From assembly GCA_009885085.1 (NCBI GenBank), contig VFLK01000009.1, forward strand, positions 3,810 through 67,809: a DNA stretch of 64,000 bases. The letters are read 5' to 3'. Numbering within the stretch: the first letter of the stretch is position 1; every line of letters starts with the position of its first letter. The notes under the pieces were generated by a model. The model ran no database searches. It saw nothing but the letters and a program-made list of their open reading frames with translations, and was not told the origin of the DNA. Positions 1 to 64,000 of the stretch are shown in pieces. Position numbers and translations under genes: made by a program. This DNA is from Minisyncoccota bacterium (GTDB taxonomy: Bacteria; Patescibacteriota; Microgenomatia; UBA1400; PJMF01).

Positions 1-312
1 CATTAACCAATTGGTTTCAAAGAAAAAGTTTTTGATGACAGAATGTAAAAGAAAGCCAACAATTGCGGTTGGAATGAAAGATAAAATTAATTTTTTGATT
101 AATGACCAATCGGAAATCAATTCTTTTCCATAAATAGAGAGGACAGCAAGGATTGCGCCGGCTTGAATAAAAACTTCAAAAAGCTTGAGAAATTCAGTGT
201 TTTCTAGGCGAAATATTTGACTAGTGAAAATTAAATGAAAAGTTGAGGAAACTGGAAGAAATTCCGTAAGTCCTTCAATAATTCCGAGGATAAGTGATTG
301 CCAAATTTGCAT
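1..312 (-). CDS. uppP: Undecaprenyl-diphosphatase (UppP/BacA), partial; the gene runs off the window start
   Basis: Reverse translation from the ATG at 312-310 gives [28 protein letters not shown]..., the classic UppP N-terminal [12 protein letters not shown](G/F)H motif, and stays open to position 1. Confidence 0.75.
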
Positions 313-405
313 ATTCTAGATGATTATATGAGAAATCTAATGAATGTGATATGGGAAAAGTTTTGAAGATGAGTGTTTCTTTGTTTCAAATTAACTACTT
401 CATCA

Positions 406-434
406 TTGACAACTACTTCATATACTTGTAGTAT
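406..434 (+). promoter_or_regulatory. Candidate sigma70-like promoter (TTGACA-17-TAGTAT) upstream of the yggT-like gene
   Basis: TTGACA at 406-411, a 17-nt spacer, then TAGTAT at 429-434; about 107 nt upstream of the ATG at 541. Confidence 0.35.
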
Positions 435-540
435 TGTAAGTGTGACAACTATTGATACAGAATAACTCCTTCTCTAGACAAATCAATTTTTATTCAATAT
501 ATACCTATAGAAATAATAATAAAGAAAGCGAGAATCCATT

Positions 541-930
541 ATGAGTGAATTAATTATAACTAAGAAAGTGCAGCCTCAAGTTAGAGGAGAAGCCCCTCAA
601 AAAGTTTATGAAAAGAAAAAGGGAATTATTAGATCTAATCAAGTAATTTGGTATATTTTGGGTCTAATAGAAGTATTGTTGTCTTTTAGATTTCTTATGA
701 AGGCGCTGGGAGCAAGTACCGCATCAGGATTTACTAGTTTCATTTACGGAATTACTACTCCGCTAACATTGCCATTTAATGGTATTTTGCGAGGGTTTTC
801 ATTTGGAAATTCCATTTTTGAATGGTCAACAGTTATTGCTGGAGCGGTTTACTTATGTGTTGCTTGGGGACTTGTGTATCTTTTGGAATTAATTTACCCA
901 ATTTCACCTAATGATGTAGAAACAGAGTAA
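541..930 (+). CDS. YggT-family integral membrane protein
   Basis: 129 aa with several TM helices; a TPLTLPFNGILRGF stretch resembles the YggT/YlmG conserved core (EP.L.P.R.. motif region). Confidence 0.55.
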   Translation: MSELIITKKVQPQVRGEAPQKVYEKKKGIIRSNQVIWYILGLIEVLLSFRFLMKALGASTASGFTSFIYGITTPLTLPFNGILRGFSFGNSIFEWSTVIAGAVYLCVAWGLVYLLELIYPISPNDVETE

Positions 931-1041
931 TTTAATTTCTGCAATTTATTAACATATTAAGGCTATATAACGAAAATAATACAAACAAAAGAAGATAGAA
1001 TTTTAGAAAAAAAGATATCTGACAAGATAAAAGTTGAAAAC

Positions 1042-1437
1042 TTGGTTAAAAAATCTAACAGAATTTTATACAGTATTTCTTCTCATTATTTTCCGATTGA
1101 TTTATTTCCAAATACGTTGGTAATTGAGGAAGGAAGGGTTAATATTGTTACAAGACAACTTTTTTCCTCGCAGGTTTACAGTGTGGATATTAGAAACATA
1201 TCAAATGTATTGATTAATACAACGTTTTTTTTCTCTCAGCTAGTGATAGTTTCTAAAACTTTTGAAGAAAATGAAATTGAGATTCAATATTTGAGAAAAA
1301 GTGAAGCAATTTTTGCTAGAAGAATTATTGAGGGTTTGAGAACCTTTGAAAATCAGAATATAACAACTTCTTCCTATACCAAAAAAGAATTACTTCTCAA
1401 ACTTCAACAGCTAAGTACAACAGAAATTGTTTTATAG
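1042..1437 (+). CDS. Hypothetical protein (possibly bacterial PH-domain-like); the ORF begins with TTG, so the real start is uncertain
   Basis: 131-aa ORF in a gap between confident genes; no recognisable catalytic motif. Confidence 0.3.
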   Translation: MVKKSNRILYSISSHYFPIDLFPNTLVIEEGRVNIVTRQLFSSQVYSVDIRNISNVLINTTFFFSQLVIVSKTFEENEIEIQYLRKSEAIFARRIIEGLRTFENQNITTSSYTKKELLLKLQQLSTTEIVL

Positions 1438-1463
1438 ATTTGTAATAAAAATAACAGAAAGAA

Positions 1464-1712
1464 GTGAGTATGAACATATTAATATGGATAATATTTGGAG
1501 CATTAGCCGGATGGTTGGCTAGTGTTTTTATGAAGAGCAATCAAAGTACATTGGAAGATATAGTTCTCGGGATAGTCGGAGCATTTGTGGGTGGAATTGT
1601 GATGAACTTTTTTGGTCAAGCTGGGGTAACTGGATTTAATCTTCGCAGCATTGTTGTTGCATCATTAGGAGCAGCAGTCATTATTTTAATTGCTAGAGCT
1701 CTACGTAGATAA
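1464..1712 (+). CDS. GlsB/YeaQ/YmgE-family (transglycosylase-associated) small membrane protein
   Basis: 82 aa; WIIFGALAGWLASVFMK...GIVGAFVGGIVMNFFG is the hallmark double-helix motif of this family. Confidence 0.85.
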   Translation: MSMNILIWIIFGALAGWLASVFMKSNQSTLEDIVLGIVGAFVGGIVMNFFGQAGVTGFNLRSIVVASLGAAVIILIARALRR

Positions 1713-1724
1713 AAATATAAGGAG

Positions 1725-2075
1725 TTGAATATGTTAATTTTAATTTTCTTATTATTAGTTGGAGCCGGCTTTACATTTTTGTCTTTGCAAAATACAGCTA
1801 TCGTTTCTTTGAATTTTTTGAATTATAATTTTCCAAATTTGCCAATTAATTATGTAATCATTGGATCAATACTTTTTGGAGTTGTTTTGGCATACTTTAT
1901 CAGTTTCGTAAATTCAATTTCCACTTCGATGAAAATTCGTGGCCAGAATAACCAGTTAAAGCAAGAAAAAAAAGAAGTCGTTGAACTTACGAAGAGGGTT
2001 CATCAGCTTGAATTAGAAAATGTTGGATTAAAAATCGAAAATTATCCTGACGATACAGATCAGAACGCATTATGA
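1725..2075 (+). CDS. LapA-domain (DUF1049-like) inner-membrane protein with a C-terminal coiled coil
   Basis: Two N-terminal TM helices (LILIFLLLVGAGFTFLSLQN...IIGSILFGVVLAYFISF) followed by a charged coiled-coil tail; the ATGA overlap with the next gene suggests coupling. Confidence 0.55.
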   Translation: MNMLILIFLLLVGAGFTFLSLQNTAIVSLNFLNYNFPNLPINYVIIGSILFGVVLAYFISFVNSISTSMKIRGQNNQLKQEKKEVVELTKRVHQLELENVGLKIENYPDDTDQNAL

Positions 2076-2530
2076 AACTTATAATGGCTAAGGTCTGGAA
2101 GTTCTTGCACTTACCAAAGAATATACAGCTTTTTTTGATGAGAATATTTCAAGATGTATTTTTGATTGGTGTCACAGGAATAATTTTTAATGATGATAAT
2201 GAAATTCTAGTTTTTAAACATGTCTATCGTACGCATTCCTGGAGTTTGCCAGGTGGATATATTAAATCTGGAGAACACCCTCAGGAGGGAATTGAACGCG
2301 AAATATTTGAGGAATCTGGATTGGTTGTTAGCGCAGACGAGCTGCTAAAAACAAGAACTGATCGAACTTCAGCGCGATTGGATTTGTGTTTTGTGGGTAA
2401 GTTTATAGGTGGTGATTTCAAACCAACCCATGAAGTTACAGAGTATGGTTTTTACACTTTAGAAAATCTTCCCCTTTTACGAACAAATCAATTATTTTTG
2501 ATCGACCAAGCCTTAAAGCAAAGAAAATAA
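2072..2530 (+). CDS. NUDIX hydrolase
   Basis: Nudix box SLPGGYIKSGEHPQEGIEREIFEESGL (GX5EX7REUXEEXGU). Confidence 0.8.
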   Translation: MKLIMAKVWKFLHLPKNIQLFLMRIFQDVFLIGVTGIIFNDDNEILVFKHVYRTHSWSLPGGYIKSGEHPQEGIEREIFEESGLVVSADELLKTRTDRTSARLDLCFVGKFIGGDFKPTHEVTEYGFYTLENLPLLRTNQLFLIDQALKQRK

Positions 2531-2682
2531 ATTATTCCCAATAATTATAATAATTTTGTTAATTCAATTTTAGAAGGAACTCATTTTGAAAATTACTATT
2601 TGACGATGGCAGATTTAACTGTCCATAGCTCATCAAAAGGATTTATACTTAGCATATCGATATCATAAATTTAGAAAATGGT

Positions 2683-2692
2683 AAGGAGGAGG
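2683..2692 (+). promoter_or_regulatory. Strong Shine-Dalgarno (AAGGAGGAGG) for the DUF4256 gene
   Basis: aaggaggagg lies 8 nt upstream of the ATG at 2700. Confidence 0.6.
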
Positions 2693-2699
2693 CAAAACA

Positions 2700-3273
2700 A
2701 TGTTAAACAGTAAACTTAAACATAATTTAACTTTGAGACAAGCTGAAGAATTACTTCAAATATGTAAGGTTCGTTTTGAGGGAAATATGAGTCGTCATAA
2801 TGGTCTCTTTTGGTATAAAGTACAAGAAAAACTAGAAGCCAGTCCTGATAAGCTTTGGTCATTGAATGAAATGGAAAAAACCGGTGGTGAACCCGATGTT
2901 GTCGGTTTTGATAAAAAAAACGGCCAATACATTATTTTTTGATTGCACTGCTGAGACCCCACTTGGTCGCAGAAATCTTTGTTACGACCAGGAAGCATTA
3001 GATTCTAGAAAAAAATTTAAACCAAAAGACAGCGCAATTAATATAGCAGCCAACATGGGAGTTGAGCTTTTGACCGAAGAGCAATATCGAGATTTGCAGA
3101 AGCTTGGAAAGTTTGATCAAAAAACTTCGAGCTGGCTTAAAACCCCTTTAGAAATCAGAAAATTAGGTGGCGCTATTTTTGCTGACCGTCGCTATGATCA
3201 TGTTTTTATTCATCATAATGGTGCAGATTCTTATTATGGTGTTAGAGGATTTAGAGCTTCTTTAATAGTCTAA
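2700..3273 (+). pseudogene. DUF4256-family protein disrupted by a +1 frameshift in a homopolymer (T6 at 2935-2940, or A8 at 2913-2920)
   Basis: ORF 2700-2942 ends ...NGQYIIF* and ORF 2866-3273 continues FDCTAETPLGRRNLCYDQEAL...; removing one T restores YIIFDCTAE, which is a single DUF4256-like protein (~190 aa). Confidence 0.6.
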
Positions 3274-3449
3274 ATTTATGATTAATCACGATGCTTGGTT
3301 ATCAGCTCCTGATCCCGTTCCAACTGCTGAAAAATATTTCTTTTCAAATTTGGGAAACTTTGAATTGAGGGATGATTTCGATACGATCAATTTGCATATA
3401 AATAAAACTCTAAAACTTTTAAGTTATTGTAGTTTACAATACATTTAAG

Positions 3450-3743
3450 ATGCTGAAAAAATATTTTAAATATATTAAAGATAATCCCCATAATTATTGG
3501 TTCAAAGCTAAGCTTTATGGATATGGATGGACTCCGGTTAAGTGGCGGGGATGGCTAGTGCTTTCTATATTTTTATTGTTTATCTTATGGAACGCATCGA
3601 CCTTGCCAATAAGTGAATCTGTCAATGAAGATGCGGTTCTGGTTTGGTTTTTGGTAAAAACTTTTAGTGCAGTTTTAATTTTAGTGTGGATCTGTTACTT
3701 AAAAGGTGAGAAACCTAGATGGAGATGGGGTTTGCCAAAATGA
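3450..3743 (+). CDS. Hypothetical 2-TM small membrane protein
   Basis: 97 aa, Lys-rich N-terminus, two hydrophobic helices, Trp-rich C-terminus. Confidence 0.35.
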   Translation: MLKKYFKYIKDNPHNYWFKAKLYGYGWTPVKWRGWLVLSIFLLFILWNASTLPISESVNEDAVLVWFLVKTFSAVLILVWICYLKGEKPRWRWGLPK

Positions 3744-3761
3744 AAATATTGAGAAAATAAT

Positions 3762-5000
3762 TTATTTGATTAGAATTGTTGCCAAACCTAAGAACGTTAC
3801 AAACCCAAAAACATCTGTTGCTGTAGTAATAAAGATTGTAGCCGATGATGCCGGATCTTTTCCTAATTTTTTCATGACAACAGGTACGATTGTTCCAAAA
3901 GTTGAAGAAACAATCAAATTTACAATCATAGCTATGGCGAGAATAATGGCAACTAATATGTCATGATTTAACAGCGTAACAACAACTGCGACAATCAGGC
4001 CATTAATTAGGCCGTTGGTAGCGCCACTTATAATTTCATTTTTCAAGGCGTGAAGTACCATTTTTAAATTTAGCTCAGTATTTGAAAGACTCCTAATCAT
4101 GACTGCCAGTGTTTGAGTGCCAGAATTACCGCCCATGCCAGCAACTATTGGCATATAGACAGCTAATAAAACGTTTTTGGCAATGACATCTGAAAATGAT
4201 TTGACAACAAATGAAGCCAAAAATGCTGTTGCTAAGTTGATCATCAGCCATTTATATCGAAATTTAATTTTTTTTGGAGCAGAATCAAATACAGTTTCCT
4301 CTTCGCTGACTCCGGCAAAGTTATAAAGGGTGGCAGATGATTGTTCTCCTATCAAACCTAAAATATCTTCAGAATAAATTATTCCGACAACTGCATCATT
4401 TTCATTTAAGACCACTACTTTGTTGTATGCATTTTGTTTAAAAAGTTTAATGACCTTATTATATTCAGAAGAGTGGCGAATAACATTAATTTTTTTAACA
4501 TATTCTTTTATTTTTTTGGATTTATTAGCAAGTGCAATTGATGAAAATGAGAGATATCCTGTTAACTTGCCCTCGGTCATTACTAGAATTGTTGGGAGTT
4601 TTCCAGTGCGCTTTTCATTCACTTTTAATTGTTCAATTACATCAGAGATTGTAGCATCACCATCGACTTGGATGTAATTTAAATTCATTAATCCCGCGGC
4701 AGTTTTTGGATCAAATTTAAGAAGTGTGGAAACACTTTGCTGATAATATTCGCTTAGTTGAGTGATCAACAGATCCTGTCTTTTTTTAGGAAGATAACGC
4801 AAAATGTTAGTTACGTCATCCGGATCAAGAAATTCTAGAAACGCAGAAATTTCTGGATCTTGCAGTTGTAAGATAAGCTGTTTTTGAACTCTTTTGGAAA
4901 GCTGGTTAATTGTCAGTGCTTGTTCTTTTGGAACTAGAGCTAAAAATAGATCGACTCTACTTTTGGAATTGTATGAAATATCGTGAACTGTAGATGACAT
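3762..5000 (-). CDS. mgtE: Magnesium transporter MgtE
   Basis: 412 aa with an MgtE N-domain, tandem CBS region and C-terminal 5-TM domain carrying the GGNSGTQTLAVMIRSLS motif. Confidence 0.9.
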   Translation of the reverse strand: MSSTVHDISYNSKSRVDLFLALVPKEQALTINQLSKRVQKQLILQLQDPEISAFLEFLDPDDVTNILRYLPKKRQDLLITQLSEYYQQSVSTLLKFDPKTAAGLMNLNYIQVDGDATISDVIEQLKVNEKRTGKLPTILVMTEGKLTGYLSFSSIALANKSKKIKEYVKKINVIRHSSEYNKVIKLFKQNAYNKVVVLNENDAVVGIIYSEDILGLIGEQSSATLYNFAGVSEEETVFDSAPKKIKFRYKWLMINLATAFLASFVVKSFSDVIAKNVLLAVYMPIVAGMGGNSGTQTLAVMIRSLSNTELNLKMVLHALKNEIISGATNGLINGLIVAVVVTLLNHDILVAIILAIAMIVNLIVSSTFGTIVPVVMKKLGKDPASSATIFITTATDVFGFVTFLGLATILIK

Positions 5001-5098
5001 AGTTACATCTGATTATAATCACTTAAAAATGAAGTTACTACAGCAACTACGTTAGTAATGTTTTTGATTATTATTGACTGCTAGCTGTTTATTGGTAT

Positions 5099-6004
5099 TT
5101 ATTTGCTAATTCTCGCAAACATCCCAGTAGACAATAATCTGTCAGAATTTGCTTGCTCCAAAAATAGCTCTCCGGACTCAATTTTATAGTCTGATTTTGC
5201 TATAACATTACTTATAATTATATCTTCTAGCATTTCGCCCAATCTATCTGCGGAAATAGAAACTGCATAAGCATTTACCAAAACAAAAAGTGGATTTTCA
5301 ACTAAAATTTGACTACACAATTCTAATAACTGCGGAAATAAAGATTTAAAATTCCAAATTTCACCATTTGTTCCGTGTCCATATGCCGGTGGATCCATAA
5401 TAATACCGTCATATTTAACACCTCTTTTTATTTCCCGCTTCACAAACTTTACAACGTCATCAAGAATCCATCTGATTGATCTTTCATCAAGTCCTGAAGC
5501 TAATTGATTTTGTTTAGCCCAACCAATTGACGATCTAGAAGAATCAACATGAGTAATTTTTGCACCCATTTTTGCACACACGACACTTGCCATTCCTGTG
5601 TAAGCAAACAGATTTAAAATGTGAGGCTGGTACTCAGGATTTTGTTTTTTTTGTTCAGCTAAAATATTTTTAATCCAACTCCAATTAGCGCTTTGTTCTG
5701 GAAATACACCAGTATGTTTAAACGGAGAAAGGTGCACTGTTGAAACCAAATCTTGCCAAGTCATTTTCCATGATTCTGGTAGCGGTTTATTAGTTTTCCA
5801 ATAACCTTTGTCACCTTTAGTTCTTATAAAAATTGCATCAGCCTTGTCCCAAATTTCTTGGGGTTGGGATTTTGACCAAGTTATTTCAGGGTATGGGCGT
5901 TCTAGAATAATATTGCCAAATCTTTCGAGTCTACTACCATCTCCGGTGTCAATTAATTCGTAGTCATCCCAGGCTATTTGCTTTTTAATTATAGATTGAT
6001 TCAT
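5099..6004 (-). CDS. Class I SAM-dependent methyltransferase (DPPAY-type, rRNA m2G/RlmI-like family)
   Basis: SAM-binding LNLFAYTGMASV...ITHVDSS and a DPPAYG motif (IIMDPPAYGHG). Confidence 0.7.
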   Translation of the reverse strand: MNQSIIKKQIAWDDYELIDTGDGSRLERFGNIILERPYPEITWSKSQPQEIWDKADAIFIRTKGDKGYWKTNKPLPESWKMTWQDLVSTVHLSPFKHTGVFPEQSANWSWIKNILAEQKKQNPEYQPHILNLFAYTGMASVVCAKMGAKITHVDSSRSSIGWAKQNQLASGLDERSIRWILDDVVKFVKREIKRGVKYDGIIMDPPAYGHGTNGEIWNFKSLFPQLLELCSQILVENPLFVLVNAYAVSISADRLGEMLEDIIISNVIAKSDYKIESGELFLEQANSDRLLSTGMFARISK

Positions 6005-6079
6005 AGGCTAGATATTATAGCATCAGATGCAATCCTCTTTCGTAGTGACTAGCGTCAAAAAAATTGTTATATTTAATGT

Positions 6080-6232
6080 ATGAAAAAAAAGAAACTAAAT
6101 CTTCCAAAAAATCTAACTACCGTGACAACATTTTCTAAGACGTTAGCATTATTATTATTTATTGTTTTGCCAATAATTGGGTTTTACTTGGGCTATGAAT
6201 ATGCAGAGCTTAGAATTTTATCCATTTATTAA
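6080..6232 (+). CDS. Possible 50-aa single-TM small protein (missing from the ORF track, which omits ORFs under 60 aa)
   Basis: MKKKKLNLPKNLTTVTTFSKTLALLLFIVLPIIGFYLGYEYAELRILSIY* in an otherwise empty 318-bp intergenic region. Confidence 0.2.
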   Translation: MKKKKLNLPKNLTTVTTFSKTLALLLFIVLPIIGFYLGYEYAELRILSIY

Positions 6233-6322
6233 CATGGGTGAAATTCTTGTAAACTGTGATATAAATTCTGCTACCAAATTTTAAGTACTAAATTCGCGTA
6301 ATTTGATTTAATAAACATTTTT

Positions 6323-7021
6323 TTGAAAATACAAAATAAAAAGGAAAAATATATGAAAAATAAGCTCGCCTACTTAACAGCACTCATTACAATTTTGACA
6401 TTACCCGGAACAGCACATGCTGAATACAAGCAAATTGGCACAGATCAAGGAAACAATCTAGAAGGTCAGCAAGATTCAATGATGCAATATAAAATAAATG
6501 AAAATGAGATTGAATCAGACTCAGAAGACGTTGATAAAGCAGTAATAGATCCCAAAAAAAACGAATTTTTGATGATGCAATATAAAATAAATGAAAATGA
6601 GATGGAATCAGATGTAGTGGATTCTAATAAGGCTGCTGTTAATCCTAAAAAGACTCAGATTCTCAAAAATAACCCAGAGCTTGGCGATGATATCAAAACA
6701 ATGATTGAAGATCAAGAAAAATCTCAAAAAACAACAATGGAATCATTGGAGAAGATGAATAAAAGAAATAAAGCTCTAAAACTTATGATCGGTTCAGATC
6801 ATAGAAATGCGGCCAAAGTTAGAAATGAAATTAATGATTTAAGAAGGAATATTACGAAGTTAGAGAAGCTAAAAGAAACTGCCTCAGAAGCTGATGCAGA
6901 AATCTTGCAAACATCGATTGATGGGTTTAAAACAGAGGCCGACAATCTTGAAGCAAAATTAAAAGAAGAAACTTCAGGTTTCAGTTTTTTTGGTTGGCTT
7001 CCAAGAATGTTTAGTAATTAG
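6323..7021 (+). CDS. Secreted coiled-coil protein with an internal ~93-nt tandem duplication
   Basis: Signal peptide LAYLTALITILTLPGTAHA; duplicated MMQYKINENE(I/M)ESD... segment (6478-6659); charged coiled-coil C-terminus. Confidence 0.5.
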   Translation: MKIQNKKEKYMKNKLAYLTALITILTLPGTAHAEYKQIGTDQGNNLEGQQDSMMQYKINENEIESDSEDVDKAVIDPKKNEFLMMQYKINENEMESDVVDSNKAAVNPKKTQILKNNPELGDDIKTMIEDQEKSQKTTMESLEKMNKRNKALKLMIGSDHRNAAKVRNEINDLRRNITKLEKLKETASEADAEILQTSIDGFKTEADNLEAKLKEETSGFSFFGWLPRMFSN

Positions 7022-7038
7022 CATGGATTTTCATATTT

Positions 7039-7617
7039 ATGAAAACTATATATCTGGTTCGCCATGCAGAATATGAAAACCCAAATAATATTCTTGTAGG
7101 CAGACTTCCAGTAAAGCTTTCTGAAGCTGGAAAACAGCAAGCACAAAAACTTGCAACTTTTTTTAAAGACAAAAACATAGTTCAAATATACTCAAGTCCA
7201 GTGTTAAGGTGCAAACAAACTAGTGAAATAATTGCGTCTAATAAAATTCCAATTAAGCATGACCTGAGACTAGCGGAAACGTTATCCGCATTTCAAGGAT
7301 ATTGGGAGTTCAATTGGGATTACTTTTTTAAACATGTTGATGAGCTTGGTGGTGAGACACCTGAAGATATTTATAAAAGAATGTTAAGTTTTTGGGACGA
7401 GCTTGATAAAAAAAGTGATGGAGATATAATTATCTGCTCGCACGGTGATCCCTTATATTTACTTTATGCAAATTTAGCTGGAATTCCATTGCCAACCATT
7501 AGAGAAATTTATCAAATACCAGAGGAAAGATATCAACCAAAAGCTTCAATTAGAACAATATTCCTAGATACACTAGAAAATGATAAAGTTTCGATTGGGC
7601 CAATTATCAATCTATAG
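7039..7617 (+). CDS. Histidine phosphatase family protein (phosphoglycerate-mutase-like)
   Basis: RHG-type motif IYLVRHAEYEN and the second catalytic His in CSHGDPL. Confidence 0.8.
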   Translation: MKTIYLVRHAEYENPNNILVGRLPVKLSEAGKQQAQKLATFFKDKNIVQIYSSPVLRCKQTSEIIASNKIPIKHDLRLAETLSAFQGYWEFNWDYFFKHVDELGGETPEDIYKRMLSFWDELDKKSDGDIIICSHGDPLYLLYANLAGIPLPTIREIYQIPEERYQPKASIRTIFLDTLENDKVSIGPIINL

Positions 7618-8287
7618 ATTCTGAGGTTTTAGAGACTTTTGCTTTTGGAGCTTTTTTGGCTTTTGCTTTTTTCTTTTCGACCTTTGCTGGAGCAACTTCA
7701 TCATTTATCTCTTTAGTCACTTCTACAGCAGGAGCAATTTCTTTGGTAGATTTTGGTTTTTTGGCCATTACTTTTTCTGTAATGACTTTTATTTCGTTTA
7801 ATTCAGCAACATCAGCTCTAGAATTCAAGAATTTGAAAATTTTATCTAACTTTGAGTTAATAATCTCAAATTGTTTGTTGTAGTTTTCTTGAGGTCTAGC
7901 TGTTGGAGGAGAGAAACTTCTTTTGTTAGGTGAAAAACTAGGTCTTCTGGAATTACCGTCGCTATTTCCGCCACCGTTGCCTCTTTTTTCAAAACAATTA
8001 CTACAATAAACAGGTTTTCCTGAGCTAGGCATGAAAGGAACTTTGCAATTTCCACCACAATCTGCACAAACTGCGTCATGCATTTGAGCTGGCCCAGAAT
8101 TTTGTGAACCAAAACGAGGTCTATCTGAACCACGTCTGTCAGAACCTCTACTGTCAAAACCACGACTTTCGGATCCTCTACTATCAGAACCTCTGCGATC
8201 GGATCTTTGTCCTCCCTGTGGTTTTCTAAATTTATTTGTGTCGTTGTTGTAATTATTCATAAGTGCATTATACCAGGTAAATGTCAT
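7607..8287 (-). CDS. CxxC-x17-CxxC zinc-ribbon protein with RG/SR-rich repeats and a Lys-rich (histone-H1-like) tail
   Basis: CADCGGNCKVPFMPSSGKPVYCSNCF has exactly 17 residues between the CxxC pairs; an RGSDSRGSESRGFDSRGSDRRGSD low-complexity region; C-terminal KKKAKAKKAPKAK. Confidence 0.6.
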   Translation of the reverse strand: MTFTWYNALMNNYNNDTNKFRKPQGGQRSDRRGSDSRGSESRGFDSRGSDRRGSDRPRFGSQNSGPAQMHDAVCADCGGNCKVPFMPSSGKPVYCSNCFEKRGNGGGNSDGNSRRPSFSPNKRSFSPPTARPQENYNKQFEIINSKLDKIFKFLNSRADVAELNEIKVITEKVMAKKPKSTKEIAPAVEVTKEINDEVAPAKVEKKKAKAKKAPKAKVSKTSESID

Positions 8288-8429
8288 ATTTACTGTTCAA
8301 AAAGACAATTATTTTTTTGTTTGGCATTTAGCTTAGAGATTGATTGATTAATACTCAAATGATGAATTCAAGTAATGATTTTAAGGTTTAAATTGACTCC
8401 ATCCGATAGATCTGATAAAGTTAACGTAT

Positions 8430-8741
8430 ATGAAATTTAATCTTCGTTTGTTGTATCTATATCTTTTTTCATTTGTTGGGCTTTTGGTTACAATAATAGG
8501 AAGTATTCAAATCGTAGATTTGGTCTTAAAAACTTATATTTTTAAAGTTTCAGCTCCTCAATACTATTCATATCCAGTTATGGAAGGTGAACAGAAAATT
8601 TCTAAAGAAGAGATTGATACGAGAAACAGGCAACAAGAAAGCGATGATATTAAGCGCCAGATGAGTAATTCATTAGCAATGATTCTAGTAGGCACACCAG
8701 TTTATTTGTATCATTGGAAGACGATTAAAAAAGAGAAATAA
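8430..8741 (+). CDS. Hypothetical membrane protein
   Basis: 103 aa with N- and C-terminal TM helices. Confidence 0.35.
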   Translation: MKFNLRLLYLYLFSFVGLLVTIIGSIQIVDLVLKTYIFKVSAPQYYSYPVMEGEQKISKEEIDTRNRQQESDDIKRQMSNSLAMILVGTPVYLYHWKTIKKEK

Positions 8742-8764
8742 TTTTTGATTTAATCCCTTCGAAT

Positions 8765-10126
8765 ATGAAACCCTTTTTTAAAAATAAAATCATTTTATAT
8801 ATTTCTTTGTTTGTTGTAATCTTTGGTAGTATTGTTTCTTATATTGTTTTCTCAATGGTAAGAATTAATCTTGTCAATTTTAATCAATCGTTATTCATTT
8901 CATTAATCGTGTTTGCTAGCGCATTTTTTTCAGGAATTATCACTATAATATTATTTTCAAAATTAGCAAATAAATTAGTTATTCAGAGACAAAAAATCGA
9001 AAACCAATTTAGTGAACTAAAAAAATTCAAGCTTGCTGTTGAGTATGCTTCAGATCACATTATTATTACTGATCCAGAAGGAATAATTCTTTATGCAAAC
9101 AATGCTGCAGAAACAATAACAGGTTATTCAAAGGAAGAAATGATTGGTAAAAAAGCAGGCAGTAAAGATCTTTGGGGTGGCCAAATGAATTCAAAATTTT
9201 ATAAAAATCTATGGGACACAATAAATCATAAAAAAAAGGTTTTTTCTGGAGAAATAACAAATAAAAGGAAGAATGGTCAAATTTATATATCCTTATCCAA
9301 AATTTCACCGGTATTAAATGGAAAAAATGAAGTAATATTTTTTGTTGGAATTGAGAGAGATATTACTCACGAAAAGGAAGTAGATAAGATGAAAACTGAG
9401 TTTATTTCATTGGCCTCTCATCAATTGAGAACTCCTCTGTCCGCAATGAAATGGTTCTTGGAGATGCTACTTGATGGCGATGCAGGTGAATTGAATAATG
9501 AACAAAAAGAAATGGTTGGGAATATAGATCTGTCTAATCAGAGAATGATCAGCTTAGTTAATGGATTACTAAATGTTTCTAGAATTGAATCGGGAAGAAT
9601 TAGTGTTAAACCTCAGCTCACGGATTTATCTAAATTAGTAAAAGAAATTTTGGTCGGGATGGAGCCAATGATTAAAGAAAAAAATCTGAAACTAGTTGTC
9701 AGTATTCATAAAAAAATGGGAGAAATTTTAATTGACCCAAGTTTGATTCAAGAAGTTTATAGAAATTTAATTACAAATTCTGTAAAGTATTCAAAGCAGG
9801 ATGGAGAAATTACTATATTTCTTTCAAACGACGACAAAAATGTTACGTTTCAAATAAGTGATGAGGGTATGGGTATTCCGCAAAGAGAACAGTCTAAAAT
9901 ATTTGAGAAATTTCATTGAGCAACAAATGCTCAAAAGTCAGTAGCAGATGGATCAGGATTGGGTTTATACTTAGCAAAATCTATAGTAGAATCTTCAAAT
10001 GGTAAGATTTGGTTTGAGAGTGTAGAAGATAAGGGAAGTACTTTTTGGTTCACCTTACCAACTTCTGGTATGAAAGCCAAAAAAGGTGAAGTAAGCCTAG
10101 ATAGATCACAATTAAAAGTTAGCTAA
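8765..10126 (+). pseudogene. Membrane PAS sensor histidine kinase interrupted by an in-frame TGA at 9917-9919 (between the HisKA/N-box region and the G-boxes); possible pseudogene or read-through
   Basis: Two TM helices, a PAS domain and the HisKA H-box SLASHQLRTPL; the reading frame continues unchanged after the TGA ([26 protein letters not shown]...GSTFWFTLP), and the paralogue at 20089 has Arg at this position (FEKFFRAKNA). Confidence 0.7.
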
Positions 10127-10142
10127 TGAAAGGCAGGAACTT

Positions 10143-10574
10143 ATGTCAGATGAAGTAACAGACAAAAAACGAACTATTTTAGTTGTTGAAGATGATGAGT
10201 TGTTGTCACAGGCAATAGTTAGAAAACTGATTATTACTAATTATGTTCCATATGCAGCTAAAACTCAGGGAGAAGCACTCGATTATTTAGAAAGTATGGA
10301 TCAGCCTATAGATGCAATTTGGTTAGATTACTATTTAGGCATGGATAAGTATTTAGGCGAGTCTACTGGATTAGACCTTCTTCAAAAGATAAAAGCTAAC
10401 GAAAAATGGAAAAATATCCCAGTCGTGGTAGTCAGCAACTCAGCCAGTGACGATAAAATTAAAAGTATGCTATTGCTTGGAGCCAATAAATACGTTCTTA
10501 AGGCTCAAAACAAGCTTGGGGATATCATCAAAACCTTCGACGAGTTTATTGTTGAAGAAAACAAATCTAAATAA
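10143..10574 (+). CDS. Stand-alone response-regulator receiver domain (CheY-like)
   Basis: ILVVEDDELL...AIWLDYYLG...VVVVSNSASDD...KYVLK receiver motifs and no output domain. Confidence 0.8.
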   Translation: MSDEVTDKKRTILVVEDDELLSQAIVRKLIITNYVPYAAKTQGEALDYLESMDQPIDAIWLDYYLGMDKYLGESTGLDLLQKIKANEKWKNIPVVVVSNSASDDKIKSMLLLGANKYVLKAQNKLGDIIKTFDEFIVEENKSK

Positions 10575-10580
10575 TTAAAC

Positions 10581-11981
10581 TTAGTCTACAAAGCTTAAAG
10601 CAATTCCAGTTTTATTTGCTCTTCCAGTTCTACCAATTCTATGAATATAGTCTTCATATGTTTGTGGTAAGTCGAAATTAATTACGTGAGTCACGTTATC
10701 AATATCTAAACCTCTAGAAGCAATATCCGTTGCCAAAAGTACCTGAATGTAATCTTGTTTAAACTGTTTCAAAGCTCTTTCACGTTGAGATTGTGATTTG
10801 TTGCCATGAATAGCAGCAACTTTAATTCCTCTTTCAACTAGATCTTGAGATAATTTATTCAAGCCATGCTTAGTTCTTCCAAAGACTAAGACTTTGTCAA
10901 AACCTTCTTGATCTAGTAAACCATGTAAAACATCTATCTTTGATCTACCCTGAATTTTAACAATTTCTTGATTAACATTTGTTGAAGCCTGTTGCTTTTC
11001 AACTTCAATTTTTACTGGGTTAGTCAAGAAACTTTGAATAATATCTTGCATTTTGTATGGTAGTGTTGCAGAGAAAAATAAAGAGTGTCTTTTTTGTGGT
11101 AATTTTTCAATCACATATTTCATATCGTTAATGAAGCCCATATCAAACATTTGATCGACCTCATCTAAAACGATAGCTGAAAATGAACTAAAGTTAAACG
11201 TTCCACGTTTTTCTAAATCAATTAATCTTCCTGGAGTTCCAATTATAAAATGTGGACCTCTTCTAAGTGAAGACATTTGACTATTCATATTGGCTCCCCC
11301 AATACAAAGAGCGGAATACATTCCCATTCGGTTTGCAAAAAGTTTGAACTCATCATTAATTTGAACAGCCAATTCTCTAGTTGGAGCCATAATCAAAACT
11401 CTACCCAATTTTTGATCTTTGTCTTGAATAGTTTCAAAGACATTATTAATTAATGGTATTAAAAAAGCAGCAGTTTTGCCGGTGCCTGTACTTGCAACAC
11501 CAGTTACGTCTCTGCCTTCTAAAATAAGATTAATTATTTGATCTTGAATTGGAGTAGGGGTTTCATAACCTCTTTCAATGATATTTTGCTTCAATGGTTC
11601 GCAAATCTTAAAATCGACAAATTTATTTTTTGATACATAGGCAACTTTTGCTGGTTCGTTAACGGCCACAATTGCTGCATTTTGAATTAAGTTAGATGGA
11701 TTAAATGAACTTTGTTGTCTTGAGCGTCCTCCTCTTGAAAAGTGATTGCCACCTCCACGAGAGTTGCCTCCACGACTTGAGTTATTAACTCCACCTCCAC
11801 GACTTGAGTTATTGTCGCCACCGCCACGATGACTATCTCCGCTTGAGCTACCTCCACGGGCACTGAAACCACGGCTACTGCCATGACTTCCGCCACTTCG
11901 GCTACTTCCACCACGAGAATTGTTACCACCAAATTTATGGCTTGAGTTCGATGAAGAACTCTTTGAGAATGAACTATACAT
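10581..11981 (-). CDS. DEAD-box ATP-dependent RNA helicase with an N-terminal RGG/Gly-Ser-rich extension
   Basis: Q-motif, Walker A VASTGTGKTAAF, DEVD, SAT, HRIGRTGR; an N-terminal ~110-aa SRGGGSSRG low-complexity region encoded by GC-rich tandem repeats. Confidence 0.9.
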   Translation of the reverse strand: MYSSFSKSSSSNSSHKFGGNNSRGGSSRSGGSHGSSRGFSARGGSSSGDSHRGGGDNNSSRGGGVNNSSRGGNSRGGGNHFSRGGRSRQQSSFNPSNLIQNAAIVAVNEPAKVAYVSKNKFVDFKICEPLKQNIIERGYETPTPIQDQIINLILEGRDVTGVASTGTGKTAAFLIPLINNVFETIQDKDQKLGRVLIMAPTRELAVQINDEFKLFANRMGMYSALCIGGANMNSQMSSLRRGPHFIIGTPGRLIDLEKRGTFNFSSFSAIVLDEVDQMFDMGFINDMKYVIEKLPQKRHSLFFSATLPYKMQDIIQSFLTNPVKIEVEKQQASTNVNQEIVKIQGRSKIDVLHGLLDQEGFDKVLVFGRTKHGLNKLSQDLVERGIKVAAIHGNKSQSQRERALKQFKQDYIQVLLATDIASRGLDIDNVTHVINFDLPQTYEDYIHRIGRTGRANKTGIALSFVD

Positions 11982-12161
11982 ACTACTGCTTTCTTTGTCT
12001 TAACCTTGACGTGTTTATAATTTAAAGGTTAAAGACAAGAAGCAAAATTTTGGAAAATTGAAATTGAAATTCAAAGATCTACGCTAGCTTAAACCCATTG
12101 GTTATTTCTTAAATTTAATTAAGAAGTAAGTAGTATAACATATTGTCACTATAACTGCAAG

Positions 12162-12863
12162 TTATAAGATGTGGGGCAAAGCACTGGGATTAAAAAGAAG
12201 CCACTGTTTTATAAACTCAAATTTAAATAGTTCTCTTTGAAATTGGACAGTTTTTTTCAGGGCAATTTTTTGTGACCACTTATCTAACTTAATATGATTC
12301 TTGGAATAGAAAGGAATCCAAAATGTTTTTTTCTTATTTTTAAGTAGATAACTGTTGATGGCAAACTCGACTTCATAGTTAGCAGGATTATTTTTAAATA
12401 CGTTAATCAAGTCAGAGGTTTTCAAAATTCTTTCTCCAGAAACAATAAGATCGTGTCTTAGAATTTTTGAGATTAACGGATCATTAGATTGGCGTAAAAT
12501 TAAGGCGTCAATTTGAGGATCATTTGAAACTGAATCTAGCGCATTTTCTATAGATTCTGAAGTAAATGAGTTTAAATCAGCATCAAATAACAGGACATGC
12601 GATGTTTTCACTTGATTGAGACCATATTCGATTGCCGAAGATTTTCCTGCATTAATCTTATAGCCAACCACTTTTATTTTTTTATTTTGAGCAAACGCTC
12701 GAGAAATTATTTTAACTGTATTATCAGTCGAACCATCATCTATACAAATAATTGATTCAAGTTTTCCAGAGTCAACTAAAACATTAAGTTTTTTCAGTAC
12801 ACTGACTAGTCGCCAGTTTTCATTGAAAAATGGAATTAAGCAGGTAAATTGGATTTTTTGCAT
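12162..12863 (-). CDS. Family 2 glycosyltransferase (dolichyl/polyprenyl-phosphate sugar synthase-like)
   Basis: CLIPFFNE...CIDDGSTDNT...LLFDADL GT2 motifs. Confidence 0.75.
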   Translation of the reverse strand: MQKIQFTCLIPFFNENWRLVSVLKKLNVLVDSGKLESIICIDDGSTDNTVKIISRAFAQNKKIKVVGYKINAGKSSAIEYGLNQVKTSHVLLFDADLNSFTSESIENALDSVSNDPQIDALILRQSNDPLISKILRHDLIVSGERILKTSDLINVFKNNPANYEVEFAINSYLLKNKKKTFWIPFYSKNHIKLDKWSQKIALKKTVQFQRELFKFEFIKQWLLFNPSALPHIL

Positions 12864-12875
12864 AATATTAATTCT

Positions 12876-13358
12876 TCAAGTTGAGTTTTTTAAAGTGAGA
12901 TTTTTAAAAAACTCTGAAACTTCTTGAGCATGATTTTCTGCTTTAACTTTTGGCCATACCTTGATAATCTTTCCATTTTTGTCTAGGACAAAAGTTATTC
13001 TTAAGATACCTTGATAAATCTTTCCAAACATTGATTTTTCTCCGATAGCACCAAAAGCAGTAATGAGCTTTCTGTCTTGATCTGACCATAGAGGAAAGTT
13101 TAGTTCGTGTCTATCACTGAATTTTATGTGAGATTCTGGAGAATCTCCACTAATTCCAATAATTTGTATTCCAAGATTTTTTAGATCCTTGTTAAAATCT
13201 CTAAAACTACAAGCCTCTTTAGTGCAACCTGGAGTGTTATCTTTTGGATAGAAGTAAACAACTGTTGGCTTACCCAGTAATTCAGACAATGAAACAGGAT
13301 TTTGGTTTTGATCTAGCACTTTTGTATCTAGTGGTGCAATTTCTCCGACTTTAAGCAT
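12876..13358 (-). CDS. bcp: Thioredoxin-dependent peroxiredoxin Bcp
   Basis: VVYFYPKDNTPGCTKEACSFRD, the Bcp/PrxQ active-site motif. Confidence 0.9.
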   Translation of the reverse strand: MLKVGEIAPLDTKVLDQNQNPVSLSELLGKPTVVYFYPKDNTPGCTKEACSFRDFNKDLKNLGIQIIGISGDSPESHIKFSDRHELNFPLWSDQDRKLITAFGAIGEKSMFGKIYQGILRITFVLDKNGKIIKVWPKVKAENHAQEVSEFFKNLTLKNST

Positions 13359-13388
13359 ATCTTTTCCTCTTTTTTATATATAAAATAA

Positions 13389-15428
13389 GTGTATATGTCA
13401 AAACTATTTAAAGCTAGTTTGTTTGTATTTGTTATCTTCTCAATTATTTTCATACCCTCAAAAGCCTGGGCAAAATCATATTCGATTGATCAAGTTCAGA
13501 TAGAAGCTGAAGTTTTCGAAGATGGATTAATGAGCGTTAAAGAAAAGAGAGACTATAATTTTTCTGGTGATTATTCGTATGCGTATGAGTATATTTATAA
13601 ATTTCCAGATCAAGAAAAAAGTCCTGGAAGAACTACTCCATACTTATTAAATAATTTCAAAATCTGCGAAACCGGTGGAGTCAAAAATAATTGTTATCAG
13701 GAATTAACAGATTCTCAAATTGATTTGGAAAATCCGAAGAATAATCCTGTCAATAGTTTTTTTGTTGCTGATCAAGGCACTAGATATTATATTCAGTGGA
13801 ATTATTCGGCTCAAAACGAAGTGAAATATTTTGAGATTTCTTATGATGTTACCAATGCGGTAACACTTCATGCGGATGTTGCCGAACTTTATTGGCAGTT
13901 TATTGGATCTCAGTGGGAGATGCCTCAAAAAAACATTCTAGTAAATCTGAGTTTTTCAAATTCAATTAATGGAAACGATTTAAAGGCATGGGCTCACGGA
14001 CCGCTTGAAGGTGAGGTTGCAATATCTGAGTCAGTTAATGAGCCAAAAGTTACTTTTAAGGTGCCGGGAACTGTAATTGGAGAATTTGTTGAGGCCAGAA
14101 TTCTAATGCCAAAAGAATATTTTTCTGATGGAGCAACTGGAAACAGTGATAGAGCAACAATTCAAGGTCAGGAAGAAACTTTTATTAAAGAGACGATTGA
14201 TAGTAAGAAAAAAACCGCAGTATTACAAATTCTTTTTTTTGTGATAATTTTGGGAATTTTTGCATTGATAGTTTATAAATTTATTAAGCAAGTTAATTTA
14301 TTCTTAAAATATGGAAAGGATGATCCACTTCCAACAGTAAATGCGCCTGGAACTCTTTGGGAACCACCAAGCGATATTGATCCAGCTCAAATAGAGCAAC
14401 TTATATCTGGAACCAAAAACATAACTCCAAAGGCATTTACAGCAACTGTTCTATCGTTGGTTCAAGACAGATATTTTAAGTTTGTAAGAAGTGATCAAAA
14501 AGAGGGTTTATTCACTAAAAATTATAAATACTATCTAGAACCTTTTAATCAGAAACAGTCATATTTAATTCAACCAGTTAAAACAATTTCTTCAGTTCAG
14601 CAAGAAGTCATGCGTTTTTTGTTAGAGAAAGTTGGTTTAAAGAAAGTGACTGTTGAGGGCAAAGAAAGAGATGTTATTTCATTAGATGCAATTGTTTCAT
14701 GGTCAAAGAATCATCAAATCGAAAGTCAGACATTTTTTAAATCTTTGAAAGAAACTACCTTTAAAGAGAATCTTTTAGAGGGCTATTTTAATCAAGAGTC
14801 TCATAAAAATAAAACTAAAGTAAATGGCGGAATCGTAATTGGACTAAGTATTTTGTTACTACTTTTTTCTTTCGCGGTGATCCCAGCAATTTTTAGTACT
14901 TTTAGTAGCGATTTAAGTTATATGTCTATTGCAGTTGCGAGTGGTCTTTTTGGATTTGTAGGAATGGTTTTGGGAATAATTCTTGCGATTATAGGTGAGT
15001 TTGGAGAAAAACGAACACCTAAGGGAAGTGAGGAGGCTGCGGAGTGGTTGGCTTTTGGCAAACATATGCGTAATTACAAAAAGACTGCTAAGTATGAGAT
15101 TGATTCAATAGTTATTTGGGAGAAGTATTTGGTTTATGGAACTTTACTTGGGGTCTCGGCAAAAGCTTTGTCACAGTTACCAATTAAGTTTACTCAGGCT
15201 GATGCCATGATTGTTTCTTCTTATTGGGGCGGAAGAACATTGTCTACTAGTGGATCAGTTGCTGGATTGAATGATTTGTCCTCGGCTATAAATAGTGTAA
15301 CTACGGCGATATCTAGTATTAATCAATCTGCCACAAGTAGCTATGGAGCTTCCGGTTCCGGTTCATCCGGAGGGTTTTCTGGAGGTGGAGGAGGCGGTGG
15401 AGGTGGAGGAGGCGGTGGAGCTGGCTGA
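13389..15428 (+). CDS. DUF2207-family membrane protein with a poly-Gly C-terminus
   Basis: Signal peptide, large extracytoplasmic domain, central and C-terminal TM helices, and a C-terminal SGSSGGFSGGGGGGGGGGGGGAG tail typical of DUF2207. Confidence 0.75.
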   Translation: MYMSKLFKASLFVFVIFSIIFIPSKAWAKSYSIDQVQIEAEVFEDGLMSVKEKRDYNFSGDYSYAYEYIYKFPDQEKSPGRTTPYLLNNFKICETGGVKNNCYQELTDSQIDLENPKNNPVNSFFVADQGTRYYIQWNYSAQNEVKYFEISYDVTNAVTLHADVAELYWQFIGSQWEMPQKNILVNLSFSNSINGNDLKAWAHGPLEGEVAISESVNEPKVTFKVPGTVIGEFVEARILMPKEYFSDGATGNSDRATIQGQEETFIKETIDSKKKTAVLQILFFVIILGIFALIVYKFIKQVNLFLKYGKDDPLPTVNAPGTLWEPPSDIDPAQIEQLISGTKNITPKAFTATVLSLVQDRYFKFVRSDQKEGLFTKNYKYYLEPFNQKQSYLIQPVKTISSVQQEVMRFLLEKVGLKKVTVEGKERDVISLDAIVSWSKNHQIESQTFFKSLKETTFKENLLEGYFNQESHKNKTKVNGGIVIGLSILLLLFSFAVIPAIFSTFSSDLSYMSIAVASGLFGFVGMVLGIILAIIGEFGEKRTPKGSEEAAEWLAFGKHMRNYKKTAKYEIDSIVIWEKYLVYGTLLGVSAKALSQLPIKFTQADAMIVSSYWGGRTLSTSGSVAGLNDLSSAINSVTTAISSINQSATSSYGASGSGSSGGFSGGGGGGGGGGGGGAG

Positions 15429-15486
15429 TCTTATCTTTTCTCAAAAATCAAAGCATGCCGAAATAGATGTAGTAGAATACTAGAAT

Positions 15487-16365
15487 ATGACACAAACAAA
15501 AATTAAACGCGCAATAATTACTGCCGCAGGATTTGGATCAAGATTTTTACCAATTACCAAAAGTATTCCCAAAGAAATGTTGCCAATAATTGATAAGCCA
15601 ATTATTCAATATTTAGTTGAAGAATGCGGTGAAGCTGGACTTGAAGAAGTAATAATAGTTGCTTTGCCTGAAGAAGTTACAAAGTTTGAGGGTTACTTTT
15701 ATGGTTCAGCCACAAACATTAGAACCTTGATGATTAGACAGAATAAACTTGATCGTTGGGATAAAGTAGAAAAGGTCTTTAATCTTCCAAAAGTAACTAT
15801 TTTGCCTCAAGATAACAGTTTGCCATATGGAAATGGAAGACCAATTTTGTCTGCCAAAAATTTAGTCGAAAATGATGAAGCATTTGTAGTTATGTGGGGC
15901 GATGACCTTGTGTTAAGCGAAGTGAGTGCGGTAAAGCAAATTGTTGATGAATATAATGCTAAGCCCTGTGATGGTATTTTGGCTGTTCAGCGAGTTTCAG
16001 ATGAAGAGCTGGTTAGATATGCGGCTGTCAAACTTAAAGAAGGAACTACTGATCAAATTGAAACATTAATAGAAAAACCAAAACTTGAAGATGCGCCATC
16101 AAACATGGTTTCATATGGAAGATTTATTTTGACTCCAAAAATATTTGATTATTTAAAACCGGAAGCCATTGGATTAGATAACGAACTTTGGCTTCAGGAT
16201 GCAAATGACAAAGTTTCAAAAAATGGCGTGGTCAGAGTTTTTGAAGTTGATGGTGAATGGATGACGACAGGCGATCCAATTAGATACATGCAATCTCATA
16301 TTAAATTCATGCTTAAGGATAAAGAGTATGGAACTCAATTAGCAAAATTTATAAAAACTTTGTAG
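15487..16365 (+). CDS. galU: UTP--glucose-1-phosphate uridylyltransferase (GalU-like sugar nucleotidyltransferase)
   Basis: AIITAAGFGSRFLPITKSIPKEMLPIIDKP N-terminal nucleotidyltransferase motif; 292 aa. Confidence 0.75.
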   Translation: MTQTKIKRAIITAAGFGSRFLPITKSIPKEMLPIIDKPIIQYLVEECGEAGLEEVIIVALPEEVTKFEGYFYGSATNIRTLMIRQNKLDRWDKVEKVFNLPKVTILPQDNSLPYGNGRPILSAKNLVENDEAFVVMWGDDLVLSEVSAVKQIVDEYNAKPCDGILAVQRVSDEELVRYAAVKLKEGTTDQIETLIEKPKLEDAPSNMVSYGRFILTPKIFDYLKPEAIGLDNELWLQDANDKVSKNGVVRVFEVDGEWMTTGDPIRYMQSHIKFMLKDKEYGTQLAKFIKTL

Positions 16366-16367
16366 GT

Positions 16368-17582
16368 TTATTTTTCTAGTTCTGCTTGAACAAAATTTCT
16401 AGATTCAGCCCAGTTATTTGCTCCAGATCTTGGTACGATAACGTATTGTCCAGAGCTAGATTTAGATGAAGTGAAAACATTGGCTGTGCTAAGCGTGATA
16501 TTGATAATTTTATAATCTTTGGCTTCTAGTAACCTTGGAGCTAGTTGTTTAATAGAATCGATAGTTAGGTTTGTGTCTGTATGAGCGATCATTTGTTTGA
16601 AAAATCCTGGAATATTTTTGAGGGCTTCTAACTCAAAAAGTCTGTCTTTGATTCCAAGAAGCAATGCTTGTTGTCGTTGGCTTCTGTCAAAATCTCCTCC
16701 AGCAGAACCATGACGTGATCTAACATAGGCTAGAGAATCACCACCATCCATGATATTAATTCCTTTGTCGAAGTGAATATGCTCATATCTACACTCAAAC
16801 TTTTGTTCAAGCTGAAAACCTGATAGTTGTGAACTTAAACTCGCAACTTCTTCAGGACTTTTGCCACAAATATCCTGTTCTTTTCCTCCGATTGGATACC
16901 ATGGGTCGTCTAAAGTTTCGGGAACATCTACTTTGATATTTTTTAGTTCATAACCAATTGCTCTTTTAAAACCATTGAAATCTATTGAAATAAACCTATC
17001 AATTTTTAGACCAGTTACCGCTGAAACCATTTGCGCGCTCACACCAGCTCCTGAGATAATTGGGTCTTTTTTGTCGCCCAAGCTGAAAGCTTGATTGATT
17101 TTACTACTTGTTCCATTTGGCAGGGTTATCCATAAATCTCTTGGAATAGAGATGAAGGCAACTTTTGAATTTTCAAAATCAAGGTGAACGACTTGAATGA
17201 CATCAGTTAGAAATCCACCGCTATGTCCTGCACCACCATACCCTAGAAGCAAAATATTTAGTGAATTTTCATCATTTGCGAGGGTTTCATCAAATTCATA
17301 TGTTTCATCTTGAACCGCCAAAACTTTTTGCTCGTTATCTATTGTTTCAAAGCTTTCTTGTTTTTGACCTGATAAATAGGTATAGGTTGTTACAGTCGAA
17401 GCTAAAATGAGGATCAAACCTAAAAGAAACAAAGTTTTTGATTGCTTATTTTTGAAAATAGAATTTCTTAATTTATTAAGAACTAATTTTAACTTCATCT
17501 TTCTATATTCTACATTAGACTTGGTTAAAATTGAGTATAATTTTATTTTGTCCAAGACCATTAGATTTCTCAGCAAATTCAA
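16368..17582 (-). CDS. LytR-CpsA-Psr (LCP) family cell-envelope phosphotransferase
   Basis: N-terminal TM helix; NILLLGYGGAGHSGGFLTDVIQVVHLDFENSKVAFISIPRDLWI LCP core. Confidence 0.85.
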   Translation of the reverse strand: MNLLRNLMVLDKIKLYSILTKSNVEYRKMKLKLVLNKLRNSIFKNKQSKTLFLLGLILILASTVTTYTYLSGQKQESFETIDNEQKVLAVQDETYEFDETLANDENSLNILLLGYGGAGHSGGFLTDVIQVVHLDFENSKVAFISIPRDLWITLPNGTSSKINQAFSLGDKKDPIISGAGVSAQMVSAVTGLKIDRFISIDFNGFKRAIGYELKNIKVDVPETLDDPWYPIGGKEQDICGKSPEEVASLSSQLSGFQLEQKFECRYEHIHFDKGINIMDGGDSLAYVRSRHGSAGGDFDRSQRQQALLLGIKDRLFELEALKNIPGFFKQMIAHTDTNLTIDSIKQLAPRLLEAKDYKIINITLSTANVFTSSKSSSGQYVIVPRSGANNWAESRNFVQAELEK

Positions 17583-17606
17583 AGAAACTTGACTATAATA
17601 TAGTTA

Positions 17607-18290
17607 ATGAAAATACTTGTTGTTGAGGATGATCATAAAATTTCAAGTTCGATAAAACGGGGATTAGAACAAGAGGCCTTTGCAGTTGATACTGCTTTCA
17701 ATGGAGAGGCTGGGTATGATTTGGCCATTTCTGAAAATTATGATGTAATTATTTTGGACATAATGTTGCCACTAATGGATGGAATTGAAGTTTGCAAAAG
17801 GTTAAGAGAAGAAAAAATTTCTACTCCAGTTTTGATGCTGACTGCAAAGTCCCAAGTTTCTGATAAAATTTTGGGATTAAACACTGGGGCAGATGACTAT
17901 TTATCTAAACCTTTTTCTTTTGATGAGTTAGTTGCCAGAATTAGAGCTCTAAGTAGAAGACCGAGATCTACGGTTAATAATATTTTGGAACTTGCTGATT
18001 TAAAATTGGATCAAAATCGGTTTATAGTCGAAAGAAATGGACAGCAAATTACACTTTCAAAAAAGGAATTTTCACTTTTAGAATTTTTGATGAAAAATAA
18101 GAATAACGTACTTACTAAGGAACAAATTATTAGTAATGTATGGAATTTTGATGCAGATATTTTGCCAAATACTGTTGAGGTATATATTGGTTATTTAAGA
18201 AACAAAATTGACAAACCATTTAAAGGAAAACAACAGCTGTTAAAAACTGTTAGGGGTTTTGGGTATAAAATTTCAGAAAATAAAAAATAG
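17607..18290 (+). CDS. OmpR-family response regulator (receiver + winged-helix)
   Basis: MKILVVEDDHKI...ILDIMLP...DDYLSKPFSFDELVARIRALSRR plus a C-terminal wHTH. Confidence 0.9.
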   Translation: MKILVVEDDHKISSSIKRGLEQEAFAVDTAFNGEAGYDLAISENYDVIILDIMLPLMDGIEVCKRLREEKISTPVLMLTAKSQVSDKILGLNTGADDYLSKPFSFDELVARIRALSRRPRSTVNNILELADLKLDQNRFIVERNGQQITLSKKEFSLLEFLMKNKNNVLTKEQIISNVWNFDADILPNTVEVYIGYLRNKIDKPFKGKQQLLKTVRGFGYKISENKK

Positions 18291-19343
18291 GTGCATATGA
18301 AAGTTTTTGAACTTACAAGAATTAGAATAACCCTCTGGTATGTATTGATAGTCATGTCCATTAGTGTAATGTTCAGTGCTGTTATCTATCGGGGTGTAAT
18401 TGGTAATATTGAGTCTTCATTTAAAAATGCTGAGATTAGGTTTGAGAAGAATGAAGGCATGATGTCTCTAAGAAAGATAGCTGAGGTCAAAAATTCAAAC
18501 GTTGAAGTTACAAGAGAAGTTTTACACGGATTATTTCTAGAAGAATTGAATAATTCTAGAAAAAATATTTTATTTTTATTGCTTGTTGTTAATTTAGTGA
18601 TCCTAATTTTATCATCTCTGGTTAGCTATTTATTGGCTGGCAAAACCTTATTGCCAATTGAAGAAATTATTAAAGAACAAAAACGTTTTATCGCTGATGC
18701 TTCACATGAATTAAAAACTCCACTTACTTCATTGAAAACATCTATAGAGGTTTCTATCAGAAGCGGGAAACTTCCAAAAGATATTCAAAAATTATTTCAA
18801 TATAATTTAGAGGATGTAGACGCTCTTAATGAATTAATTGACAAACTCCTAAATCTTTCTAGTTTGGAGAGCAAAGAACCAGTTTTTGATCACCTTGATA
18901 TCAAGGAAGCGATTGAGACAGCATTCAGAAGAGTTAAATATCTTGCTGATGAAAAAAAAGTATCGATAAATATTGATACTAAAAACTATCAGTTAGTCGG
19001 AGATATTTTTTCGCTCACAGAATTATTTACAATTTTGTTTGATAATGGAATTAAGTATTGTAAGCAAGGTGGGGTAATTGATCTAAAAGTTAAGCCTTGC
19101 AAAAATCATCTTGTTATTATTGTTCGAGATACCGGAATTGGAATAAACAAAAAGTACTTGCCAAATATATTTGACCGTTTTTATCGAATCGATTCATCTA
19201 GAACTTCTAGTACTAAATCGGGATATGGCCTTGGGCTTTCAATGGCCAAAAAGATAGTCGAAAATCACAATGGTAATATCTCAGTTTCAAGTGAGATCAC
19301 CAAAGGAACTACTTTTACAATTAAATTGCCACTCAAACAATAG
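18291..19343 (+). CDS. Sensor histidine kinase (2 TM + HisKA + HATPase_c); start is GTG at 18291 or ATG at 18297
   Basis: H-box ADASHELKTPLTSL and G-boxes RDTGIGI...GYGLGLSMAKKIV; directly downstream of the OmpR-type regulator. Confidence 0.85.
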   Translation: MHMKVFELTRIRITLWYVLIVMSISVMFSAVIYRGVIGNIESSFKNAEIRFEKNEGMMSLRKIAEVKNSNVEVTREVLHGLFLEELNNSRKNILFLLLVVNLVILILSSLVSYLLAGKTLLPIEEIIKEQKRFIADASHELKTPLTSLKTSIEVSIRSGKLPKDIQKLFQYNLEDVDALNELIDKLLNLSSLESKEPVFDHLDIKEAIETAFRRVKYLADEKKVSINIDTKNYQLVGDIFSLTELFTILFDNGIKYCKQGGVIDLKVKPCKNHLVIIVRDTGIGINKKYLPNIFDRFYRIDSSRTSSTKSGYGLGLSMAKKIVENHNGNISVSSEITKGTTFTIKLPLKQ

Positions 19344-19469
19344 TGCGTTTATAAACCTAAATAACAACTTACAATTTTTTCATTTTTTTTAAGCTAATTC
19401 TCAGAAAAATTTCATATATTAACTACAGTATTAATTAATTATAAATTAGCTATTTTAAGGAACAAAAAT

Positions 19470-19985
19470 ATGAAATCAAGAATTGTTATGCCAGTGATTG
19501 CTATCGGTATTATTGCGATCGCAGCTATGAACTCAGTTAGCTTTGCAAATGCTCAAGGCAGTGAACTCAAAAGTGCGACTTTGGTTAGTCGGATAGCCTC
19601 TAGGTTTGGTTTGAATGAGTCAGAAGTCTCGGAAACATTTGATGAGTTTAGATCAGAGCGTGGTGCTCAGCGTCACGAAAAAATGCAGGAAAGAATGCAA
19701 CAACGACTTGATATTGAAGTTCAAAAAGGATCTTTAACTCAAGATCAGGAGTTTGCAATCATGGCAAAACATGATGAACTAGAAGGAAAATATGATGATC
19801 TTTATAACCTTTCTCCTGAGGATAGACGTGAGGCAAGAGCTGACATTCATGATGAAATGATGGCTTGGGCAGAAAGCAATGGGATTAGCATGGATGAATT
19901 TGAAAGATTTGATGGAGATATGGGAAACGGGTTTGGAGGAGGTCTAGGTAGAGGTCTAGGTAGGGGTATGCATATGGTCAACTAG
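19470..19985 (+). CDS. Secreted hypothetical protein with a Gly-rich C-terminus
   Basis: Signal peptide MKSRIVMPVIAIGIIAIAAMNSVSFANA; charged helical core; C-terminus GGGLGRGLGRGMHMVN. Confidence 0.5.
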   Translation: MKSRIVMPVIAIGIIAIAAMNSVSFANAQGSELKSATLVSRIASRFGLNESEVSETFDEFRSERGAQRHEKMQERMQQRLDIEVQKGSLTQDQEFAIMAKHDELEGKYDDLYNLSPEDRREARADIHDEMMAWAESNGISMDEFERFDGDMGNGFGGGLGRGLGRGMHMVN

Positions 19986-20033
19986 ATTGGTATGCATATG
20001 GTCAACTAGATTGGTATGCATATGGTCAACTAG
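19965..20033. repeat. 24-nt direct tandem repeat (ggtatgcatatggtcaactagatt, ~2.9 copies) spanning the stop codon of the upstream gene
   Basis: Copies at 19965-19988, 19989-20012 and 20013-20033; each unit reads in frame as IGMHMVN*, repeating the gene's C-terminus plus TAG. A 12-nt ggtctaggtaga x2 repeat precedes it at 19941-19964. Confidence 0.85.
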
Positions 20034-20088
20034 GCCTGGGTATGTTTGGGTGGCTCTCCCAGCCTCTCGTTCATGATAATATAATATT

Positions 20089-21231
20089 ATGAACAAATTA
20101 GTGAGCAGTTTTTTTGGGAAAAAATCAAAATCGTCGAGTAGTAATGCTTTAGAGCAGAACTATAAGACGATTTTTGACTATGTTAGCGATGCACTTTTTA
20201 TTCACGATATAGATACGGGAAAAATTTTAGATGTAAATAAAAAAATGTGCAAAATGTATGGATACAGTAAAGAGGAAGTTTTGCATTCGAGCGCTGGTAC
20301 ATTTTGTTCTGGAATTGCACCATATACTCAAGAAACAGCTCAAGATAAAATTAATCAAGCAGCAACTGGAAAACAACAAGTTTTTGAATGGCAAGCAAAA
20401 ACAAAAACTGGCAAGTTATTTTGGGTGGAGGTAAGATTAGAAAAAGTTGTTTTAGATGGCTTAGACAAAATTATTGCAACTGTGAGAGATATTTCTGATA
20501 GGAAACTTATTGAAGAAAATAAGCTTTATATAGATAAGGCAAAAACTGAGTTTATTTCACTCGCTGCTCATCAATTACGAACTCCACTTGGCTCAATGAG
20601 ATGGAATACTGAAATTTTGCTACAGAGTGCAAAAGAATACAATCTGTCTCCTGAAGTAATTGGTTTAATCAAAAATAATTATCAAAGTAATTTGAAAGTT
20701 ATAGATTTGGTTAACGAATTATTAAATGTTTCTAGAATTGATCATAATAAAGTAAAGTCTGATGTTAAAAGATTTTCTTTGGTTGAGGTAATTGAGGAAA
20801 TAATTGAAGAACTTAGTTATGAAGCAAATCTCAAATCTGTTGTTTTGAATTTTAGAAAAAATAAAGATTATCATTATTTGGTTGAAATGGATCGTAAGCT
20901 CATTAAAGAGGCAATTCAAAATGTGATTGGAAACGCGGTTAAATATTCTTTTCAAAATACAGAGATCTCAATTTCCCTGAACAAAAAAGAAAAGAATTTT
21001 GAGATAAAAATCTCTAATGTTGGAATAGGCATTCCTTCCTTTGATAATAAATATATTTTTGAGAAATTTTTTAGAGCTAAAAATGCTATTAAACTTAGTT
21101 CTAAAGGATTCGGTTTGGGTCTATTTATTGCAAAGTCATTTATCGAAAGGATGGATGGAAATATTTCGTATTCTAGCGATGAAGATAAAAGAACGATCTT
21201 TATTGTGCGAATCCCAGCACCAACGGTCTGA
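20089..21231 (+). CDS. Cytoplasmic PAS-domain sensor histidine kinase (paralogue of the 8765 kinase)
   Basis: PAS fold, H-box SLAAHQLRTPL, N-box/G-boxes FEKFFRAKNA...GFGLGLFIAKSF; no TM helices. Confidence 0.85.
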   Translation: MNKLVSSFFGKKSKSSSSNALEQNYKTIFDYVSDALFIHDIDTGKILDVNKKMCKMYGYSKEEVLHSSAGTFCSGIAPYTQETAQDKINQAATGKQQVFEWQAKTKTGKLFWVEVRLEKVVLDGLDKIIATVRDISDRKLIEENKLYIDKAKTEFISLAAHQLRTPLGSMRWNTEILLQSAKEYNLSPEVIGLIKNNYQSNLKVIDLVNELLNVSRIDHNKVKSDVKRFSLVEVIEEIIEELSYEANLKSVVLNFRKNKDYHYLVEMDRKLIKEAIQNVIGNAVKYSFQNTEISISLNKKEKNFEIKISNVGIGIPSFDNKYIFEKFFRAKNAIKLSSKGFGLGLFIAKSFIERMDGNISYSSDEDKRTIFIVRIPAPTV

Positions 21232-22486
21232 TAAAAAATATTTTATTTTATTATTTTTTGTTAGCGTACTTTTATATTCCGCTGTTATTTTTAAAGTTAA
21301 GACAATACTTTGGGGGGACAGTTTATATTATTACGCATACACAAAATCAATGGTCATTGATCATGATATAGATTTTAAAAATGAAGCATATAGAATTTCT
21401 GATGGTTTTCCAAATGAACCAGAAGTCTCGGAAGTAACGGGAAAAGTAATTAATAAATTTTCTCCAGGGACCTCAATATTTTGGATACCTGGATTTGTTC
21501 TGGGACATGCTGCGAGTAGCATTTTAGAAGCTGTCGACATCATTAAAAATATTGATGGTTATAATTTTGTAACGCAATACGTGGTTGCGGTTTCAGCAAT
21601 TTGTTTTTCTACACTTGGATTATTTTTTTCATATAAAACTATCAAATTATTTTTTGATAGAAAAACTGCACTATTAATAACATTGTTTTTGTATCTAACA
21701 ACGCAGATGTTTTACTATACTTCAATTGATCCTTTGAATTCTCACTCCTCATCTTTTATGCTGTCATCGTTATTTTTATATTTGTTGGCATTTTTTTCAA
21801 AAACAAGAAATCTTAGCTGGCAAAAAATGATAACTTTTGGATTCATAGGTGGCGCAATGGTGCTAGTAAGAAATCAAGATATCGTGCTGCTTGTTCCGGC
21901 TTCTCTTTATTTTTTAACCAAAAATGGTGGCATATTAAACAGGGAGGGATTAATGGAAATGATAAATAGAATGATTCTATTTTGGGGAAGCATTTTTTTG
22001 ATATTAAGTATTCAAATGTTTATTACACTAGATTTATACGGAATAGTTGGAAGCCCTTACATTATCGGAGGCGAAAAATTGTCCTGGTTTAAACCAGATT
22101 TTATTAGAGTTTTGTTTAGTTTTGAAAATGGTTTGTTTACATTTGCGCCAATAATAATAATTTCGTTAATTGGATTATTATTGGCTTCGAATAATGTCTC
22201 AAAAAGCCAACAGCAAGCAGTATTGTTCAGACATCTCAGTCTAATCTCAATTTTTGCTTTCCTTTTACAGCTATATGTAGTTGCTTCCTGGGGGAGAGAA
22301 ATTATTGGGGGTCCATACGGATCGAGAATGTTTATTAGTATTTTGCCTTATTTATCATTAGGGTTGGCACTAGTCATTAAAAGATATAAAAATCATCGCA
22401 ACTTCAAATGGGCTACTTTCATAGGACTTGCATTACTATTTGCCAATAATTTGGCTCAAACTGCGATAATGCTTATTAGATTTTAG
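21179..22486 (+). CDS. PMT_2/ArnT-like family 39 glycosyltransferase (multi-pass membrane protein); start uncertain and overlaps the hk stop
   Basis: GDSLYYYAYTKSMVIDHDIDF resembles the D(E/S)xYYxxxx(R/K)xL...G N-terminal loop motif of PMT_2 glycosyltransferases; about 11 TM helices. The first in-frame ATG is at 21179, 52 nt before the hk stop. Confidence 0.5.
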   Translation: MKIKERSLLCESQHQRSDKKYFILLFFVSVLLYSAVIFKVKTILWGDSLYYYAYTKSMVIDHDIDFKNEAYRISDGFPNEPEVSEVTGKVINKFSPGTSIFWIPGFVLGHAASSILEAVDIIKNIDGYNFVTQYVVAVSAICFSTLGLFFSYKTIKLFFDRKTALLITLFLYLTTQMFYYTSIDPLNSHSSSFMLSSLFLYLLAFFSKTRNLSWQKMITFGFIGGAMVLVRNQDIVLLVPASLYFLTKNGGILNREGLMEMINRMILFWGSIFLILSIQMFITLDLYGIVGSPYIIGGEKLSWFKPDFIRVLFSFENGLFTFAPIIIISLIGLLLASNNVSKSQQQAVLFRHLSLISIFAFLLQLYVVASWGREIIGGPYGSRMFISILPYLSLGLALVIKRYKNHRNFKWATFIGLALLFANNLAQTAIMLIRF

Positions 22487-22515
22487 GTTTATTTATCTTT
22501 TTAAAATAATATATA

Positions 22516-23460
22516 TTAAAAAGATAATCTATTGAGTAATCTTCCTAATAGAGATTCAGCAGGTAATTCTGACTCTATGACTTCGCCAGTTTCATCAACT
22601 AATATGATTTCAGTGTCAATATCTCTTGAAAATAAGCCAAGGAATTTAGTCATTTTTGTGCCTTTGGTTTTATAAACTATTGTGCCATCTTCGGTAGTTG
22701 AAACCTCTATATCAGCTTCTTCAAGATCGTCAGCGGCAACTTCTTCCATTCTCATTAATGCTTGGTCTGGAAAATGATTTAATTCGTGAACGTTTCCACT
22801 TGGAGTTGTTAGTGTCACTATTCCAGATTCTGAGTCATAAACAAATTCTGCTCTAGTAAGACGGGCGGTTACACCTCTAGACTCTAATTCCATTTCTTGT
22901 GTGCTGTCCTCACGCTGTTTGTTTCTTAATTCAAGTTGTTCCTCTACTCTTGCCTGTCGTTCTTCTTTTAGTTTTTCCAAGTATGCTTTATGCTCTTCAC
23001 GGGTTTGTTTTATGTCAGTTTTATTTTTTTCTGAAATTTTTACTTGAGCTTTTGTTTTTTTAGAAGGAATTTCCATACTAAATCGATTCACTTTCGAAGA
23101 TTCTAATTTATTAGAACCAGATCTTTTTTCGATATCTACTTTGATTTCTTCATTGTCTGTTTCAATGCTGATTTTGCCACCATCTAGATTAGTTGTTTTG
23201 ATTAAATCCCCAAGCTCTCTTTCATCCTCAATTTTATTCTCGTCTGCATCGTTGCTCTCATCCTCAATTTTATTCTCGTCTGCATCGTTGCTTTCATCCT
23301 CAATTTCATTTTCTTCCGTATCATCATCTCCCAGGACAGCATCTTCGTAAAAATACACTTTTCCGTCCTGAGAAATTTTTAGTTCAAGCGCAAAAACCTG
23401 TGGTATCGAGATTGATAATGCAATTACAGCTAAAACTGTAATAATAAATATATTTTTCAT
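22516..23460 (-). CDS. Secreted acidic repeat protein
   Basis: Signal peptide MKNIFIITVLAVIALSISIPQVFA; ENKIEDESNDAD repeats encoded by 36-nt tandem repeats (23222-23310); coiled-coil middle region. Confidence 0.5.
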   Translation of the reverse strand: MKNIFIITVLAVIALSISIPQVFALELKISQDGKVYFYEDAVLGDDDTEENEIEDESNDADENKIEDESNDADENKIEDERELGDLIKTTNLDGGKISIETDNEEIKVDIEKRSGSNKLESSKVNRFSMEIPSKKTKAQVKISEKNKTDIKQTREEHKAYLEKLKEERQARVEEQLELRNKQREDSTQEMELESRGVTARLTRAEFVYDSESGIVTLTTPSGNVHELNHFPDQALMRMEEVAADDLEEADIEVSTTEDGTIVYKTKGTKMTKFLGLFSRDIDTEIILVDETGEVIESELPAESLLGRLLNRLSF

Positions 23461-23592
23461 AGTTTCCTTGAGTTACAAGATGATATTACTTGTTTATATT
23501 AATTAGATACATAATGACAAATTTATGAGGAGATTGCAAGCACTTTTAGACTTCTTATTGACTATGAGTCAAAAATCATCTTCAATGTATAT

Positions 23593-24483
23593 ATGCAAAA
23601 AAATTTTGAAAACCCAGTACAAATGACTCATGAAAAATCGAAAGATTGCTGTTCTTCTGATGAACACTGTGGAACCAGTATGAAGGGTGGTTTACCAATT
23701 AAAAAAGGTATGCTTTCTTTTATTACTTTGGCTATGGTTGCGACAACAACGGTATTGACAGTGCTATTAATCAATGAAAAAAAAATGAATGTTGTTTTGC
23801 CTGCGCCAGATGCAAAACCTGCTGAAACTGTTGCAAAAACTTATGAAATGCCTGCAATGAAAACTGTTGGAGAAAAAATTGATTTACCGGAGCCAAAAAC
23901 CACTGGAAAAATGTCAGTTGAAGAGGCCATTCAAACCAGAAGAAGCAAGAGAGTTTATTCTGAGGAACCAGTAACGCTATCAGAATTAAGTCAAATACTG
24001 TGGTCTGCTCAAGGTGTTACAGATGATAAGGGTCATAGAACTGCGCCATCGGCAAGAGGTGTCTATCCTTACTCACTTTATGTTGTTGTAAGGAACGTAG
24101 AAGGATTAGACCAAGGTTTATATTTATATGATTCAGCAACCAATACCTTGGGCAATCTTGGTTTAACTAATGCGGGAGAACTTTTAGCAGCATCTGGAGT
24201 TCAAGATAATTCGCAAAAAGCTCCAGTCGTTATTGCTTTAACAGCAGCATTTGCAAAAGCTGCGGTTAGTTTCCCAAACAATCCAGAAGAAGTTACCTTT
24301 TTAGAAGGTGGTCATATTGGTCAAAATATCTATCTACAAGCTGAGGCAATGAAAATGGCTACTGTTGTTACTGCAGGTTTTGATGTAGCAAAAGTTGGAG
24401 CTGCTCTTGGACTAGATAAAAATGAAACTATTGTCTATTTAATTCCTTTCGGTCATGTTGGGGTTGAAACTGTGGCTGAATAG
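23593..24483 (+). CDS. Nitroreductase-family protein (SagB-type dehydrogenase domain) with an N-terminal TM anchor
   Basis: EEAIQTRRSKRVYSEEPVTLSELSQILWSAQGVT...RTAPSARGVYPYSLYVVV is a nitroreductase-like FMN-binding fold. Confidence 0.65.
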   Translation: MQKNFENPVQMTHEKSKDCCSSDEHCGTSMKGGLPIKKGMLSFITLAMVATTTVLTVLLINEKKMNVVLPAPDAKPAETVAKTYEMPAMKTVGEKIDLPEPKTTGKMSVEEAIQTRRSKRVYSEEPVTLSELSQILWSAQGVTDDKGHRTAPSARGVYPYSLYVVVRNVEGLDQGLYLYDSATNTLGNLGLTNAGELLAASGVQDNSQKAPVVIALTAAFAKAAVSFPNNPEEVTFLEGGHIGQNIYLQAEAMKMATVVTAGFDVAKVGAALGLDKNETIVYLIPFGHVGVETVAE

Positions 24484-24497
24484 TAATTAATAAACTT

Positions 24498-26762
24498 ATG
24501 GCTTTAAATAAAAAAACGTTTTTTAATTTTTTTTTAGGTCAGAAAAATAATTTTTCTAAAGGAAAGGACAATTCTTTGTTAAATTTAGATTTGATGTTCT
24601 ATCCAAAATCGATTGCTCTTGTTGGGGCATCTTCAGATGATAAAAAGTTAGGTTCAATTGTTCTAAAAAACATTATTGATTCCGGATTTAAAGGAGAAAT
24701 ATTTCCTCTCAATTTAACATCAGCGACCATTTTAGGTTTGAAGACATATAAAGACTATGAAGATTTGCCGTCAATTCCTGATTTGGCATTAATTGCAATT
24801 CCAGCAAAATTTGTTTTAGAAGTTCTTGAAAAAATTATTAAAAAAGGTACCAAAAACGTAGTGATTTTTAGTGCTGGTTTTAAAGAGGCTGGATTGGAGG
24901 GACTAGCACTTGAACAAGATCTTTTGGAAATGATTAAAAAAAGTTCCACTGATGGTTCAATAAAAATTAACGTTTTAGGACCAAACTGTTTGGGCTTTGT
25001 GAACAATCTTTTTCCCGTTAACGTGACTTTCGGTCAGCCAGTAAATAAAAAAGGAAACTTAAGATTTATTTCTCAATCTGGTGCAATAGCATCAAGCGTC
25101 TTTGATTGGGCAGAATATAATGAAATTGGATTTAGCGAATTTGTGACACTTGGAAATAAGACAGATCTTAATGAAAATGATGTTTTAAAATATTTCTATG
25201 AAAATGATATTTCTTCTCAAACTAAAGAAGAAGGTAACTCTGGTTTAGTACCAGTTGGAATGTATTTAGAGTCAATTATTGATGGTAAAGAATTCATTAA
25301 TATTTCTAAAAAATTGTCTGCCAAAAATCCACTTTTTCTATTAAAGCCAGGCAAGTCAAATGAGTCTAAAAAGGCAATGCAATCGCATACAGGTTCAATT
25401 GCTGGTGAGGACTATGTTTTAGACGTTGCTCTTAAAAAAGCTGGAATTATTCGTTGCGATGGCATAGAAGATTTTTTTGACTTAGCCAAAGTCTTTGCTT
25501 GGGAAAAAATTCCAAAAGGGAAGAATATTGCAATAATATCTAATGCTGGTGGACCTGCAGTTTTGAGTTCAGATTTTGTAGCAGAAGAAGGGTTAAAGTT
25601 AGTTCGCTTTGACGAGGAAACTAGAAATGAGCTAGAGAAGCATTTGCCAAGAGCAGCAAGTATTTTAAATCCAGTGGACGTTTTAGGAGACGCCTTGGCC
25701 GAAAGATATGAGAGTGCGATCAAGACCTTAATTGTTGATGAAGACGTTCATTCCTTACTGATTATTTTGACCCCTCAGGTTATGACTCAAATTGAGCAAA
25801 CTGCTGAAGTGATTGGCAGGTTGTCACTTGAGTTTAGTAAGCCAATAATTTGTTCGTTTATGGGAGGTAGTCACATTGCAAAAGGAGAAAAAGTTCTAAA
25901 TAAGTTTAAAATTCCATCTTTCAGATATCCTGAAAGAGCGGTTAAGGCAATTGCTAGAATGAGCCAATGGGCTGAGTACAGAGATCTTTTAAATGTAAGT
26001 TCTGGATCAGTGATCTCGTCAAAATCAGTAATTTCAACAAAAGAAAGCGATTTATCTCAAGATAAACAAAATTTTGAGGCAAATAAAATATTATCGAAGG
26101 TTTTAACAACAGATAGAAAAAACCTAGATAGTTTTGAAGCTAATGGAATGTTACAAGCTTATGGAATCAATACTCCGCCAACTAAAAAGTGTATGGGTCT
26201 TGATGACGCGAGATCATTTGTGCAAGAAAATAGTTTTCCTGTAGTGCTTAAGATATCTTCTCCTCAAATGTTGCATAAAAGTGATGAGGGAGGCGTGATT
26301 GTGGGAATTGATAACGATGAAATACTTGAAGAAGCATTCAGGAGTATGCAAAAAATTATGGAAAACATGAAAGAATCTAATTTCAATTCAATTCAAATTC
26401 AAAAACAGGTTGCAAAAGGTTTGGAGTTAATAATTGGTTCTAAAAAAGATATTGTTTTTGGGAATGTTTTGATGTTTGGTGCCGGTGGCATTCTAGCAAA
26501 TTTAATTGAGGATCGAAATTTGGGATTAATTCCAATAAGTGAGGCAGAAGTAGCTTTGATGATCAAAAACTCAAAAGTAAATAAACTGATTGAGGGCTAT
26601 CGTGGCGAAAAAGGCTATGACTCAACTAAAATTGCAGATTTGATTTCTAAATTTCAAACTATGATCAGTTCTCATCCAGAAATATCTGAAGCGGATATCA
26701 ACCCGGTGATATTAAATGATGATGGAATTTGGGCAGTAGATGGTAAAATAATCTTAATATGA
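24498..26762 (+). CDS. Acetate/acyl--CoA ligase (ADP-forming), fused alpha-beta (Acd)
   Basis: 754 aa: CoA-binding Rossmann domain (KSIALVGASSDDKKLGSIVLKN), an SCS-like ligase-CoA region, and a C-terminal ATP-grasp. Confidence 0.8.
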   Translation: MALNKKTFFNFFLGQKNNFSKGKDNSLLNLDLMFYPKSIALVGASSDDKKLGSIVLKNIIDSGFKGEIFPLNLTSATILGLKTYKDYEDLPSIPDLALIAIPAKFVLEVLEKIIKKGTKNVVIFSAGFKEAGLEGLALEQDLLEMIKKSSTDGSIKINVLGPNCLGFVNNLFPVNVTFGQPVNKKGNLRFISQSGAIASSVFDWAEYNEIGFSEFVTLGNKTDLNENDVLKYFYENDISSQTKEEGNSGLVPVGMYLESIIDGKEFINISKKLSAKNPLFLLKPGKSNESKKAMQSHTGSIAGEDYVLDVALKKAGIIRCDGIEDFFDLAKVFAWEKIPKGKNIAIISNAGGPAVLSSDFVAEEGLKLVRFDEETRNELEKHLPRAASILNPVDVLGDALAERYESAIKTLIVDEDVHSLLIILTPQVMTQIEQTAEVIGRLSLEFSKPIICSFMGGSHIAKGEKVLNKFKIPSFRYPERAVKAIARMSQWAEYRDLLNVSSGSVISSKSVISTKESDLSQDKQNFEANKILSKVLTTDRKNLDSFEANGMLQAYGINTPPTKKCMGLDDARSFVQENSFPVVLKISSPQMLHKSDEGGVIVGIDNDEILEEAFRSMQKIMENMKESNFNSIQIQKQVAKGLELIIGSKKDIVFGNVLMFGAGGILANLIEDRNLGLIPISEAEVALMIKNSKVNKLIEGYRGEKGYDSTKIADLISKFQTMISSHPEISEADINPVILNDDGIWAVDGKIILI

Positions 26763-27229
26763 TTGAATCAAATATTCCAATTCACATAATTTATGCTTCC
26801 ACATCTGGAAACACAGAATTCATTATGGATAAAGTTGCCGATGTATGGCGAAAATTGGGAAAAGAAGTTTTCCTTCACAGATCTGAGAAAACAGATATTA
26901 ACGTTTTCAAAGATAATAAATACTTTTTATTAGCCACTTCTACCTGGGATCACGGGACTATTAATCCTTTTTTCGATAGGTTGCTAGCTGAAATGAAAAC
27001 AGCTGATTTTTCTGGAAAGTCTGCCTCCTTCATAGGTTTAGGTGACAGAAGGTATGAATCTCATCTTTTTTGCGCAGGAATGACAATTTTAAAGGAAGTT
27101 TGGGAGAAAAGTAATGGAAAATCTCTTGGTGTGGCATTAACAATTGGCAGAGAGCCGTTTGATGAAATAATTGATAAATTAGTGAGAGATTGGGCTGAAA
27201 AAACTCTAAAATTATTTGAAGAAAATTAA
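26759..27229 (+). CDS. Flavodoxin
   Basis: IHIIYASTSGNTEF FMN phosphate-binding loop; 156 aa; its ATGA overlap with the acd stop suggests an operon. Confidence 0.7.
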   Translation: MIESNIPIHIIYASTSGNTEFIMDKVADVWRKLGKEVFLHRSEKTDINVFKDNKYFLLATSTWDHGTINPFFDRLLAEMKTADFSGKSASFIGLGDRRYESHLFCAGMTILKEVWEKSNGKSLGVALTIGREPFDEIIDKLVRDWAEKTLKLFEEN

Positions 27230-27241
27230 TGGACTAATAAT

Positions 27242-28987
27242 ATGAATTTTAAAAATCGTTTTGTTGTTAAAGTTGTCGGCGAATCAGGACAAGGAGTCAA
27301 CTCCATCGGTGAGGTTTTAGCCAAAGCGTTAAAAGACAACGGTTTATATATTTTTGGTTATAGAGAATATCCTTCTCTTATTAAAGGCGGTGACGCTAGT
27401 TACCAAATTGACATTGATAATATTGAAATCAAATCTTCTTCATCACACTGCGATGTATTAATGTGTCTATCGAGAAGTTCGTTTAAGAAGTATTTGAGGT
27501 CAGTTCGAGAAAATGGTTCTATCATTAACAGTGTAGTTAGCCTCCTACTTACTCCAGAGGAAGAGTCCTTTGTTAAAGAAAATAAAATTAATATTGAATT
27601 TATTCCTGCTAAGGATATCGCAATTGAGCTCGGGGGCAAAAGAATTATGTCCAACACGATTATGTTGGGAGCAATTTGGCAAATTTTTGGACTAGAAATT
27701 AGGAAAATGGAAGATAATATCAGAGAAATTTTTTCAAAAAAACCTGATGTGGTCGATATTAATTTAAAATGTTTGAATGCAGGTTTCAATTATGATTTAT
27801 CAAAATTAATTAGACCAAAGTTAGAAATAAGACAAACTGAAAACTTTAAGGATGATTTATTGCTAACTGGGAATCATGCAATCAGCTTGGGTGCCATTGC
27901 TGCAGGAGTGAGAGTCTTTTATTCCTACCCAATGACTCCAAGTAGCTCGATACTTACTTATTTATCTAGTGTCTATCACGAAACTGGAATGATCGTCAAG
28001 CAAATTGAGGACGAAATTTCTGTGGCTAATATGGCAATTGGTTCAATGCATATGGGAGCAAGAACTCTGATTGCAACTTCTGGCGGTGGATTTGATTTAA
28101 TGACAGAGGCAGTTTCATTGACTGGAATAACTGAAACACCATTCGTATGTGTACTTGCTCAACGACCTGGTCCTGGAACCGGCTTGCCAACTTGGACTGC
28201 TGCATCAGATTTAAACTTAGCTATTTATTCTGGGCATGGAGAATACGCCAAATGTGTTATAGCTGCTCATGATATTGCTTCATGTTATACCGTAACTCAA
28301 CAGGCATTTAATATTGCCGAAAAGTATCAGATACCGGTAATTATTTTGACAGAAAAGCAAATTGCAGAGTCGATTTTTCAAGTGGATAGAATGCCTCAGG
28401 ATATTCCAATAGAACGTCATATTCTTGAGGGCGAGGAACTTGAAAAAATTACCTCGCTTGATAGGTATAAAAATACTGAATCTGGAGTTTCTCCAAGATG
28501 GTTGCCAGGAAGTTGTGATGCAGTTTTTGATGCAAACAGCGACGAACATCTTTCTGATGGATCTTTGACAGAAGATGCAGTTCCTGCGAAAGAAATGTAC
28601 GAGAAGAGAATTAGAAAAGAAGAATATTTGCTGAAGGATTTACCAGAGCCAGAGATATTTGGTAGCGAAGATCCTGATATTTCATTTGTAGGATGGGGAA
28701 GTGTCAAAAACACTATGCTCGATGTGATGAACATCTTAAATGAGCGTGAGAAAAAGAAGGTCGCTTATTTGCATTATGAATATATTTATCCTCTAAGAAC
28801 AGAAGTTTTCCAAAGTTATGCTAAAAATGCCAAAAAGTTAGTATTAATTGAAAATAATGCTACTGGCCAATTAGGTAATCTAATTACTTCGAAAACTGGC
28901 GTCTTGTTTAAAAATAAATTGTTGAAGTTTGATGGTAGAGCATTCTTTTTGGAAGATATTATCGAATACATTGAAAGTGAGGAGTAA
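27242..28987 (+). CDS. 2-oxoacid:ferredoxin oxidoreductase, fused gamma-alpha subunit
   Basis: N-terminal POR-gamma-like domain (VVKVVGESGQGVNSIGEVLAKA) then an alpha domain (GNHAISLGAIAAGVRVFYSYPMTPSS). Confidence 0.85.
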   Translation: MNFKNRFVVKVVGESGQGVNSIGEVLAKALKDNGLYIFGYREYPSLIKGGDASYQIDIDNIEIKSSSSHCDVLMCLSRSSFKKYLRSVRENGSIINSVVSLLLTPEEESFVKENKINIEFIPAKDIAIELGGKRIMSNTIMLGAIWQIFGLEIRKMEDNIREIFSKKPDVVDINLKCLNAGFNYDLSKLIRPKLEIRQTENFKDDLLLTGNHAISLGAIAAGVRVFYSYPMTPSSSILTYLSSVYHETGMIVKQIEDEISVANMAIGSMHMGARTLIATSGGGFDLMTEAVSLTGITETPFVCVLAQRPGPGTGLPTWTAASDLNLAIYSGHGEYAKCVIAAHDIASCYTVTQQAFNIAEKYQIPVIILTEKQIAESIFQVDRMPQDIPIERHILEGEELEKITSLDRYKNTESGVSPRWLPGSCDAVFDANSDEHLSDGSLTEDAVPAKEMYEKRIRKEEYLLKDLPEPEIFGSEDPDISFVGWGSVKNTMLDVMNILNEREKKKVAYLHYEYIYPLRTEVFQSYAKNAKKLVLIENNATGQLGNLITSKTGVLFKNKLLKFDGRAFFLEDIIEYIESEE

Positions 28988-28988
28988 T

Positions 28989-29900
28989 ATGGCTTGCATA
29001 AATTGTAATTCAACCACCTCTCCAACAATGAAAGACTTTCAGTCAAAGAATATTTTCACATGGTGTACCAACTGCGGAAATTACGGAATCCATACTGCTA
29101 TAAGAAGAGCGTTGGTTTCAAAGAAAATTTTGGCTTGTAATACACTTACCTGCTTTGATATTGGTTGTAATGGAAATGGATCTGATAAAATTGGTGGATA
29201 TAATTTTCATGGTTTGCATGGAAGAGCCATTCCATTAGCAGTTGGGGCTGAGATGGCTAATAGAAATGTTACAGTAATTGCTTTTGGTGGTGATGGCGGG
29301 ACTCTTGGCGAGGGAATTGGACATTTAGTTCACGCCGTCAGAGGTAACTACAATATTACTTTTGTTTTGCATAATAATTTAAACTATGGATTAACCACCG
29401 GACAAGCTTCTGCAACAACAAAAAAGAGTATGAAGATGAATTGTTCTCCAGATGGAACAAATTCTGAGCTTTTGCATCCTTTAAAATTTGTTTTATCACT
29501 TGAATCTACATTTGTAGCCAGAAGTTTTTCGGGAGACGTAAAACATATGAGCAAAGTCTTTGAACAAGCATTAGATCATAAAGGCTTTAGCTTTGTAGAA
29601 ATTTTGCAAAGTTGTCCAACTTATAATAAAGAAACTCCTCACGAGTGGTATATGGATAGAGTTTATGATGTGGGAACTATCGACGGATATGATAGTTCTA
29701 ATCGGGAATTAGCACTAAAAACTGCTCAGGACCAAGAGGAAAAAATAGCCATTGGTGTTTTATATCAAGACAAAAACAGCATCCCTCAAATTGACAGACA
29801 AATGAATAGAAATGGGCAGATGGGGATTAAGATCGAAACAGAAGTTTACGAAGAAACAAGACAATATGATATTTCAAAATTACTTGAGAAATTTAGATAA
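28989..29900 (+). CDS. 2-oxoacid:ferredoxin oxidoreductase beta (TPP-binding) subunit
   Basis: WCTNCGNYG...GCNGNGSD...VIAFGGDGG TPP/Cys motifs; start at the ATG at 28989 immediately after the alpha stop (the longer ORF-track N-terminus is rejected). Confidence 0.85.
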   Translation: MACINCNSTTSPTMKDFQSKNIFTWCTNCGNYGIHTAIRRALVSKKILACNTLTCFDIGCNGNGSDKIGGYNFHGLHGRAIPLAVGAEMANRNVTVIAFGGDGGTLGEGIGHLVHAVRGNYNITFVLHNNLNYGLTTGQASATTKKSMKMNCSPDGTNSELLHPLKFVLSLESTFVARSFSGDVKHMSKVFEQALDHKGFSFVEILQSCPTYNKETPHEWYMDRVYDVGTIDGYDSSNRELALKTAQDQEEKIAIGVLYQDKNSIPQIDRQMNRNGQMGIKIETEVYEETRQYDISKLLEKFR

Positions 29901-29913
29901 TTTTAAAATTCTT

Positions 29914-30300
29914 TTAAGATAGGGCAGCGTTTATTTCGTTAATAACTGTTTCAATCGAAATATTTGCTTTGACAAAGTATTTTTTTACTCCCATTTTAAG
30001 AGCTGTACCTGCCTCACTATCTAAATTAGTTAGTATAAAAAGTGGTATTTTTAAAAGTTGCTGATCTGCTTGTATTTTTTCAAGAACATCGAATCCATTC
30101 ATTCCACCTGGGAGCATTAAATCTAAAATAATTAATTGAGGTATTTCAGTCTTTAATTGTTGTAGGCCTTCTGCACCTGTAGCTGCAAAAACTACATTAT
30201 AGCCAGCATTTGTTAAAGCAGCTTTATATGCTTTTTGTAAGGGTATGTCATCCTCGATGACTAATATTGATTTTTTATTTTCAATTAGCGTGTTACTCAT
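29914..30300 (-). CDS. Stand-alone response-regulator receiver domain
   Basis: ILVIEDDIPL...IILDLMLPGGMNGFDV...KKYFVK; 128 aa with no output domain. Confidence 0.8.
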   Translation of the reverse strand: MSNTLIENKKSILVIEDDIPLQKAYKAALTNAGYNVVFAATGAEGLQQLKTEIPQLIILDLMLPGGMNGFDVLEKIQADQQLLKIPLFILTNLDSEAGTALKMGVKKYFVKANISIETVINEINAALS

Positions 30301-30370
30301 AGAGGTAATTTAATATAAAAAAATAATTAATTAATTCTATCTAATATATACCTATTTGACCAGCATTTGT

Positions 30371-32977
30371 TTAAATTTCTTTAGGAAATTTTCTGTTATA
30401 AATCCATTTAAAAATTTCTATTGCACCGATTACCCCAAAGCTTACTGTAAATACAACCACCCAGTCCATGAATTCTAGGGAGGTGGTACCTAGAAGGTTT
30501 TGCAAAGGTTTTAAGTGAACTGAAAGAAAAGTTAAAATTATTCCGAATAGAGAAGCTATAATTAGCCACATATTCTTAAAGATAGACTCATTCCAAATAT
30601 TTTTAGTTAGCGACCTGCAAGAAAAAACATACAGCAGTGAATCAATACTGAGAGTTGCAAAGACCATTGTTCTAGCGAGTTCTTCGCCCCTTTGCTGCCA
30701 ATTAATCCAGAAAACCGCAAGACAACTAATGGCAGTTGTTAAAGAGATAATCGTAATGAGGAATAACATTTCATTGTCGATGAGTCTAGCTTTTGGAGAA
30801 AGTGGTTTCCTTTTCAAGAGATCTTGGTCCTTGGGATCGATTGTTAGAGCTAGGTTTGGCAGGCCGTCATCAATTAAATTTATCCAAAGAATTTGTACGG
30901 CTGTAATTGCAGCTGGCCAACCCATTAGAAGACTAACCAAAACAATTATAATTTCTGAAAATGAGTCACTAAGTAAATATAGGGCCACCTTTTTTAGGTT
31001 CTCGAGCATCGATCTGCCTTCTTCCACTGAGGCAGTAATTGTTTCCATATTGGAGTCGAGTAATATTAGGTCAGCAGCCTCTTTGGCAATTTCGCTTGCT
31101 TCTTCTACAACTATTCCTATGTCTGATACGGCTAGCGCAGGTGCGTCATTAACTCCATCGCCCATCATTCCGACAATTTCCCCATTTGCTTGCAGTGCCT
31201 TTACAATTCTGAGTTTTTGAGAGGGCTTGGTTCTAGAAAATAAGAGAATTGAGTTAACCCTGCTTCTTAGTTCGTCATCGCTCATTTTTTCTAGCTCTTG
31301 TCCTTCAATCATCTGATCACTTTTAACATTAAAGCCTATTTTTTCCATCACAGCCAATGCAGTAGTTCTAAAATCTCCAGTAATAACTTTTATTTTTATT
31401 CCGGCTTCTTGAGTTTTGTTAATTGAAGCCTTTACTGAAGCTCTGATCGGATCTTCAAAGGCCATTAGACCCAACCAATTTACTATTTTTTTATTAACAT
31501 CATCTTTCTTAAGCTTTGAAAATACTTCCTTTGCACTTTCACTTGATTCACATTTAATATAAGCAAAACCAATTAATCTTCTTCCTTTTTGTGCCCAGTT
31601 TTCAATTAAATTCTCATATTCATTAATGGTGCTTGTGGAGGAATTAGAACGTAGCAACATTTCTTCAGGAGCTCCAGAAAGATAAATAAATTCTTTATGT
31701 CTGGAAGCAAGAAACCTTCTCTCTACAGAGAAAGGAATAGTTTCATCTCGTTCCTCCTGTATAACTAATTCTTCTGGAGAGACCAATCTACTTTGTGTTA
31801 ATCCCAGGCTATTATCTTTGGAAACTTTTAGTGCCCATTGCCATCTGGCGAGTTCAATCGGATCTCTAAGGTCATTTGCAAGGGTACTAGCTTTATAAGC
31901 TAATAGTACGTCGGTAAGTTTAGTTTCAATTACTCTCATTTTTCCCTCTGTGAGAGTTCCTGTTTTATCAACACAAACTGTAGTTACACTTCCTAGAGTT
32001 TCTGCTGCAACCAATGATTTTACTAATCCTTTTCTTTTTAATATTCGGTGCATACCAATTGCCAAAATTGCTGTTAGTCCTACCACGAGTCCTTCTGGAA
32101 TGGCCGCAACTGCTAGAGCAACTGCTGTCGTAAACATTTCAATTGGATCCTTTTTCATTGCTATACCAATTGCGAAGATAAATATTGAAAGTAAGATAAT
32201 TCCAATTGTTATAAATCTGGCAAGATGATCTAGTTTTACTTCGAGCGGGGTTTTTGCCATTTGATTTTCAACTAAATGAGTAGCGATTTTTCCCATCTCA
32301 GTTTTCATTCCTGTCGAGGTGATGAGAATTTTTCCTGAGCCACTAACTATGGTTGTGCCCATATACAAGAGACTAATAGCCTTTGAGTTGTTAATTTTAT
32401 TTGCTTGATTGATGAATTCATCAATTGTTTCTTCAGAAATGTGATTTTTAAATAAATTTTTTGAGACGGGAACGCTTTCACCAGTTAAAAGTGCTTCATC
32501 AATTAGTAAATCATTGTCCTCAATAATAATTCCATCAGCTGGTACTTTATCGCCCTCATAAAGTACGACAATATCACCCGGAACAATTTTAGCAATTTCA
32601 ATTTCAATTTTTTGGCCTATTTTTTCAAAATCATTATTTCTGATCACCCAAGCTTTATGTGTGACAACTTTTTTTAAAGCATCTAGAGATTTGTAAGCTT
32701 TTCTTTCTTGAATAAAACCTAAAATAGTATTTACAATTATTGCCAGAGATATAACAAATGAGTCTGTATAATCGCCAACAATAGCAGTTATTATGGTTGC
32801 AATTATTAAAACCAGAACTAAAGGATTCTTAAATTGTTTTAAAATAAAATATAGATCTGTAGGTGGCTTTTTTCCAACTAATTGATTGAGGCCAAATTTA
32901 TCTAGCTGTTTTTCTGCGAACTCATTATTTAATCCTGACAATCTGATGTTGCTAACAGAAAAACTTGTTTTAATCAT
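30371..32977 (-). CDS. Cation-transporting P-type ATPase (P2-type, Ca2+/Mg2+-like)
   Basis: CVDKTGTLTEG phosphorylation site, TGES-like actuator region, GDGVNDAPALAVSDIGI hinge, 10 TM helices. Confidence 0.9.
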   Translation of the reverse strand: MIKTSFSVSNIRLSGLNNEFAEKQLDKFGLNQLVGKKPPTDLYFILKQFKNPLVLVLIIATIITAIVGDYTDSFVISLAIIVNTILGFIQERKAYKSLDALKKVVTHKAWVIRNNDFEKIGQKIEIEIAKIVPGDIVVLYEGDKVPADGIIIEDNDLLIDEALLTGESVPVSKNLFKNHISEETIDEFINQANKINNSKAISLLYMGTTIVSGSGKILITSTGMKTEMGKIATHLVENQMAKTPLEVKLDHLARFITIGIILLSIFIFAIGIAMKKDPIEMFTTAVALAVAAIPEGLVVGLTAILAIGMHRILKRKGLVKSLVAAETLGSVTTVCVDKTGTLTEGKMRVIETKLTDVLLAYKASTLANDLRDPIELARWQWALKVSKDNSLGLTQSRLVSPEELVIQEERDETIPFSVERRFLASRHKEFIYLSGAPEEMLLRSNSSTSTINEYENLIENWAQKGRRLIGFAYIKCESSESAKEVFSKLKKDDVNKKIVNWLGLMAFEDPIRASVKASINKTQEAGIKIKVITGDFRTTALAVMEKIGFNVKSDQMIEGQELEKMSDDELRSRVNSILLFSRTKPSQKLRIVKALQANGEIVGMMGDGVNDAPALAVSDIGIVVEEASEIAKEAADLILLDSNMETITASVEEGRSMLENLKKVALYLLSDSFSEIIIVLVSLLMGWPAAITAVQILWINLIDDGLPNLALTIDPKDQDLLKRKPLSPKARLIDNEMLFLITIISLTTAISCLAVFWINWQQRGEELARTMVFATLSIDSLLYVFSCRSLTKNIWNESIFKNMWLIIASLFGIILTFLSVHLKPLQNLLGTTSLEFMDWVVVFTVSFGVIGAIEIFKWIYNRKFPKEI

Positions 32978-32996
32978 TTGTTAATCTTATTATTTA

Positions 32997-33941
32997 TTGA
33001 TCTATTGTGCAATAGATTCAAGTACCTCTGTTAAAAATAGTGTCTTTTGTTATAGTAGCTTATTAGGAAAAATGATTATGCCAGATAAATTTTCAGCTAC
33101 TTGGGTTTCTCATTCATCAATTGGGGACTTTTTAAAATGTCCCAGATCTTATTATTTAAAAAATATCTATAAAGATCCAAATACTGGAAATAAAATCCAG
33201 ATAACTTCAGCGCCACTATCTTTGGGTTCTGCAGTTCACGAAGTAGTTGAGGCCTTGTCCGCGATATCAACCAAAGATAGATTCAAGGATTCTTTACTAG
33301 AGAAATTTGATAATGCATGGAAAAAATATTCTGGAAAGATGGGTGGCTTTACCAGTGAAGCTCAAGAAGAAGAGTTCAAAAAGGAAGGCAGGGAAATGAT
33401 AAGAAAAATTATTAAAAACCCTGGTCCTTTGAAAGCTCTTTCAGTTAAAATTAAAGAGGATTTGCCATATTATTGGTTATCAGATGAAGATAATATTATT
33501 TTATGTGGCAAGATAGACTGGCTTGAATATTTACCTACTACTGATGGCGTTCATGTCATCGATTTCAAAACCTCAAAAAAAGAGGAAGATGAAAATTCGC
33601 TTCAACTTCCAATTTATCATCTTTTAGTTAAAAATACTCAAAATAGAACAGTAGAAAAAGTAAGTTACTGGTATCTTCGACTAAGTGACGTGTTACAAGA
33701 AAAAAAATTGCCAAATTTGGAAGAGGCTCACGAGAAAATTCTAGCTATTGCAAAGAAAATGAAGACTGCTCGCAAATTGAATGTTTTTAAATGTCCAGAA
33801 GGAGAGAATGGATGTTTTGCATGCAAGCCTATGGAGTCGGTGCTTCGCGGTGAGGCGGAGTTTGTTGGAGTTGGAGGCTATAAAAGAGATGTTTATATAC
33901 TGAGTGAAAAAGATAATTCTAAAAGTAGTACTATTTTATAG
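32997..33941 (+). CDS. PD-(D/E)XK nuclease family protein with a Cas4/AddB-like 4-Cys cluster (start may be the internal ATG ~33073)
   Basis: N-terminal FLKCPRSYYLKNIY, core GKIDWLEY...VHVIDFKTSKK (D..D/E.K), and C-terminal CPEGENGCFAC giving C...CxxxxxCxxC Fe-S ligands. Confidence 0.6.
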   Translation: MIYCAIDSSTSVKNSVFCYSSLLGKMIMPDKFSATWVSHSSIGDFLKCPRSYYLKNIYKDPNTGNKIQITSAPLSLGSAVHEVVEALSAISTKDRFKDSLLEKFDNAWKKYSGKMGGFTSEAQEEEFKKEGREMIRKIIKNPGPLKALSVKIKEDLPYYWLSDEDNIILCGKIDWLEYLPTTDGVHVIDFKTSKKEEDENSLQLPIYHLLVKNTQNRTVEKVSYWYLRLSDVLQEKKLPNLEEAHEKILAIAKKMKTARKLNVFKCPEGENGCFACKPMESVLRGEAEFVGVGGYKRDVYILSEKDNSKSSTIL

Positions 33942-33959
33942 TTTTTTTGCAAGCAGGTT

Positions 33960-34259
33960 TTGCGGTATACTTATTTTATGCAAGAAAATATCGGCGATTT
34001 GCAAGCTAGTATTGATAAATTAGAGAAATCAGTTTCATTTTTAGGAGAACAAGTTAGAAGGCAAAACTCATATAGAAGAAATGCTAGCTTGTCACTAGTG
34101 AGAGGATTTAGCACTGCCGTGGGAGCTACCGTAATTTTTGGAGTTATTTTAGCTTCTTTATTACAGATAGTAAGATCTATCGATTATGTCCCAATAGTTA
34201 ATAATTTAATGAGTTCAGAGGCTATTGAGAGCATTATTAATAAATTTACTCAGCCATAA
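33960..34259 (+). CDS. Hypothetical small membrane protein
   Basis: 99 aa with one central TM helix (VGATVIFGVILASLLQIV). Confidence 0.3.
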   Translation: MRYTYFMQENIGDLQASIDKLEKSVSFLGEQVRRQNSYRRNASLSLVRGFSTAVGATVIFGVILASLLQIVRSIDYVPIVNNLMSSEAIESIINKFTQP

Positions 34260-34291
34260 TTTATTACGTTAGTTTAACCAGGAGAATATTT

Positions 34292-34843
34292 ATGACAAAA
34301 ATTGTAATTTTTGTGGGTACTGCGAGAGAAAATAGTAAAACTAGAAAAGTGGTTGATTTTGTAGAGCATCTCATTACTGAAAAGTATCAGCTTGAAACTA
34401 TAGTTGTAGATCCAAGGGAGATGAATTTTCAACTGAATGATGAGGCACAGCGAGAAAGCTTTCCTGACTTAAAAAAAATTGTAGCAGAAGCTGATGCTTA
34501 TATAATTGTTGCCCCTGAATATAACCACGGATATTCAGCTGGGTTGAAGTTTATTTTAGATTTAAATATTAAAGAGTATATACACAAGCCAGTATCACTT
34601 GTTGGTGTTTCTAACGGTCCTTTTGGTGGTGTTAGAGTTGTCCAACAATTAGTTTCAATTGTAAGAAGATTGGGCATGGTTCCTATTCGTTTTGATTTTC
34701 TTGTTAGTGAGGTTAATAGTATGTTCGCTGAAAATGGCAAGATAGAAGATCAAGAGAAATGGGAGAAAAGAGCTGTTCCCATGCTCGATGAACTAGTTTG
34801 GATGACCAAAGCTTTACAGAATGCGAGAGAAACGTCTGAATGA
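34292..34843 (+). CDS. NAD(P)H-dependent FMN reductase family protein
   Basis: MTKIVIFVGTARENSKTRKV flavodoxin-like fold N-terminus and AYIIVAPEYNHGYS motif. Confidence 0.7.
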   Translation: MTKIVIFVGTARENSKTRKVVDFVEHLITEKYQLETIVVDPREMNFQLNDEAQRESFPDLKKIVAEADAYIIVAPEYNHGYSAGLKFILDLNIKEYIHKPVSLVGVSNGPFGGVRVVQQLVSIVRRLGMVPIRFDFLVSEVNSMFAENGKIEDQEKWEKRAVPMLDELVWMTKALQNARETSE

Positions 34844-34853
34844 TAGGATATTT

Positions 34854-35537
34854 ATGTCCAAAGAAGAAGATTTTATCAGCACTTTTTTCTTTTCTTTAGT
34901 TGGCCGAAAGCCAGAAGAAGCGGAAAAAGCAATTTTGAACGCTATTCTAGTTTCTGCAATTGATTATGGAATTAATCCAGCAAGTGGCTTTGTACCTCGC
35001 GTCGTATCTTCTTCTGGCGGAGATGTGCTTTCTGCCATGGCTACTTCGTTATTGGCAATTGGTCCATACCACGGTGGAGCTATTTCAGCAGCTATGGATA
35101 TTTTTAAAACAATTAATGAAGATGGTTCTGATATTGAAAAAGCTTGTGATAATTTGATTGACTCCTACATCTTAGATAAAAAAAGAGTTCCGGGGTTTGG
35201 TCATCCAGTTTATGAAGATTTTGATCCTAGAGCTAGAGAATTATTTGATTTAGCAAGAAAAAATAATTTAAATATTCAATTTATGAATATCGCTAAGCAA
35301 CTAGAGCATTCTCTGGAAGACAAACTGAGTTACAAAGTAAATAAAAAATTAATTTTGAATATAGATGGGGCGATTGCAGCTCTGCTATTAACTATTGGGA
35401 TTGATCCAAAAGTTGGAAATGCAATTTTTGGTCTAGCAAGAGTAGCTGGAAGCATCGCGCATATAGTTGAAGAGCAAAAAGATGATAAAGGTGTTAGACG
35501 GCTTGAAGATGAAGATGTAGAGTATATATCGAAATAA
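34854..35537 (+). CDS. Citrate synthase-family C-terminal domain protein (citryl-CoA lyase-like)
   Basis: GFGHPVYEDFDPRA matches the citrate synthase signature G[FY]GH.VY...DPR; the upstream block RVVSSSGGDVLSAMATSLLAIGPYHGGA matches the CS core; ~227 aa, so it lacks the CS N-terminal half. Confidence 0.6.
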   Translation: MSKEEDFISTFFFSLVGRKPEEAEKAILNAILVSAIDYGINPASGFVPRVVSSSGGDVLSAMATSLLAIGPYHGGAISAAMDIFKTINEDGSDIEKACDNLIDSYILDKKRVPGFGHPVYEDFDPRARELFDLARKNNLNIQFMNIAKQLEHSLEDKLSYKVNKKLILNIDGAIAALLLTIGIDPKVGNAIFGLARVAGSIAHIVEEQKDDKGVRRLEDEDVEYISK

Positions 35538-35582
35538 AATAGTGTTATTATTCAGAAATAAGTAGCAAAAATTGGAGAAAAA

Positions 35583-36260
35583 ATGAACGTAATTACATAT
35601 TTAATTAGTTTTATATTGCATTTAGATAAACATCTGGCTGAGATAATTTCAACCTATGGATCACTAACCTATTTTCTTTTTTTTGTAATCGTTTTTGCAG
35701 AAACTGGTTTGGTAGTGTTTCCTTTTTTGCCTGGAGATTCTTTATTATTTGCTGCCGGAACATTTGCGGCACTCGGATCTTTAAATTTTTTAGTAACATT
35801 CTTAATTTTGTTTGTGGCTGCAGTTCTTGGAGATTCAGCTAATTATTGGATCGGAAATATTTTTGGTAAAAAAATTGTAGATAATCCTAAAATTACTTTT
35901 ATTAATCAAGAGCATATTGATAAAACCGAAGCATTTTACAAAAAATATGGCGCCAAAACAATTATACTTGCCAGATTTGTGCCTATCGTTCGTACCTTTG
36001 CGCCATTTGTTGCTGGTGTTGGGAAAATGAATTACCAGCAATTCTTTATGTATAATATTCTTGGTGGATTTGCATGGGTTACTATATTTATGAGCCTTGG
36101 TTACTTCTTTGGGAATGTAGAAATTGTCAAAGAGCATTTCTCAGTGGCAATATTAGCAATTGTGGGTATTTCAGTTATTCCAATGATTATTGAATATATT
36201 AAACACAAAAATTCTCCATCTACTCCAATTAAGGATCTTAAAAAGGTTGTTAATAAATAA
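35583..36260 (+). CDS. DedA/TVP38-family membrane protein
   Basis: FPFLPGDSLLFAAGTFAALG...ARFVPIVRTFAPFVAG DedA motifs. Confidence 0.85.
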   Translation: MNVITYLISFILHLDKHLAEIISTYGSLTYFLFFVIVFAETGLVVFPFLPGDSLLFAAGTFAALGSLNFLVTFLILFVAAVLGDSANYWIGNIFGKKIVDNPKITFINQEHIDKTEAFYKKYGAKTIILARFVPIVRTFAPFVAGVGKMNYQQFFMYNILGGFAWVTIFMSLGYFFGNVEIVKEHFSVAILAIVGISVIPMIIEYIKHKNSPSTPIKDLKKVVNK

Positions 36261-36268
36261 CAAATTTT

Positions 36269-36847
36269 ATGGAATATCCAAAGTCATCACAACCAATGCC
36301 TAAAACTGCGAAGCAAGTTTTCAAGGGAGAAATTTTTGAAGTTTGGCAGTGGCAGCAAACTTTATTCGATGGTTCTGTCAAAACCTTTGAAAAAGCAAAG
36401 AGAAGATCGTCAGTGGGAATTTTTCCAGTTACCGAAGATGGAAAAATAATTGTTTCATTACAAAAACAGCCTTTGATGAAGCCATTTATTAGTATGCTTG
36501 GTGGAGTCGTTGATGAAGGTGAGTTGCCTATTAAAGCAGCAGAACGAGAGCTAATGGAAGAGGCAGGCATGCAAGCAGAGAGTCTGGTTCCTTGGTTTTC
36601 TTTCCAACCTGTTACAAAAATTGAGTGGCCGATATTTATGTATATTGCTAAAGGTTGTAAAAAAATTGGAGACCAAACTCTAGACTCTGGTGAAAAAATT
36701 AAATTGAGGTATGTCACCTGGGATGAGTTTCTAGAAATAGTCGCTCAGGATGACTTCAGAGATTACGAAGTTGCTCTTAGATTTTTGAAAGCGATGCAGA
36801 GAGAAGGTGAGCTCGAGAAAATTAAGCAAGTTATTTTTTCGCAATAG
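36269..36847 (+). CDS. NUDIX hydrolase (ADP-ribose pyrophosphatase-like)
   Basis: Nudix box LGGVVDEGELPIKAAERELMEEAGM. Confidence 0.75.
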   Translation: MEYPKSSQPMPKTAKQVFKGEIFEVWQWQQTLFDGSVKTFEKAKRRSSVGIFPVTEDGKIIVSLQKQPLMKPFISMLGGVVDEGELPIKAAERELMEEAGMQAESLVPWFSFQPVTKIEWPIFMYIAKGCKKIGDQTLDSGEKIKLRYVTWDEFLEIVAQDDFRDYEVALRFLKAMQREGELEKIKQVIFSQ

Positions 36848-37814
36848 CCTCTATGGCTGATTTTATTTCATTCTCATATTCATGAGCAATAAAACCAATA
36901 AAAATTAAAATATTTTCTGATATTACGTTTGCGCCCAAAGAGTTTTCTTGATTTTCTAATAGTGCAAAATCAGTTCTTTTTCCTACAGAATTTAATAAAT
37001 AAAATTTATTGTCTTCAAGTTTTACAAATCCCTTAATTCTAAATATATTTTTTGATGTTTCATTGATCAATTTTTCTAGCTCATCTTTTTTAAATTTCCC
37101 GATAGGCCTGAGGTCAAACGTTTGAATTTGATCTTCGTGAATATGGTCTGCGTGTGGTTGAGTTGAAGTTTCATTTTTTAGTTCTTCAAGCAAAGCGGAT
37201 AAGTCTTTTGAGTTGAGGCCAAACACAAGTTTTGATGACACTTTTCCGTTAGGAGCTTCAATAATTGGAGATTGGGTATTAAGTTCGCGAACATAACCAA
37301 CAACTGCTTTTTTCTTGGCGATATCGACTAGCTCAATCTTATTGAAGATAATTAAATCAGTAAATTTGGTTTGGTTTTGCGAAGTAACACTAAGATCTTT
37401 GTATCCTTCAAAATTAACAACATCAATAATTCCAATTACGCCATCTCGAGTAAGATATGGGTGCGAAGAAATCATCATAGCTAAAGCCGAAGGATCGGCG
37501 GCTCCAGAAGCTTCTATGATTATTCTGTCAGGTGAAAAGGTTTCAACAATCTCATTAATTGAGCTAATAAATGGGCCAACTAAAGTGCAACATATGCATC
37601 CATTTAGAAGCTCTTTAGTTCTAATACCCTTACCTTCTAAGATTTTACCGTCTATATCTGTATCACCAATTTCATTTTTAATATAAATGACTTGTTGATT
37701 GCTGGCCTGGAGCTCATCGATTAAATTTGAAATGATTGTTGTTTTGCCAGATCCCAAGAAACCTGAAAAGACAGTGGTTGGGATTTTGTTTTTTTGTATT
37801 TCTAGTTCATTCAT
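36831..37814 (-). CDS. CobW/COG0523 family metal-chaperone GTPase
   Basis: P-loop GFLGSGKTT, the diagnostic CICCT metal-binding motif, and a C-terminal CobW_C-like domain. Confidence 0.85.
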   Translation of the reverse strand: MNELEIQKNKIPTTVFSGFLGSGKTTIISNLIDELQASNQQVIYIKNEIGDTDIDGKILEGKGIRTKELLNGCICCTLVGPFISSINEIVETFSPDRIIIEASGAADPSALAMMISSHPYLTRDGVIGIIDVVNFEGYKDLSVTSQNQTKFTDLIIFNKIELVDIAKKKAVVGYVRELNTQSPIIEAPNGKVSSKLVFGLNSKDLSALLEELKNETSTQPHADHIHEDQIQTFDLRPIGKFKKDELEKLINETSKNIFRIKGFVKLEDNKFYLLNSVGKRTDFALLENQENSLGANVISENILIFIGFIAHEYENEIKSAIEAIAKK

Positions 37815-37857
37815 AAATTAATTTTAAACTACTAAATGAGAAAAAGTAGTTAGATTT

Positions 37858-38766
37858 TTAAATGTTAACTTTTAAATTTTTAAGAGAAAATATTCCAAAA
37901 TTAACTCCACCGGCGCTTGATTCGATGATTTGAACTTTCCATTTATTCTCAAATTCTTTCATTTTTTCTTGAGTGTGCGTGATATCTAGCTCTAATAATA
38001 TTTCACCATTTTCTGAAAGTTGCCACTTAGCTTGAATTAAAAGTTTTCTAACCAAATCTAGGCCATCAATTCCTCCATTTAAGGCTAAATGTGGTTCAAA
38101 ATCTTTTACAGAATTGTCTAAGGTATTTATTCTAGTTGAGGGAATGTATGGAAGATTTGCAATAATTAAATCAATGTTGTTACTAGCGCCATCGAGTTTA
38201 TCTTGGCTCTTGTCGCCAATAAAATTAGTAAGCAAATCAGATTTGATGAAATTTATAGGTAGTGTCGGATCGACAAATTCCAAATTTTTTCTAGCTATTT
38301 CTAGTGCTTCTTGCGAAATATCTAAGCCAGTAATCTTAAAAGATATTCCTAATTTAGTTAAACTATTGGCCACACTAATTGCGATAGCTCCTGAGCCAGT
38401 ACCGACATCGACGATTTGGAGCGTTTGATGAAAATTGTAATTTTTAGTAAGTGCTTTAGATTTTTGAAATGCGAGTTCAGCGTGATCTGTAGATTTTTTA
38501 ATTGCTAGTTCAGCATGCTCTGCAGTCTTTTTAATTGCCAATTCAACCAACTCTTCAGACTTTTTAATTGCCAGTTCAACCAACTCCTCAGTTTCAATCC
38601 TTGGAATAAGTACTGCGGGTGATACATATAAATCTAAGCCAAGAAACTCAACGTGGCCGGTCAGATATTCCACAGGTGAATCAGTATTAAGTAATTTTTC
38701 TTGATCTATCCCAAACTTCATCAACTGGTTTTTTTCGTAAGGAGTGAGTATTCGCTTATTTATCAT
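37858..38766 (-). CDS. prmC: Release-factor glutamine N5-methyltransferase PrmC/HemK carrying an internal 4x 11-aa tandem-repeat insertion
   Basis: SAM motif VDVGTGSGAIAISVA and the N(L/P)PY motif IANLPYIP; an inserted ELVELAIKKSE x~4 repeat encoded by 33-nt tandem repeats at 38476-38607. Confidence 0.8.
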   Translation of the reverse strand: MINKRILTPYEKNQLMKFGIDQEKLLNTDSPVEYLTGHVEFLGLDLYVSPAVLIPRIETEELVELAIKKSEELVELAIKKTAEHAELAIKKSTDHAELAFQKSKALTKNYNFHQTLQIVDVGTGSGAIAISVANSLTKLGISFKITGLDISQEALEIARKNLEFVDPTLPINFIKSDLLTNFIGDKSQDKLDGASNNIDLIIANLPYIPSTRINTLDNSVKDFEPHLALNGGIDGLDLVRKLLIQAKWQLSENGEILLELDITHTQEKMKEFENKWKVQIIESSAGGVNFGIFSLKNLKVNI

Positions 38767-38893
38767 AAATTTATTTTGAGTTTAAACTACTACATTAAAT
38801 AGTACTTGTTTTTTTTGTAGTTTTGTACGAAGATAAAAAAGCATAAAAAATTGCAAAATTATTATTCATTATAACAATAGAAAGATATTACAA

Positions 38894-39706
38894 ATGCCGA
38901 AAACCGATTTAAGTTCTAAAAATTCATTTTCTTTTTCAAGTTTCACTAACTTTTTTTCAGAAAATTTTGTATTAATATTAATGGCTCTAGCCTTTTTATT
39001 TGGTGGATTCTTCTTAGGATCTATTTGGACAGAAAATAAAATGCTAAAAAGTGGATTCGGATCTGGTTCTGGAGTCGGCGCTGGTGCCGGTGCCGGTGCA
39101 GCAGATCCAGCAGCAGCAGCTCCAGCAGCTGATGCAAGAGATTTGACTATTCCTGGCCTAATAAGCAAGGGCAAAAAATTAGGAATAAAGGAGGCTGATC
39201 TTCAAACCTGTATCGATAGTGGCGAGATGGCCGCAAGAGTCACTGCTGATGCAGCTGGTGGTGCAGCCGGTGGTATCACAGGAACTCCTGGCACAGTAAT
39301 CGTCGTAAATGGTGTTCCAGCAGAATTAATTCCTGGAGCTTTGCCATACGAGCAAGTTAAACCAATGATTGATTTCTATGTAAATGGTGGCGCAATCGAT
39401 CCAGTTAAAAGTGGTCCAGTAGCAGGAATGCCAGCCGTAACAGATGCTGATCATTACAAAGGTAAATCAGGTGTTAAAATAGTTTTAGTTGAATACTCAG
39501 ATTATGAATGCCCATTCTGTGAGAGATTTCACCCAACTATGCTAAATGTAATGAAAGATTACAGTAAAGATGTTGCTTGGGTATTAAGAAGTTTCCCATT
39601 ATCATTCCATGCATCAGCTCAAAAGGCTGCTGAAGCTGCAGAATGTGTAGCTAAATTAAAGGGAAATGATGCCTTCTGGGAATATTCAGACGCATTATTT
39701 AACTAA
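38894..39706 (+). CDS. Membrane-anchored DsbA-like thiol:disulfide oxidoreductase
   Basis: N-terminal TM helix, Gly/Ala-rich linker (GSGSGVGAGAGAGAADPAAAAPAA), thioredoxin-fold CPFC active site (YSDYECPFCERFHP). Confidence 0.8.
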   Translation: MPKTDLSSKNSFSFSSFTNFFSENFVLILMALAFLFGGFFLGSIWTENKMLKSGFGSGSGVGAGAGAGAADPAAAAPAADARDLTIPGLISKGKKLGIKEADLQTCIDSGEMAARVTADAAGGAAGGITGTPGTVIVVNGVPAELIPGALPYEQVKPMIDFYVNGGAIDPVKSGPVAGMPAVTDADHYKGKSGVKIVLVEYSDYECPFCERFHPTMLNVMKDYSKDVAWVLRSFPLSFHASAQKAAEAAECVAKLKGNDAFWEYSDALFN

Positions 39707-39729
39707 ATTAACTAAAAATCAGGAGAGAT

Positions 39730-40161
39730 ATGAATCTTAAAGATCAGCTTGTCGAGGACATGAAGCAAGCAATGAGAGGTAAAGATACTGTTAAACTTGG
39801 AGTAATAAGATTCTTGCGTTCAGAAATCAAAAACTTTGAAATTGATAATGGAGAACAGGATGACAAAGGAGTAGTTAAAATTATAGCTTCTCAGACCAAA
39901 AAAATTAAGGATGCGCTGACGGATTTTAGAGCCGCAGGCAGAGCAGATTTGGTTTCTGAAGAAGAAGCAAAAGTTGCTATTCTAGAGTCATACTTGCCTC
40001 AGCAAATGAGCGATGATGACCTTAGAGCCTTAGTTTTAAAAATTGTTGATGATACTGATGACAAGAATATGGGCAAACTGATCGGAGCTGTAGTTAAAGC
40101 AGTGGATGGTAAGGCCGATGGCGGCAGAGTTTCTGCTATGGTCAAAGAGAAATTACAGTAA
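39730..40161 (+). CDS. GatB/YqeY domain protein
   Basis: MNLKDQLVEDMKQAMRGKDTVKLGVIRFLRSEIKN matches the YqeY N-terminus. Confidence 0.85.
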   Translation: MNLKDQLVEDMKQAMRGKDTVKLGVIRFLRSEIKNFEIDNGEQDDKGVVKIIASQTKKIKDALTDFRAAGRADLVSEEEAKVAILESYLPQQMSDDDLRALVLKIVDDTDDKNMGKLIGAVVKAVDGKADGGRVSAMVKEKLQ

Positions 40162-40184
40162 CACCAGTCTAATTCAAGTTTACT

Positions 40185-40829
40185 ATGAGAACTAAAACTA
40201 TAGGCGAAGCTCTAAAAGAAGAAAGGGTTAGTCATCGCCTTAGGATTGAGGATCTCTCCAAAAAAACTAGAATCAGGATCAACTATTTAGAAGCTCTCGA
40301 AGAAAATCGGTTTTCTGAATTACCCTCGACAACATTTGTTAAGGGTTACATCAAAACATACGCAAAGATTTTTGGATTTGATTACAAGCCTTTGATTGCA
40401 ATGCTTAGGCGTGATTATAAAGAAAGTGCTAAAGGCAGGCTGGTTCCTAGAGAGTTCATAAAACCTATTTTTAAAAGAAGATCGTCGAGTACATCTATTA
40501 CTTTGGTCGTAGTTATCTTGATTAGTGTTTTTTCAAGTCTAGTTGGTTACATTGGTTTTCAATGGCACAGCTTAAATAAGCCGCCAGAACTAACAGTCTC
40601 AAAACCAGGAGAGCAAGATATGGTTTCGTCTAAGGTTCTTGTTGAGGGAAAGACAGTTCCAGATGCAATTCTAGTTGTAAATGAGCAGCCTGTATCACTT
40701 CAACCTTCAGGAGAGTTCAAAACAGAAATCTTAATTCCAAATGAAGGAATTGCAATAATTACTATTGAGGCAAAGGATAGAAGAGGGAAAAGTAATGTTA
40801 TTCAACGCTCTGTAAATGTACAGTTTTAG
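40185..40829 (+). CDS. RodZ-like HTH (XRE-type) membrane protein
   Basis: N-terminal HTH (TIGEALKEERVSHRLRIEDLSKKTRIRINYLEALEENRFSELP) then a TM helix and an extracytoplasmic domain. Confidence 0.65.
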   Translation: MRTKTIGEALKEERVSHRLRIEDLSKKTRIRINYLEALEENRFSELPSTTFVKGYIKTYAKIFGFDYKPLIAMLRRDYKESAKGRLVPREFIKPIFKRRSSSTSITLVVVILISVFSSLVGYIGFQWHSLNKPPELTVSKPGEQDMVSSKVLVEGKTVPDAILVVNEQPVSLQPSGEFKTEILIPNEGIAIITIEAKDRRGKSNVIQRSVNVQF

Positions 40830-40886
40830 AGCAAACATCAAGAGAATGCTGTATGATTAAGATAGTTAAAGTAAAAAAAGGATAAT

Positions 40887-41165
40887 ATGGATATTTTACC
40901 AGTTGTTTTCGCAGTAGTATTGGTCGTTCTCACAATCGTGTTAAGCGTTGTTGGAGTTCAAGTCATAATGGTTCTGATCGAAATTAAAAGAACACTCAGA
41001 AAAGTCAATGATACTCTTGATGTTGTTGAAGATAAAATGCATGCAATTACTAGCCCATTTCAAAATCTTGGCGGTGCTCTTTCTGGAATTAAAACAGGGA
41101 TGCAATTTTTCGAGGCTTTCACAGTTTGGTTAGGCAATAAGGGCAAAAAAAAGGATGAAGAGTAG
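40887..41165 (+). CDS. DUF948-family small membrane protein
   Basis: One N-terminal TM helix followed by an amphipathic helix; pairs with a YtxH-like gene as in Firmicutes. Confidence 0.5.
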   Translation: MDILPVVFAVVLVVLTIVLSVVGVQVIMVLIEIKRTLRKVNDTLDVVEDKMHAITSPFQNLGGALSGIKTGMQFFEAFTVWLGNKGKKKDEE

Positions 41166-41544
41166 TCCAAAGGGGATTGAGCGAATGAATGATAGCGAAC
41201 ATAACAATTTCTCACTAGGATTTGTTGTTGGAGCTCTTGTTGGGGTGGCTGGATATTTTTTTACAAGAACTGAAGAAGGAAAAGAAATAAAGAAAAAAGT
41301 TGTTAATGAGTGGGGCACGATTAGAAAAAAACTGGAGGATGAGGGAGTGATTCCAGATGGTGGTAAAGACTTTTCAGATATTATCGTCAGTGTAAGAACC
41401 AAAATATACGATTTTCTAGGTGAAGAAGTTTTGAAGAAAAAAAGGAAGCCTGGAAGAAAAAGTTCAAAAACAAATTCAAATTCAAGTGAAGTTTCTATGG
41501 AATCTTCAACTAAAAAAAGAAAGCGAATGTTTAAGGGAATTTAA
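41155..41544 (+). CDS. YtxH-domain protein
   Basis: LGFVVGALVGVAGYFF helix plus a charged tail; overlaps the DUF948 gene by 11 nt. Confidence 0.5.
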   Translation: MKSSPKGIERMNDSEHNNFSLGFVVGALVGVAGYFFTRTEEGKEIKKKVVNEWGTIRKKLEDEGVIPDGGKDFSDIIVSVRTKIYDFLGEEVLKKKRKPGRKSSKTNSNSSEVSMESSTKKRKRMFKGI

Positions 41545-41826
41545 TCAAATTTAGCCAAAAACTATTTTCCAAGCGCCATCATGATCATTTGTTTGAAGGC
41601 ATCAAGAATGGCTTTTAGTGCTACAGCAATCCATCTAACAATGAATTTTATTGTGCCATCAGCAAGGTTAGTTGATCTTTTTTTGAACTCTGGAGAATTT
41701 ACAAAGTTTTGAAATCCTGGTGTTTGTTCATTTTGCATTTGCATAAGTTATTGGTAATTATAATGGGTGTTTTGTAATAAGGCAATGATTTATTATAATC
41801 TTAAGATAGATTATAATTCCACTTAT

Positions 41827-43785
41827 ATGAAACCAGATGAACTTAGAAATCTATACTTAAACTCATTCAAAAAGAATAGTCATCAAATCGTTCCATCTTC
41901 TTCGATGGTTCCTGAAAATGATCCAACTACGTTATTTACTGGATCTGGTATGCAACCAATGATGGAGTATTTACTTGGCGCAAAACATCCAAAAGGGACG
42001 AGAATTGTAGACAGTCAAAAATGTTTTAGATCTCAGGATATTGAAGAAGTTGGTGACAATAGACACACAACTTTTTTTGAAATGCTTGGGAACTGGTCTT
42101 TTGGAGATTATTTTAAAGAAGATCAGCTAAAATGGTTTTTTGAGTTTCTGACTAAAGATGTAGGACTAGATCCAAAAAAGCTTTTCATCACTGTTTTTAG
42201 AGGTAACGATAAGCTCGAGATAGGAAAAGACGTTGAATCAGTTGAAATTTGGAAGAAGATTTTTGCCACTGTTGGAATTGAAGCAAAAGATATTGATTTT
42301 TCGGAAAAAACAGGTTTGCAGAACGGCAGGATTTTTTATTATGACGAAACCAAAAACTGGTGGTCAAGAGCAGGTATTCCTGACAAGATGCCAGCCGGTG
42401 AGCCAGGCGGTCCAGACAGTGAGGTCTTCTACGATTTTGGAGCTGACAAAAAAATACACGAAAATTCTCAATTTAAAGATCAAGTTTGTCATGTAAACTG
42501 CGATTGCGGTCGATTCTTGGAGATTGGCAACAATGTCTTTATGCAGTTTCAAAAACAAGCAGACGGCAGTTTCAAAGAGCTTGCCCAGAAAAATGTTGAT
42601 TTTGGCGGAGGTTTTGAAAGAATTTTAGCTGTCAAAAATAATATTGACGATGTTTTTCAAACTGCTTTATTTGAGCCAATTATTGCATTTTTGGAGAAAA
42701 TTTCAGGTAAAAAATATTTAAAAAGCGATGCAACAAGTGGCACAGGAAAAACTGGCGCCCCAGACCGTGGCCTAGCTGGTGGCGCAGATCGAGGTAGCGC
42801 ACAAGGCGGAGCTGAAAAAACCAAACATTCATTCCGAGTGATTGCCGATCATATGCGCGCTGCAGTAATGTTAGCTGCCGATGGTGTTTATCCTTCTAAC
42901 AAAGAACAAGGATATTTTGCTAGAAGATTGGTTAGAAGATCGATTAGATATGCAAAAATGATCGGTATAGACCAGCTTTTTGTTGCCGATTTAGTTCCAG
43001 TAATTGTTGAAATCTACAGTAGCTCATATCCTGATGTGAATAAAAAGTTAGTTCAAATCCAAAATGCTTTGGCTCAAGAGGAAAATAAATTTGCAAAAAC
43101 CATAGAAAAAGGTCTTAAAGAGCTTGAAAAATATCAAGAAATGACACCGCCAGTAGCACTTGATGGCGCAATTGCTTTTAGATTGTATGAGACTCATGGT
43201 TTTCCTTTTGAGCTTACTCAAGAAATTGCTCAAGAAAAAGGTCAGAAAATAAGCCTGGAGGAATTTGAAAAAGCTAAGAAAAATCATGCAGACAAGTCTA
43301 GAGATGCCTCATCTGATAAGTTTAAAGGTGGTTTGCAAGATAGTAGCGTTCAAACCACAAAATATCATACGGCCACTCATTTGCTTCATGCAGCATTACG
43401 AAAAATGTTAGGAAAGCATGTTCAGCAAAAAGGTTCGAATATAACTGTAGATAGATTGAGATTTGATTTTTCACATCCTGAAGCACTTACTCAGGATGAA
43501 AAAATTCGTGTTCAAGATCAAATTAACGAATGGATAGATGCTGCTCTACCCGTTAAGGTCGAACATTTAAAGAAAAGTGATGCTTTGGAATCTGGAGCAA
43601 TTGCATTTTTTATTGAAAAATATCCTGATGAAGTTACGGTTTACACAATTGGAAATGGCGACGAATGGATTTCAAAAGAATTTTGTGGTGGTCCTCACGT
43701 CAAAAACACGTCTGAAATTGGTAAAATCGAAATCTTCAAGGAGAAGGCAGCCTCTGCCGGAGTTCGAAGACTTTATCTCAAATAA
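41827..43785 (+). CDS. alaS: Alanine--tRNA ligase (AlaS), short form lacking the C-Ala domain, with a GC-rich Gly/Ala-rich insertion
   Basis: HQIVPSSSMVPENDPTTLFTGSGMQPMMEYLLG class II motif region, editing-domain HTATHLLHAALRK...CGGPHV zinc motifs; the protein ends right after the editing domain; the ORF-track N-terminal extension is rejected in favour of the ATG at 41827. Confidence 0.9.
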   Translation: MKPDELRNLYLNSFKKNSHQIVPSSSMVPENDPTTLFTGSGMQPMMEYLLGAKHPKGTRIVDSQKCFRSQDIEEVGDNRHTTFFEMLGNWSFGDYFKEDQLKWFFEFLTKDVGLDPKKLFITVFRGNDKLEIGKDVESVEIWKKIFATVGIEAKDIDFSEKTGLQNGRIFYYDETKNWWSRAGIPDKMPAGEPGGPDSEVFYDFGADKKIHENSQFKDQVCHVNCDCGRFLEIGNNVFMQFQKQADGSFKELAQKNVDFGGGFERILAVKNNIDDVFQTALFEPIIAFLEKISGKKYLKSDATSGTGKTGAPDRGLAGGADRGSAQGGAEKTKHSFRVIADHMRAAVMLAADGVYPSNKEQGYFARRLVRRSIRYAKMIGIDQLFVADLVPVIVEIYSSSYPDVNKKLVQIQNALAQEENKFAKTIEKGLKELEKYQEMTPPVALDGAIAFRLYETHGFPFELTQEIAQEKGQKISLEEFEKAKKNHADKSRDASSDKFKGGLQDSSVQTTKYHTATHLLHAALRKMLGKHVQQKGSNITVDRLRFDFSHPEALTQDEKIRVQDQINEWIDAALPVKVEHLKKSDALESGAIAFFIEKYPDEVTVYTIGNGDEWISKEFCGGPHVKNTSEIGKIEIFKEKAASAGVRRLYLK

Positions 43786-43791
43786 CAAGTT

Positions 43792-43833
43792 GCTCTTCTA
43801 TTTTAGTCAATAATTTGCTTTAATTAAAGACAG
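43792..43833 (+). terminator. Imperfect hairpin + short T-tract; possible terminator after alaS
   Basis: agctcgattaatcgaagagct inverted repeat followed by gttttatttt. Confidence 0.3.
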
Positions 43834-43881
43834 TAAGCTCGATTAATCGAAGAGCTGTTTTATTTTAGTGGATTTAATTAT

Positions 43882-46215
43882 ATGGACTTGCCCAACCTAT
43901 TCTCAACAAATTCAGATAAAGAAACTCAAGTGATGACTATTTTCATTCATTTGACTGATATCAAAATTCAATCATTTTTGCTTTCAATTTCAGATGAGGG
44001 CGTTAAAATTTTGGGAAAATCTAGTGTTGCTGGATATGAGGGAGTTGATAATTGTCTGGTAAGAGTTGACGAAAGTTTGCAACAGCTTGGTAAAGAATCT
44101 GAAAAAGTCAGCTCAGTCATTTTTGGTCTAAATCATGCCTGGGTCAAAAAGGGTGAGGTTAATGAGGATAAAAATCCTTTATTAAAAAAGCTCACCGATG
44201 ATTTGGGTTTAAAGCCAATGGGTTTTATTGTAATTTCTGAGGCTCTTGTTCAACAAAAAATTTCTAACAACTCGATGTTCTCTGGAATAATTGCAGTTTT
44301 TAGCGAGAAGAATTTGACACTTTCATTAGTTCATCAAGGTAAGGTTAAATCTATAGAAACCGTGGGAAGATCATCTGACGGCAAAGGTGATTTTCTTGAG
44401 GGGTTAGCACGATTTTCAGCTAAATCGGAAAAAGACGGTTATTATTTACCATCAAAAATAATTATTGCCTCTCTCGATCTTGATGAAAAAGATCTTAAGA
44501 AACATCAACAATTTATTTATGATTCTGATTGGACTGCTCAAGCTCAGTTTTTACAACCTCCAACAGTGGAAATAGTTGCTCAAAAAGATTATGAAGAAAT
44601 GATCACTAAAGAAGCCGCCAAAGCAGTTGCTTTACAAAAAGGTATGACAAAAGCCGCCTTGGCTGTAATCGCAACCAGAGATTTAGGAGCCAAAGAACCA
44701 ACAGAACTTCATACAGACGAGCTTGGATTTAGTGAAGTTAATTCAGATTTAGATTCTGAATTAGAAACAGGGGATGAAACTATTGATGATGTAGCTGTTG
44801 CCCCAACTTCATTTGGAGTACCTATTTCTACAAAAGATTTTGATAAAGAGCTTACTTCAATTAGTGACAGAAACCTAAAAGAGCCAGATTTTGAGGAAGA
44901 TAGTGAGTTGGCTGTAGATTTTTCTGGTAAAGAGGCTGAGGTTGATGATCAAGATTACGGAGAAACAAAGCATATTTTTGATAAAAATAGATCTCAGGAT
45001 GATATTGGTGGAAAAATTGTTGCATCAAATAAAACAAAAAAACATTATAAAAATTTTAAACTTTATACTTTGGTTGGGTTCATCGCTGGTTTAATTGCTT
45101 TGTTAGTTATTGGTTTTTTTGGAATTACCAACTTAGCAGTTGCAAAGGTTAATGTAGGTCTAGAACCAATTTCAATTTCCAAAGATTTAACAATTACTTT
45201 GGATACCTCAATTTCAGAAACCGATAGCGAAAAACTAATTTTGGCTGCAAATAAGGTTTCTAGGACGGCAAAGTCTGAGAGTAGTATGCAAACTACAGGA
45301 GTGACAATCGTTGGCGAGAAAGCTAAGGGAAAAATAAAAATCTATAACAATTTAGTAGCAGCTGAAAAACTATTAACTAAGGGCACATTGTTAAGTGCGG
45401 GAGATGTAAAATTTGAACTCGATGATGACGTCACTGTTCCATCAGCAAGTTCTTCTAGGCCTGGACAGTTAGAACCAGGACAGATTGATGCCTCGGTGAC
45501 AGCAACAAAAATAGGAGCTGAAGGAAATATTGTAGAAGATACTGAGTTAGTAGTTTTGCCTTTTGATAAAAGCTCATACTACGCAGTCGTGATTGATGAT
45601 GACTTTGTTGGTGGTTCAAGCCGTGAAGTAAAGGTCGTTTCTGAGGCAGATAGAGTTGAGTTACTTGCCGATTTGAGGAAGGAGATTATTGAAGAAATTA
45701 ATAAAGGGTTCCAGGATGATTCTGGAAATGGTGTATATATTTTGCCATCTAAAAAAATTGTAGCTGAGGAAGTTAAATTTAATTTTGAAGTTGGGAATGA
45801 AGCAGAATCTTTATCACTTAATTTAACTTTAGAAATTGAAGCAATCAAGTATACCTCAGAAGATTTAAAACCACTGGCAACTAAAGTTTTAGCTTCAGAA
45901 ATACCTGAAAATTATAAGTTATCTGACGATGATCCTCAAATATTGTCTGCTCCAACCGAAAATGACCTAAAAACATTGGATACTACTAAGCCAGTAACTT
46001 TGTCTGCAAATATTAGTTCTTTTGCAATACCAGTAATTACAGAAGAGACAATCAAAGATCAAATTTTAGGAAAATCTGTTGAAGAAGCCAAATCATTACT
46101 TGAGGCAAAGGACGAAATCAAAACTGTAGAAATTACAATCGATCCTTCATTCGCTAGGTCTCTAGTTAAAAAAATACCTGGAAAATTGGAAAAAATAAAG
46201 GTCGAGTTTAAATGA
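43882..46215 (+). CDS. Large bitopic hypothetical protein (~390-aa cytoplasmic N-domain, 1 TM, ~360-aa extracytoplasmic C-domain) coupled to a sortase
   Basis: 777 aa; TM helix YTLVGFIAGLIALLVIGFFGI near residue 395; the N-domain has weak actin-like (FtsA/PilM-style) strand patterns without a canonical phosphate-binding Gly; its stop overlaps the sortase ATG (ATGA). Confidence 0.5.
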   Translation: MDLPNLFSTNSDKETQVMTIFIHLTDIKIQSFLLSISDEGVKILGKSSVAGYEGVDNCLVRVDESLQQLGKESEKVSSVIFGLNHAWVKKGEVNEDKNPLLKKLTDDLGLKPMGFIVISEALVQQKISNNSMFSGIIAVFSEKNLTLSLVHQGKVKSIETVGRSSDGKGDFLEGLARFSAKSEKDGYYLPSKIIIASLDLDEKDLKKHQQFIYDSDWTAQAQFLQPPTVEIVAQKDYEEMITKEAAKAVALQKGMTKAALAVIATRDLGAKEPTELHTDELGFSEVNSDLDSELETGDETIDDVAVAPTSFGVPISTKDFDKELTSISDRNLKEPDFEEDSELAVDFSGKEAEVDDQDYGETKHIFDKNRSQDDIGGKIVASNKTKKHYKNFKLYTLVGFIAGLIALLVIGFFGITNLAVAKVNVGLEPISISKDLTITLDTSISETDSEKLILAANKVSRTAKSESSMQTTGVTIVGEKAKGKIKIYNNLVAAEKLLTKGTLLSAGDVKFELDDDVTVPSASSSRPGQLEPGQIDASVTATKIGAEGNIVEDTELVVLPFDKSSYYAVVIDDDFVGGSSREVKVVSEADRVELLADLRKEIIEEINKGFQDDSGNGVYILPSKKIVAEEVKFNFEVGNEAESLSLNLTLEIEAIKYTSEDLKPLATKVLASEIPENYKLSDDDPQILSAPTENDLKTLDTTKPVTLSANISSFAIPVITEETIKDQILGKSVEEAKSLLEAKDEIKTVEITIDPSFARSLVKKIPGKLEKIKVEFK

Positions 46216-47153
46216 AAACGCAACCAAAGACCGTTGTAATGCAGAACGACATAATAGATCTTTATAGAAACGCTTTACGACAAGGAATTGAAATATCTCA
46301 AGTAGAAAAGAAAATTAACCATCATCTTAAGAGGTTGAGTGCAAGTGATAGTATCGAAAATCAAGAGGATGAGTTGAGGTCTGAAAACGAAATAAAACGA
46401 TTACCAAAAATTGTGAGAGTGGGTGCAATGTTGTTGCCAATTTTATTTTTGATAATTGGTTTTTATTTGGTAGGTAGCGCTGTGGTCCCGATTATTGGAT
46501 CATATATGATTGTTGCTAAAGATGTTCAGACTACTAATCTTACTTCTCCAGTGCCTCTAGATCAGGTAATGGATGTTACTCCTCTAGTAATCACGCAAAC
46601 TAACACCCCAGAAAAAGTTGATAGAGACCTGGAAATTATCAACGAAGAATTAGATTATACAAATCTGTCCAATTGGTTTAGTTCGTCAACACTGCCAGAA
46701 TTTGGTTTGCCAGAGCTAGACTACAACATCACTAAATATATGATTGATATTCCTAAACTAAAAATCAGTAACGCTATTGTTAGTGTTGGTGGTAATGATC
46801 TTAAGGAAAATCTCATTGCTTTTAAGGGCACTGCTTTACCTGGGAGTCCTGGTTCTCCAGTAATTTTTGGTCATTCGGTTCTTAGACAATTTTATAATCC
46901 GAGTGAGAAAAATCCTCGAAGATATAACTCTATTTTTAGCACTATCATGACCTTGGAAACTGGTGATAAAATATTTGTCACATCTGGGGGAGTGAAGTAT
47001 ACATACGCTGTTTCACTAAAGAAGGAAGTTAAACCTGAGGATGTGTACATTTTGACCCAGAAATATGATGCCAAGCAACTTAAATTAGTTACATGCACAC
47101 CTGAAGGAACTTATTTACGTCGTGGAGTTGTGACGGCTCAACTGATAGAATAA
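46212..47153 (+). CDS. Sortase-family transpeptidase
   Basis: N-terminal TM anchor; catalytic triad context VIFGHSVL (His), KLVTCTP (TLxTC Cys), YLRRGVV (Arg). Confidence 0.7.
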   Translation: MKTQPKTVVMQNDIIDLYRNALRQGIEISQVEKKINHHLKRLSASDSIENQEDELRSENEIKRLPKIVRVGAMLLPILFLIIGFYLVGSAVVPIIGSYMIVAKDVQTTNLTSPVPLDQVMDVTPLVITQTNTPEKVDRDLEIINEELDYTNLSNWFSSSTLPEFGLPELDYNITKYMIDIPKLKISNAIVSVGGNDLKENLIAFKGTALPGSPGSPVIFGHSVLRQFYNPSEKNPRRYNSIFSTIMTLETGDKIFVTSGGVKYTYAVSLKKEVKPEDVYILTQKYDAKQLKLVTCTPEGTYLRRGVVTAQLIE

Positions 47154-47193
47154 GGGAGGTTTCTTAAATTAAACATATAAATCTTTCACATTT

Positions 47194-47359
47194 GGACAAG
47201 CCAAAAGCGCTCAAGATTTACATGTTTAATTTAAATTTTTTTGTAAGAACTAAATGTAAAAGTTTTAGGTGGGACAAGCCCAAAAGGTTCGAAGTTTATA
47301 CTATATTTTTAAATTATTAAATTTAAAAAGCCAAAAATTGTTCGTAGTTCAAATATCTA
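47194..47359. repeat. Three imperfect ~30-bp direct repeats in the sortase-ruvX intergenic region
   Basis: ggacaagccaaaagcgctcaagatttacat (47194-47223), ggacaagcccaaaaggttcgaagtttatact (47272-47302), aaaagccaaaaattgttcgtagttcaaatatcta (47326-47359); spacing ~65-75 bp. Confidence 0.5.
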
Positions 47360-47474
47360 TTTTTTTGAAATTAACTAAGAATAAAATATTAGAACAGCGA
47401 ACATTCAGGACTTGTTCCTGCGAGAGCTGGTAAAATATTTTATACTTAGAAACTTTTGAGAAATTTAGAAAATT

Positions 47475-47882
47475 ATGAACAACCCGGAAGATTCAATATT
47501 AGCAATTGATTTTGGAACTGTGAGAATTGGTTTGGCAATTTCAAGGTTTATTTTGGCAGAACCATTGGAGATAATTCCCAATGATGACTCAAAATTTTTG
47601 AAAATTAGAGAAATTTGCGAAACGAATAATATTAAAAAAATCATTGTTGGTGTGTCAGAAAATGAAATGGCAAGGATGACTAAAGTTTTTGCAATTGAGC
47701 TCGAGGCAGAAATTAAATCTAAATGGGAATATAAGCCAGAATTAGAGTACATGGATGAAACTTTAAGTTCTCACACTGTTCATGAAAGATTAAAGTCAGC
47801 TAAAAAATCTAAAAGAAATTCGAACATTGATCATTATGCTGCAGCAGTTATTTTGCAAGATTGGTTGGACGAGAACTATTAA
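47475..47882 (+). CDS. ruvX: Holliday-junction resolvase-like RuvX/YqgF
   Basis: ILAIDFGTVRIGLAIS N-terminal RNase H-like motif; 135 aa. Confidence 0.85.
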   Translation: MNNPEDSILAIDFGTVRIGLAISRFILAEPLEIIPNDDSKFLKIREICETNNIKKIIVGVSENEMARMTKVFAIELEAEIKSKWEYKPELEYMDETLSSHTVHERLKSAKKSKRNSNIDHYAAAVILQDWLDENY

Positions 47883-48018
47883 GTGTACATTTAATTTATC
47901 AAACTCGATTTCGCAGATTTAAAAAAAATTACTTGTACTCTTTAGAGTATAAATCTTCGCTTCATTAGGCTTAAAAAATAAAATGTATATCTAAAAATAT
48001 TAAAATTTTAAAGGAAAT

Positions 48019-49011
48019 ATGGCCAAAAAAATGTCTAAAAAAAGCACTATTTTAATTGCAGCTATTTCACTTATTGCCGTAATGGTCATTTTAGTAATGC
48101 TCTACTTGAATTCATTACTGAAGCCTCTTGACGTAAATTCTACTCAACCAAGCAGATTTGTTGTTCCAAAAGGCCAAGCAATTTCAATTATTGGCAAGAG
48201 ATTGCAAGAAGAAAAACTTATAAAAAATTCATATGCATTCAGATTTATTGTTGCTAAAGATAAGTTAGAGAACAAAATTCAAGCAGGTTCATTCGATCTT
48301 TCAGCTAGTATGAGTGTTGGTGAAATTGCCAATCATTTAACAACTGGTACCGAAGATGTTTGGATTACATTATTAGAGGGATGGAGAATCGAGGAAATTG
48401 CAGAAAATTTAGAAAAGCAGGATCTAGACAATTTTGATAAAGAAGAGTTTGTTGGTTTGGCAAGTTCTAGTGAAGGCATGCTTTACCCAGATACTTATTT
48501 AATTCCTCGAGAAATGTCCAGCGAGCAAATCTATAATTTGTTGTTGAATACCTTTGATTTGAAAGTTGTTCAGGGATTATCGGAAGAGATTAAGGCTTCA
48601 GGTAGAGATTTTGATCAAGCTCTGATTATGGCTTCGCTAGTTGAAAGAGAGGCAAATAACTATGAGCAAATGAGGAGAGTAGCTGGAATCTTATGGAATA
48701 GAATCGATATAGGCATGGCGCTTCAGGTTGATGCAACCTTACAATATGTTAATGGTTATAATTCTGTTCAAAAAAAATGGTGGGCTGTTCCAACTGCTGA
48801 AGATAAAAGGCTAAAATCGCCATTTAATACATATTTAAATACCGATTTACCTCCAAGACCGATCTCAAATCCTGGAATCAACGCAATCAAAGCCGCATTA
48901 ATTCCTTTAGAATCTGATGATTTTTTCTACATTCACTCAGATGATGGTACGATGTACTATGCCTCAACTTTAGAAGGTCATAACGCAAATGTAAACGAAT
49001 ACTTGCGCTAG
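48019..49011 (+). CDS. mltG: Endolytic murein transglycosylase MltG (YceG family)
   Basis: N-terminal TM helix and a YceG-like domain (GSFDLSASMSVGEIANHL...LIMASLVEREA). Confidence 0.85.
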   Translation: MAKKMSKKSTILIAAISLIAVMVILVMLYLNSLLKPLDVNSTQPSRFVVPKGQAISIIGKRLQEEKLIKNSYAFRFIVAKDKLENKIQAGSFDLSASMSVGEIANHLTTGTEDVWITLLEGWRIEEIAENLEKQDLDNFDKEEFVGLASSSEGMLYPDTYLIPREMSSEQIYNLLLNTFDLKVVQGLSEEIKASGRDFDQALIMASLVEREANNYEQMRRVAGILWNRIDIGMALQVDATLQYVNGYNSVQKKWWAVPTAEDKRLKSPFNTYLNTDLPPRPISNPGINAIKAALIPLESDDFFYIHSDDGTMYYASTLEGHNANVNEYLR

Positions 49012-49124
49012 AGTAAAATACTTGTTATAATACTCAATTCAGTGTACTAAATAATAGTGGGGCTAAATTCTTGAGTACCGTAAAGTACGTCAGTTCAGGT
49101 GCATTACTCTAAAAAAATAACAAG

Positions 49125-49156
49125 GGGAGCGACTTTTGTCAGTCTCTCCATTTTTT
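49125..49156 (+). terminator. Candidate intrinsic terminator downstream of mltG (upstream of rpoB)
   Basis: Imperfect hairpin ggagcgac-tttt-gtcagtctctcc followed by attttttag. Confidence 0.4.
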
Positions 49157-49220
49157 AGTTTAAAAGCCAGATTAGCAGCCCCCAACTAGATTAAACAAAC
49201 TATAATAGCAAGGGAGATTC

Positions 49221-52200
49221 ATGTCACAAACCAAGCGTCAAAATTGGGGTCAATCACACTCAATTCTACCAGAATTAGATTTGATTAAACTTCAAATCGA
49301 CAGTTATAAAATCTTTTTAGAAACTGGAATTAGAAAGTCATTAAGCGAAGTTAATGGTGAAAAAGGAATAGAAGATTACACAGGAAAAAATTGGGCGCTA
49401 AAGTTTGGAGAATATAGATTTGGAAAAGCAAAATACTCAGTTACTCAAGCAAAAAATAAAGGAGTAACTTACGACATGCCTCTTTACGTTGAGGCAACAC
49501 TCATCAATAAAAGAACAGGTGAAGAAAAAACTCAAGAAGTTTTCTTGGGCGATATTCCTAAAATGACCAAAATTGGTACCTTTATTGTTAATGGTATCGA
49601 ACGTGCAGTTGTTACACAATTAGTAAGATCTCCAGGTGTTTTCTTTGGCGGTGCCTTAGAAAGAACACAAGGCAGACAACTTTTCAATGCAGAACTTAGA
49701 CCAAAAAGAGGTTCATGGATTGAAATTTCTGTGGGTAAGAGAGATGTCATTACAGTTAAAATTGATCGTAGAAGAAAAATGCCTGTAACAGTTTTATTGA
49801 GAGCGTTGGGCTATGGATCTGATCAAGAGATTTTAGATTTACTCAAAGCTGAAGACTCAATTGATGAGCTCAATTTACTTCAAAATACAATCGATAAGGA
49901 TGCTACCAAAACACAAGAAGAAGCTTTAATTGAAATTTACGAAAAAATGAGACCTGGAGAGCCAGCAGTTTTAGAAACTTCAAGAGAATACTTCAAACAA
50001 TTATTTTTTGATTCAAGAAGATATGATTTAGCAAAAGTTGGAAGATACAAACTTAATAGAAGATTGAAGCTCGATGTCGATAAAGACACAACTATTTTGA
50101 CCCAAGAAGACATCGTCGCAGCTGTTAAATACTTAATTAGATTACAAAATGGTGAAGGCAAAGTTGATGATATTGACCATCTTAGCAACAGAAGAGTTCG
50201 CCAAATTGGTGAGTTAGTCAAAGAGTCTGCATTCAGAATTGGTCTTATTAGACTAGAAAAATCAATTAGAGAAAAAATGTCTTTGACAAAAACTGAAGAA
50301 GTTTTGAGTCCAGCAGCATTAGTTAATGCTCGCCCACTTATCGCTACAATTTCAGAATTTTTTAGACGTAATAGATTGTCAACAATTTTAGATCAAACTA
50401 ATCCTTTGTCTGAAATCGATAACTTAAGACGTTTATCTGTTATGGGTACAGGTGGTGTGACCAGAGAACGCGCATCATTTTCTATGCGTGATATCAATGC
50501 GTCTCAATACTCACGTATCGATCCGGTTAGATCTCCTGAAGGTCCAAATATTGGATTGGTTACTTATCTTTCACTCTACACAAAGGTGAATGATTTTGGT
50601 TTCTTGGAAGCTCCATATAGAAAAGTCGTTAATGTTAACGGAAAAATGCAGGTTCAAGATGAAATTATTTATTTATCTGCAGACGAAGAAGAAGACTACA
50701 AAATCACTCACGCAAGTGTTGATATTGATAGCAAAGGATTCATTCAAGACGAATGGGTCGCTATGCGTTATATGAACAGTTTTGCAGAAGGTCCAGTAGA
50801 ACAAGCACAATATATTGATGTTATTCCAAATCAAGTTATTGGTACTTCAGCATCATTGATTCCTTTTATTGCTAATGACGAAGCTAACCGTGCACTTATG
50901 GGTACCCATATGCAATGTCAAGCAGTTCCTTTAGTAAAACCACAGGCTCCAATTGTTGGAACAGGTATGGAAGCAGCAGTTGCTTCAGCTATGGGAAGAA
51001 CAGTTAAGGCTATAAATGCTGGAGAAGTTACCTATGTAGATGCAAATAAAATTGAAATTTTAACATCAAAAGCAGATTCTAAAAAAGCTGACGAGATGTC
51101 TGAAGATTTCGATGAAATGTACACACATGAAAATGGAAAAGACGTTTATAACATTACAAAGTTTATTAGAACATCACAGAGTACATGTTACTCACAAAAG
51201 CCAATTGTAAATGTTGGTGACAAAATCAACGTTGGAGACGTCATTATTGATGGACCAGCTGCTGATGGCGGTGAGTTAGCACTTGGTAGTAACTTAGTTA
51301 TTGCTTATGCTTCATTCGAAGGTTTGGGTTATGAAGATGCTATCGTTATTTCTGATAGATTAGTTAGAGAAGACATTCTTACTTCAGTTCAAATTAATGA
51401 ATACAAAGCAAAAGTTATGGACACTAAGCTTGGTGCAGAAGAATTAACAAATGATATTCCAAACGTTTCTGAAATTTATTTGAGCAACTTAACACTGGAT
51501 GGAATCATCCGTGTTGGAAGCATCGTTAGTTCTGGAGACATCTTAGTTGGAAAAATCGCTCCAAAAGGTGAGACAGAGTTATCACCAGAAGAGAGATTGC
51601 TTAGAGCAATTTTTGGAGAGAAGTCTAGAGAAGTTAGAGATACATCATTAAGATTGCCTCATGGTCAGTCAGGAACTGTTATTGAAGTTTCAGTTTTGGA
51701 CAGTGATCTTGGAGATGAACTCGATCCTGGAACTCTTAAAGAAGTTGTCGTTAAAGTCGCACAAATTAGAAAAATCACAGTTGGAGATAAGTTGGCTGGA
51801 CGTCACGGTAACAAGGGTGTTATTTCAAAAATAATTCCTGTAGCAGATATGCCACACACGCAAGATGGCACTCCAGTAGACATTATTATTTCACCACTTT
51901 CAGTTTTGGCACGTATGAACTTGGGTCAGCTTTTGGAAGCACATGCTGGCTGGGCTGCTCAAAAATTGGGTTACAAGATTGCAATTCCTGCTTTCGAGAG
52001 TTTCAATGAAAAGAAAATCTGGGAAGAATTAGGAAGAGCTGGATTACCAGTTTCTGGAAAAGCACAACTTATTGATGGCAGAACAGGTGAATTATTCAGT
52101 GAAGCAACAACTGTTGGCATAGGATACATTCTCAAACTGTCACACATGGTCGAAGATAAAATGCATGCAAGATCTACCGGTCCATACTCATTAGTCACTC

Positions 52201-52667
52201 AACAACCACTTGGCGGTAAAGCTCAAATGGGTGGACAGCGTTTGGGAGAAATGGAAGTCTGGGCACTTGAAGCACATAAGGCAGCACATACATTACAAGA
52301 AATGCTTACTATCAAATCTGATGATGTGATGGGTAGAGCAAAAGCCTTTGAATCTATCGTTAAAGGCTTGGATATTCCAGAACCAGCAGTTCCGGAATCC
52401 TTCCGAGTTTTAATGAGAGAGTTGAACTCACTTGGAATTGATGTTGTTCCTCACGAAGTGATTGAAGAAGATGAGGTAGTTTTAGAAGAAGCTTCTCCAG
52501 GACTTAATATTGATCCAGACGAATTAAATACGGTTGATCAAAGTGTGGAAGAAGAAGACGAGGATTTGGAAGATGTTGAACTCGAGGATATTGAACCTGA
52601 ATTTGACGAAGAAGAGGCTGCAAAAATTGAAGCTTCTCAAGACGATGAGGAAGAAATAGCGGAGTAA
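49221..52667 (+). CDS. rpoB: DNA-directed RNA polymerase subunit beta
   Basis: 1148 aa with conserved RpoB blocks throughout; an acidic C-terminal tail EEDEDLEDVELEDIEPEFDEEE. Confidence 0.97.
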   Translation: MSQTKRQNWGQSHSILPELDLIKLQIDSYKIFLETGIRKSLSEVNGEKGIEDYTGKNWALKFGEYRFGKAKYSVTQAKNKGVTYDMPLYVEATLINKRTGEEKTQEVFLGDIPKMTKIGTFIVNGIERAVVTQLVRSPGVFFGGALERTQGRQLFNAELRPKRGSWIEISVGKRDVITVKIDRRRKMPVTVLLRALGYGSDQEILDLLKAEDSIDELNLLQNTIDKDATKTQEEALIEIYEKMRPGEPAVLETSREYFKQLFFDSRRYDLAKVGRYKLNRRLKLDVDKDTTILTQEDIVAAVKYLIRLQNGEGKVDDIDHLSNRRVRQIGELVKESAFRIGLIRLEKSIREKMSLTKTEEVLSPAALVNARPLIATISEFFRRNRLSTILDQTNPLSEIDNLRRLSVMGTGGVTRERASFSMRDINASQYSRIDPVRSPEGPNIGLVTYLSLYTKVNDFGFLEAPYRKVVNVNGKMQVQDEIIYLSADEEEDYKITHASVDIDSKGFIQDEWVAMRYMNSFAEGPVEQAQYIDVIPNQVIGTSASLIPFIANDEANRALMGTHMQCQAVPLVKPQAPIVGTGMEAAVASAMGRTVKAINAGEVTYVDANKIEILTSKADSKKADEMSEDFDEMYTHENGKDVYNITKFIRTSQSTCYSQKPIVNVGDKINVGDVIIDGPAADGGELALGSNLVIAYASFEGLGYEDAIVISDRLVREDILTSVQINEYKAKVMDTKLGAEELTNDIPNVSEIYLSNLTLDGIIRVGSIVSSGDILVGKIAPKGETELSPEERLLRAIFGEKSREVRDTSLRLPHGQSGTVIEVSVLDSDLGDELDPGTLKEVVVKVAQIRKITVGDKLAGRHGNKGVISKIIPVADMPHTQDGTPVDIIISPLSVLARMNLGQLLEAHAGWAAQKLGYKIAIPAFESFNEKKIWEELGRAGLPVSGKAQLIDGRTGELFSEATTVGIGYILKLSHMVEDKMHARSTGPYSLVTQQPLGGKAQMGGQRLGEMEVWALEAHKAAHTLQEMLTIKSDDVMGRAKAFESIVKGLDIPEPAVPESFRVLMRELNSLGIDVVPHEVIEEDEVVLEEASPGLNIDPDELNTVDQSVEEEDEDLEDVELEDIEPEFDEEEAAKIEASQDDEEEIAE

Positions 52668-52689
52668 CAACCAAACCACAAAGGACTTT

Positions 52690-55600
52690 ATGAAAAATAT
52701 TATCAACTTCTCTGCACTAGAAATTCGCATCGCATCACCAGACACAATTAAGTCTTGGTCATTTGGCGAAGTCAAGAAACCAGAGACAATCAATTACAGA
52801 TCACTTAAGGCAGAAAAAGATGGCCTATTCGACGAGAAAATTTTTGGCCCTATCAAAGACTATGAGTGTTACTGTGGAAAATATAAGAGAATTCGTTATA
52901 AGGGTATAATTTGTGACAAATGTGGAGTCGAAGTGACTCAGTCAAAAGTTAGACGTGAGAGAATGGCTCACATTACTTTGTCATCTCCAGTAGCTCACAT
53001 TTGGTTTTTCAAAGGTGCTCCTTCTAAATTGTCTTTACTTTTAGATATTTCACCAAGAAATTTGAGTTCAATTATTTATTTTTCAAAATACTTGGTTCTT
53101 GATATTGATGCAGACGAAAAAACAGAAATTTCTGATCGCTTAAATGTCGATTTAGTAGCTGCTCAAGATGAACTCAAAGATGAAGCAAAAGTTGGAATGG
53201 AGTTAGTAAAAGCTACCTTAACCGAAGACAAAGCTAGTTTAAATGAAAAAGTAACTAGTAAAGAAACTCTCCAATTAAAATTGACAGAATCCGAGTTAAA
53301 AGCAAAAAACAAACTAGTAGCTCTTAAGAAACAACTAGAAGTGAAGCTAGATCAGACTGAAGAAATTTACAAAACCATTAAACAAATGGTCAAGAAAATT
53401 GGAAAAGGAATGATCTTAACCGAAGACGAGTATCTAAAACTTGATGATTACAATGCTGCCTCTCACTTGAGAGTCGGAATGGGTGCAGAAAGTATATTAG
53501 AACTCGCAGAAGCCATCGATTTGAATGCCTTGGTTGTCAAACTAAGAGAAGAAATCGAAGAATCAAAAGGTGCTAAGCTAGTAAAAGCAATTAAACGTTT
53601 GAGAGTTGCCGAAGGGTTAAGAAAAGCCAAGATAAAACCATCTTGGATGTTCATGACCGTTCTACCGGTTATCCCTCCAGATTTAAGACCTATGGTTCAA
53701 CTTTCTGGTGGTAGATTTGCTACCTCAGATCTTAATGATTTATACAGAAGAGTTATCAATAGAAATAATCGTTTGAAACACTTAATCGATTTAGGTGCTC
53801 CAGAAATTATTTTGAGAAATGAAAAAAGAATGCTTCAAGAAGCAGTCGACTCATTAATTGATGGTTCAAGTGCAAGACAAACAAGAAGAAGACAAACAAG
53901 AAGACCACTAAAATCTCTTTCTGAAATGTTGAAAGGTAAACAGGGTCGTTTCCGTCAAAATCTTCTAGGTAAACGTGTTGACTATTCAGGACGTTCAGTT
54001 ATCGTTGTCGGTCCAGAATTGAAACTTAATGAATGCGGTTTGCCAAAAGATATGGCGCTAGAAATGTTTAAACCATATGTTTTGAGAGAATTAATTGTCA
54101 ACGGAACAGCTCCTAATGTTAAGAGTGCAAAACACCTAATCGAACGACACGAGCCAGAAGTTTATGATATTTTAGAAGAAGTTACTAAGAATCATCCAGT
54201 TATTCTAAATCGTGCTCCAACCTTACATAAGCTTGGTATGCAGGCATTTTACCCTATCTTGATAGAGGGAAATGCTATTAGATTACATCCATGCGTTTGT
54301 TCTGGTTACAATGCTGACTTTGATGGTGACCAAATGGCTGTTCACGTACCTTTGACCAAAAAAGCTCAACAAGAATCTATCGATTTATTAATGGCAACAA
54401 ATAATTTGCTTAAACCAGCTAATGGAGAGCCAATTACTATTCCAAATAAAGAGATGGCAATGGGTATTTATTACCATACAGTTGTAGATAATAAATTTAA
54501 GGTCTTCCCAGGAGTATTTTCATCTAAAGATGAAGCTTATCACGTATACCAAATTGGCAAACTTGAGCTTAGACAATTAGCAAAAGTTAGAATTGCCTCA
54601 CTAGGTAAAATTATTGAAACTACAGTTGGAAGACTTCAGTTCAATGATTTATTACCAGCTGAATTCGGTTTTATCAATGAAGCTGTAGGTGCAAAGAAGA
54701 TTAAACAATTAGTCACTTCTGCAATTAAAGAATTTGACAAACAACGTGTCGCAGATCTAATTGACGCTATTAAAAACTTAGGTTTTGAAGCAGCAACAAT
54801 TTCTGGTATTTCAGTTTCTGTTAGTGACTGTGAAATGATTGAAAATAAAGATGAAATCATTGCAGCTGCTAATAAAAAAGTTGAAGAAATTCAAGAACAA
54901 TACAATGAAGGTATGATCGCACTTGAAGAGAGAAAAAGACTTTCATTTGATGTTTGGATCGACACAACTGAGGATATTGCAGAGAAAACTTGGAATTCAT
55001 ATTCCGAAGACAATGCTGTTAAAGTTTTAATTGAGTCAGGTGGAACTCGTGCATCTAAAGATCAGGTTAAACAACTTGCTGCAATGCGTGGTTTAGTGGT
55101 TGACCCTAATGGTAATATCGTTGAAATGCCTACTAAGTCTAACTTTAGAGAAGGTTTGACAATTTTCGAATATGTCACTTCAGCTAGAGGTTCACGTAAA
55201 GGTTTGACCGACTCAGCTATCAAAACAGCTGATGCAGGTTACCTTACACGTCGTTTGTGTGATGTTTCTCATGATGCAATTATTAGATTGGAAGATTGTA
55301 AAACTGAAGAATTTATCACAATTACAGACGAAGATAGAACTGATGTTTTTGCAACAAGAATTGCAGGCAGAATTTTAGCAACAGATATTGTTCTTAATAA
55401 GAAAGTAGTCGCTGAAAAAGGCACATTAATAACAATTGAGTTAGCTAAGGATTTAGTAAAAGCTGGATTAAAAACAGCAGATGTTAGATCTCCTCTTACT
55501 TGCGAGGCTGCAAAGGGTCTTTGTGCTACATGTTATGGTATTGATTTCTCAACATCAAAAATGATTGAACTCGGTGTTCCAGTTGGAATTGTGGCTGCAC

Positions 55601-56379
55601 AATCTATTGGAGAGCCAGGTACACAGCTTACAATGAGAACTAAGCATAGTGGAGGTATCTTGGGTGCTGACGTGACTCAAGGTTTGCCACGTGTTGAAGA
55701 GTTACTTGAAGCTAGAAACCCAAAGAATCAAGCTATCATTAGCGAGATTGCTGGAAAAGTTTCAGTAGAAGAAGGTGACAAAGAAATTATCGTTACTGTC
55801 AGAACAACTTCATCACCAGTCGAAGAAGTTGAGTACAAGCTTTCTGTAAATGCAGAGTTACTTATTAAAGATGGTGACTTAATTCATGTTGGTCAACAGT
55901 TGACCGCAGGATCTGTCAGTCTTAAAGAGTTAGCTCTTGTAAAAGGTTTGCTCCAAGCTCAACAGTACACGATTAATCAAGTACAAGCTGTCTATGAATC
56001 ACAAGGTATTCCTATTCATGATAAACATTTTGAAACTATTATCAGAAAAATGTGTGATAAGCTTCAAATTGAATCTGCAGGAGACACTGATTTCTTAACT
56101 GGCGAAGTTATTGAAAAGACCAAGTTTATTGAAGCAAATGATGAAGCAATGGCCGCAGGTGGAGAACCAGCAACAGCTAAGGTTCTATTCTTGGGAATTA
56201 CCAGATCTTCATTGTTCACTGCATCTTGGTTATCAGCTGCTTCTTTCCAACACACTAAGAATGTCTTAACTGATGCATCTGCAGCAGGTAAGATTGACTA
56301 CTTGGATGGTTTGAAAGAAAATGTCATCATTGGTAGATTAATTCCAACCAGTAAAGAGAGAGCAAGTATTGAAATGTAA
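52690..56379 (+). CDS. rpoC: DNA-directed RNA polymerase subunit beta'
   Basis: Zn-finger CYCGKYKRIRYKGIICDKCGVEV, catalytic NADFDGDQMAVHVP, 1229 aa. Confidence 0.97.
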   Translation: MKNIINFSALEIRIASPDTIKSWSFGEVKKPETINYRSLKAEKDGLFDEKIFGPIKDYECYCGKYKRIRYKGIICDKCGVEVTQSKVRRERMAHITLSSPVAHIWFFKGAPSKLSLLLDISPRNLSSIIYFSKYLVLDIDADEKTEISDRLNVDLVAAQDELKDEAKVGMELVKATLTEDKASLNEKVTSKETLQLKLTESELKAKNKLVALKKQLEVKLDQTEEIYKTIKQMVKKIGKGMILTEDEYLKLDDYNAASHLRVGMGAESILELAEAIDLNALVVKLREEIEESKGAKLVKAIKRLRVAEGLRKAKIKPSWMFMTVLPVIPPDLRPMVQLSGGRFATSDLNDLYRRVINRNNRLKHLIDLGAPEIILRNEKRMLQEAVDSLIDGSSARQTRRRQTRRPLKSLSEMLKGKQGRFRQNLLGKRVDYSGRSVIVVGPELKLNECGLPKDMALEMFKPYVLRELIVNGTAPNVKSAKHLIERHEPEVYDILEEVTKNHPVILNRAPTLHKLGMQAFYPILIEGNAIRLHPCVCSGYNADFDGDQMAVHVPLTKKAQQESIDLLMATNNLLKPANGEPITIPNKEMAMGIYYHTVVDNKFKVFPGVFSSKDEAYHVYQIGKLELRQLAKVRIASLGKIIETTVGRLQFNDLLPAEFGFINEAVGAKKIKQLVTSAIKEFDKQRVADLIDAIKNLGFEAATISGISVSVSDCEMIENKDEIIAAANKKVEEIQEQYNEGMIALEERKRLSFDVWIDTTEDIAEKTWNSYSEDNAVKVLIESGGTRASKDQVKQLAAMRGLVVDPNGNIVEMPTKSNFREGLTIFEYVTSARGSRKGLTDSAIKTADAGYLTRRLCDVSHDAIIRLEDCKTEEFITITDEDRTDVFATRIAGRILATDIVLNKKVVAEKGTLITIELAKDLVKAGLKTADVRSPLTCEAAKGLCATCYGIDFSTSKMIELGVPVGIVAAQSIGEPGTQLTMRTKHSGGILGADVTQGLPRVEELLEARNPKNQAIISEIAGKVSVEEGDKEIIVTVRTTSSPVEEVEYKLSVNAELLIKDGDLIHVGQQLTAGSVSLKELALVKGLLQAQQYTINQVQAVYESQGIPIHDKHFETIIRKMCDKLQIESAGDTDFLTGEVIEKTKFIEANDEAMAAGGEPATAKVLFLGITRSSLFTASWLSAASFQHTKNVLTDASAAGKIDYLDGLKENVIIGRLIPTSKERASIEM

Positions 56380-56440
56380 ACTTATTTTTCAGTCATGGCT
56401 TTGTAGCCGCTGATTATAAGTTAAAACTTCGCAATAAAAA

Positions 56441-56466
56441 ATCCCGCCAGAAATGGCGGGATTTTT
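56441..56466 (+). terminator. Rho-independent terminator after rpoC
   Basis: 9-bp GC-rich stem atcccgcca / tggcgggat with a gaaa loop, followed by ttttt. Confidence 0.8.
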
Positions 56467-56481
56467 GGATATAAATGGATC

Positions 56482-56925
56482 TTGGAATTGGAGGCGCAAG
56501 TCTCCTCTCTCCTGGATGACAACAAAATCCTTGTTGAAGAGTCTGCTACACTTTATGAGCAGCTAGCCAATTTTGATTACAATAATACTGTGATCAAGAT
56601 AGTGGACAAGCACGGTCTTTTGAATGAAGACCTTCTGCTTGGTCCAGCATATGTTGTGCTGGAAGATGAGCTCTTCTCAAAAAATGGAGTAGCTCGCCGA
56701 GTCAGCACCCTGCTGGAAGCAAGCAGTAGAAACACCCTGTGGCTGTTTGATAATACCACGGGGCAGCGTACATACCTGAAGGTTGAGGCTGGCGAAACCA
56801 TTATTTTTATGGCTTCACAAGCGAATACTGCAGGTGAAATTTTCCTGCAGTATGAAGTCTGTTATACCAATAACAACTTCAGCTGCACCAGTGATCTAGT
56901 GCAGACAGATATCAAAATCAAATAA
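56482..56925 (+). CDS. Hypothetical 147-aa protein encoded by a compositionally foreign (GC-rich, CTG/CAG/GCG-codon) segment inserted between rpoC and rpsL
   Basis: Intact ORF (MELEAQVSSLLDDNKILVEES...LVQTDIKIK) with ~45% GC against ~33-35% in flanking genes; Leu is coded mainly by CTG and Gln by CAG, unlike the TTA/CAA bias elsewhere; no family recognised. Confidence 0.5.
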   Translation: MELEAQVSSLLDDNKILVEESATLYEQLANFDYNNTVIKIVDKHGLLNEDLLLGPAYVVLEDELFSKNGVARRVSTLLEASSRNTLWLFDNTTGQRTYLKVEAGETIIFMASQANTAGEIFLQYEVCYTNNNFSCTSDLVQTDIKIK

Positions 56926-56954
56926 GAAAAAGTAACCAAGTTATGAAATGTGAA

Positions 56955-56982
56955 AAGCCCCAGCGCAAGCCGGGGCTTTTTC
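56955..56982 (+). terminator. Rho-independent terminator after the atypical ORF
   Basis: aagcccc ... ggggctt GC-rich hairpin followed by ttttt. Confidence 0.75.
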
Positions 56983-57028
56983 ACGCATTAATCTATATAA
57001 TTCCACAAGACACAAAATTTAAATGTTA

Positions 57029-57037
57029 TGATATAAT
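57029..57037 (+). promoter_or_regulatory. Extended -10 promoter element (TGaTATAAT) for the rpsL-rpsG-fusA-tuf operon
   Basis: tgatataat at 57029-57037, 35 nt upstream of the rpsL ATG; a weak -35 (agacac). Confidence 0.5.
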
Positions 57038-57071
57038 CAGTGTTCGTGTTATTTTATTGGAGTAATTATTT

Positions 57072-57485
57072 ATGCCTACAATTAATCAGTTAATCAGAAA
57101 GGGAGGTCGCAAACCAAACCCTAAGAGAATTAAAGCTCAAGCGCTTCGCAGAAGTTTTAACTCAAATACTGGAAAACAGATTAAAACCACTAATCCACAA
57201 AAACGTGGTGTGTGTACTGTGGTCAAAACAATGACTCCTAAGAAACCTAACTCAGCACTTCGTAAAGTTGCTCGTGTTAGACTTTCTAATAAAATGGAAG
57301 TCACTGCTTACATCATGGGTGAAGGTCATAGTTTGGCCGAACACAGTATCGTTTTGGTTAGAGGCGGAAGAGTTAAAGATCTTCCTGGTGTGAAGTATCA
57401 CATTGTTAGAGGTAAGTACGATGCTACTGGAGTAAGCAACAGAAAAACTTCACGTAGTAAATATGGTGTAAAGAAAAACGGTTAA
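57072..57485 (+). CDS. rpsL: 30S ribosomal protein S12
   Basis: [14 protein letters not shown]...[11 protein letters not shown]...[10 protein letters not shown]. Confidence 0.97.
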
Positions 57486-57540
57486 TAATTAAATATATAA
57501 TGAAAGTATTTGCTAAAAATTTAGCAGAGAAGAAATTATC

Positions 57541-58017
57541 ATGAGAACTAAAAAAGCTCCAGTTAGAATAACAAGACCAGACGGAAAGTACCAGTCTGTT
57601 AGAATTGCAAAGCTCATTAACTATGTGATGCGTGATGGAAAAAAATCTGTCGCACAGAAGCAAGTTTATTTAGCTCTTGAAGAGTTAGCTCTCAAAACTG
57701 GCAAAAAAGCATTAGAATCTTTCGAAGAAGTAATCAAGGCTGTCACTCCTCAAATGGAAGTTAGATCCAGACGTGTTGGCGGTGCTTCTTATCAAGTTCC
57801 TATGCCTGTTAGAAGTGGTAGAGGTTTTGCTCTTTCTTTAAGAGCATTAGTAGAAGCTGCTAACAAAAAACCAAACAAGCAATACCATACCTTTGGTGAG
57901 AAGCTCGCAGCAGAAATGCTCGAAGCTCTTCAAGGTACAGGTGGAGCAATTAACAAGAAAAATACTGCCCATCGTATGGCCGACGCTAACAAAGCATTCG
58001 CCCACTTTAGATGGTAA
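57541..58017 (+). CDS. rpsG: 30S ribosomal protein S7
   Basis: 158 aa, DGKKSVAQKQVY...RRVGGASYQVP. Confidence 0.97.
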   Translation: MRTKKAPVRITRPDGKYQSVRIAKLINYVMRDGKKSVAQKQVYLALEELALKTGKKALESFEEVIKAVTPQMEVRSRRVGGASYQVPMPVRSGRGFALSLRALVEAANKKPNKQYHTFGEKLAAEMLEALQGTGGAINKKNTAHRMADANKAFAHFRW

Positions 58018-58049
58018 GAATTTATTATTTATAGTATAGGTGGGAAGAT

Positions 58050-60176
58050 ATGGCTGACACAAACACAAGAGTTCCATTAGAGAGAATTAGAAATATTGGT
58101 ATTATTGCCCATATTGATGCTGGAAAAACCACAACTTCCGAAAGAATCCTTTACTTTACAGGTAGAACTTACAAAATTGGTGAAGTTCACGAGGGTGCCG
58201 CAACCATGGATTGGATGGCTCAAGAACAAGAGCGTGGTATTACAATCGTATCAGCTGCAACTACTTGTTTTTGGAAACCTCACTTTGAAGTTCACCTAGA
58301 AAATGCATTATATAGATTCAATATTATTGATACTCCAGGGCACGTTGATTTTACAGCAGAAGTTGAAAGATCACTCCGTGTTTTAGATGGAGGAATCACA
58401 GTTCTTGATGCTAGTGAAGGTGTTCAATCTCAGTCAGAAACTGTTTGGAGACAAGCAGATAAATATAACATTCCAAGAATTTGTTTTATAAATAAAATGG
58501 ATAAATTAGGCGCAGACTTTTTTGCTACTATCGAAGATATCAGAGTTAAATTCGGTGTCATTCCAGCTGTCATGGTTTTGCCAATGGGAGCAGAAAATGA
58601 TTTTAGAGGTGTTATTCAAATTCTCGAAGAAAAAGCATTATTTTGGAAAGATAGCGCCGCAGACACTGAGCCAGAAGTTCAAGAAATTCCAGAAGAATAT
58701 AAGGCAAGAGTTGCGGAGTTAAGATCTCAATTAATTGAACAAATTGCAGAGACTGATGATGTGCTTTTACAAAGATTTTTTGATGGCAAAGATATTGCTT
58801 TAAATGAATTAAAGGCAGCACTTAGAAAAGCAGTTATTGATTATAAACTAGTTCCTGTTTATGCAGGTTCTTCACTTAAAAATACAGGTGTTCAACCAAT
58901 GCTTGATGCAGTCGTTGATTATCTTCCATCTCCAGTTGATATCGATCACATCACAGGTCTTAATCCAAAAACTGCAGAAGAAGAAACAAGACAATTGGTT
59001 CCTAACGAAAGATTTTCTGCGCTTGCTTTCAAGATTCAAACAGATCCTCACGTTGGAAAGATTACTTACACTAGAATATATTCAGGTGTACTTAAGGCAG
59101 GAAGCTATACATATAACTCAACCACAAAGCAAAAAGAGAGAGTTGGACGTTTGCTTCTTATGCATGCTAATCAAAGAGAAGAAATTCAGGAAGCCAAAGC
59201 TGGAGAAATCGTTGCTATTGTTGGTTTAAAAAATACCAGAACTGGCGATACTCTTTGTGATGAAGATAACAAAATTGTTCTCGAAGGAATTACATTTGCA
59301 GAGCCAGTTATTTCTTTGTCAATTGAGCCAAAAACTAAATCTGACCAAGAAAAAATGGGTATGGCTTTAGCAAAACTTAGTGAAGAAGATCCAACATTTT
59401 CTATTAAATCAAATCCAGACACAGGACAAACTATTATTGGTGGAATGGGAGAATTACATTTAGAAATTATTGTTGATCGTATGAAAAGAGAGTTTAGTGT
59501 CGAAGCAAATGTCGGTACGCCTCAAGTTGCATACAGAGAAACAATTACTAAAACCGCTCAAGCAGAAGGTAAATATATTAAGCAATCTGGTGGACGCGGT
59601 CAATATGGTCATGTTTATTTGAGAATTGAGCCAAAAGACAGAGGCACTGGTTATGAATTTGTTAATGATATCAAAGGCGGAACAGTTCCAAGAGAATTTA
59701 TCAAACCAACAGACAAAGGTGTTCAAGAATCTCTTGAACGCGGTTTCTTGGCAAACTTCCCAATGAGCGACATTAAAGTTACACTTTATGATGGTTCATA
59801 CCACGATGTTGACTCAAGTGAAATTGCTTTTAAGATGGCAGGTTCTTTGGCTATGAGACATGCAACTCTTTTAGCAGGTATGGTTTTACTTGAACCAATC
59901 ATGAAAGTTGAAGTTTCAACTCCTGACGAATACATGGGAGATGTAATTGGAGACTTAGGTTCAAGAAGAGCTCAAATTCAAGGGACTTCAACAAGAGGTA
60001 GTGTTACAATCATTACTGCACTTTCCCCTTTAGCTGAGATGCAAGGATATGTTACAATTTTAAGAAGTATGACAAAAGGAAGAGCATCTTCAGTGATGTT
60101 GCCAAGTCATTACGATATTGTTCCAAACAGTATTACTGAAAAATTAGTTGCCGAGAGAAAAACTGGCGGAAGATAA
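58050..60176 (+). CDS. fusA: Elongation factor G
   Basis: [23 protein letters not shown]1 motif, DTPGHVDF, 708 aa. Confidence 0.97.
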
Positions 60177-60222
60177 ATTGACGAAAAATAGTATTATATA
60201 TAGTAATTAAGTAAATTAATTT

Positions 60223-60228
60223 AGGAGG
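60223..60228 (+). promoter_or_regulatory. Shine-Dalgarno AGGAGG for tuf
   Basis: aggagg lies 5 nt upstream of the ATG at 60233. Confidence 0.6.
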
Positions 60229-60232
60229 CCTT

Positions 60233-61429
60233 ATGGCAGACGCAAAAAAATTCATACGTGACAAGAAGCACGTAAACATCGGTACAATTGGTCACGTTGA
60301 TCATGGAAAAACTACTCTTACTGCAGCTATTGCTACAACATTATCAGTAAAACTTCCAAGTGACATTAACAAAGCAATGGGATATTCAGATATTGATAAT
60401 GCTCCAGAAGAAGCAGCTCGTGGTGTGACAATTAACATTTCACATATCGAGTATGAAACTTCAAAAAGACATTACGCTCACATTGATGCTCCAGGACATG
60501 CTGACTACATTAAGAACATGATTACTGGTGCCGCTCAAATGGATGGCGCAATTTTAGTTGTTGCAGCTACAGACGGACCTATGCCTCAAACACACGAGCA
60601 TATTTTGTTAGCAAAACAAGTTAACGTTCCAAACCTAGTTGTTGCATTGAACAAATGTGACATGGTTGATGACGCAGAGCTTTTAGACTTAGTTGAAATG
60701 GAAGTTAGAGAATTACTTACCAAGCATGGTTTTGATGGTGAGAATGCTCCAGTTCATAGAGTTTCAGCTCTTAAAGCTTTAGAGGGTGATGATGCAGAAC
60801 AGATGAAGATTATGGCACTTATGGATTCAGTCGATTCATTTATTCCAGATCCAGTAAGAGAATTAGACAAACCTTTCTTAATGCCTGTTGAAGATGTTTT
60901 TTCAATCAAGGGTAGAGGAACAGTTGTTACTGGACGTATTGAGTCTGGTATCATCAAAATTGGTGATGAAGTCGAGATTGCAGGTATCAAAGATACTAAG
61001 AAATCAACTGTCACTGGCGTCGAAATGTTCCGTAAAATGCTTGACCAAGGTGAAGCAGGAGACAATGTTGGTATTCTATTAAGAGGTGTTGGCAAAGATG
61101 ACGTCGAAAGAGGTCAAGTTTTGGCAAAACCAGGTACCGCAAGTGTTCATACTGAGTTCGAAGCTGAAGTTTACATCTTAACCAAAGAAGAAGGTGGCAG
61201 ACATAAGCCTTTCTTCACAGGTTACAGACCACAATTTTACGTTAGAACAACGGACGTTACTGGAGAAATCAAACTTCCAGAAGGTGTTGAAATGGTCATG
61301 CCAGGAGATAATGCAAAAATGATAGTCAATCTGATCGTTCCAGTGGTTGCTTCAGAAGGACTACGTTTCGCAATTCGTGAGGGTGGACATACAATCGGAG
61401 CTGGTGCAATCACCAAGATTATTAAGTAA
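60233..61429 (+). CDS. tuf: Elongation factor Tu
   Basis: [33 protein letters not shown]; 398 aa. Confidence 0.97.
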
Positions 61430-61448
61430 GTAATTATTAAAATTAGGC

Positions 61449-61477
61449 TTCACCCCGCACTTTTTATGCGGGGTGAA
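61449..61477 (+). terminator. Stable 11-bp hairpin after tuf (candidate terminator/attenuator; weak U-tract)
   Basis: ttcaccccgca-cttttta-tgcggggtgaa followed by aagttt; a full T-run is absent, so termination may be partial. Confidence 0.4.
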
Positions 61478-61517
61478 AAGTTTAGAGGGCAAAAACGAGA
61501 GAAAGAAGAAATTGGGG

Positions 61518-61546
61518 TTTACTTCTTGAGGAATTTTATGTATAAT
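61518..61546 (+). promoter_or_regulatory. Candidate promoter (TTTACT-17-TATAAT) for the rpsJ (S10) operon
   Basis: tttact at 61518-61523, a 17-nt spacer, tataat at 61541-61546 (preceded by tg); 62 nt upstream of rpsJ. Confidence 0.5.
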
Positions 61547-61607
61547 CTCGTCCTATGGTTTAATCACCATAAAGAAATTAAAAAGTAATTAAGTAAGTTG
61601 TTTTAAA

Positions 61608-61940
61608 ATGGCTAAATTAGATCAAAAAACTAAAACTGGATATAAAATTCGCGTAAGACTAAAGTCATACGATCATCGTGTTATAGACAGCGCAAGTCAA
61701 AAGATTCTAGAAACAGCACTTTCAACTGGTGCAAAGGTTGTTGGTCCAGTACCACTACCTACGCACAAAAGAGAATTTGCAGTGCTCGCTTCCCCACATT
61801 CTGACAAGAATGCTCAGGAGCACTACCACATTAAAACACACAAGAGATTGATAGACATTGTCAATCCAACAAGTAAGACTATAGATTCTTTGATGCATTT
61901 GGAACTCCCTGCCGGAGTTTCGATTCAAATTAAGATGTAG
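61608..61940 (+). CDS. rpsJ: 30S ribosomal protein S10
   Basis: [40 protein letters not shown]. Confidence 0.95.
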
Positions 61941-62027
61941 TAATAAGTATTAAGGAGATAAAGTTGCGATTAAATTTTAGCAACCTTAGATTAATTAGAA
62001 CAAGTAATTTGTATAGATATAATTGGT

Positions 62028-62822
62028 ATGATATTAGATATTTTTGCCACCAAAACAGGAATGACACAAGCTTGGACCAAAGCAGGCAAGCGCTTGGCTG
62101 TAACTCGCTGTAAAATTTTGGACATGCCAGTCGTCGGCAAGCAAGATATCAAAATAATCGATAAGAATTCACAAATTAGAGAGACTCTTACCTGCTCAAT
62201 TCTAGAAGTAGGATTTGGTAAGAAAAAACTTAAAAACATGAGCAAGCCACTCAGAACCAGAATGGAAAAGAGTGGTTTTTCTTTTGGTGTTAAAAACATT
62301 AGAGGTGTTAGAACATCAAATGATAAAATGAAACCATCAGTTGACGAAGAGTTTAAAATTGGCGACAGTATTAGTATCGACCAAGTTTTAGAAGTTGGTG
62401 ATGTTGTTAAAGTCCAGGGTATTAGCAAAGGCAGAGGTTTTGCTGGTGGAATGAAACGACATGGTTTTCATGGTGGTCCTAAGACTCATGGTCAATCTGA
62501 CAGAGCACGTGCTGTTGGTTCAATTGGTCCTGGAACAACTCCAGGTAGAGTTTGGTTGGGCAAAAAAATGCCTGGTCATTATGGAGTAGAGGCAAAATGT
62601 GTTTTAAACCTAGTAATTTTACATATAGATAAAGAAACACAAGAAATTTGGATTAGTGGTCCAGTCCCAGGTTCTATGATGTCTGATGTCAGAATTTCGA
62701 AAGTTGGCAAGAAAAAAAATATCGAGATAGATTACAAAGCATCAAATATTGTAATTAAAGCTGTCGCTCCAGAAAAAGAAGACGTCATCGTTGAAGAAGT
62801 TAGTCAAGAGGTTGCAGCATAA
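62028..62822 (+). CDS. rplC: 50S ribosomal protein L3 (with a ~50-aa C-terminal extension)
   Basis: TKTGMTQAW...GRGFAGGMKRHGFHGGPKTHGQSDRARAVGSIG; 264 aa against the ~210 typical. Confidence 0.95.
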   Translation: MILDIFATKTGMTQAWTKAGKRLAVTRCKILDMPVVGKQDIKIIDKNSQIRETLTCSILEVGFGKKKLKNMSKPLRTRMEKSGFSFGVKNIRGVRTSNDKMKPSVDEEFKIGDSISIDQVLEVGDVVKVQGISKGRGFAGGMKRHGFHGGPKTHGQSDRARAVGSIGPGTTPGRVWLGKKMPGHYGVEAKCVLNLVILHIDKETQEIWISGPVPGSMMSDVRISKVGKKKNIEIDYKASNIVIKAVAPEKEDVIVEEVSQEVAA

Positions 62823-62824
62823 TC

Positions 62825-63457
62825 ATGAAAATTAAAAGTATTACACCAACCAATAAGCTTTCAACAATGATTGTCAGTGATGAGGTCTTTGGATCAAAAG
62901 CTAATGATCAACTATTAAGTCAAGCAATTAGAGTTTACCTTTCAAACAAGAGACAAGGTACGAGTAAAGTTAAGACTAGAGGTGAAGTTACTGGATCAAG
63001 AAGAAAAATTTGGAAACAAAAAGGAACGGGTAATGCTCGACATGGTGCAAAATCAGCTCCAATTTTTGTAGGTGGAGGTGTCGCTCATGGTCCAAAAGGT
63101 ATTGAGAATTGGGATCTAAAGCTTTCAAGACACATGAAGAAAAAAGCTTTGATAGTAGCACTTAGTTTACAATTTGAAAATATTTTTGTAACAGACAATT
63201 TAAAAGATTTAGATGGAAAAACAAAAACAGCTGCAAAACTTTTGAAAGACTTAAGTATTTTTGGAAAGAAAGTTTTATTGGCTACAGATGGAAATAATGA
63301 TTTAGTTAGAAGAGCTTTTGGTAACATCCAAAAAGTCAATATTATGGATGGTTCATTAGTTAATGCTTTAGATGTTGCTTCAGCAGATGCAGTAATCTTT
63401 AGCAAAGACGCAGTGAAATCTTTAGAAGAAAGATTGATGAAGAAAGTGAAATCATGA
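62825..63457 (+). CDS. rplD: 50S ribosomal protein L4
   Basis: RQGTSKVKTRGEVTGSRRKIWKQKGTGNARHG; ends on a TGA that overlaps the rplW ATG. Confidence 0.95.
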   Translation: MKIKSITPTNKLSTMIVSDEVFGSKANDQLLSQAIRVYLSNKRQGTSKVKTRGEVTGSRRKIWKQKGTGNARHGAKSAPIFVGGGVAHGPKGIENWDLKLSRHMKKKALIVALSLQFENIFVTDNLKDLDGKTKTAAKLLKDLSIFGKKVLLATDGNNDLVRRAFGNIQKVNIMDGSLVNALDVASADAVIFSKDAVKSLEERLMKKVKS

Positions 63458-63750
63458 ATCCTTATATAGTTGTTAAACCAATAGTCACAGAAAAGTCATT
63501 AAGACTCGCAAACACAGAAAACACATATGTGTTTGAAGTTCAAATGACGTCCAATAAGAATCAAATCAAAGAAGCAATTGAAAAATTGTTTGCAGTTAAA
63601 GTCGAAAAAATTCGTACAATTGTTAATCAAAGAGAATTAAAAAGAACCGGTAAAAAGAGAATGACAGTTAGAACTGGAAAAACTAAGAAAGCTTTAGTTA
63701 CTCTAATTTCTGGTCAATCTATAGATTTATTTGATGTATCAGAAGAATAA
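63454..63750 (+). CDS. rplW: 50S ribosomal protein L23
   Basis: 98 aa; VKPIVTEKSLRLAN...FEV family pattern; operon position between L4 and L2. Confidence 0.95.
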   Translation: MNPYIVVKPIVTEKSLRLANTENTYVFEVQMTSNKNQIKEAIEKLFAVKVEKIRTIVNQRELKRTGKKRMTVRTGKTKKALVTLISGQSIDLFDVSEE

Positions 63751-63756
63751 AATATA

Positions 63757-64000
63757 ATGTTAATAACACAAAAACCAACCAGCAGCGGAAGAAGACATCA
63801 AATAAATATTGATCGTTCCGAATTACATAAGGGCAAACCAGAAAAGTCTTTATTGGAATCTGGTCATAAGAAACGTCAGGGAAGAGGTTTCTTAGGTCAT
63901 ATTACAGTTAGACATAGAGGTGCTGGTGTTAAGAAAAAATTACGTATTATTGATTGGAAACGTAAAAATCGTGATATCGAAGGTACAGTTATTAGATTAG
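63757..64000 (+). CDS. rplB: 50S ribosomal protein L2, N-terminal part (runs off the window end)
   Basis: MLITQKPTSSGRRHQI...GRGFLGHITVRHRGAGVKKKLRIIDWKR. Confidence 0.9.
   Translation, partial: MLITQKPTSSGRRHQINIDRSELHKGKPEKSLLESGHKKRQGRGFLGHITVRHRGAGVKKKLRIIDWKRKNRDIEGTVIRL

Follow-up and report, generated by a model that had tools for sequence, protein, structure and literature searches.

An in-frame TGA at an invariant ATP-lid arginine position of a PAS/HisKA sensor kinase gene: a likely young nonsense allele

The window, by which we mean the whole 64-kb stretch of DNA analysed here, contains a sensor histidine kinase gene (hk1) at 8765-10126 on the forward strand, whose 454 codons form one reading frame. 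The sole internal stop of this frame is a TGA at 9917-9919, with G as the next base; the sequence and its translation thus bear out the description, given in the initial annotation, of a one-frame kinase with a single in-frame TGA at this position. The part upstream of the stop (8765..9916, +), as defined by the ORF list, Pfam and the translation, comprises 384 codons. Two hydrophobic helices can be read from the translation at about residues 9-31 and 43-65, and Pfam places a PAS domain at residues 88-200 (nt 9026-9364) and a HisKA domain at residues 209-277 (5.5e-17). The phospho-acceptor His219 (codon 9419-9421) lies within the motif SHQLRTPL and is invariant in the 121 aligned sequences.

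The ATP-binding domain, HATPase_c, is recovered as one Pfam match that spans the TGA (residues 324-433, 95.5 bits, 3.5e-27). In the translation its N box (NLITNSVKY), G1 box (DEGMGI) and F box (FEKFH) lie upstream of the TGA, which, judging by the sequence and the alignment of homologues, stands in place of an ATP-lid arginine codon. The in-frame remainder of the domain (9920..10126, +) encodes the rest of the ATP lid, the G2 (GSGLGL) and G3 (GSTFWF) boxes and the C-terminal tail, and ends in TAA. The earlier statement that G1, G2 and G3 are all intact downstream of the stop therefore holds for G2 and G3, while G1 sits upstream. With the TGA between the F and G2 boxes, HATPase_c and its N, G1, F and G2 boxes are not encoded in one uninterrupted polypeptide, and 9920-10126 is untranslated unless the TGA is read through. 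The 69 codons past the TGA are open, an outcome with a chance of about 0.006 at 34.5% GC according to base-composition arithmetic.

A stand-alone, intact receiver (response regulator) gene begins 16 nt past hk1, at 10143-10574 (+). It matches Response_reg (3.9e-12) and has its own AGGA before the ATG, in agreement with the proposal that a cognate receiver immediately follows the kinase. The same pairing of kinase and receiver is kept at a related locus (L002, CAZHLX010000002.1), where a receiver sharing 58% identity with the present one comes after an 802-aa kinase. Beyond the receiver gene, on the opposite strand at 10581-11981 (-), lies a gene for a 466-aa protein with putative helicase-like motifs and a long low-complexity, Arg/Gly/Ser-rich N-terminus that contains SRGG repeats. 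On the other side of hk1, at 7607-8287 (-), a 226-aa protein has a low-complexity Arg/Gly/Ser-rich N-terminus with RGSD/SRGS repeats, followed by CxxC...CxxC.

A second PAS kinase, hk2, is encoded at 20089-21231 (+). It is a soluble kinase and a distant paralogue: hk1 and hk2 share 39% identity overall, and their likeness is confined to the local F-box motif. The near-identical catalytic core attributed to the pair was thus not recovered, while the arginine reported for hk2 at the aligned site is present, encoded by AGA. A long ORF in another frame (21041-22486, +) would share 190 nt with the 3' end of hk2 if it began at its earliest possible start; the true start probably lies after 21231. 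Elsewhere in the window, a 679-aa membrane protein encoded at 13389-15428 (+) ends in a Ser/Gly run with thirteen consecutive glycines (GGGGGGGGGGGGGAG) before its TGA. A 777-aa protein without a Pfam match (43882-46215, +) is encoded by a gene that overlaps the downstream sortase gene (46212-47153, +); the protein is possibly exposed on the surface or a substrate of the sortase. ARAGORN found no tRNA or tmRNA gene in the 64 kb, despite the presence of rpoB-rpoC, the S12-S7-EF-G-EF-Tu genes and the S10-L3-L4-L23 region.

The significance of the interrupted position is apparent from the relatives of hk1. The alignment set consisted of the 119 best database homologues together with hk2, giving 120 homologues, and arginine occupies the interrupted column in 120/120. 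None of these proteins terminates at or near the TGA column, and none is a split kinase. The local peptides of the closest relatives are FEKFHRASNA and FEKFHRATNAQK. Among solved structures the best match of hk1 is Thermotoga HK853 (E about 4e-38), which reads IFEQFYRVD at the site, and the TGA column falls on the R of FYRVD, residue 430 as counted from the start of the construct. [quoted passage not shown] At the position equivalent to this ATP-lid arginine, hk1 has the codon TGA and hence no arginine.

Wider searches gave a consistent picture. Scanning GTDB species representatives, a set that excludes the window's own genome, with the repaired hk1 protein returned 47 loci, the best of which is 66% identical over residues 74-451. 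The N-terminus of hk1 had no match in any of the 47, and the 24 closest contain no in-frame stop within the kinase core. Where the F-box motif could be found in these loci, the arginine at the site is encoded by CGG, CGT, CGA, AGA or AGG. Among 5.8 billion proteins the best match reaches 69% identity, and covers the PAS-kinase core only; no orthologue above this level was found in that collection, in the GTDB species representatives or in JGI metagenome contigs. A search of the JGI contigs with a degenerate FEKFH-NNN-ATNA pattern returned one match, FEKFHIATNA in an unrelated 1307-aa protein, which was rejected as a chance hit. The 384-aa hk1 product itself is in the protein collection (P0001), where it is a singleton whose only source is an NCBI contig of 68,279 nt; the contig index has no record of the exact 384-aa product.

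Judged by sequence similarity, these kinase relatives probably point to a compact, AT-rich (34.5% GC) genome of the Microgenomates type within the candidate phyla radiation. Several of the closest loci (L002-L023) are titled 'uncultured Pseudomonadales' or 'Gammaproteobacteria', and GC is low (37-44%) in the 24 loci checked; other relatives that share the kinase family carry the names Woesebacteria or Roizmanbacteria. The proteobacterial names are apparently misassigned.

The origin of the stop can be narrowed using the arginine codons of the window. The earlier suggestion that a single C- or A-to-T change from CGA or AGA would suffice is in line with arginine codon usage, which favours AGA. 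In hk1 itself, ten arginine codons are AGA, one is AGG and none is CGN; AGA supplies 190 of the 273 arginine codons in nine large window genes, and hk2 has AGA at the aligned site. Because of this preference, an AGA to TGA change, through A-to-T at 9917, appears to be the most likely event. An origin from CGA is possible, since relatives use CGA as well as CGG, CGT, AGA and AGG at the site. The surrounding bases offer a potential route for the change. T9917 forms part of a perfect 7-bp hairpin, TTGAGCA-ACAAA-TGCTCAA (9916..9934, +), in whose predicted fold the mutant T pairs with A9933, and an ancestral A or C at 9917 leaves the inverted repeat imperfect, at 6/7. Perfect 7-bp stems number only 58 in the 64 kb and cover 1.1% of its bases. 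Quasi-palindrome (template-switch) mutagenesis has been described in E. coli, and the present case resembles it in that the mutant base completes a previously imperfect 7-bp inverted repeat. Unlike the E. coli cases, the stem here is short and the match is post hoc. We treat it as a lead, in which the hairpin-completing T9917 may be the signature of a quasi-palindrome template switch.

The rest of the gene closely resembles those of its relatives. At the 119 columns that are at least 90% conserved, hk1 deviates twice (K154N and A339S), compared with a family median of 3 and a mean of 3.8. Its identity to the relatives is 58.2% before the TGA and 63.3% after it, and the corresponding values for the relatives among themselves, on either side of the TGA column, are 59.0% and 63.4%. 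Neither the conserved columns nor the identity comparison detected decay or further lesions on either side of the stop. Because no decay is detectable, we infer that the nonsense lesion is very recent or, alternatively, that the gene is still under selection. The intactness of hk1 is equally to be expected of a functional gene expressed by read-through.

TGA is a regular terminator in this stretch of DNA. At least ten other window genes end in TGA at their natural termini. The Pfam model for L4 is matched to 190/190 and that for an ATP-grasp CoA ligase to 221/221; both proteins end in TGA, and the stops overlap the starts of the L23 and flavodoxin genes, respectively, as ATGA. In total, four ATGA stop/start overlaps, LapA-domain/NUDIX (2072-2075), ATP-grasp ligase/flavodoxin (26759-26762), large putative surface protein/sortase (46212-46215) and L4/L23 (63454-63457), show translational coupling with TGA as the terminator. 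If TAA and TAG are taken as the sole stops, every genuine TGA-ending gene reaches another stop within 1-26 codons, and the only long TGA-bridged frames in the window are hk1 and a pair at 12162-13373. A candidate second in-frame TGA, at 12878, was set aside as a case of two genes, a peroxiredoxin ending naturally in TGA and an ORF with its own ATG. The hk1 TGA is the only one found in frame inside any gene of the 64-kb window. In-frame TGA is absent from rpoB, rpoC, fusA and tuf, and tryptophan is encoded by TGG, which occurs 47 times in nine large genes. That TGA is a genuine stop in hk2 and rplD, as the initial annotation had it, is confirmed; in hk2 the TGA is directly followed by TAA.

Could the stop be an artefact of sequencing, or not a stop at all? 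The former would require that the organism truly carries AGA or CGA, and that the T arose in a low-coverage assembly. The receiver protein occurs on only one NCBI contig and one 917-nt Logan contig, which suggests modest coverage, and the lack of decay in hk1 also fits an error. Nonetheless, the independently assembled Logan contig (SRR8670878_700928, L001; run SRR8670878), which was reached through the receiver protein only, covers window positions 9725-10641 and is 100% identical, including the TGA; it may share reads with the deposited assembly, and a minority intact allele at 9917 is compatible with both. The two assemblies, produced by different software, give the same base, the 917-nt stretch around it is otherwise identical, and a random substitution would need to strike one of few stop-creating sites. 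Because Logan discards k-mers that occur only once, the T should be present in two reads or more. A literature search on run SRR8670878 found nothing. The CGA or AGA that had been named as the mark of an error was not seen in the second assembly, which also reads TGA. We judge an error unlikely, and the T at 9917, reproduced by two assemblies, to be probably real in the sampled DNA. The same contig bears on the second question, as Logan's automatic gene caller read through the hk1 TGA to give a 133-residue product (L001 1-402), and code 25 is used by some lineages of the candidate phyla radiation. This call apparently reflects the caller's choice of code, seemingly a TGA-sense code applied to a short AT-rich contig, rather than biology. 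Codes 4 and 25 are excluded for the window because TGA terminates elsewhere and occurs in frame only once in 64 kb; the initial annotation had already argued against code 25. The natural-terminus TGA stops of L4, the ATP-grasp ligase, peroxiredoxin, hk2 and other genes, the four ATGA overlaps, the TGA-free rpoB, rpoC, fusA and tuf and the use of TGG for tryptophan all speak against recoding, as do homologues that have arginine at the site and not glycine, tryptophan or cysteine. Selenocysteine is excluded because those homologues carry arginine, not cysteine, and because there is no downstream hairpin, no Rfam match and no tRNA gene. Specifically, folding yielded no SECIS-like hairpin downstream of the TGA, the only local hairpin being the one that contains the UGA itself; Rfam gave no match for 9600-10300 at E <= 1; and with no tRNA gene in the 64 kb there is no suppressor or selenocysteine tRNA. 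A reassigned code or selenocysteine at the hk1 TGA consequently retains almost no credibility.

If the UGA is a real stop, it might nevertheless be useful to the cell. A leaky stop maintained by selection would provide a little full-length kinase alongside the truncated form, and the 69 downstream codons are indeed intact and as family-like as those of functional relatives; this weighs little, because a young mutation explains them equally. Each of the ten genuine TGA stops examined has A or T as its next base and that of hk1 has G, a difference that is not significant with n=10 in AT-rich DNA. In E. coli, a UGA followed by G terminates translation comparatively efficiently. Downstream of the stop, neither a stimulatory structure nor any known recoding element was found, and folding of 9905-10000 gave a stability no greater than that of shuffled sequences (z = -0.96); the stop-codon context favouring read-through that had been suggested as a check was not found. 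The usual bacterial UGA suppression inserts tryptophan, which would here replace an ATP-contacting arginine invariant in 120/120, and none of the 120 family members has a stop at the site. Our search of the literature found no paper linking Patescibacteria with stop-codon read-through. We therefore regard a selected leaky stop as very unlikely and programmed read-through as unsupported and highly improbable. A UGA kept by selection, and either read through or decoded as arginine by a near-cognate tRNA at a useful rate, seems more doubtful still; were it true, a low, tunable supply of full-length kinase beside a truncated, kinase-dead sensor would amount to programmed read-through in a two-component system. 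Equally, the truncated protein might itself function; with PAS and DHp still in use, it could, for instance, be a phosphatase-only sensor or a dominant-negative one. In some kinases, EnvZ among them, the DHp domain keeps phosphatase activity when isolated, and the PAS, HisKA and His219 regions of hk1 are intact, as is the receiver gene. Yet none of the 120 relatives is truncated at or near this point, the cut falls at no clean boundary, what remains of the ATP-binding domain is an incomplete half that is probably unfolded, and nothing would then keep the coding sequence past the stop intact. A functional truncation is, in our estimation, quite improbable. Finally, a naturally split kinase, whose C-terminal piece is made from its own start, could draw on a 55-codon ORF with a TTG start (9959-10126). 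However, this TTG falls within the G2 box and directly follows AGGA, the only purine-rich stretch, which leaves no spacing. The next in-frame start, an ATG at 10070, is past the G3 box, no relative is split, and the 55-aa product has no record in the contig index. This two-gene reading, for which the initial annotation had specified an independent downstream start and ribosome-binding site, was rejected, as the TTG within the G2 box is the only candidate and there is no credible start or ribosome-binding site after the TGA; the chance that it is correct is negligible.

We are left with a young single-base nonsense allele as the likely explanation for the hk1 TGA, either as a fresh pseudogene or as a loss-of-function variant segregating in the population. 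A recent mutation is well supported because the arginine is invariant, no decay is detectable, TGA is a normal stop in the window and the T is found in a second assembly. Of the two possibilities first raised, a very recent mutation and a leaky stop, the former is strengthened and the latter has gained no positive evidence. According to this model, a single substitution would have converted the invariant ATP-lid arginine codon of a PAS/HisKA kinase to UGA, so that translation would end after residue 384. The 384-aa product would run from the membrane anchor through the PAS domain and the dimerisation and His-phosphotransfer helices to half way into the ATP-binding domain. Missing from it would be the Arg430 equivalent, the ATP lid, both the G2 and the G3 box, and the final strands of the fold. 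Because the alignment with HK853 places the ATP lid, G2 and G3 in the missing part, kinase activity is predicted to be lost, and the truncated product should fail to bind ATP and to autophosphorylate. The partner receiver gene remains intact.

The biological weight of this event is small, as one more case in which a small genome loses a paralogous sensor kinase to a point mutation, and its implications are mostly practical. We recommend annotating hk1 as a pseudogene or disrupted gene, with the 384-aa database entry (P0001) as its truncated product. Translations made by gene callers through the TGA, such as that of Logan, can seed false evidence for TGA recoding in protein databases. If both alleles appear in sequencing reads, the site would cleanly mark a loss-of-function variant that segregates in an uncultivated population. 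Should the stop prove to be conserved in sister lineages, it would be of interest as regulated read-through, but not otherwise.

The clearest structural counterpart of hk1 is Thermotoga maritima HK853 (PDB 2C2A, 3DGE), a class I HisKA/HATPase_c kinase whose DHp and catalytic domains align end to end with the hk1 frame. As in HK853, the H, N, G1, F, G2 and G3 boxes are all recognisable. What sets hk1 apart is its PAS sensor, its short membrane anchor of two helices and an encoded product that stops at the Arg430 position. Closer in sequence are PAS-HisKA kinases of the Microgenomates type from the candidate phyla radiation (P0004, P0005 and L002), which are 56-69% identical to hk1 across PAS and the kinase core; one of them, P0005, has a local peptide (FEKFHRATNAQK) identical to that of hk1. 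Most relatives are about 700-800 aa long, with large extracytoplasmic and HAMP domains, whereas hk1 is short, a feature it shares with P0047 and P0051 (about 440 aa). The relatives have arginine where hk1 has TGA. The coding density of the window is high and we noticed no other broken gene among its roughly 68 ORFs; one in that number seems within the usual bacterial range. Like ordinary nonsense pseudogenes, hk1 has one in-frame stop at a position that is sense in its relatives, and belongs to a family with several paralogues in the genome. It differs from them in having no further lesions, as would suit an allele that is very young or still polymorphic.

Follow-up and report, generated by a model that had tools for sequence, protein, structure and literature searches.

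A sortase and a membrane protein with actin-like and baseplate J-like domains form a conserved gene pair in a lineage of CPR bacteria

The genes for a sortase and for a 777-aa membrane protein, here called BIG, lie side by side in a 64,000-nucleotide stretch of DNA (the window) from a Minisyncoccota bacterium of the candidate phyla radiation (CPR), and they do so in every related locus that we sampled. BIG combines a cytoplasmic domain of the actin fold, which lacks the motifs for ATP binding, with an ectodomain remotely related to a structural protein of phage baseplates. We hypothesize that BIG serves the sortase of the lineage as a trans-membrane scaffold or stabiliser, itself neither an enzyme nor a substrate, a possibility to which we give a probability of roughly 0.4. 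An earlier note on this DNA, made from the sequence alone, had named a partner or scaffold as one option for the large protein, and among the readings considered here it is the one that best fits the obligate adjacency of the genes and the sequences of 74 orthologues.

The gene pair and its neighbourhood

The positions first given for the two genes, and their ATGA overlap, agree with the list of open reading frames and with the sequence. The features of the pair are, by nucleotide position in the window or by residue:

43882..46215, + strand: BIG, 777 aa, bitopic membrane protein with the N-terminus inside and the C-terminus outside (ORF)
43924..44646, + strand: minimal cytoplasmic ASKHA (actin/Hsp70/sugar-kinase fold) domain of BIG, aa 15-255 (AlphaFold2 and Foldseek)
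44677..45051, + strand: disordered acidic cytoplasmic linker of BIG, aa 266-390 (pLDDT <50, AlphaFold2)
44809-44826, + strand: SFGVPI motif in the linker, aa 310-315 (homologue alignment)
45055..45135, + strand: single transmembrane helix of BIG, aa 392-418 (AlphaFold2; hydropathy peak at aa 397-415)
45139..46212, + strand: extracytoplasmic domain of BIG, aa 420-777 (weak Pfam Baseplate_J match and Foldseek)
45292-45300, + strand: invariant T-T-G turn of the ectodomain (motif census)
45610-45627, + strand: invariant GGSSRE motif of the ectodomain (motif census)
46212..46215, + strand: ATGA overlap of the BIG stop (TGA) and the sortase ATG (sequence)
46212..47153, + strand: sortase, 313 aa (ORF, Pfam PF04203)
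Sortase aa 11-63: cytoplasmic helical hairpin (AlphaFold2 model)
Sortase aa 66-105: membrane helix (AlphaFold2 model; one helix in the hydropathy scan)
Sortase aa 147-156: conserved LDYTNLSNWF in a disordered linker (alignment)
46734-47144, + strand: catalytic barrel of the sortase, aa 175-311 (AlphaFold2 model)
47164..47243, + strand: terminator-like hairpin with a U-run, 10 nt past the sortase stop codon

A Shine-Dalgarno-like element, AAAGG, is found at 46197-46201, about 10 nt 5' of the sortase ATG. Taken alone, the ATGA overlap is weak evidence, because short gaps are common along the whole compact cluster, for example between the sortase and ruvX (median 15 nt). The hairpin behind the sortase has 22-nt arms that are 95% complementary and a folding energy of -21.7 kcal/mol (z = -4.0 against shuffles), it is followed by AUUUUUUU, and it is probably the 3' end of a two-gene BIG-sortase unit in this organism. 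The spacer between alaS and BIG contains no significant structure (z = -0.5), a consensus scan for promoters and terminators from 43600 to 48100 gave counts equal to the shuffled expectation, and an Rfam scan of 43000-49500 gave no match near any gathering score. No second copy of either BIG or the sortase was found within the 64-kb window.

The synteny of the pair in relatives, which the earlier note had proposed to check, is strict. Searching from BIG, the sortase lies directly 3' of it in 77/77 GTDB species-representative genomes, and searching from the sortase, BIG lies directly 5' in 70/70 metagenome loci; the adjacency is thus found in 147 of 147 loci, all retrieved through exact peptide motifs and hence representing one BIG-sortase subfamily. 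The closest records are labelled Pacebacteria or Woesebacteria, and it is from these labels that an episymbiotic lineage, as suggested in the earlier note, may be presumed. Among the 77 species representatives the median gap between the two genes is 2 nt, and 38% of the pairs overlap (by -4 in 16 loci, -1 in 7 and -8 in 5). None of these 77 gaps exceeds 300 nt, whereas each adjoining junction has some that do: 8/72 between alaS and BIG (Fisher p = 0.002 against the BIG-sortase junction), 16/65 between ruvX and yceG (p = 1e-6) and, at the borderline, 4/73 between the sortase and ruvX (p = 0.054). The pair is also retained in three loci with an altered downstream context (L091, L137 and L154).

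Adjacency by itself nevertheless overstates the functional coupling of BIG and the sortase, because the whole region from yqeY to rpoB is syntenic and the sortase is also tight with the unrelated ruvX. The order yqeY-rodZ-alaS-BIG-sortase-ruvX-mltG-rpoB is kept in nearly all loci of the lineage, so that rodZ (HTH_25) and mltG/YceG are among the neighbours of the pair; the possible association with division that the earlier note raised is suggested by these two neighbours only. A mirror-tree analysis of seven proteins from 42 taxa gave BIG and the sortase the highest raw correlation (r 0.84), but their partial correlation (0.33) is lower than that of the sortase and AlaRS (0.53).

The sortase and its substrates

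Judged from its sequence, the sortase is a catalytically intact and very strongly conserved transpeptidase, and the intact triad and own membrane anchor that had been ascribed to it are borne out. It matches Pfam PF04203 over aa 178-311 (E 1.1e-20, 74.1 bits against a cutoff of 26.6) and exceeds the cutoff of TIGR01076 (44.4 against 39.35). All of 49 homologues have H221, C295 (in LVTCTP) and R303/R304 unchanged, and the catalytic His, Cys and Arg are at least 95% conserved in 76 species representatives. With a mean distance of 0.35, against 0.57 for AlaRS, the catalytic domain shows the stronger conservation that is expected of a core housekeeping enzyme. The cytoplasmic region is unusually well conserved, too (Y18, R19, A21 and E49), and the sortase and BIG are alike in being N-in bitopic proteins whose membrane helices contain conserved Pro or small residues.

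The barrel has the eight-stranded fold of the sortase superfamily, and Foldseek matches it with a probability of 1.0 to SrtD, SrtC, SrtA and SrtE (TM up to 0.74, normalised to target length). The closest structures are SrtD 4d70 (E 1e-9, 30% identity), SrtC 8gr6 and the Corynebacterium diphtheriae SrtA 5k9a, with identities of 25-30%. None of the NCBIfam sortase classes A-F reaches its cutoff (class C 43 bits against 160, D 35 against 165, E 30 against 160 and F 20 against 166). With the class C and D sortases, that of the window has in common the barrel, the triad of His, Cys and Arg and an active-site motif of the TCTP type (LVTCTPEGT). Unlike them, it scores far below every curated class cutoff, a conserved helical hairpin of 65 aa lies in the cytoplasm ahead of its single N-terminal anchor, and its catalytic His is followed by a long insert of high conservation (SVLRQFYNPSEKNPRRYNSIFS).

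Among the open reading frames of the 64-kb window, none has a C-terminal LPXTG-like motif with a hydrophobic helix and a basic tail behind it, as had been noticed before. A non-canonical substrate or recognition motif, which had been suggested for this reason, is however not needed, since relatives with the same pair (loci L066, L172 and L173) encode ordinary substrates that have a signal peptide, an Ig-like domain, a classic LPE[AS]G motif, a membrane helix and a basic tail. These genes are situated 5-12 kb upstream of the pair, and each encodes a small Ig-like protein of one domain, in which a Lys (K47) in TVKTY or SLKSY is nearly invariant. BIG was itself considered as a canonical substrate and rejected: a C-terminal sorting signal is found in 0/74 orthologues, and none of them has a hydrophobic helix with a basic tail at its C-terminus. 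The pattern L[PA]x[TSA]G occurs in 3/74 in a scan of the BIG ectodomains, and in 7/74 at the aligned TTG turn.

The two halves of BIG

BIG belongs to a large, uncharacterised family of thousands of 50%-identity clusters that has no Pfam model. We aligned 35 full-length homologues with 30-84% identity, and a profile search gave 9702 cluster representatives at E<=1e-3 and 2272 at E<=1e-30. The AlphaFold2 model (mean pLDDT 79) is divided into four parts, namely the ASKHA domain, the linker, the membrane helix and the ectodomain.

The N-terminal domain had been described as weakly FtsA/PilM-like in its strand pattern and devoid of phosphate-binding loops, and AlphaFold2 and Foldseek now give it an ASKHA fold in which the nucleotide-binding loops are absent. 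It is built from two successive beta-beta-beta-alpha-beta-alpha-beta-alpha units (aa 17-129 and 135-252, pLDDT ~90), a secondary-structure order that is the duplicated RNase-H-like core of the superfamily. Many ASKHA families are matched by Foldseek at E 1e-9 to 1e-6, among them PPX/GppA 6pc0 (E 7e-9), PilM 5eox, EutJ 3h1q, FtsA 7q6i, BT_3980 3hrg (TM 0.51, normalised to target length) and YeaZ 2gel (TM 0.50), and the matches in BFVD are Hsp70 and actin-related proteins. None of the phosphate-1, phosphate-2 and adenosine motifs is present in the 35 homologues, and no conserved DxG or GG is found in their loops at aa 24-28, 140-144 and 197-201, which correspond to the beta1-beta2 loop, the beta1'-beta2' loop and the end of beta4'. 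As modelled, the domain is a pseudo-ATPase that has lost its nucleotide-binding motifs. With only about 240 aa it also lacks the 1C (SHS2) subdomain insertion in the model. Pfam FtsA and PilM do not match BIG or its orthologues, and a sequence profile of alignment A1 found no ASKHA protein among PDB chains, only spurious membrane-helix matches to VAMP2.

The linker is acidic, with 34 Asp/Glu vs 15 Lys/Arg. All 35 of the closest homologues have SFG[IV]PI, but it occurs in only 41/74 species representatives, and MDLPNLF in only 23/74; the two were therefore rejected as universal cytoplasmic docking peptides. That BIG has one membrane helix, as first proposed, is agreed on by the hydropathy scan and the model. 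The helix has a Lys-rich flank on its N-terminal side and a GxxxG motif (G399, G403) that is found in 53/74 orthologues, with both Gly invariant in alignment A1.

The extracytoplasmic half had been thought to be without any recognisable motif, which is contradicted by both Pfam and fold matches. We conclude that this 360-aa ectodomain is a remote homologue of the phage baseplate wedge protein J (P2 gpJ, Mu gp47, T4 gp6; PF04865), alike in fold and weakly in sequence. The Pfam Baseplate_J match of BIG is weak (E 0.004, 16.9 bits against a gathering score of 21.1), and 15/35 orthologues match at E<=0.01, the best at 1.9e-5. Foldseek aligns the ectodomain with the baseplates of cyanophage A-1(L) (8kea, E 8e-7) and of a diffocin (8v3w, E 3e-6) over about 345 columns, so that the multi-domain fold of the wedge protein is present, and several BFVD proteins annotated as baseplate J-like match at E 4e-7 to 1e-4. 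The invariant GG..RE of the ectodomain presumably recalls a Baseplate_J signature. The link is based on the fold and the weak Pfam matches, because a PHROGs scan of 35 BIG orthologues and a tblastn search of the ectodomain against 50,697 phage records gave no match. Unlike baseplate J proteins, BIG is a cellular, membrane-anchored protein encoded in a housekeeping operon; genes for a sheath, a tube, gpW/gp25 or gpI are not found in the context of the pair, which has alaS, ruvX, mltG and rpoB as its neighbours in nearly all loci.

Readings of the pair and related systems

It is rather unlikely that the two proteins are independent and mere neighbours in a compact, slowly rearranging housekeeping operon. 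The conserved order from yqeY to rpoB, the short distance to ruvX and the unspecific mirror-tree signal all agree with such a linkage, but it would have to account for a junction without insertions in all loci while every flanking junction has them, for a pair that outlasts downstream rearrangements, for two N-in bitopic envelope proteins and for a terminator-like hairpin that probably closes the two-gene unit in the window. Still less probable, in our opinion, is that BIG is primarily a protein of cell division or elongation, an FtsA-like tether with an extracellular wall-binding domain, and the sortase a passenger in a cell-envelope operon. The actin-fold domain, the fold matches to FtsA and PilM and the nearby rodZ and mltG/YceG point in that direction. 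The domain has, however, neither the 1C/SHS2 insertion nor ATP-binding motifs, there is no FtsZ-type partner motif to point to, the window contains no division genes, and the absolute pairing with a sortase would be left unexplained.

A more elaborate idea, which we regard as unlikely, is that the pair is the platform of a pilus or filament. The domesticated gpJ-like domain would then oligomerise on the outside of the cell membrane in CPR, wired to the cytoplasm by a nucleotide-blind actin fold, and the sortase would polymerise or anchor the Ig-like LPE[AS]G proteins into a surface structure there. In phages, baseplate J proteins form oligomers as parts of the wedge, the sortase is matched best, by structure and by HMM, by the pilus-type class C and by class D, and the near-invariant K47 of the substrates in relatives could be a nucleophile. 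The conserved aromatic LDYTNLSNWF ahead of the catalytic barrel lies roughly where we take the lids of class C to be, although its assignment as a lid is only an impression. On the other hand, no pilin genes adjoin the pair in the window, no YPKN pilin motif or E-box can be pointed to, and no second, housekeeping sortase was seen. We find it very improbable that the sortase cuts BIG itself at the [ILM]-x-T-T-G turn (aa 469-473), leaving the N-terminal part anchored in the membrane and covalently joined to the wall, and releasing the baseplate-like domain. G473 is invariant in 74/74 orthologues, TT is kept in 65/74, and 7/74 even have a literal L[PA]xTG (LPTTG, VPTTG, IPTTG, LATTG), but in the other 67/74 position 2 is not Pro or Ala, the bona fide substrates have Ser or Ala and not Thr before the Gly, and the motif is a beta-hairpin turn within a confidently folded domain (pLDDT ~90) with no membrane anchor after it.

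If BIG instead is a scaffold of the sortase, the two genes would encode a sortase module of two fixed components in the Pacebacteria/Woesebacteria branch of CPR. The substrates of the sortase would be ordinary Sec-exported proteins from genes at other places in the genome, each with LPE[AS]G, a membrane helix and a basic tail. BIG would place its nucleotide-blind actin-fold domain and flexible acidic linker in the cytoplasm, span the membrane with the GxxxG helix and expose the domesticated baseplate J-like domain on the outer face. We infer that it binds the sortase physically through the membrane helices, possibly also through the conserved cytoplasmic hairpin of the sortase, and that it may keep the enzyme stable, position it or gate it, perhaps where the wall grows.

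By analogy, such a module would resemble SafA-SrtA in logic and GspL or PilM-PilN in architecture. SafA of Actinobacteria is a small conserved transmembrane protein, encoded downstream of and next to the housekeeping sortase SrtA, which binds the sortase without being its substrate and keeps it functional in the membrane, where its exoplasmic FPW motif acts against signal peptidase (PMC9282373). SafA is a precedent for BIG in that a housekeeping sortase has a membrane protein as its partner, encoded by a linked gene. BIG is, unlike SafA, 777 aa long and encoded upstream of the sortase, with an actin-fold cytoplasmic domain and a 360-aa baseplate J-like ectodomain, and the likeness is one of analogy and not of membership. 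GspL is a scaffold whose actin-like cytoplasmic domain has lost nucleotide binding. Both GspL of type II secretion and PilM-PilN of type IV pili are, like BIG, bitopic or two-part scaffolds in which an actin-like domain in the cytoplasm is followed by one membrane helix and then by an extracytoplasmic domain. Among the fold matches of BIG, PilM ranks near the top, and GspL is not among the best 50. BIG has the nucleotide-free actin-like domain and the single helix of GspL, but not the 1C-type insertion, and the small ferredoxin-like periplasmic domain of GspL and PilN is absent, its place being taken by the baseplate J-like one. Genes for type II secretion or type IV pili are absent from the window, as are those for secretion or pilus ATPases. 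The Pam pili of CPR, which depend on chaperones and donor-strand exchange and not on a sortase, are an unrelated system.

Searches of the literature on CPR sortases, on CPR baseplate J and on sortases with actin-like or PilM proteins gave no description of the pair, and we know of no account of how sortases work in the ultrasmall, uncultured Microgenomates. BIG joins an inactive actin-like fold with the fold of phage baseplate J, neither of which is known to have been connected with sortases before. As a scaffold it would add to SafA a second, structurally unrelated type of accessory factor for sortases, and it would be a case in which the cell envelope has taken up a structural protein of phages; if the platform reading were true, the pair would represent a so far unknown type of machine for sortase-dependent surface assembly, which may serve to attach the cells to those of a host. 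Since both proteins can be expressed, the scaffold prediction is open to a direct test. Sortases are near-universal in Microgenomates (PMC6744442), and the very large uncharacterised family defined here is tied to one sortase subfamily in every sampled locus.

Gene pair and neighbourhood

43882..46215, + strand: BIG, an open reading frame of 777 aa
46212..47153, + strand: the sortase, an open reading frame of 313 aa
47164-47243: AT-rich hairpin with 22-nt arms and a U-run, directly 3' of the sortase stop (-21.7 kcal/mol, z = -4.0)

The stop codon of BIG is shared with the start of the sortase in the ATGA at 46212-46215, an AAAGG lies about 10 nt 5' of the sortase ATG, and the strong hairpin with its U-run after the sortase stop is consistent with a two-gene unit in the window. 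The spacer between the sortase and ruvX, which contains the hairpin, is unusually long here (321 nt, with a median of 15 nt in relatives). The pair is preceded by yqeY, a rodZ-like gene (HTH_25), DUF948, YtxH and alaS, and followed by ruvX, mltG/YceG, rpoB and rpoC, so that at 41767-49011 it splits the alaS-ruvX-mltG arrangement, an order that is conserved in Firmicutes. The AlaRS of relatives (607-651 aa) matches only the tRNA-synt_2c and tRNA_SAD domains, and seems from its sequence to lack the C-terminal domain. The window has a GC content of 34.5%, and the nearest database entries carry the labels Candidatus Pacebacteria, Candidatus Woesebacteria or Patescibacteria.

The linkage of the two genes is obligate in the loci covered, which sample one subfamily as they were fetched by exact peptide motifs. 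A scan starting from BIG, with one genome per GTDB species, gave 80 loci, and in all 77 with enough downstream sequence a sortase follows immediately 3' (gap median 2 nt, maximum 105 nt, 38% overlapping); a metagenome scan starting from the sortase found BIG directly upstream in 70 of 70 loci. One of the loci comes from an 853-kb complete genome (CP011212.1) whose record bears the title "candidate division TM6 bacterium GW2011_GWF2_28_16", a label that looks wrong: AlaRS, MltG, the sortase and BIG share 70-85% identity with their counterparts in other pair-carrying loci, and the gene order is identical. BOKR01000001.1 and JACKFW010000001.1 are further complete genomes with the pair.

The sortase and BIG

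The 313-aa protein is a true sortase (Pfam Sortase, E 1.1e-20) outside all classes; only the generic NCBIfam sortase model scores above cutoff, and each class model falls more than 100 bits short. Its nearest matches in Foldseek are C. perfringens SrtD, S. sanguinis SrtC and C. diphtheriae SrtA (E ~1e-9, 25-30% identity). The AlphaFold2 model (pLDDT 70) has cytoplasmic helices at aa 11-23 and 28-63, a membrane helix at 66-105, a disordered linker and a barrel at 175-311. Among 49 homologues (52-82% identity), H221, C295 (LVTCTP) and R303/R304 are invariant, as are a long block C-terminal to the catalytic His, the cytoplasmic Y18, R19, A21 and E49, G71, P76, G83, A90 and P93 of the membrane helix, and D148, T150-L152 and N154-F156 of the linker. 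The latter belong to LDYTNLSNWF (window 46650-46679, aa 147-156), a mostly invariant stretch in the otherwise disordered linker, which in position and aromatic character may be reminiscent of a class C sortase lid. Over 42 species the catalytic domain is better conserved than AlaRS (mean distance 0.35 vs 0.57), and published surveys find a sortase family near-ubiquitous in Microgenomates (PMC6744442).

Full-length BIG homologues (n=35, identity down to 30%) are annotated as "hypothetical" throughout, and none has a Pfam domain. Searching 1.84 billion cluster representatives with a profile yielded 9702 matches at E<=1e-3, of which 2272 reach E<=1e-30; the best 150 of the 9702 are mostly full length (roughly 570-825 aa), and phage J proteins may be among the weak ones. 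AlphaFold2 (pLDDT 79) models aa 15-255 and 391-777 with confidence and gives most of aa 266-390 as a disordered, acidic linker (34 Asp/Glu vs 15 Lys/Arg). The N-terminus lies inside, since the N-terminal flank of the membrane helix is Lys-rich, and the helix carries GxxxG in 53 of 74 species-representative orthologues.

In the model the N-terminal domain consists of two consecutive beta-beta-beta-alpha-beta-alpha-beta-alpha units, the ASKHA (actin/Hsp70/sugar-kinase) core. Foldseek matches it to PPX/GppA, PilM, EutJ, BT_3980, FtsA, YeaZ and HgdC (E 7e-9 to 1e-6; TM <=0.51, normalised to target length), and also to viral Hsp70 and actin-related proteins; the sequence profile matched no ASKHA protein in the PDB. 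In the homologue alignment, the loops corresponding to the phosphate-1, phosphate-2 and adenosine motifs of active members hold no conserved Asp-x-Gly or Gly-Gly, and the domain is predicted to be a pseudo-ATPase.

The ectodomain has the fold of baseplate J-like proteins (8kea, 8v3w and many BFVD entries by Foldseek), with weak and recurrent Pfam Baseplate_J matches. PHROGs and tblastn detected no phage similarity for BIG and no phage genes lie near it, which argues that the modelled ectodomain is an old cellular recruit of this fold.

A possible scaffold and its alternatives

The best supported reading, to which we give a probability of about 40%, is tentatively that BIG has no enzymatic role and serves the sortase as a trans-membrane scaffold or stabiliser, which would contact it through the membrane helices and the cytoplasmic hairpin, and position it. 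What the analysis shows are the folds, the topology, the lost nucleotide motifs, the obligate linkage and the lack of a sorting signal in BIG; contact and positioning are inferred. An incidental linkage is a doubtful alternative. The argument from adjacency is weakened because the entire region is syntenic, and a mirror-tree test did not discriminate the pair; on the other side, insertions of more than 300 nt are found at alaS-BIG (8/72, Fisher p against BIG-sortase 0.002), sortase-ruvX (4/73, p 0.054) and ruvX-mltG (16/65, p 1e-6) and never between BIG and the sortase, and the pair is kept in three loci (L091, L137, L154) despite loss or inversion of ruvX.

In logic the nearest precedent of the pair is SafA-SrtA (PMC9282373), in architecture BIG is nearest to GspL or PilM-PilN, and in fold its ectodomain to phage gpJ; by the defining membership tests BIG belongs to none of these groups, and the literature searched held no description of the pair. 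A pilus or platform machine is somewhat less probable than incidental linkage, and a role of BIG in division or elongation is improbable. Least probable of all, we judge, is that the sortase processes BIG itself at an x-x-T-T-G turn:

45292-45300: invariant T-T-G beta-hairpin turn, BIG aa 471-473, about 55 residues outside the membrane

Only 7 of 74 orthologues spell this turn out as a literal L[PA]xTG (LPTTG, IPTTG, VPTTG, LATTG). It lies within a folded hairpin in the AlphaFold2 model, and is probably structural although it resembles a sortase site.

Substrates and accompanying genes

A C-terminal sorting signal is found in no open reading frame of the 64-kb window and in none of the 74 BIG orthologues. 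Relatives with the pair encode proteins of 160-170 aa that carry a signal peptide and an Ig-like domain (Big_13) and end in LPE[AS]G, a hydrophobic helix and a basic tail (Gram_pos_anchor in Pfam, E 0.0015). Their genes are found in three loci, 5-12 kb 5' of the pair:

L066:152-637, LPE[AS]G Ig-like protein
L172:10001-10519, LPE[AS]G Ig-like protein
L173:10001-10504, LPE[AS]G Ig-like protein
L173:3729-4238, LPE[AS]G Ig-like protein

Going by these sequences, the sortase most probably acts on conventional substrates, which makes the non-canonical substrate proposed in the earlier note unnecessary. In some relatives the LPE[AS]G genes occupy two conserved sites, pfkB-X-AAA and ftsK-X-comFC-like. 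In these proteins the Lys of [TS][VL]K[TS]Y is near-invariant and could be a pilin-type nucleophile.

In Actinobacteria, sortase substrates are folded by oxidoreductases of the MdbA type, which PMC6744442 describes as enriched in the candidate phyla radiation; a DsbA/Thioredoxin_4-like protein is encoded 4 kb upstream of the pair (38894-39706), a position kept in the relatives' loci L001, L005 and L006. Another wall-attachment enzyme, of the LytR-CpsA-Psr family (16368-17582, - strand, E 3e-29), adjoins a two-component system and a DUF2207 membrane protein (13389-15428).

What the first reader, a model, noticed from the sequence alone, without database searches (positions are those of the whole stretch)
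56380..57000. Foreign-composition gene cassette between rpoC and rpsL, bracketed by two intrinsic terminators
A 147-aa ORF (56482-56925) sits in the RNA polymerase / str-operon junction, where an extra gene would not be expected. Its GC content (~45%) and codon usage (CTG Leu, CAG Gln, GCG Ala, AGC Ser) contrast sharply with every other gene in this window (~33-35% GC, TTA/CAA-biased). Two GC-rich rho-independent terminators flank it exactly (56441-56466 and 56955-56982), and a fresh extended -10 promoter for rpsL follows at 57029. The protein has no family I can recognise (no signal peptide or TM; two Cys near the C-terminus). This looks like a recent horizontal or artificial acquisition into the most conserved locus of the genome. 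It could be a small regulator or toxin, possibly acting on RNAP or the ribosome, carried by a mobile or engineered cassette.
Basis: seen in the sequence. Interest (0 to 1): 0.8.

Follow-up and report, generated by a model that had tools for sequence, protein, structure and literature searches.

The report
Truncated hypervariable surface-protein gene cassette
The odd-composition ORF between rpoC and rpsL is the beheaded, probably dead remnant of a small membrane-anchored protein gene found only in one genus-level group of Patescibacteria, where it occupies this same spot and differs greatly between strains.

Summary
ORF 56482-56925 is the only synonymous-site outlier among 46 genes in the window (GC3 0.47 versus 0.25). 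It lies between the two strongest terminator hairpins on the + strand.

It is not an artefact, an engineered insert, or demonstrably a recent foreign arrival. It belongs to an orphan family of about 8 sequences among 15 billion proteins, all from closely related Patescibacteria ("Ca. Woesebacteria" MAGs). All but one distant paralog sit between rpoC and rpsL.

Full-length members have their own sigma-70 promoter, a conserved structured 5'UTR, a signal anchor or lipoprotein signal, a coiled-coil stalk and a two-Cys beta domain.

The window copy lost its promoter, 5'UTR, start codon and export signal in a deletion between two GGATCTTGGA repeats. It is most likely a recent pseudogene.

The locus is strain-variable. 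The closest relatives include empty sites. Conspecific contigs with 97-99% identical flanks carry alleles only 57-79% identical, and those alleles are mosaics.

Every allele keeps flat codon usage (ENC 57 versus 41.6 for host genes). The composition anomaly therefore belongs to the family and does not date the acquisition. Its cause is unexplained, and so is the protein's function.

The parts
52690..56379 (+). rpoC (1229 aa), the left core flank. Its last codon and stop (ATG TAA) belong to the 'occupied' haplotype; empty-site relatives end in CTC/CTA TAG.
56380..56394 (+). Residual native rpoC-rpsL spacer (ACTTATTTTTCAGTC). It appears homologous to the 16-nt spacer of the empty-site relatives L084 and L085 (10 of 15 matches to L084). 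The left edge of the insert is inferred to lie just after it.
   Evidence: inference from manual alignment
56395..57025 (+). Remnant of the accessory cassette (about 631 bp) that is absent from the empty-site relatives. It runs: left arm, T1, deletion junction, truncated gene X, T2, right arm.
56437..56466 (.). T1, a bidirectional intrinsic terminator (A-tract, TCCCGCCA-GAAA-TGGCGGGA, T-tract). It ends rpoC. In L086, L087 and L088 the convergent 604-aa gene ends about 20 nt beyond the T1 hairpin, so T1 probably terminates it too. L092 and L093 carry a compensatory G-C to A-T change in the stem.
56477..56486 (+). GGATCTTGGA, the microhomology at the deletion junction. In L001 the same 10-mer occurs twice, 454 bp apart: once just after T1 and once at codons 28-31 of X. 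The window keeps a single copy, which joins T1 directly to codon about 28.
56479..56925 (+). 5'-truncated gene X, with homology to residues 28-176 of P0002. The listed ORF starts at TTG 56482, which is the internal Leu codon of the ancestral ...RILELE... motif. It encodes a coiled-coil stalk plus a beta domain with invariant C127 and C135. No promoter, SD or ATG lies upstream.
56950..56984 (.). T2, an intrinsic terminator (core AGCCCCAGC-GCAA-GCCGGGGCT at 56956-56977, then a T-run). It ends X and insulates rpsL. Other alleles carry the compensatory variant CCTCGGC/GCCGAGG.
57026..57037 (+). TTATGATATAAT, the native extended -10 promoter of rpsL. It is identical in occupied and empty relatives, and the right edge of the insert lies immediately upstream of it.
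57072..57485 (+). rpsL (S12), the right core flank. Occupied haplotypes share an AAT insertion between the SD and the ATG.

Best explanation
SHOWN. The segment is what remains of a lineage-restricted accessory cassette in the rpoC-rpsL spacer of one genus-level group of Patescibacteria. An intact cassette runs in this order: bidirectional terminator T1; in some strains a 604-aa orphan gene on the opposite strand; a TTGACA-17-TATAAT promoter; a conserved, structured 5'UTR of about 200 nt; gene X; terminator T2; and then the native rpsL promoter. Gene X encodes 172-188 aa: an N-terminal signal anchor or lipoprotein signal, a coiled coil of about 35 residues, and a beta-rich domain of about 110 residues with two invariant Cys. 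In the window, everything from just after T1 to codon about 28 of X is missing. The junction lies at a 10-bp sequence that is a direct repeat in the relative L001.

INFERRED. A microhomology-mediated deletion removed the promoter, 5'UTR, SD, start codon and export signal. The 147-codon ORF is therefore a recently inactivated pseudogene, still open only because the event is young. The intact protein is tethered to the outer face of the membrane, with the beta head displayed on a stalk. The locus is under diversifying or frequency-dependent selection, and alleles are exchanged by homologous recombination through the highly conserved rpoC and rpsL flanks. This would account for deeply diverged mosaic alleles within one species, for empty sites and for truncations. 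The flat synonymous composition is a long-standing trait of the family, possibly caused by recombination-associated GC-biased conversion or by selection. It is not a timestamp of recent foreign origin.
For: Family and synteny. Only about 8 distinct homologs were found, and 7 of them, counting the window's allele, lie between rpoC and rpsL.

Deletion. L001 has T1, then AAATGGATCTTGGAA, then 454 bp, then cGGATCTTGGAgTTGGAG. The window reads AAATGGATCTTGGAATTGGAG.

Export signals and Cys pair.

Structure model. pLDDT 84.7, with a helix at residues 2-34 followed by 9 strands.

Coding constraint. pN 0.12-0.39 is below pS 0.46-0.88 in every allele pair.

Patchy distribution. L084 is among the closest relatives (RpoC C-terminal 600 aa 96.7%, S7 99.4% identical) and is empty. 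L085 is also empty.

Within-species hypervariability. L001, L086, L088 and L091 have flanks 97.4-99.2% identical over 2.1 kb upstream and up to 4 kb downstream. Their X alleles are 57-79% identical in protein, with pS 0.51-0.72 over the whole gene and 0.56-0.81 in the beta domain. Promoter, 5'UTR and T2-leader remain 94-100% identical.

Mosaicism. Breakpoints differ between allele pairs, with max-chi-square p<=0.002 in four pairs. Nucleotides 76-260 of the window allele are about 71-91% identical to the L086 allele and about 51-69% identical elsewhere.

Composition. GC3 is 0.44-0.52 in all seven spacer alleles, against 0.20-0.29 for neighbouring genes. Four-fold sites are near uniform, ENC is 57 versus 41.6, and positions 1 and 2 are host-like.

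Terminator covariation.
Against: The 147-codon ORF has no stop or frameshift, so residual function cannot be excluded. The window-versus-L086 comparison gives dN/dS 0.42, higher than other pairs. That fits relaxation, but it is not a test.

No full-length allele close to the window's was found, so the age of the deletion is unknown.

Surface exposure and diversifying selection are inferred from sequence features and population pattern only. Pairwise dN/dS is below 1, and synonymous saturation makes it imprecise.

The cause of the GC3 anomaly was not tested. Repeated import from an unsampled GC-neutral reservoir is not excluded.
Confidence: 0.72

Rival explanations
1. Recent horizontal acquisition from a GC-richer donor. 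On this view the cassette, with its own terminators, arrived recently, and its composition reflects the donor.
For: GC3 is 0.47 versus 0.25 and codon usage is atypical. The cassette is absent from close relatives L084 and L085 and from all more distant Patescibacteria examined. T1 and T2 are unusually strong hairpins for this window.
Against: No homolog outside the clade was found in the 5.8-billion-cluster and 1.84-billion-representative searches, or in plasmids, phages, viral contigs or E. coli genomes. Seven alleles at saturated synonymous divergence all keep GC3 0.44-0.52 inside AT-rich genomes. A distant paralog at another locus also shows a raised GC3 of 0.38. Composition at positions 1 and 2 equals the host's. 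Usage is flat (ENC 57) and shows no recognisable donor bias.
Confidence: 0.13
2. The truncated ORF is a functional, neofunctionalised cytoplasmic protein. It would be expressed by read-through of T1 from the strong rpoBC operon and initiated at TTG 56482 or 56488, and might act on the transcription or translation machinery.
For: The ORF is intact over 147 codons. The identical sequence occurs in a second dataset. A gene caller called it from TTG 56488 (P0001).
Against: The ORF sits 15 nt downstream of the strongest terminator in the window, and no promoter-like site lies between T1 and the ORF. No SD is within useful spacing, and the 'start' is an internal Leu codon of the ancestral gene. All homologs are exported and have a conserved Cys pair. 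Relatives lose the gene outright.
Confidence: 0.1
3. Alleles are generated by a locus-specific diversification mechanism, such as a DGR-type retroelement, gene conversion from silent cassettes, or another targeted mutator. On this view they are not old alleles kept by selection and recombination.
For: The boundaries between near-identical flanks and about 35-40% diverged coding sequence are sharp. Synonymous sites are near uniform and saturated. By general knowledge, DGRs are common in CPR bacteria.
Against: Differences occur at all bases and all codon positions, with pS above pN, and there are indels. That is not A-specific first- and second-position mutagenesis. Many columns have A conserved in all alleles. 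The 64-kb window has no X-like repeat or template and no Y[AVMILC]DD reverse-transcriptase motif in any ORF of 150 aa or more. Breakpoints differ between allele pairs, as expected for recombination mosaics.
Confidence: 0.05
4. Assembly chimera, contamination or an artificial construct.
For: The composition changes abruptly at terminator-like boundaries.
Against: L003 (Logan assembly of SRR9952633) is 100% identical over 1016 bp spanning the rpoC 3' end, T1, X, T2 and the rpsL 5' end. The same architecture occurs in JGI, NCBI and Logan contigs from other samples. There is no vector, plasmid or E. coli similarity.
Confidence: 0.01

Closest known systems
Strain-variable surface-protein loci with mosaic alleles between conserved core genes, such as pneumococcal pspA/pspC or meningococcal porA/tbpB-type antigen genes (cited from general knowledge, not tested here)
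   Same: Flanks are near identical within a species while the coding alleles are deeply diverged. The alleles are segmental mosaics. The product is exported or anchored. Null and truncated variants occur in the population.
   Different: There is no sequence or structural relationship. The host is an uncultivated Patescibacteria lineage. The protein is tiny (about 175 aa). The locus lies between rpoC and rpsL. All alleles show flat codon usage against a strongly AT-biased genome.
Small accessory 'islets' in integration hotspots flanked by core genes (a concept from comparative genomics of bacterial HGT hotspots; general knowledge)
   Same: The same inter-core-gene site is empty in some genomes and holds different content in others: X alone, X plus a 604-aa gene, or a truncated X. 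A more distant relative holds an unrelated membrane ORF there. No mobility gene is present.
   Different: The content is essentially one endemic gene family in many alleles, not diverse cargo. The flanks are the RNA polymerase and str operons.
Diversity-generating retroelement (DGR) target proteins of CPR bacteria
   Same: A small exported protein in a CPR genome whose C-terminal domain is hypervariable.
   Different: There is no template repeat, no RT in the window and no adenine-specific pattern. Variation spans the whole gene and is dominated by synonymous change.
ybxF/rplGB (L7Ae-like) between rpoC and rpsL in Bacillus and relatives
   Same: It is an extra small gene at the same junction (an 87-aa ORF in L083). 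An occupant at this position therefore has precedent.
   Different: ybxF is a conserved cytoplasmic ribosome-associated protein with host-typical composition and is unrelated in sequence. X is exported, clade-restricted and hypervariable.
ZapB (the name JGI gives to P0002) and Rz-like spanins or holins (weak PHROG hits)
   Same: A coiled-coil segment and, for spanins, an N-terminal membrane anchor followed by a coiled coil.
   Different: Pfam gives no ZapB hit for P0002. The PHROG hits have E 0.03-0.12 and cover only the TM and coiled-coil part. X has an additional Cys-containing beta domain, and there is no phage context.

Membership tests
Orphan 'X' family (P0002, P0003, P0004, P0009, P0010 = KA111_01080, P0011; distant member P0005 = KA089_01675) | Sequence homology across the coiled coil and beta domain, including the invariant C-terminal motif CYTNN..C..T.I..K | tested here: met
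   E-values of 7e-44 to 3e-87 and 48-61% identity to spacer alleles. Invariant columns include C127, Y128, T129, N130, N131 and C135.
Orphan 'X' family | Location between the rpoC stop and the rpsL promoter, bracketed by T1 and T2 | tested here: met
   The exception is the distant paralog P0005.
Orphan 'X' family | N-terminal export signal (signal anchor or lipobox) | tested here: not met
   All full-length members have one. The window copy starts at the equivalent of residue 28, so it is a truncated member.
Orphan 'X' family | Own sigma-70-type promoter and a conserved 5'UTR of about 200 nt | tested here: not met
   Present in L001, L086, L088, L091, L092 and L093. Absent from the whole window.
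Recently acquired foreign DNA (horizontally transferred islet) | Composition atypical for the host | tested here: met
   GC3 0.47 versus 0.25 +/- 0.03, and the codon log-likelihood is below every host chunk.
Recently acquired foreign DNA (horizontally transferred islet) | Patchy presence among close relatives | tested here: met
   L084 and L085 are empty. L092, L093 and the group A contigs are occupied.
Recently acquired foreign DNA (horizontally transferred islet) | Homologs in a plausible donor outside the lineage | tested here: not met
Recently acquired foreign DNA (horizontally transferred islet) | Mobility signatures (integrase or transposase, terminal repeats, target-site duplication) | tested here: inconclusive
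   The spacer holds no further ORF on the + strand and only shadow ORFs on the - strand. The only repeats in the window are the T1 arms. No clear target-site duplication was seen by eye at 56395 and 57025.
Diversity-generating retroelement target | A template repeat (TR) near-identical to the variable region, plus a reverse transcriptase | tested here: not met
   There is no second copy of any X segment in 64 kb, and no YxDD motif in long ORFs (a crude test). The rest of the genome is not available.
Diversity-generating retroelement target | Allelic differences confined to template adenines, mainly at codon positions 1 and 2 | tested here: not met
   Differences occur at all bases and positions, pS exceeds pN, and there are indels.
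Rho-independent (intrinsic) terminators (T1, T2) | GC-rich stem-loop followed by a U-tract, more stable than chance | tested here: met
   dG -21.1 and -22.5 kcal/mol, z -5.3, and 0 of 200 shuffles as stable. They rank first and second on the + strand.
Rho-independent (intrinsic) terminators (T1, T2) | Stem maintained by compensatory change across relatives | tested here: met
   T1 reads CCCGCC/GGCGGG in most loci and CCCACC/GGTGGG in L092 and L093. T2 reads CCCCAGC/GCCGGGG or CCTCGGC/GCCGAGG.
ZapB (JGI name of P0002) | Match to the ZapB Pfam model, and a cytoplasmic coiled-coil protein | tested here: not met
   The Pfam scan of P0002 lists no ZapB hit. P0002 has an N-terminal hydrophobic anchor.
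Ig-like / PPC beta-sandwich domains | Significant profile or structural match | tested here: inconclusive

The most novel reading that the evidence does not exclude
The rpoC-rpsL cassette may be a dedicated diversification locus. On this reading, a mechanism not yet described keeps randomising the X coding sequence between fixed conserved boundaries (the structured 5'UTR and T2). Candidates are targeted mutagenesis or programmed allele exchange, possibly guided by the conserved 5'UTR RNA or the flanking hairpins. This would explain both the extreme within-species divergence and the flat synonymous composition in a strongly AT-biased genome.
Probability: 0.07. Interest if true: 0.85.

Novelty: new member of a known kind. 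Interest (0 to 1): 0.48.

Why it matters
Atypical composition is routinely read as evidence of recent horizontal transfer. Here the anomaly is confined to synonymous sites. It is shared by all anciently diverged alleles of a family endemic to one lineage, and it coincides with a recombination-mosaic, presence/absence-polymorphic locus. That makes the locus a clean natural case for asking what maintains GC-neutral codon usage in an AT-rich genome: biased gene conversion, selection, or a special mutational process.

Biologically, it points to a small, previously undescribed and probably surface-displayed protein family that varies strongly between strains of an uncultivated Patescibacteria lineage. 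A protein of this kind might mediate, or be targeted in, host or phage interactions in these episymbiont-like bacteria.

For annotation, the window ORF should be flagged as a truncated pseudogene and not as a 147-aa hypothetical protein.

Tried and rejected
- DNA searches with blastn (word 11) of 56380-57070 against E. coli genomes, plasmids and phages found no match. tblastn of P0010 against plasmids and phages found none. A viral-contig scan with the family alignment found none.
- Family libraries gave nothing significant. Pfam, PHROGs and PADLOC were run on X alleles, and Pfam and PADLOC on the 604-aa neighbour.
- Rfam matched only sub-threshold hits to the terminator hairpins.
- The consensus terminator scan missed T1 and T2. 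I replaced it with folding and an energy-ranked scan.
- An exact look-up of the window's S12 protein in the contig index found nothing on record.
- The MAFFT three-way alignment misplaced the deletion gap. I fixed the junction by eye and by exact-word search.
- A search for silent X cassettes or a DGR template in the window found none.
- A third profile search added no new family members.
- Two literature searches found nothing about this locus.
Full report
1. OBSERVATION

The ORF at 56482-56925 (+, 147 codons, TTG start) is real. Its GC is 43.7% and its GC3 is 0.473. The 46 long ORFs of the window have GC3 0.251 +/- 0.027, with a maximum of 0.32. No in-frame 444-nt chunk of any host gene exceeds 0.378. 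The codon-usage log-likelihood under the host table is -0.175, against a host mean of +0.20 and a worst host chunk of +0.01. It is the only synonymous-site outlier in 64 kb.

Both flanking hairpins fold strongly. T1 (56437-56466) has dG -21.1 kcal/mol, and T2 (about 56950-56984) has -22.5. Both have z about -5.3, and no shuffle out of 200 folded as well. They rank first and second on the + strand among the 1613 T-run-adjacent sites scored on both strands of the window. The rpsL extended -10 (TG at 57029-30, TATAAT at 57032-37) is present.

2. THE HOST AND THE NORMAL STATE OF THIS JUNCTION

The window comes from a Patescibacteria (CPR) genome. The nearest species representatives by S12 are a "Patescibacteria group bacterium" (88%) and Ca. 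Pacebacteria, Microgenomates and Curtissbacteria MAGs. In 11 of the 12 closest genome-collection relatives examined, the rpoC-rpsL spacer is 1-161 nt and holds no gene. The exception, L007, holds an unrelated 200-aa membrane ORF. Bacillus has its known small ybxF-type gene there. So an occupant is unusual at this junction but has precedent.

3. X IS A TINY FAMILY ENDEMIC TO THIS LINEAGE AND FIXED TO THIS SITE

Three word-indexed searches of 5.8 billion clusters and one exhaustive HMMER profile search of 1.84 billion representatives found only about 8 distinct relatives. None was found in plasmids, phages, viral contigs or E. coli genomes. Context look-ups show that six of them (P0002, P0003, P0004, P0009, P0010, P0011) also lie between rpoC and rpsL, on contigs from JGI, NCBI ("Ca. 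Woesebacteria") and Logan. One distant paralog (P0005, about 30% identical) lies elsewhere in its genome.

An independent Logan contig (L003) is identical to the window over 1016 bp spanning both junctions. Artefact, contamination and engineering are therefore excluded.

4. ANATOMY OF AN INTACT CASSETTE

In L001, L086, L088, L091, L092 and L093 the order is as follows:
- the rpoC stop and about 15 nt of native spacer;
- T1;
- in L086, L087 and L088 only, a 604-aa orphan gene on the minus strand that ends about 20 nt beyond the T1 hairpin, which suggests T1 works in both directions;
- a TTGACA-17-TATAAT promoter;
- a conserved 5'UTR of about 200 nt;
- an SD and ATG;
- gene X (172-188 aa);
- T2;
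- about 45 nt of right arm, then the rpsL TTATGATATAAT element.

Full-length proteins begin in one of two ways. Some have a positively charged stretch followed by a hydrophobic anchor (for example MKRNIALAIFALAILFLAG). Others have a lipobox (FFIASC, FFTASC). A heptad-like helical segment follows, and then a beta-rich domain ending in the invariant CYTNN..C..T.I..K motif.

My reading, which is an inference, is a membrane-tethered stalk-and-head protein on the cell exterior with a disulfide in the head.

5. WHAT HAPPENED IN THE WINDOW

In L001 the 10-mer GGATCTTGGA occurs twice, 454 bp apart. The first copy lies right after T1 (AAATGGATCTTGGAAAATT...). The second lies at codons 28-31 of X (cGG ATC TTG GAg TTG GAG). 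The window reads ...T1...AAATGGATCTTGGAATTGGAG..., which is the left context joined to the right context through a single copy of the repeat.

Everything between the two copies is therefore absent: promoter, 5'UTR, SD, ATG and the signal anchor. No copy of the 5'UTR exists anywhere in the window. The listed TTG "start" is the internal Leu codon of ...RILELE.... It lies 15 nt downstream of the strongest terminator in the window, with no promoter-like site in between and no usable SD.

The most economical reading is a microhomology-mediated deletion that produced a promoter-less, export-incompetent pseudogene. The ORF remains open because the event is recent. Residual function cannot be ruled out without expression data.

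6. THE LOCUS IS STRAIN-VARIABLE, AND THE GENE IS HYPERVARIABLE WITHIN A SPECIES

A metagenome scan with the rpsL leader found two relatives with empty sites (L084, L085). Each has only 59 nt from the rpoC stop to the rpsL ATG. L084 is among the window's closest relatives in the flanking genes: RpoC C-terminal 600 aa 96.7%, S12 97.8%, S7 99.4%, EF-G 96.6% identical, and about 90-92% at nucleotide level. The occupied L001 group is more distant, at about 84-86% nucleotide identity.

Occupied loci share haplotype marks just outside the insert. One is the last rpoC codon (ATG or ATT, where the empty sites have CTC or CTA). The other is an AAT insertion between the rpsL SD and ATG. Within about 100 nt of the junction, the window is closer to L001 than to L084.

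The most striking result concerns four contigs from different samples: L001, L086, L088 and L091. Their flanks are 97.4-99.2% identical over 2.1 kb upstream and up to 4 kb downstream, so they are conspecific. Yet their X alleles are only 57-79% identical in protein. In the beta domain pS is 0.56-0.81, which is saturated, and pN is 0.14-0.30. Their promoter, 5'UTR and T2-leader remain 94-100% identical.

Divergence is segmental, and the breakpoints differ between pairs. L086 and L088 differ by 3% in codons 1-53 and by 40% afterwards. L001 and L088 are similar through codon 91. Max-chi-square gives p<=0.002 in four pairs. The window allele is itself a mosaic. Its nucleotides 76-260 are about 71-91% identical to the L086 allele. 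Its T2 region matches the L091 variant. The rest is about 51-69% identical to any allele. Close relatives of the window (L092, L093) carry lipoprotein-type alleles only 48-50% identical to it.

pN is below pS in every pair, so X is a real coding gene under purifying selection on a scaffold. The pattern fits old allelic lineages shuffled by homologous recombination through the very conserved flanks and kept by diversifying or frequency-dependent selection, with frequent loss. It does not fit a DGR. Changes affect all bases and codon positions, there are indels, A is conserved in many columns, and the window holds neither a template repeat nor an RT motif.

7. THE COMPOSITION ANOMALY, REINTERPRETED

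All seven spacer alleles have GC3 0.44-0.52, while their neighbouring genes have 0.20-0.29. The 604-aa neighbour has 0.21, and the distant paralog has 0.38. Pooled four-fold sites are A .20, C .27, G .21, T .32, against host values of A .37, C .12, G .07, T .43. Positions 1 and 2 match the host. ENC is 57.0 versus 41.6.

The signal is therefore flat synonymous usage and not a recognisable donor bias. It has persisted through saturating synonymous divergence inside AT-rich genomes. It cannot date a recent acquisition.

The candidate causes are untested. They are GC-biased conversion at a recombination-prone, mismatch-rich locus, selection on codon usage or mRNA, an unusual local mutational process, or repeated import from an unsampled reservoir.

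8. COMPARISON WITH KNOWN SYSTEMS

In behaviour, the locus resembles mosaic surface-antigen loci and small islets in core-flanked hotspots. It fails the DGR tests. It is not ZapB, the name JGI gives P0002, and the spanin and holin PHROG hits are insignificant. The window ORF is a member of the orphan X family by homology and synteny, but it lacks two family features: the export signal and its own promoter and 5'UTR.

9. VERDICT

The mechanistic guesses are not supported: a recent foreign or engineered cassette, or a regulator or toxin acting on RNAP or the ribosome. The feature in the window is a truncated allele of a new, clade-restricted, probably surface-displayed, hypervariable protein family. 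Its function is unknown. I commit to [quoted passage not shown], at about 0.7 for the structural and evolutionary account and about 0.5 for the surface-variation role.

Interest is moderate. The window copy itself is a pseudogene. The locus-level pattern, extreme within-species divergence combined with flat codon usage in an AT-rich CPR genome, is unusual and can be tested.

Noticed in passing
L086 5815-6040; L001 3055-3274; L092 2560-2795; L093 366-592; L089 5620-5835 and 11895-11700(-). Absent from the window.: Every full-length X allele is preceded by a conserved leader of about 200 nt. So is the distant paralog P0005, which shares 71-74% leader identity although its protein is only about 30% identical to the spacer alleles. 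A second copy in L089 lies on the minus strand near small minus-strand ORFs. The leader has an invariant AAAACGCACAUUA stretch and a long hairpin (UGAGUAGCA...UGCUACUCA) with compensatory changes; 12 of 54 predicted pairs covary. No Rfam family matches. It may be an undescribed cis-regulatory RNA.
   Followed up: partly
L086 3878-5692 (-), L087 2535-4349 (-), L088 2720-4534 (-): A 604-aa orphan gene lies convergent with rpoC and divergent from X, in only some conspecific contigs. It has host-like composition (GC3 0.21), no Pfam or PADLOC hit, and a CPCLNCGY motif near the C-terminus. No remnant of it is found in L001, L091 or the window.
   Followed up: partly
window 57026-57071, and the same element in L001, L084, L085, L086, L088, L091 and L092: The rpsL -10-to-ATG leader is essentially invariant across genomes that differ by about 15% elsewhere. 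The one difference is an AAT indel between the SD and the ATG, which separates occupied loci from empty ones perfectly. This suggests either strong constraint on the leader or haplotype blocks that move together with the cassette.
   Followed up: partly
L007 5238-5840 (+): A more distant Patescibacteria MAG carries an unrelated 200-aa multi-TM ORF in the same rpoC-rpsL spacer. The junction may be a recurrent landing site for small membrane-protein genes in this phylum.
   Followed up: no
window about 61440-61475: A very strong GC-rich hairpin (TTCACCCCGCA...TGCGGGGTGAA, -22 kcal/mol) lies immediately after tuf. It shows that this genome does use GC-rich intrinsic terminators at the ends of highly expressed operons.
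   Followed up: no
L001 2893-2952 (just after T1): The T1-proximal copy of GGATCTTGGA in L001 sits inside a short ORF (MDLGKLTDITLKLLSIFGV*) and a segment of about 110 bp that L086 and L091 lack. It could be the scar of an earlier rearrangement at this locus.
   Followed up: no
window 38894-39706: This is the highest bulk-GC stretch of the window (0.48 over 444 nt). It lies in an ORF whose GC3 is an ordinary 0.23. Bulk GC alone would have mis-ranked it above X; only synonymous-site measures isolate X.
   Followed up: partly
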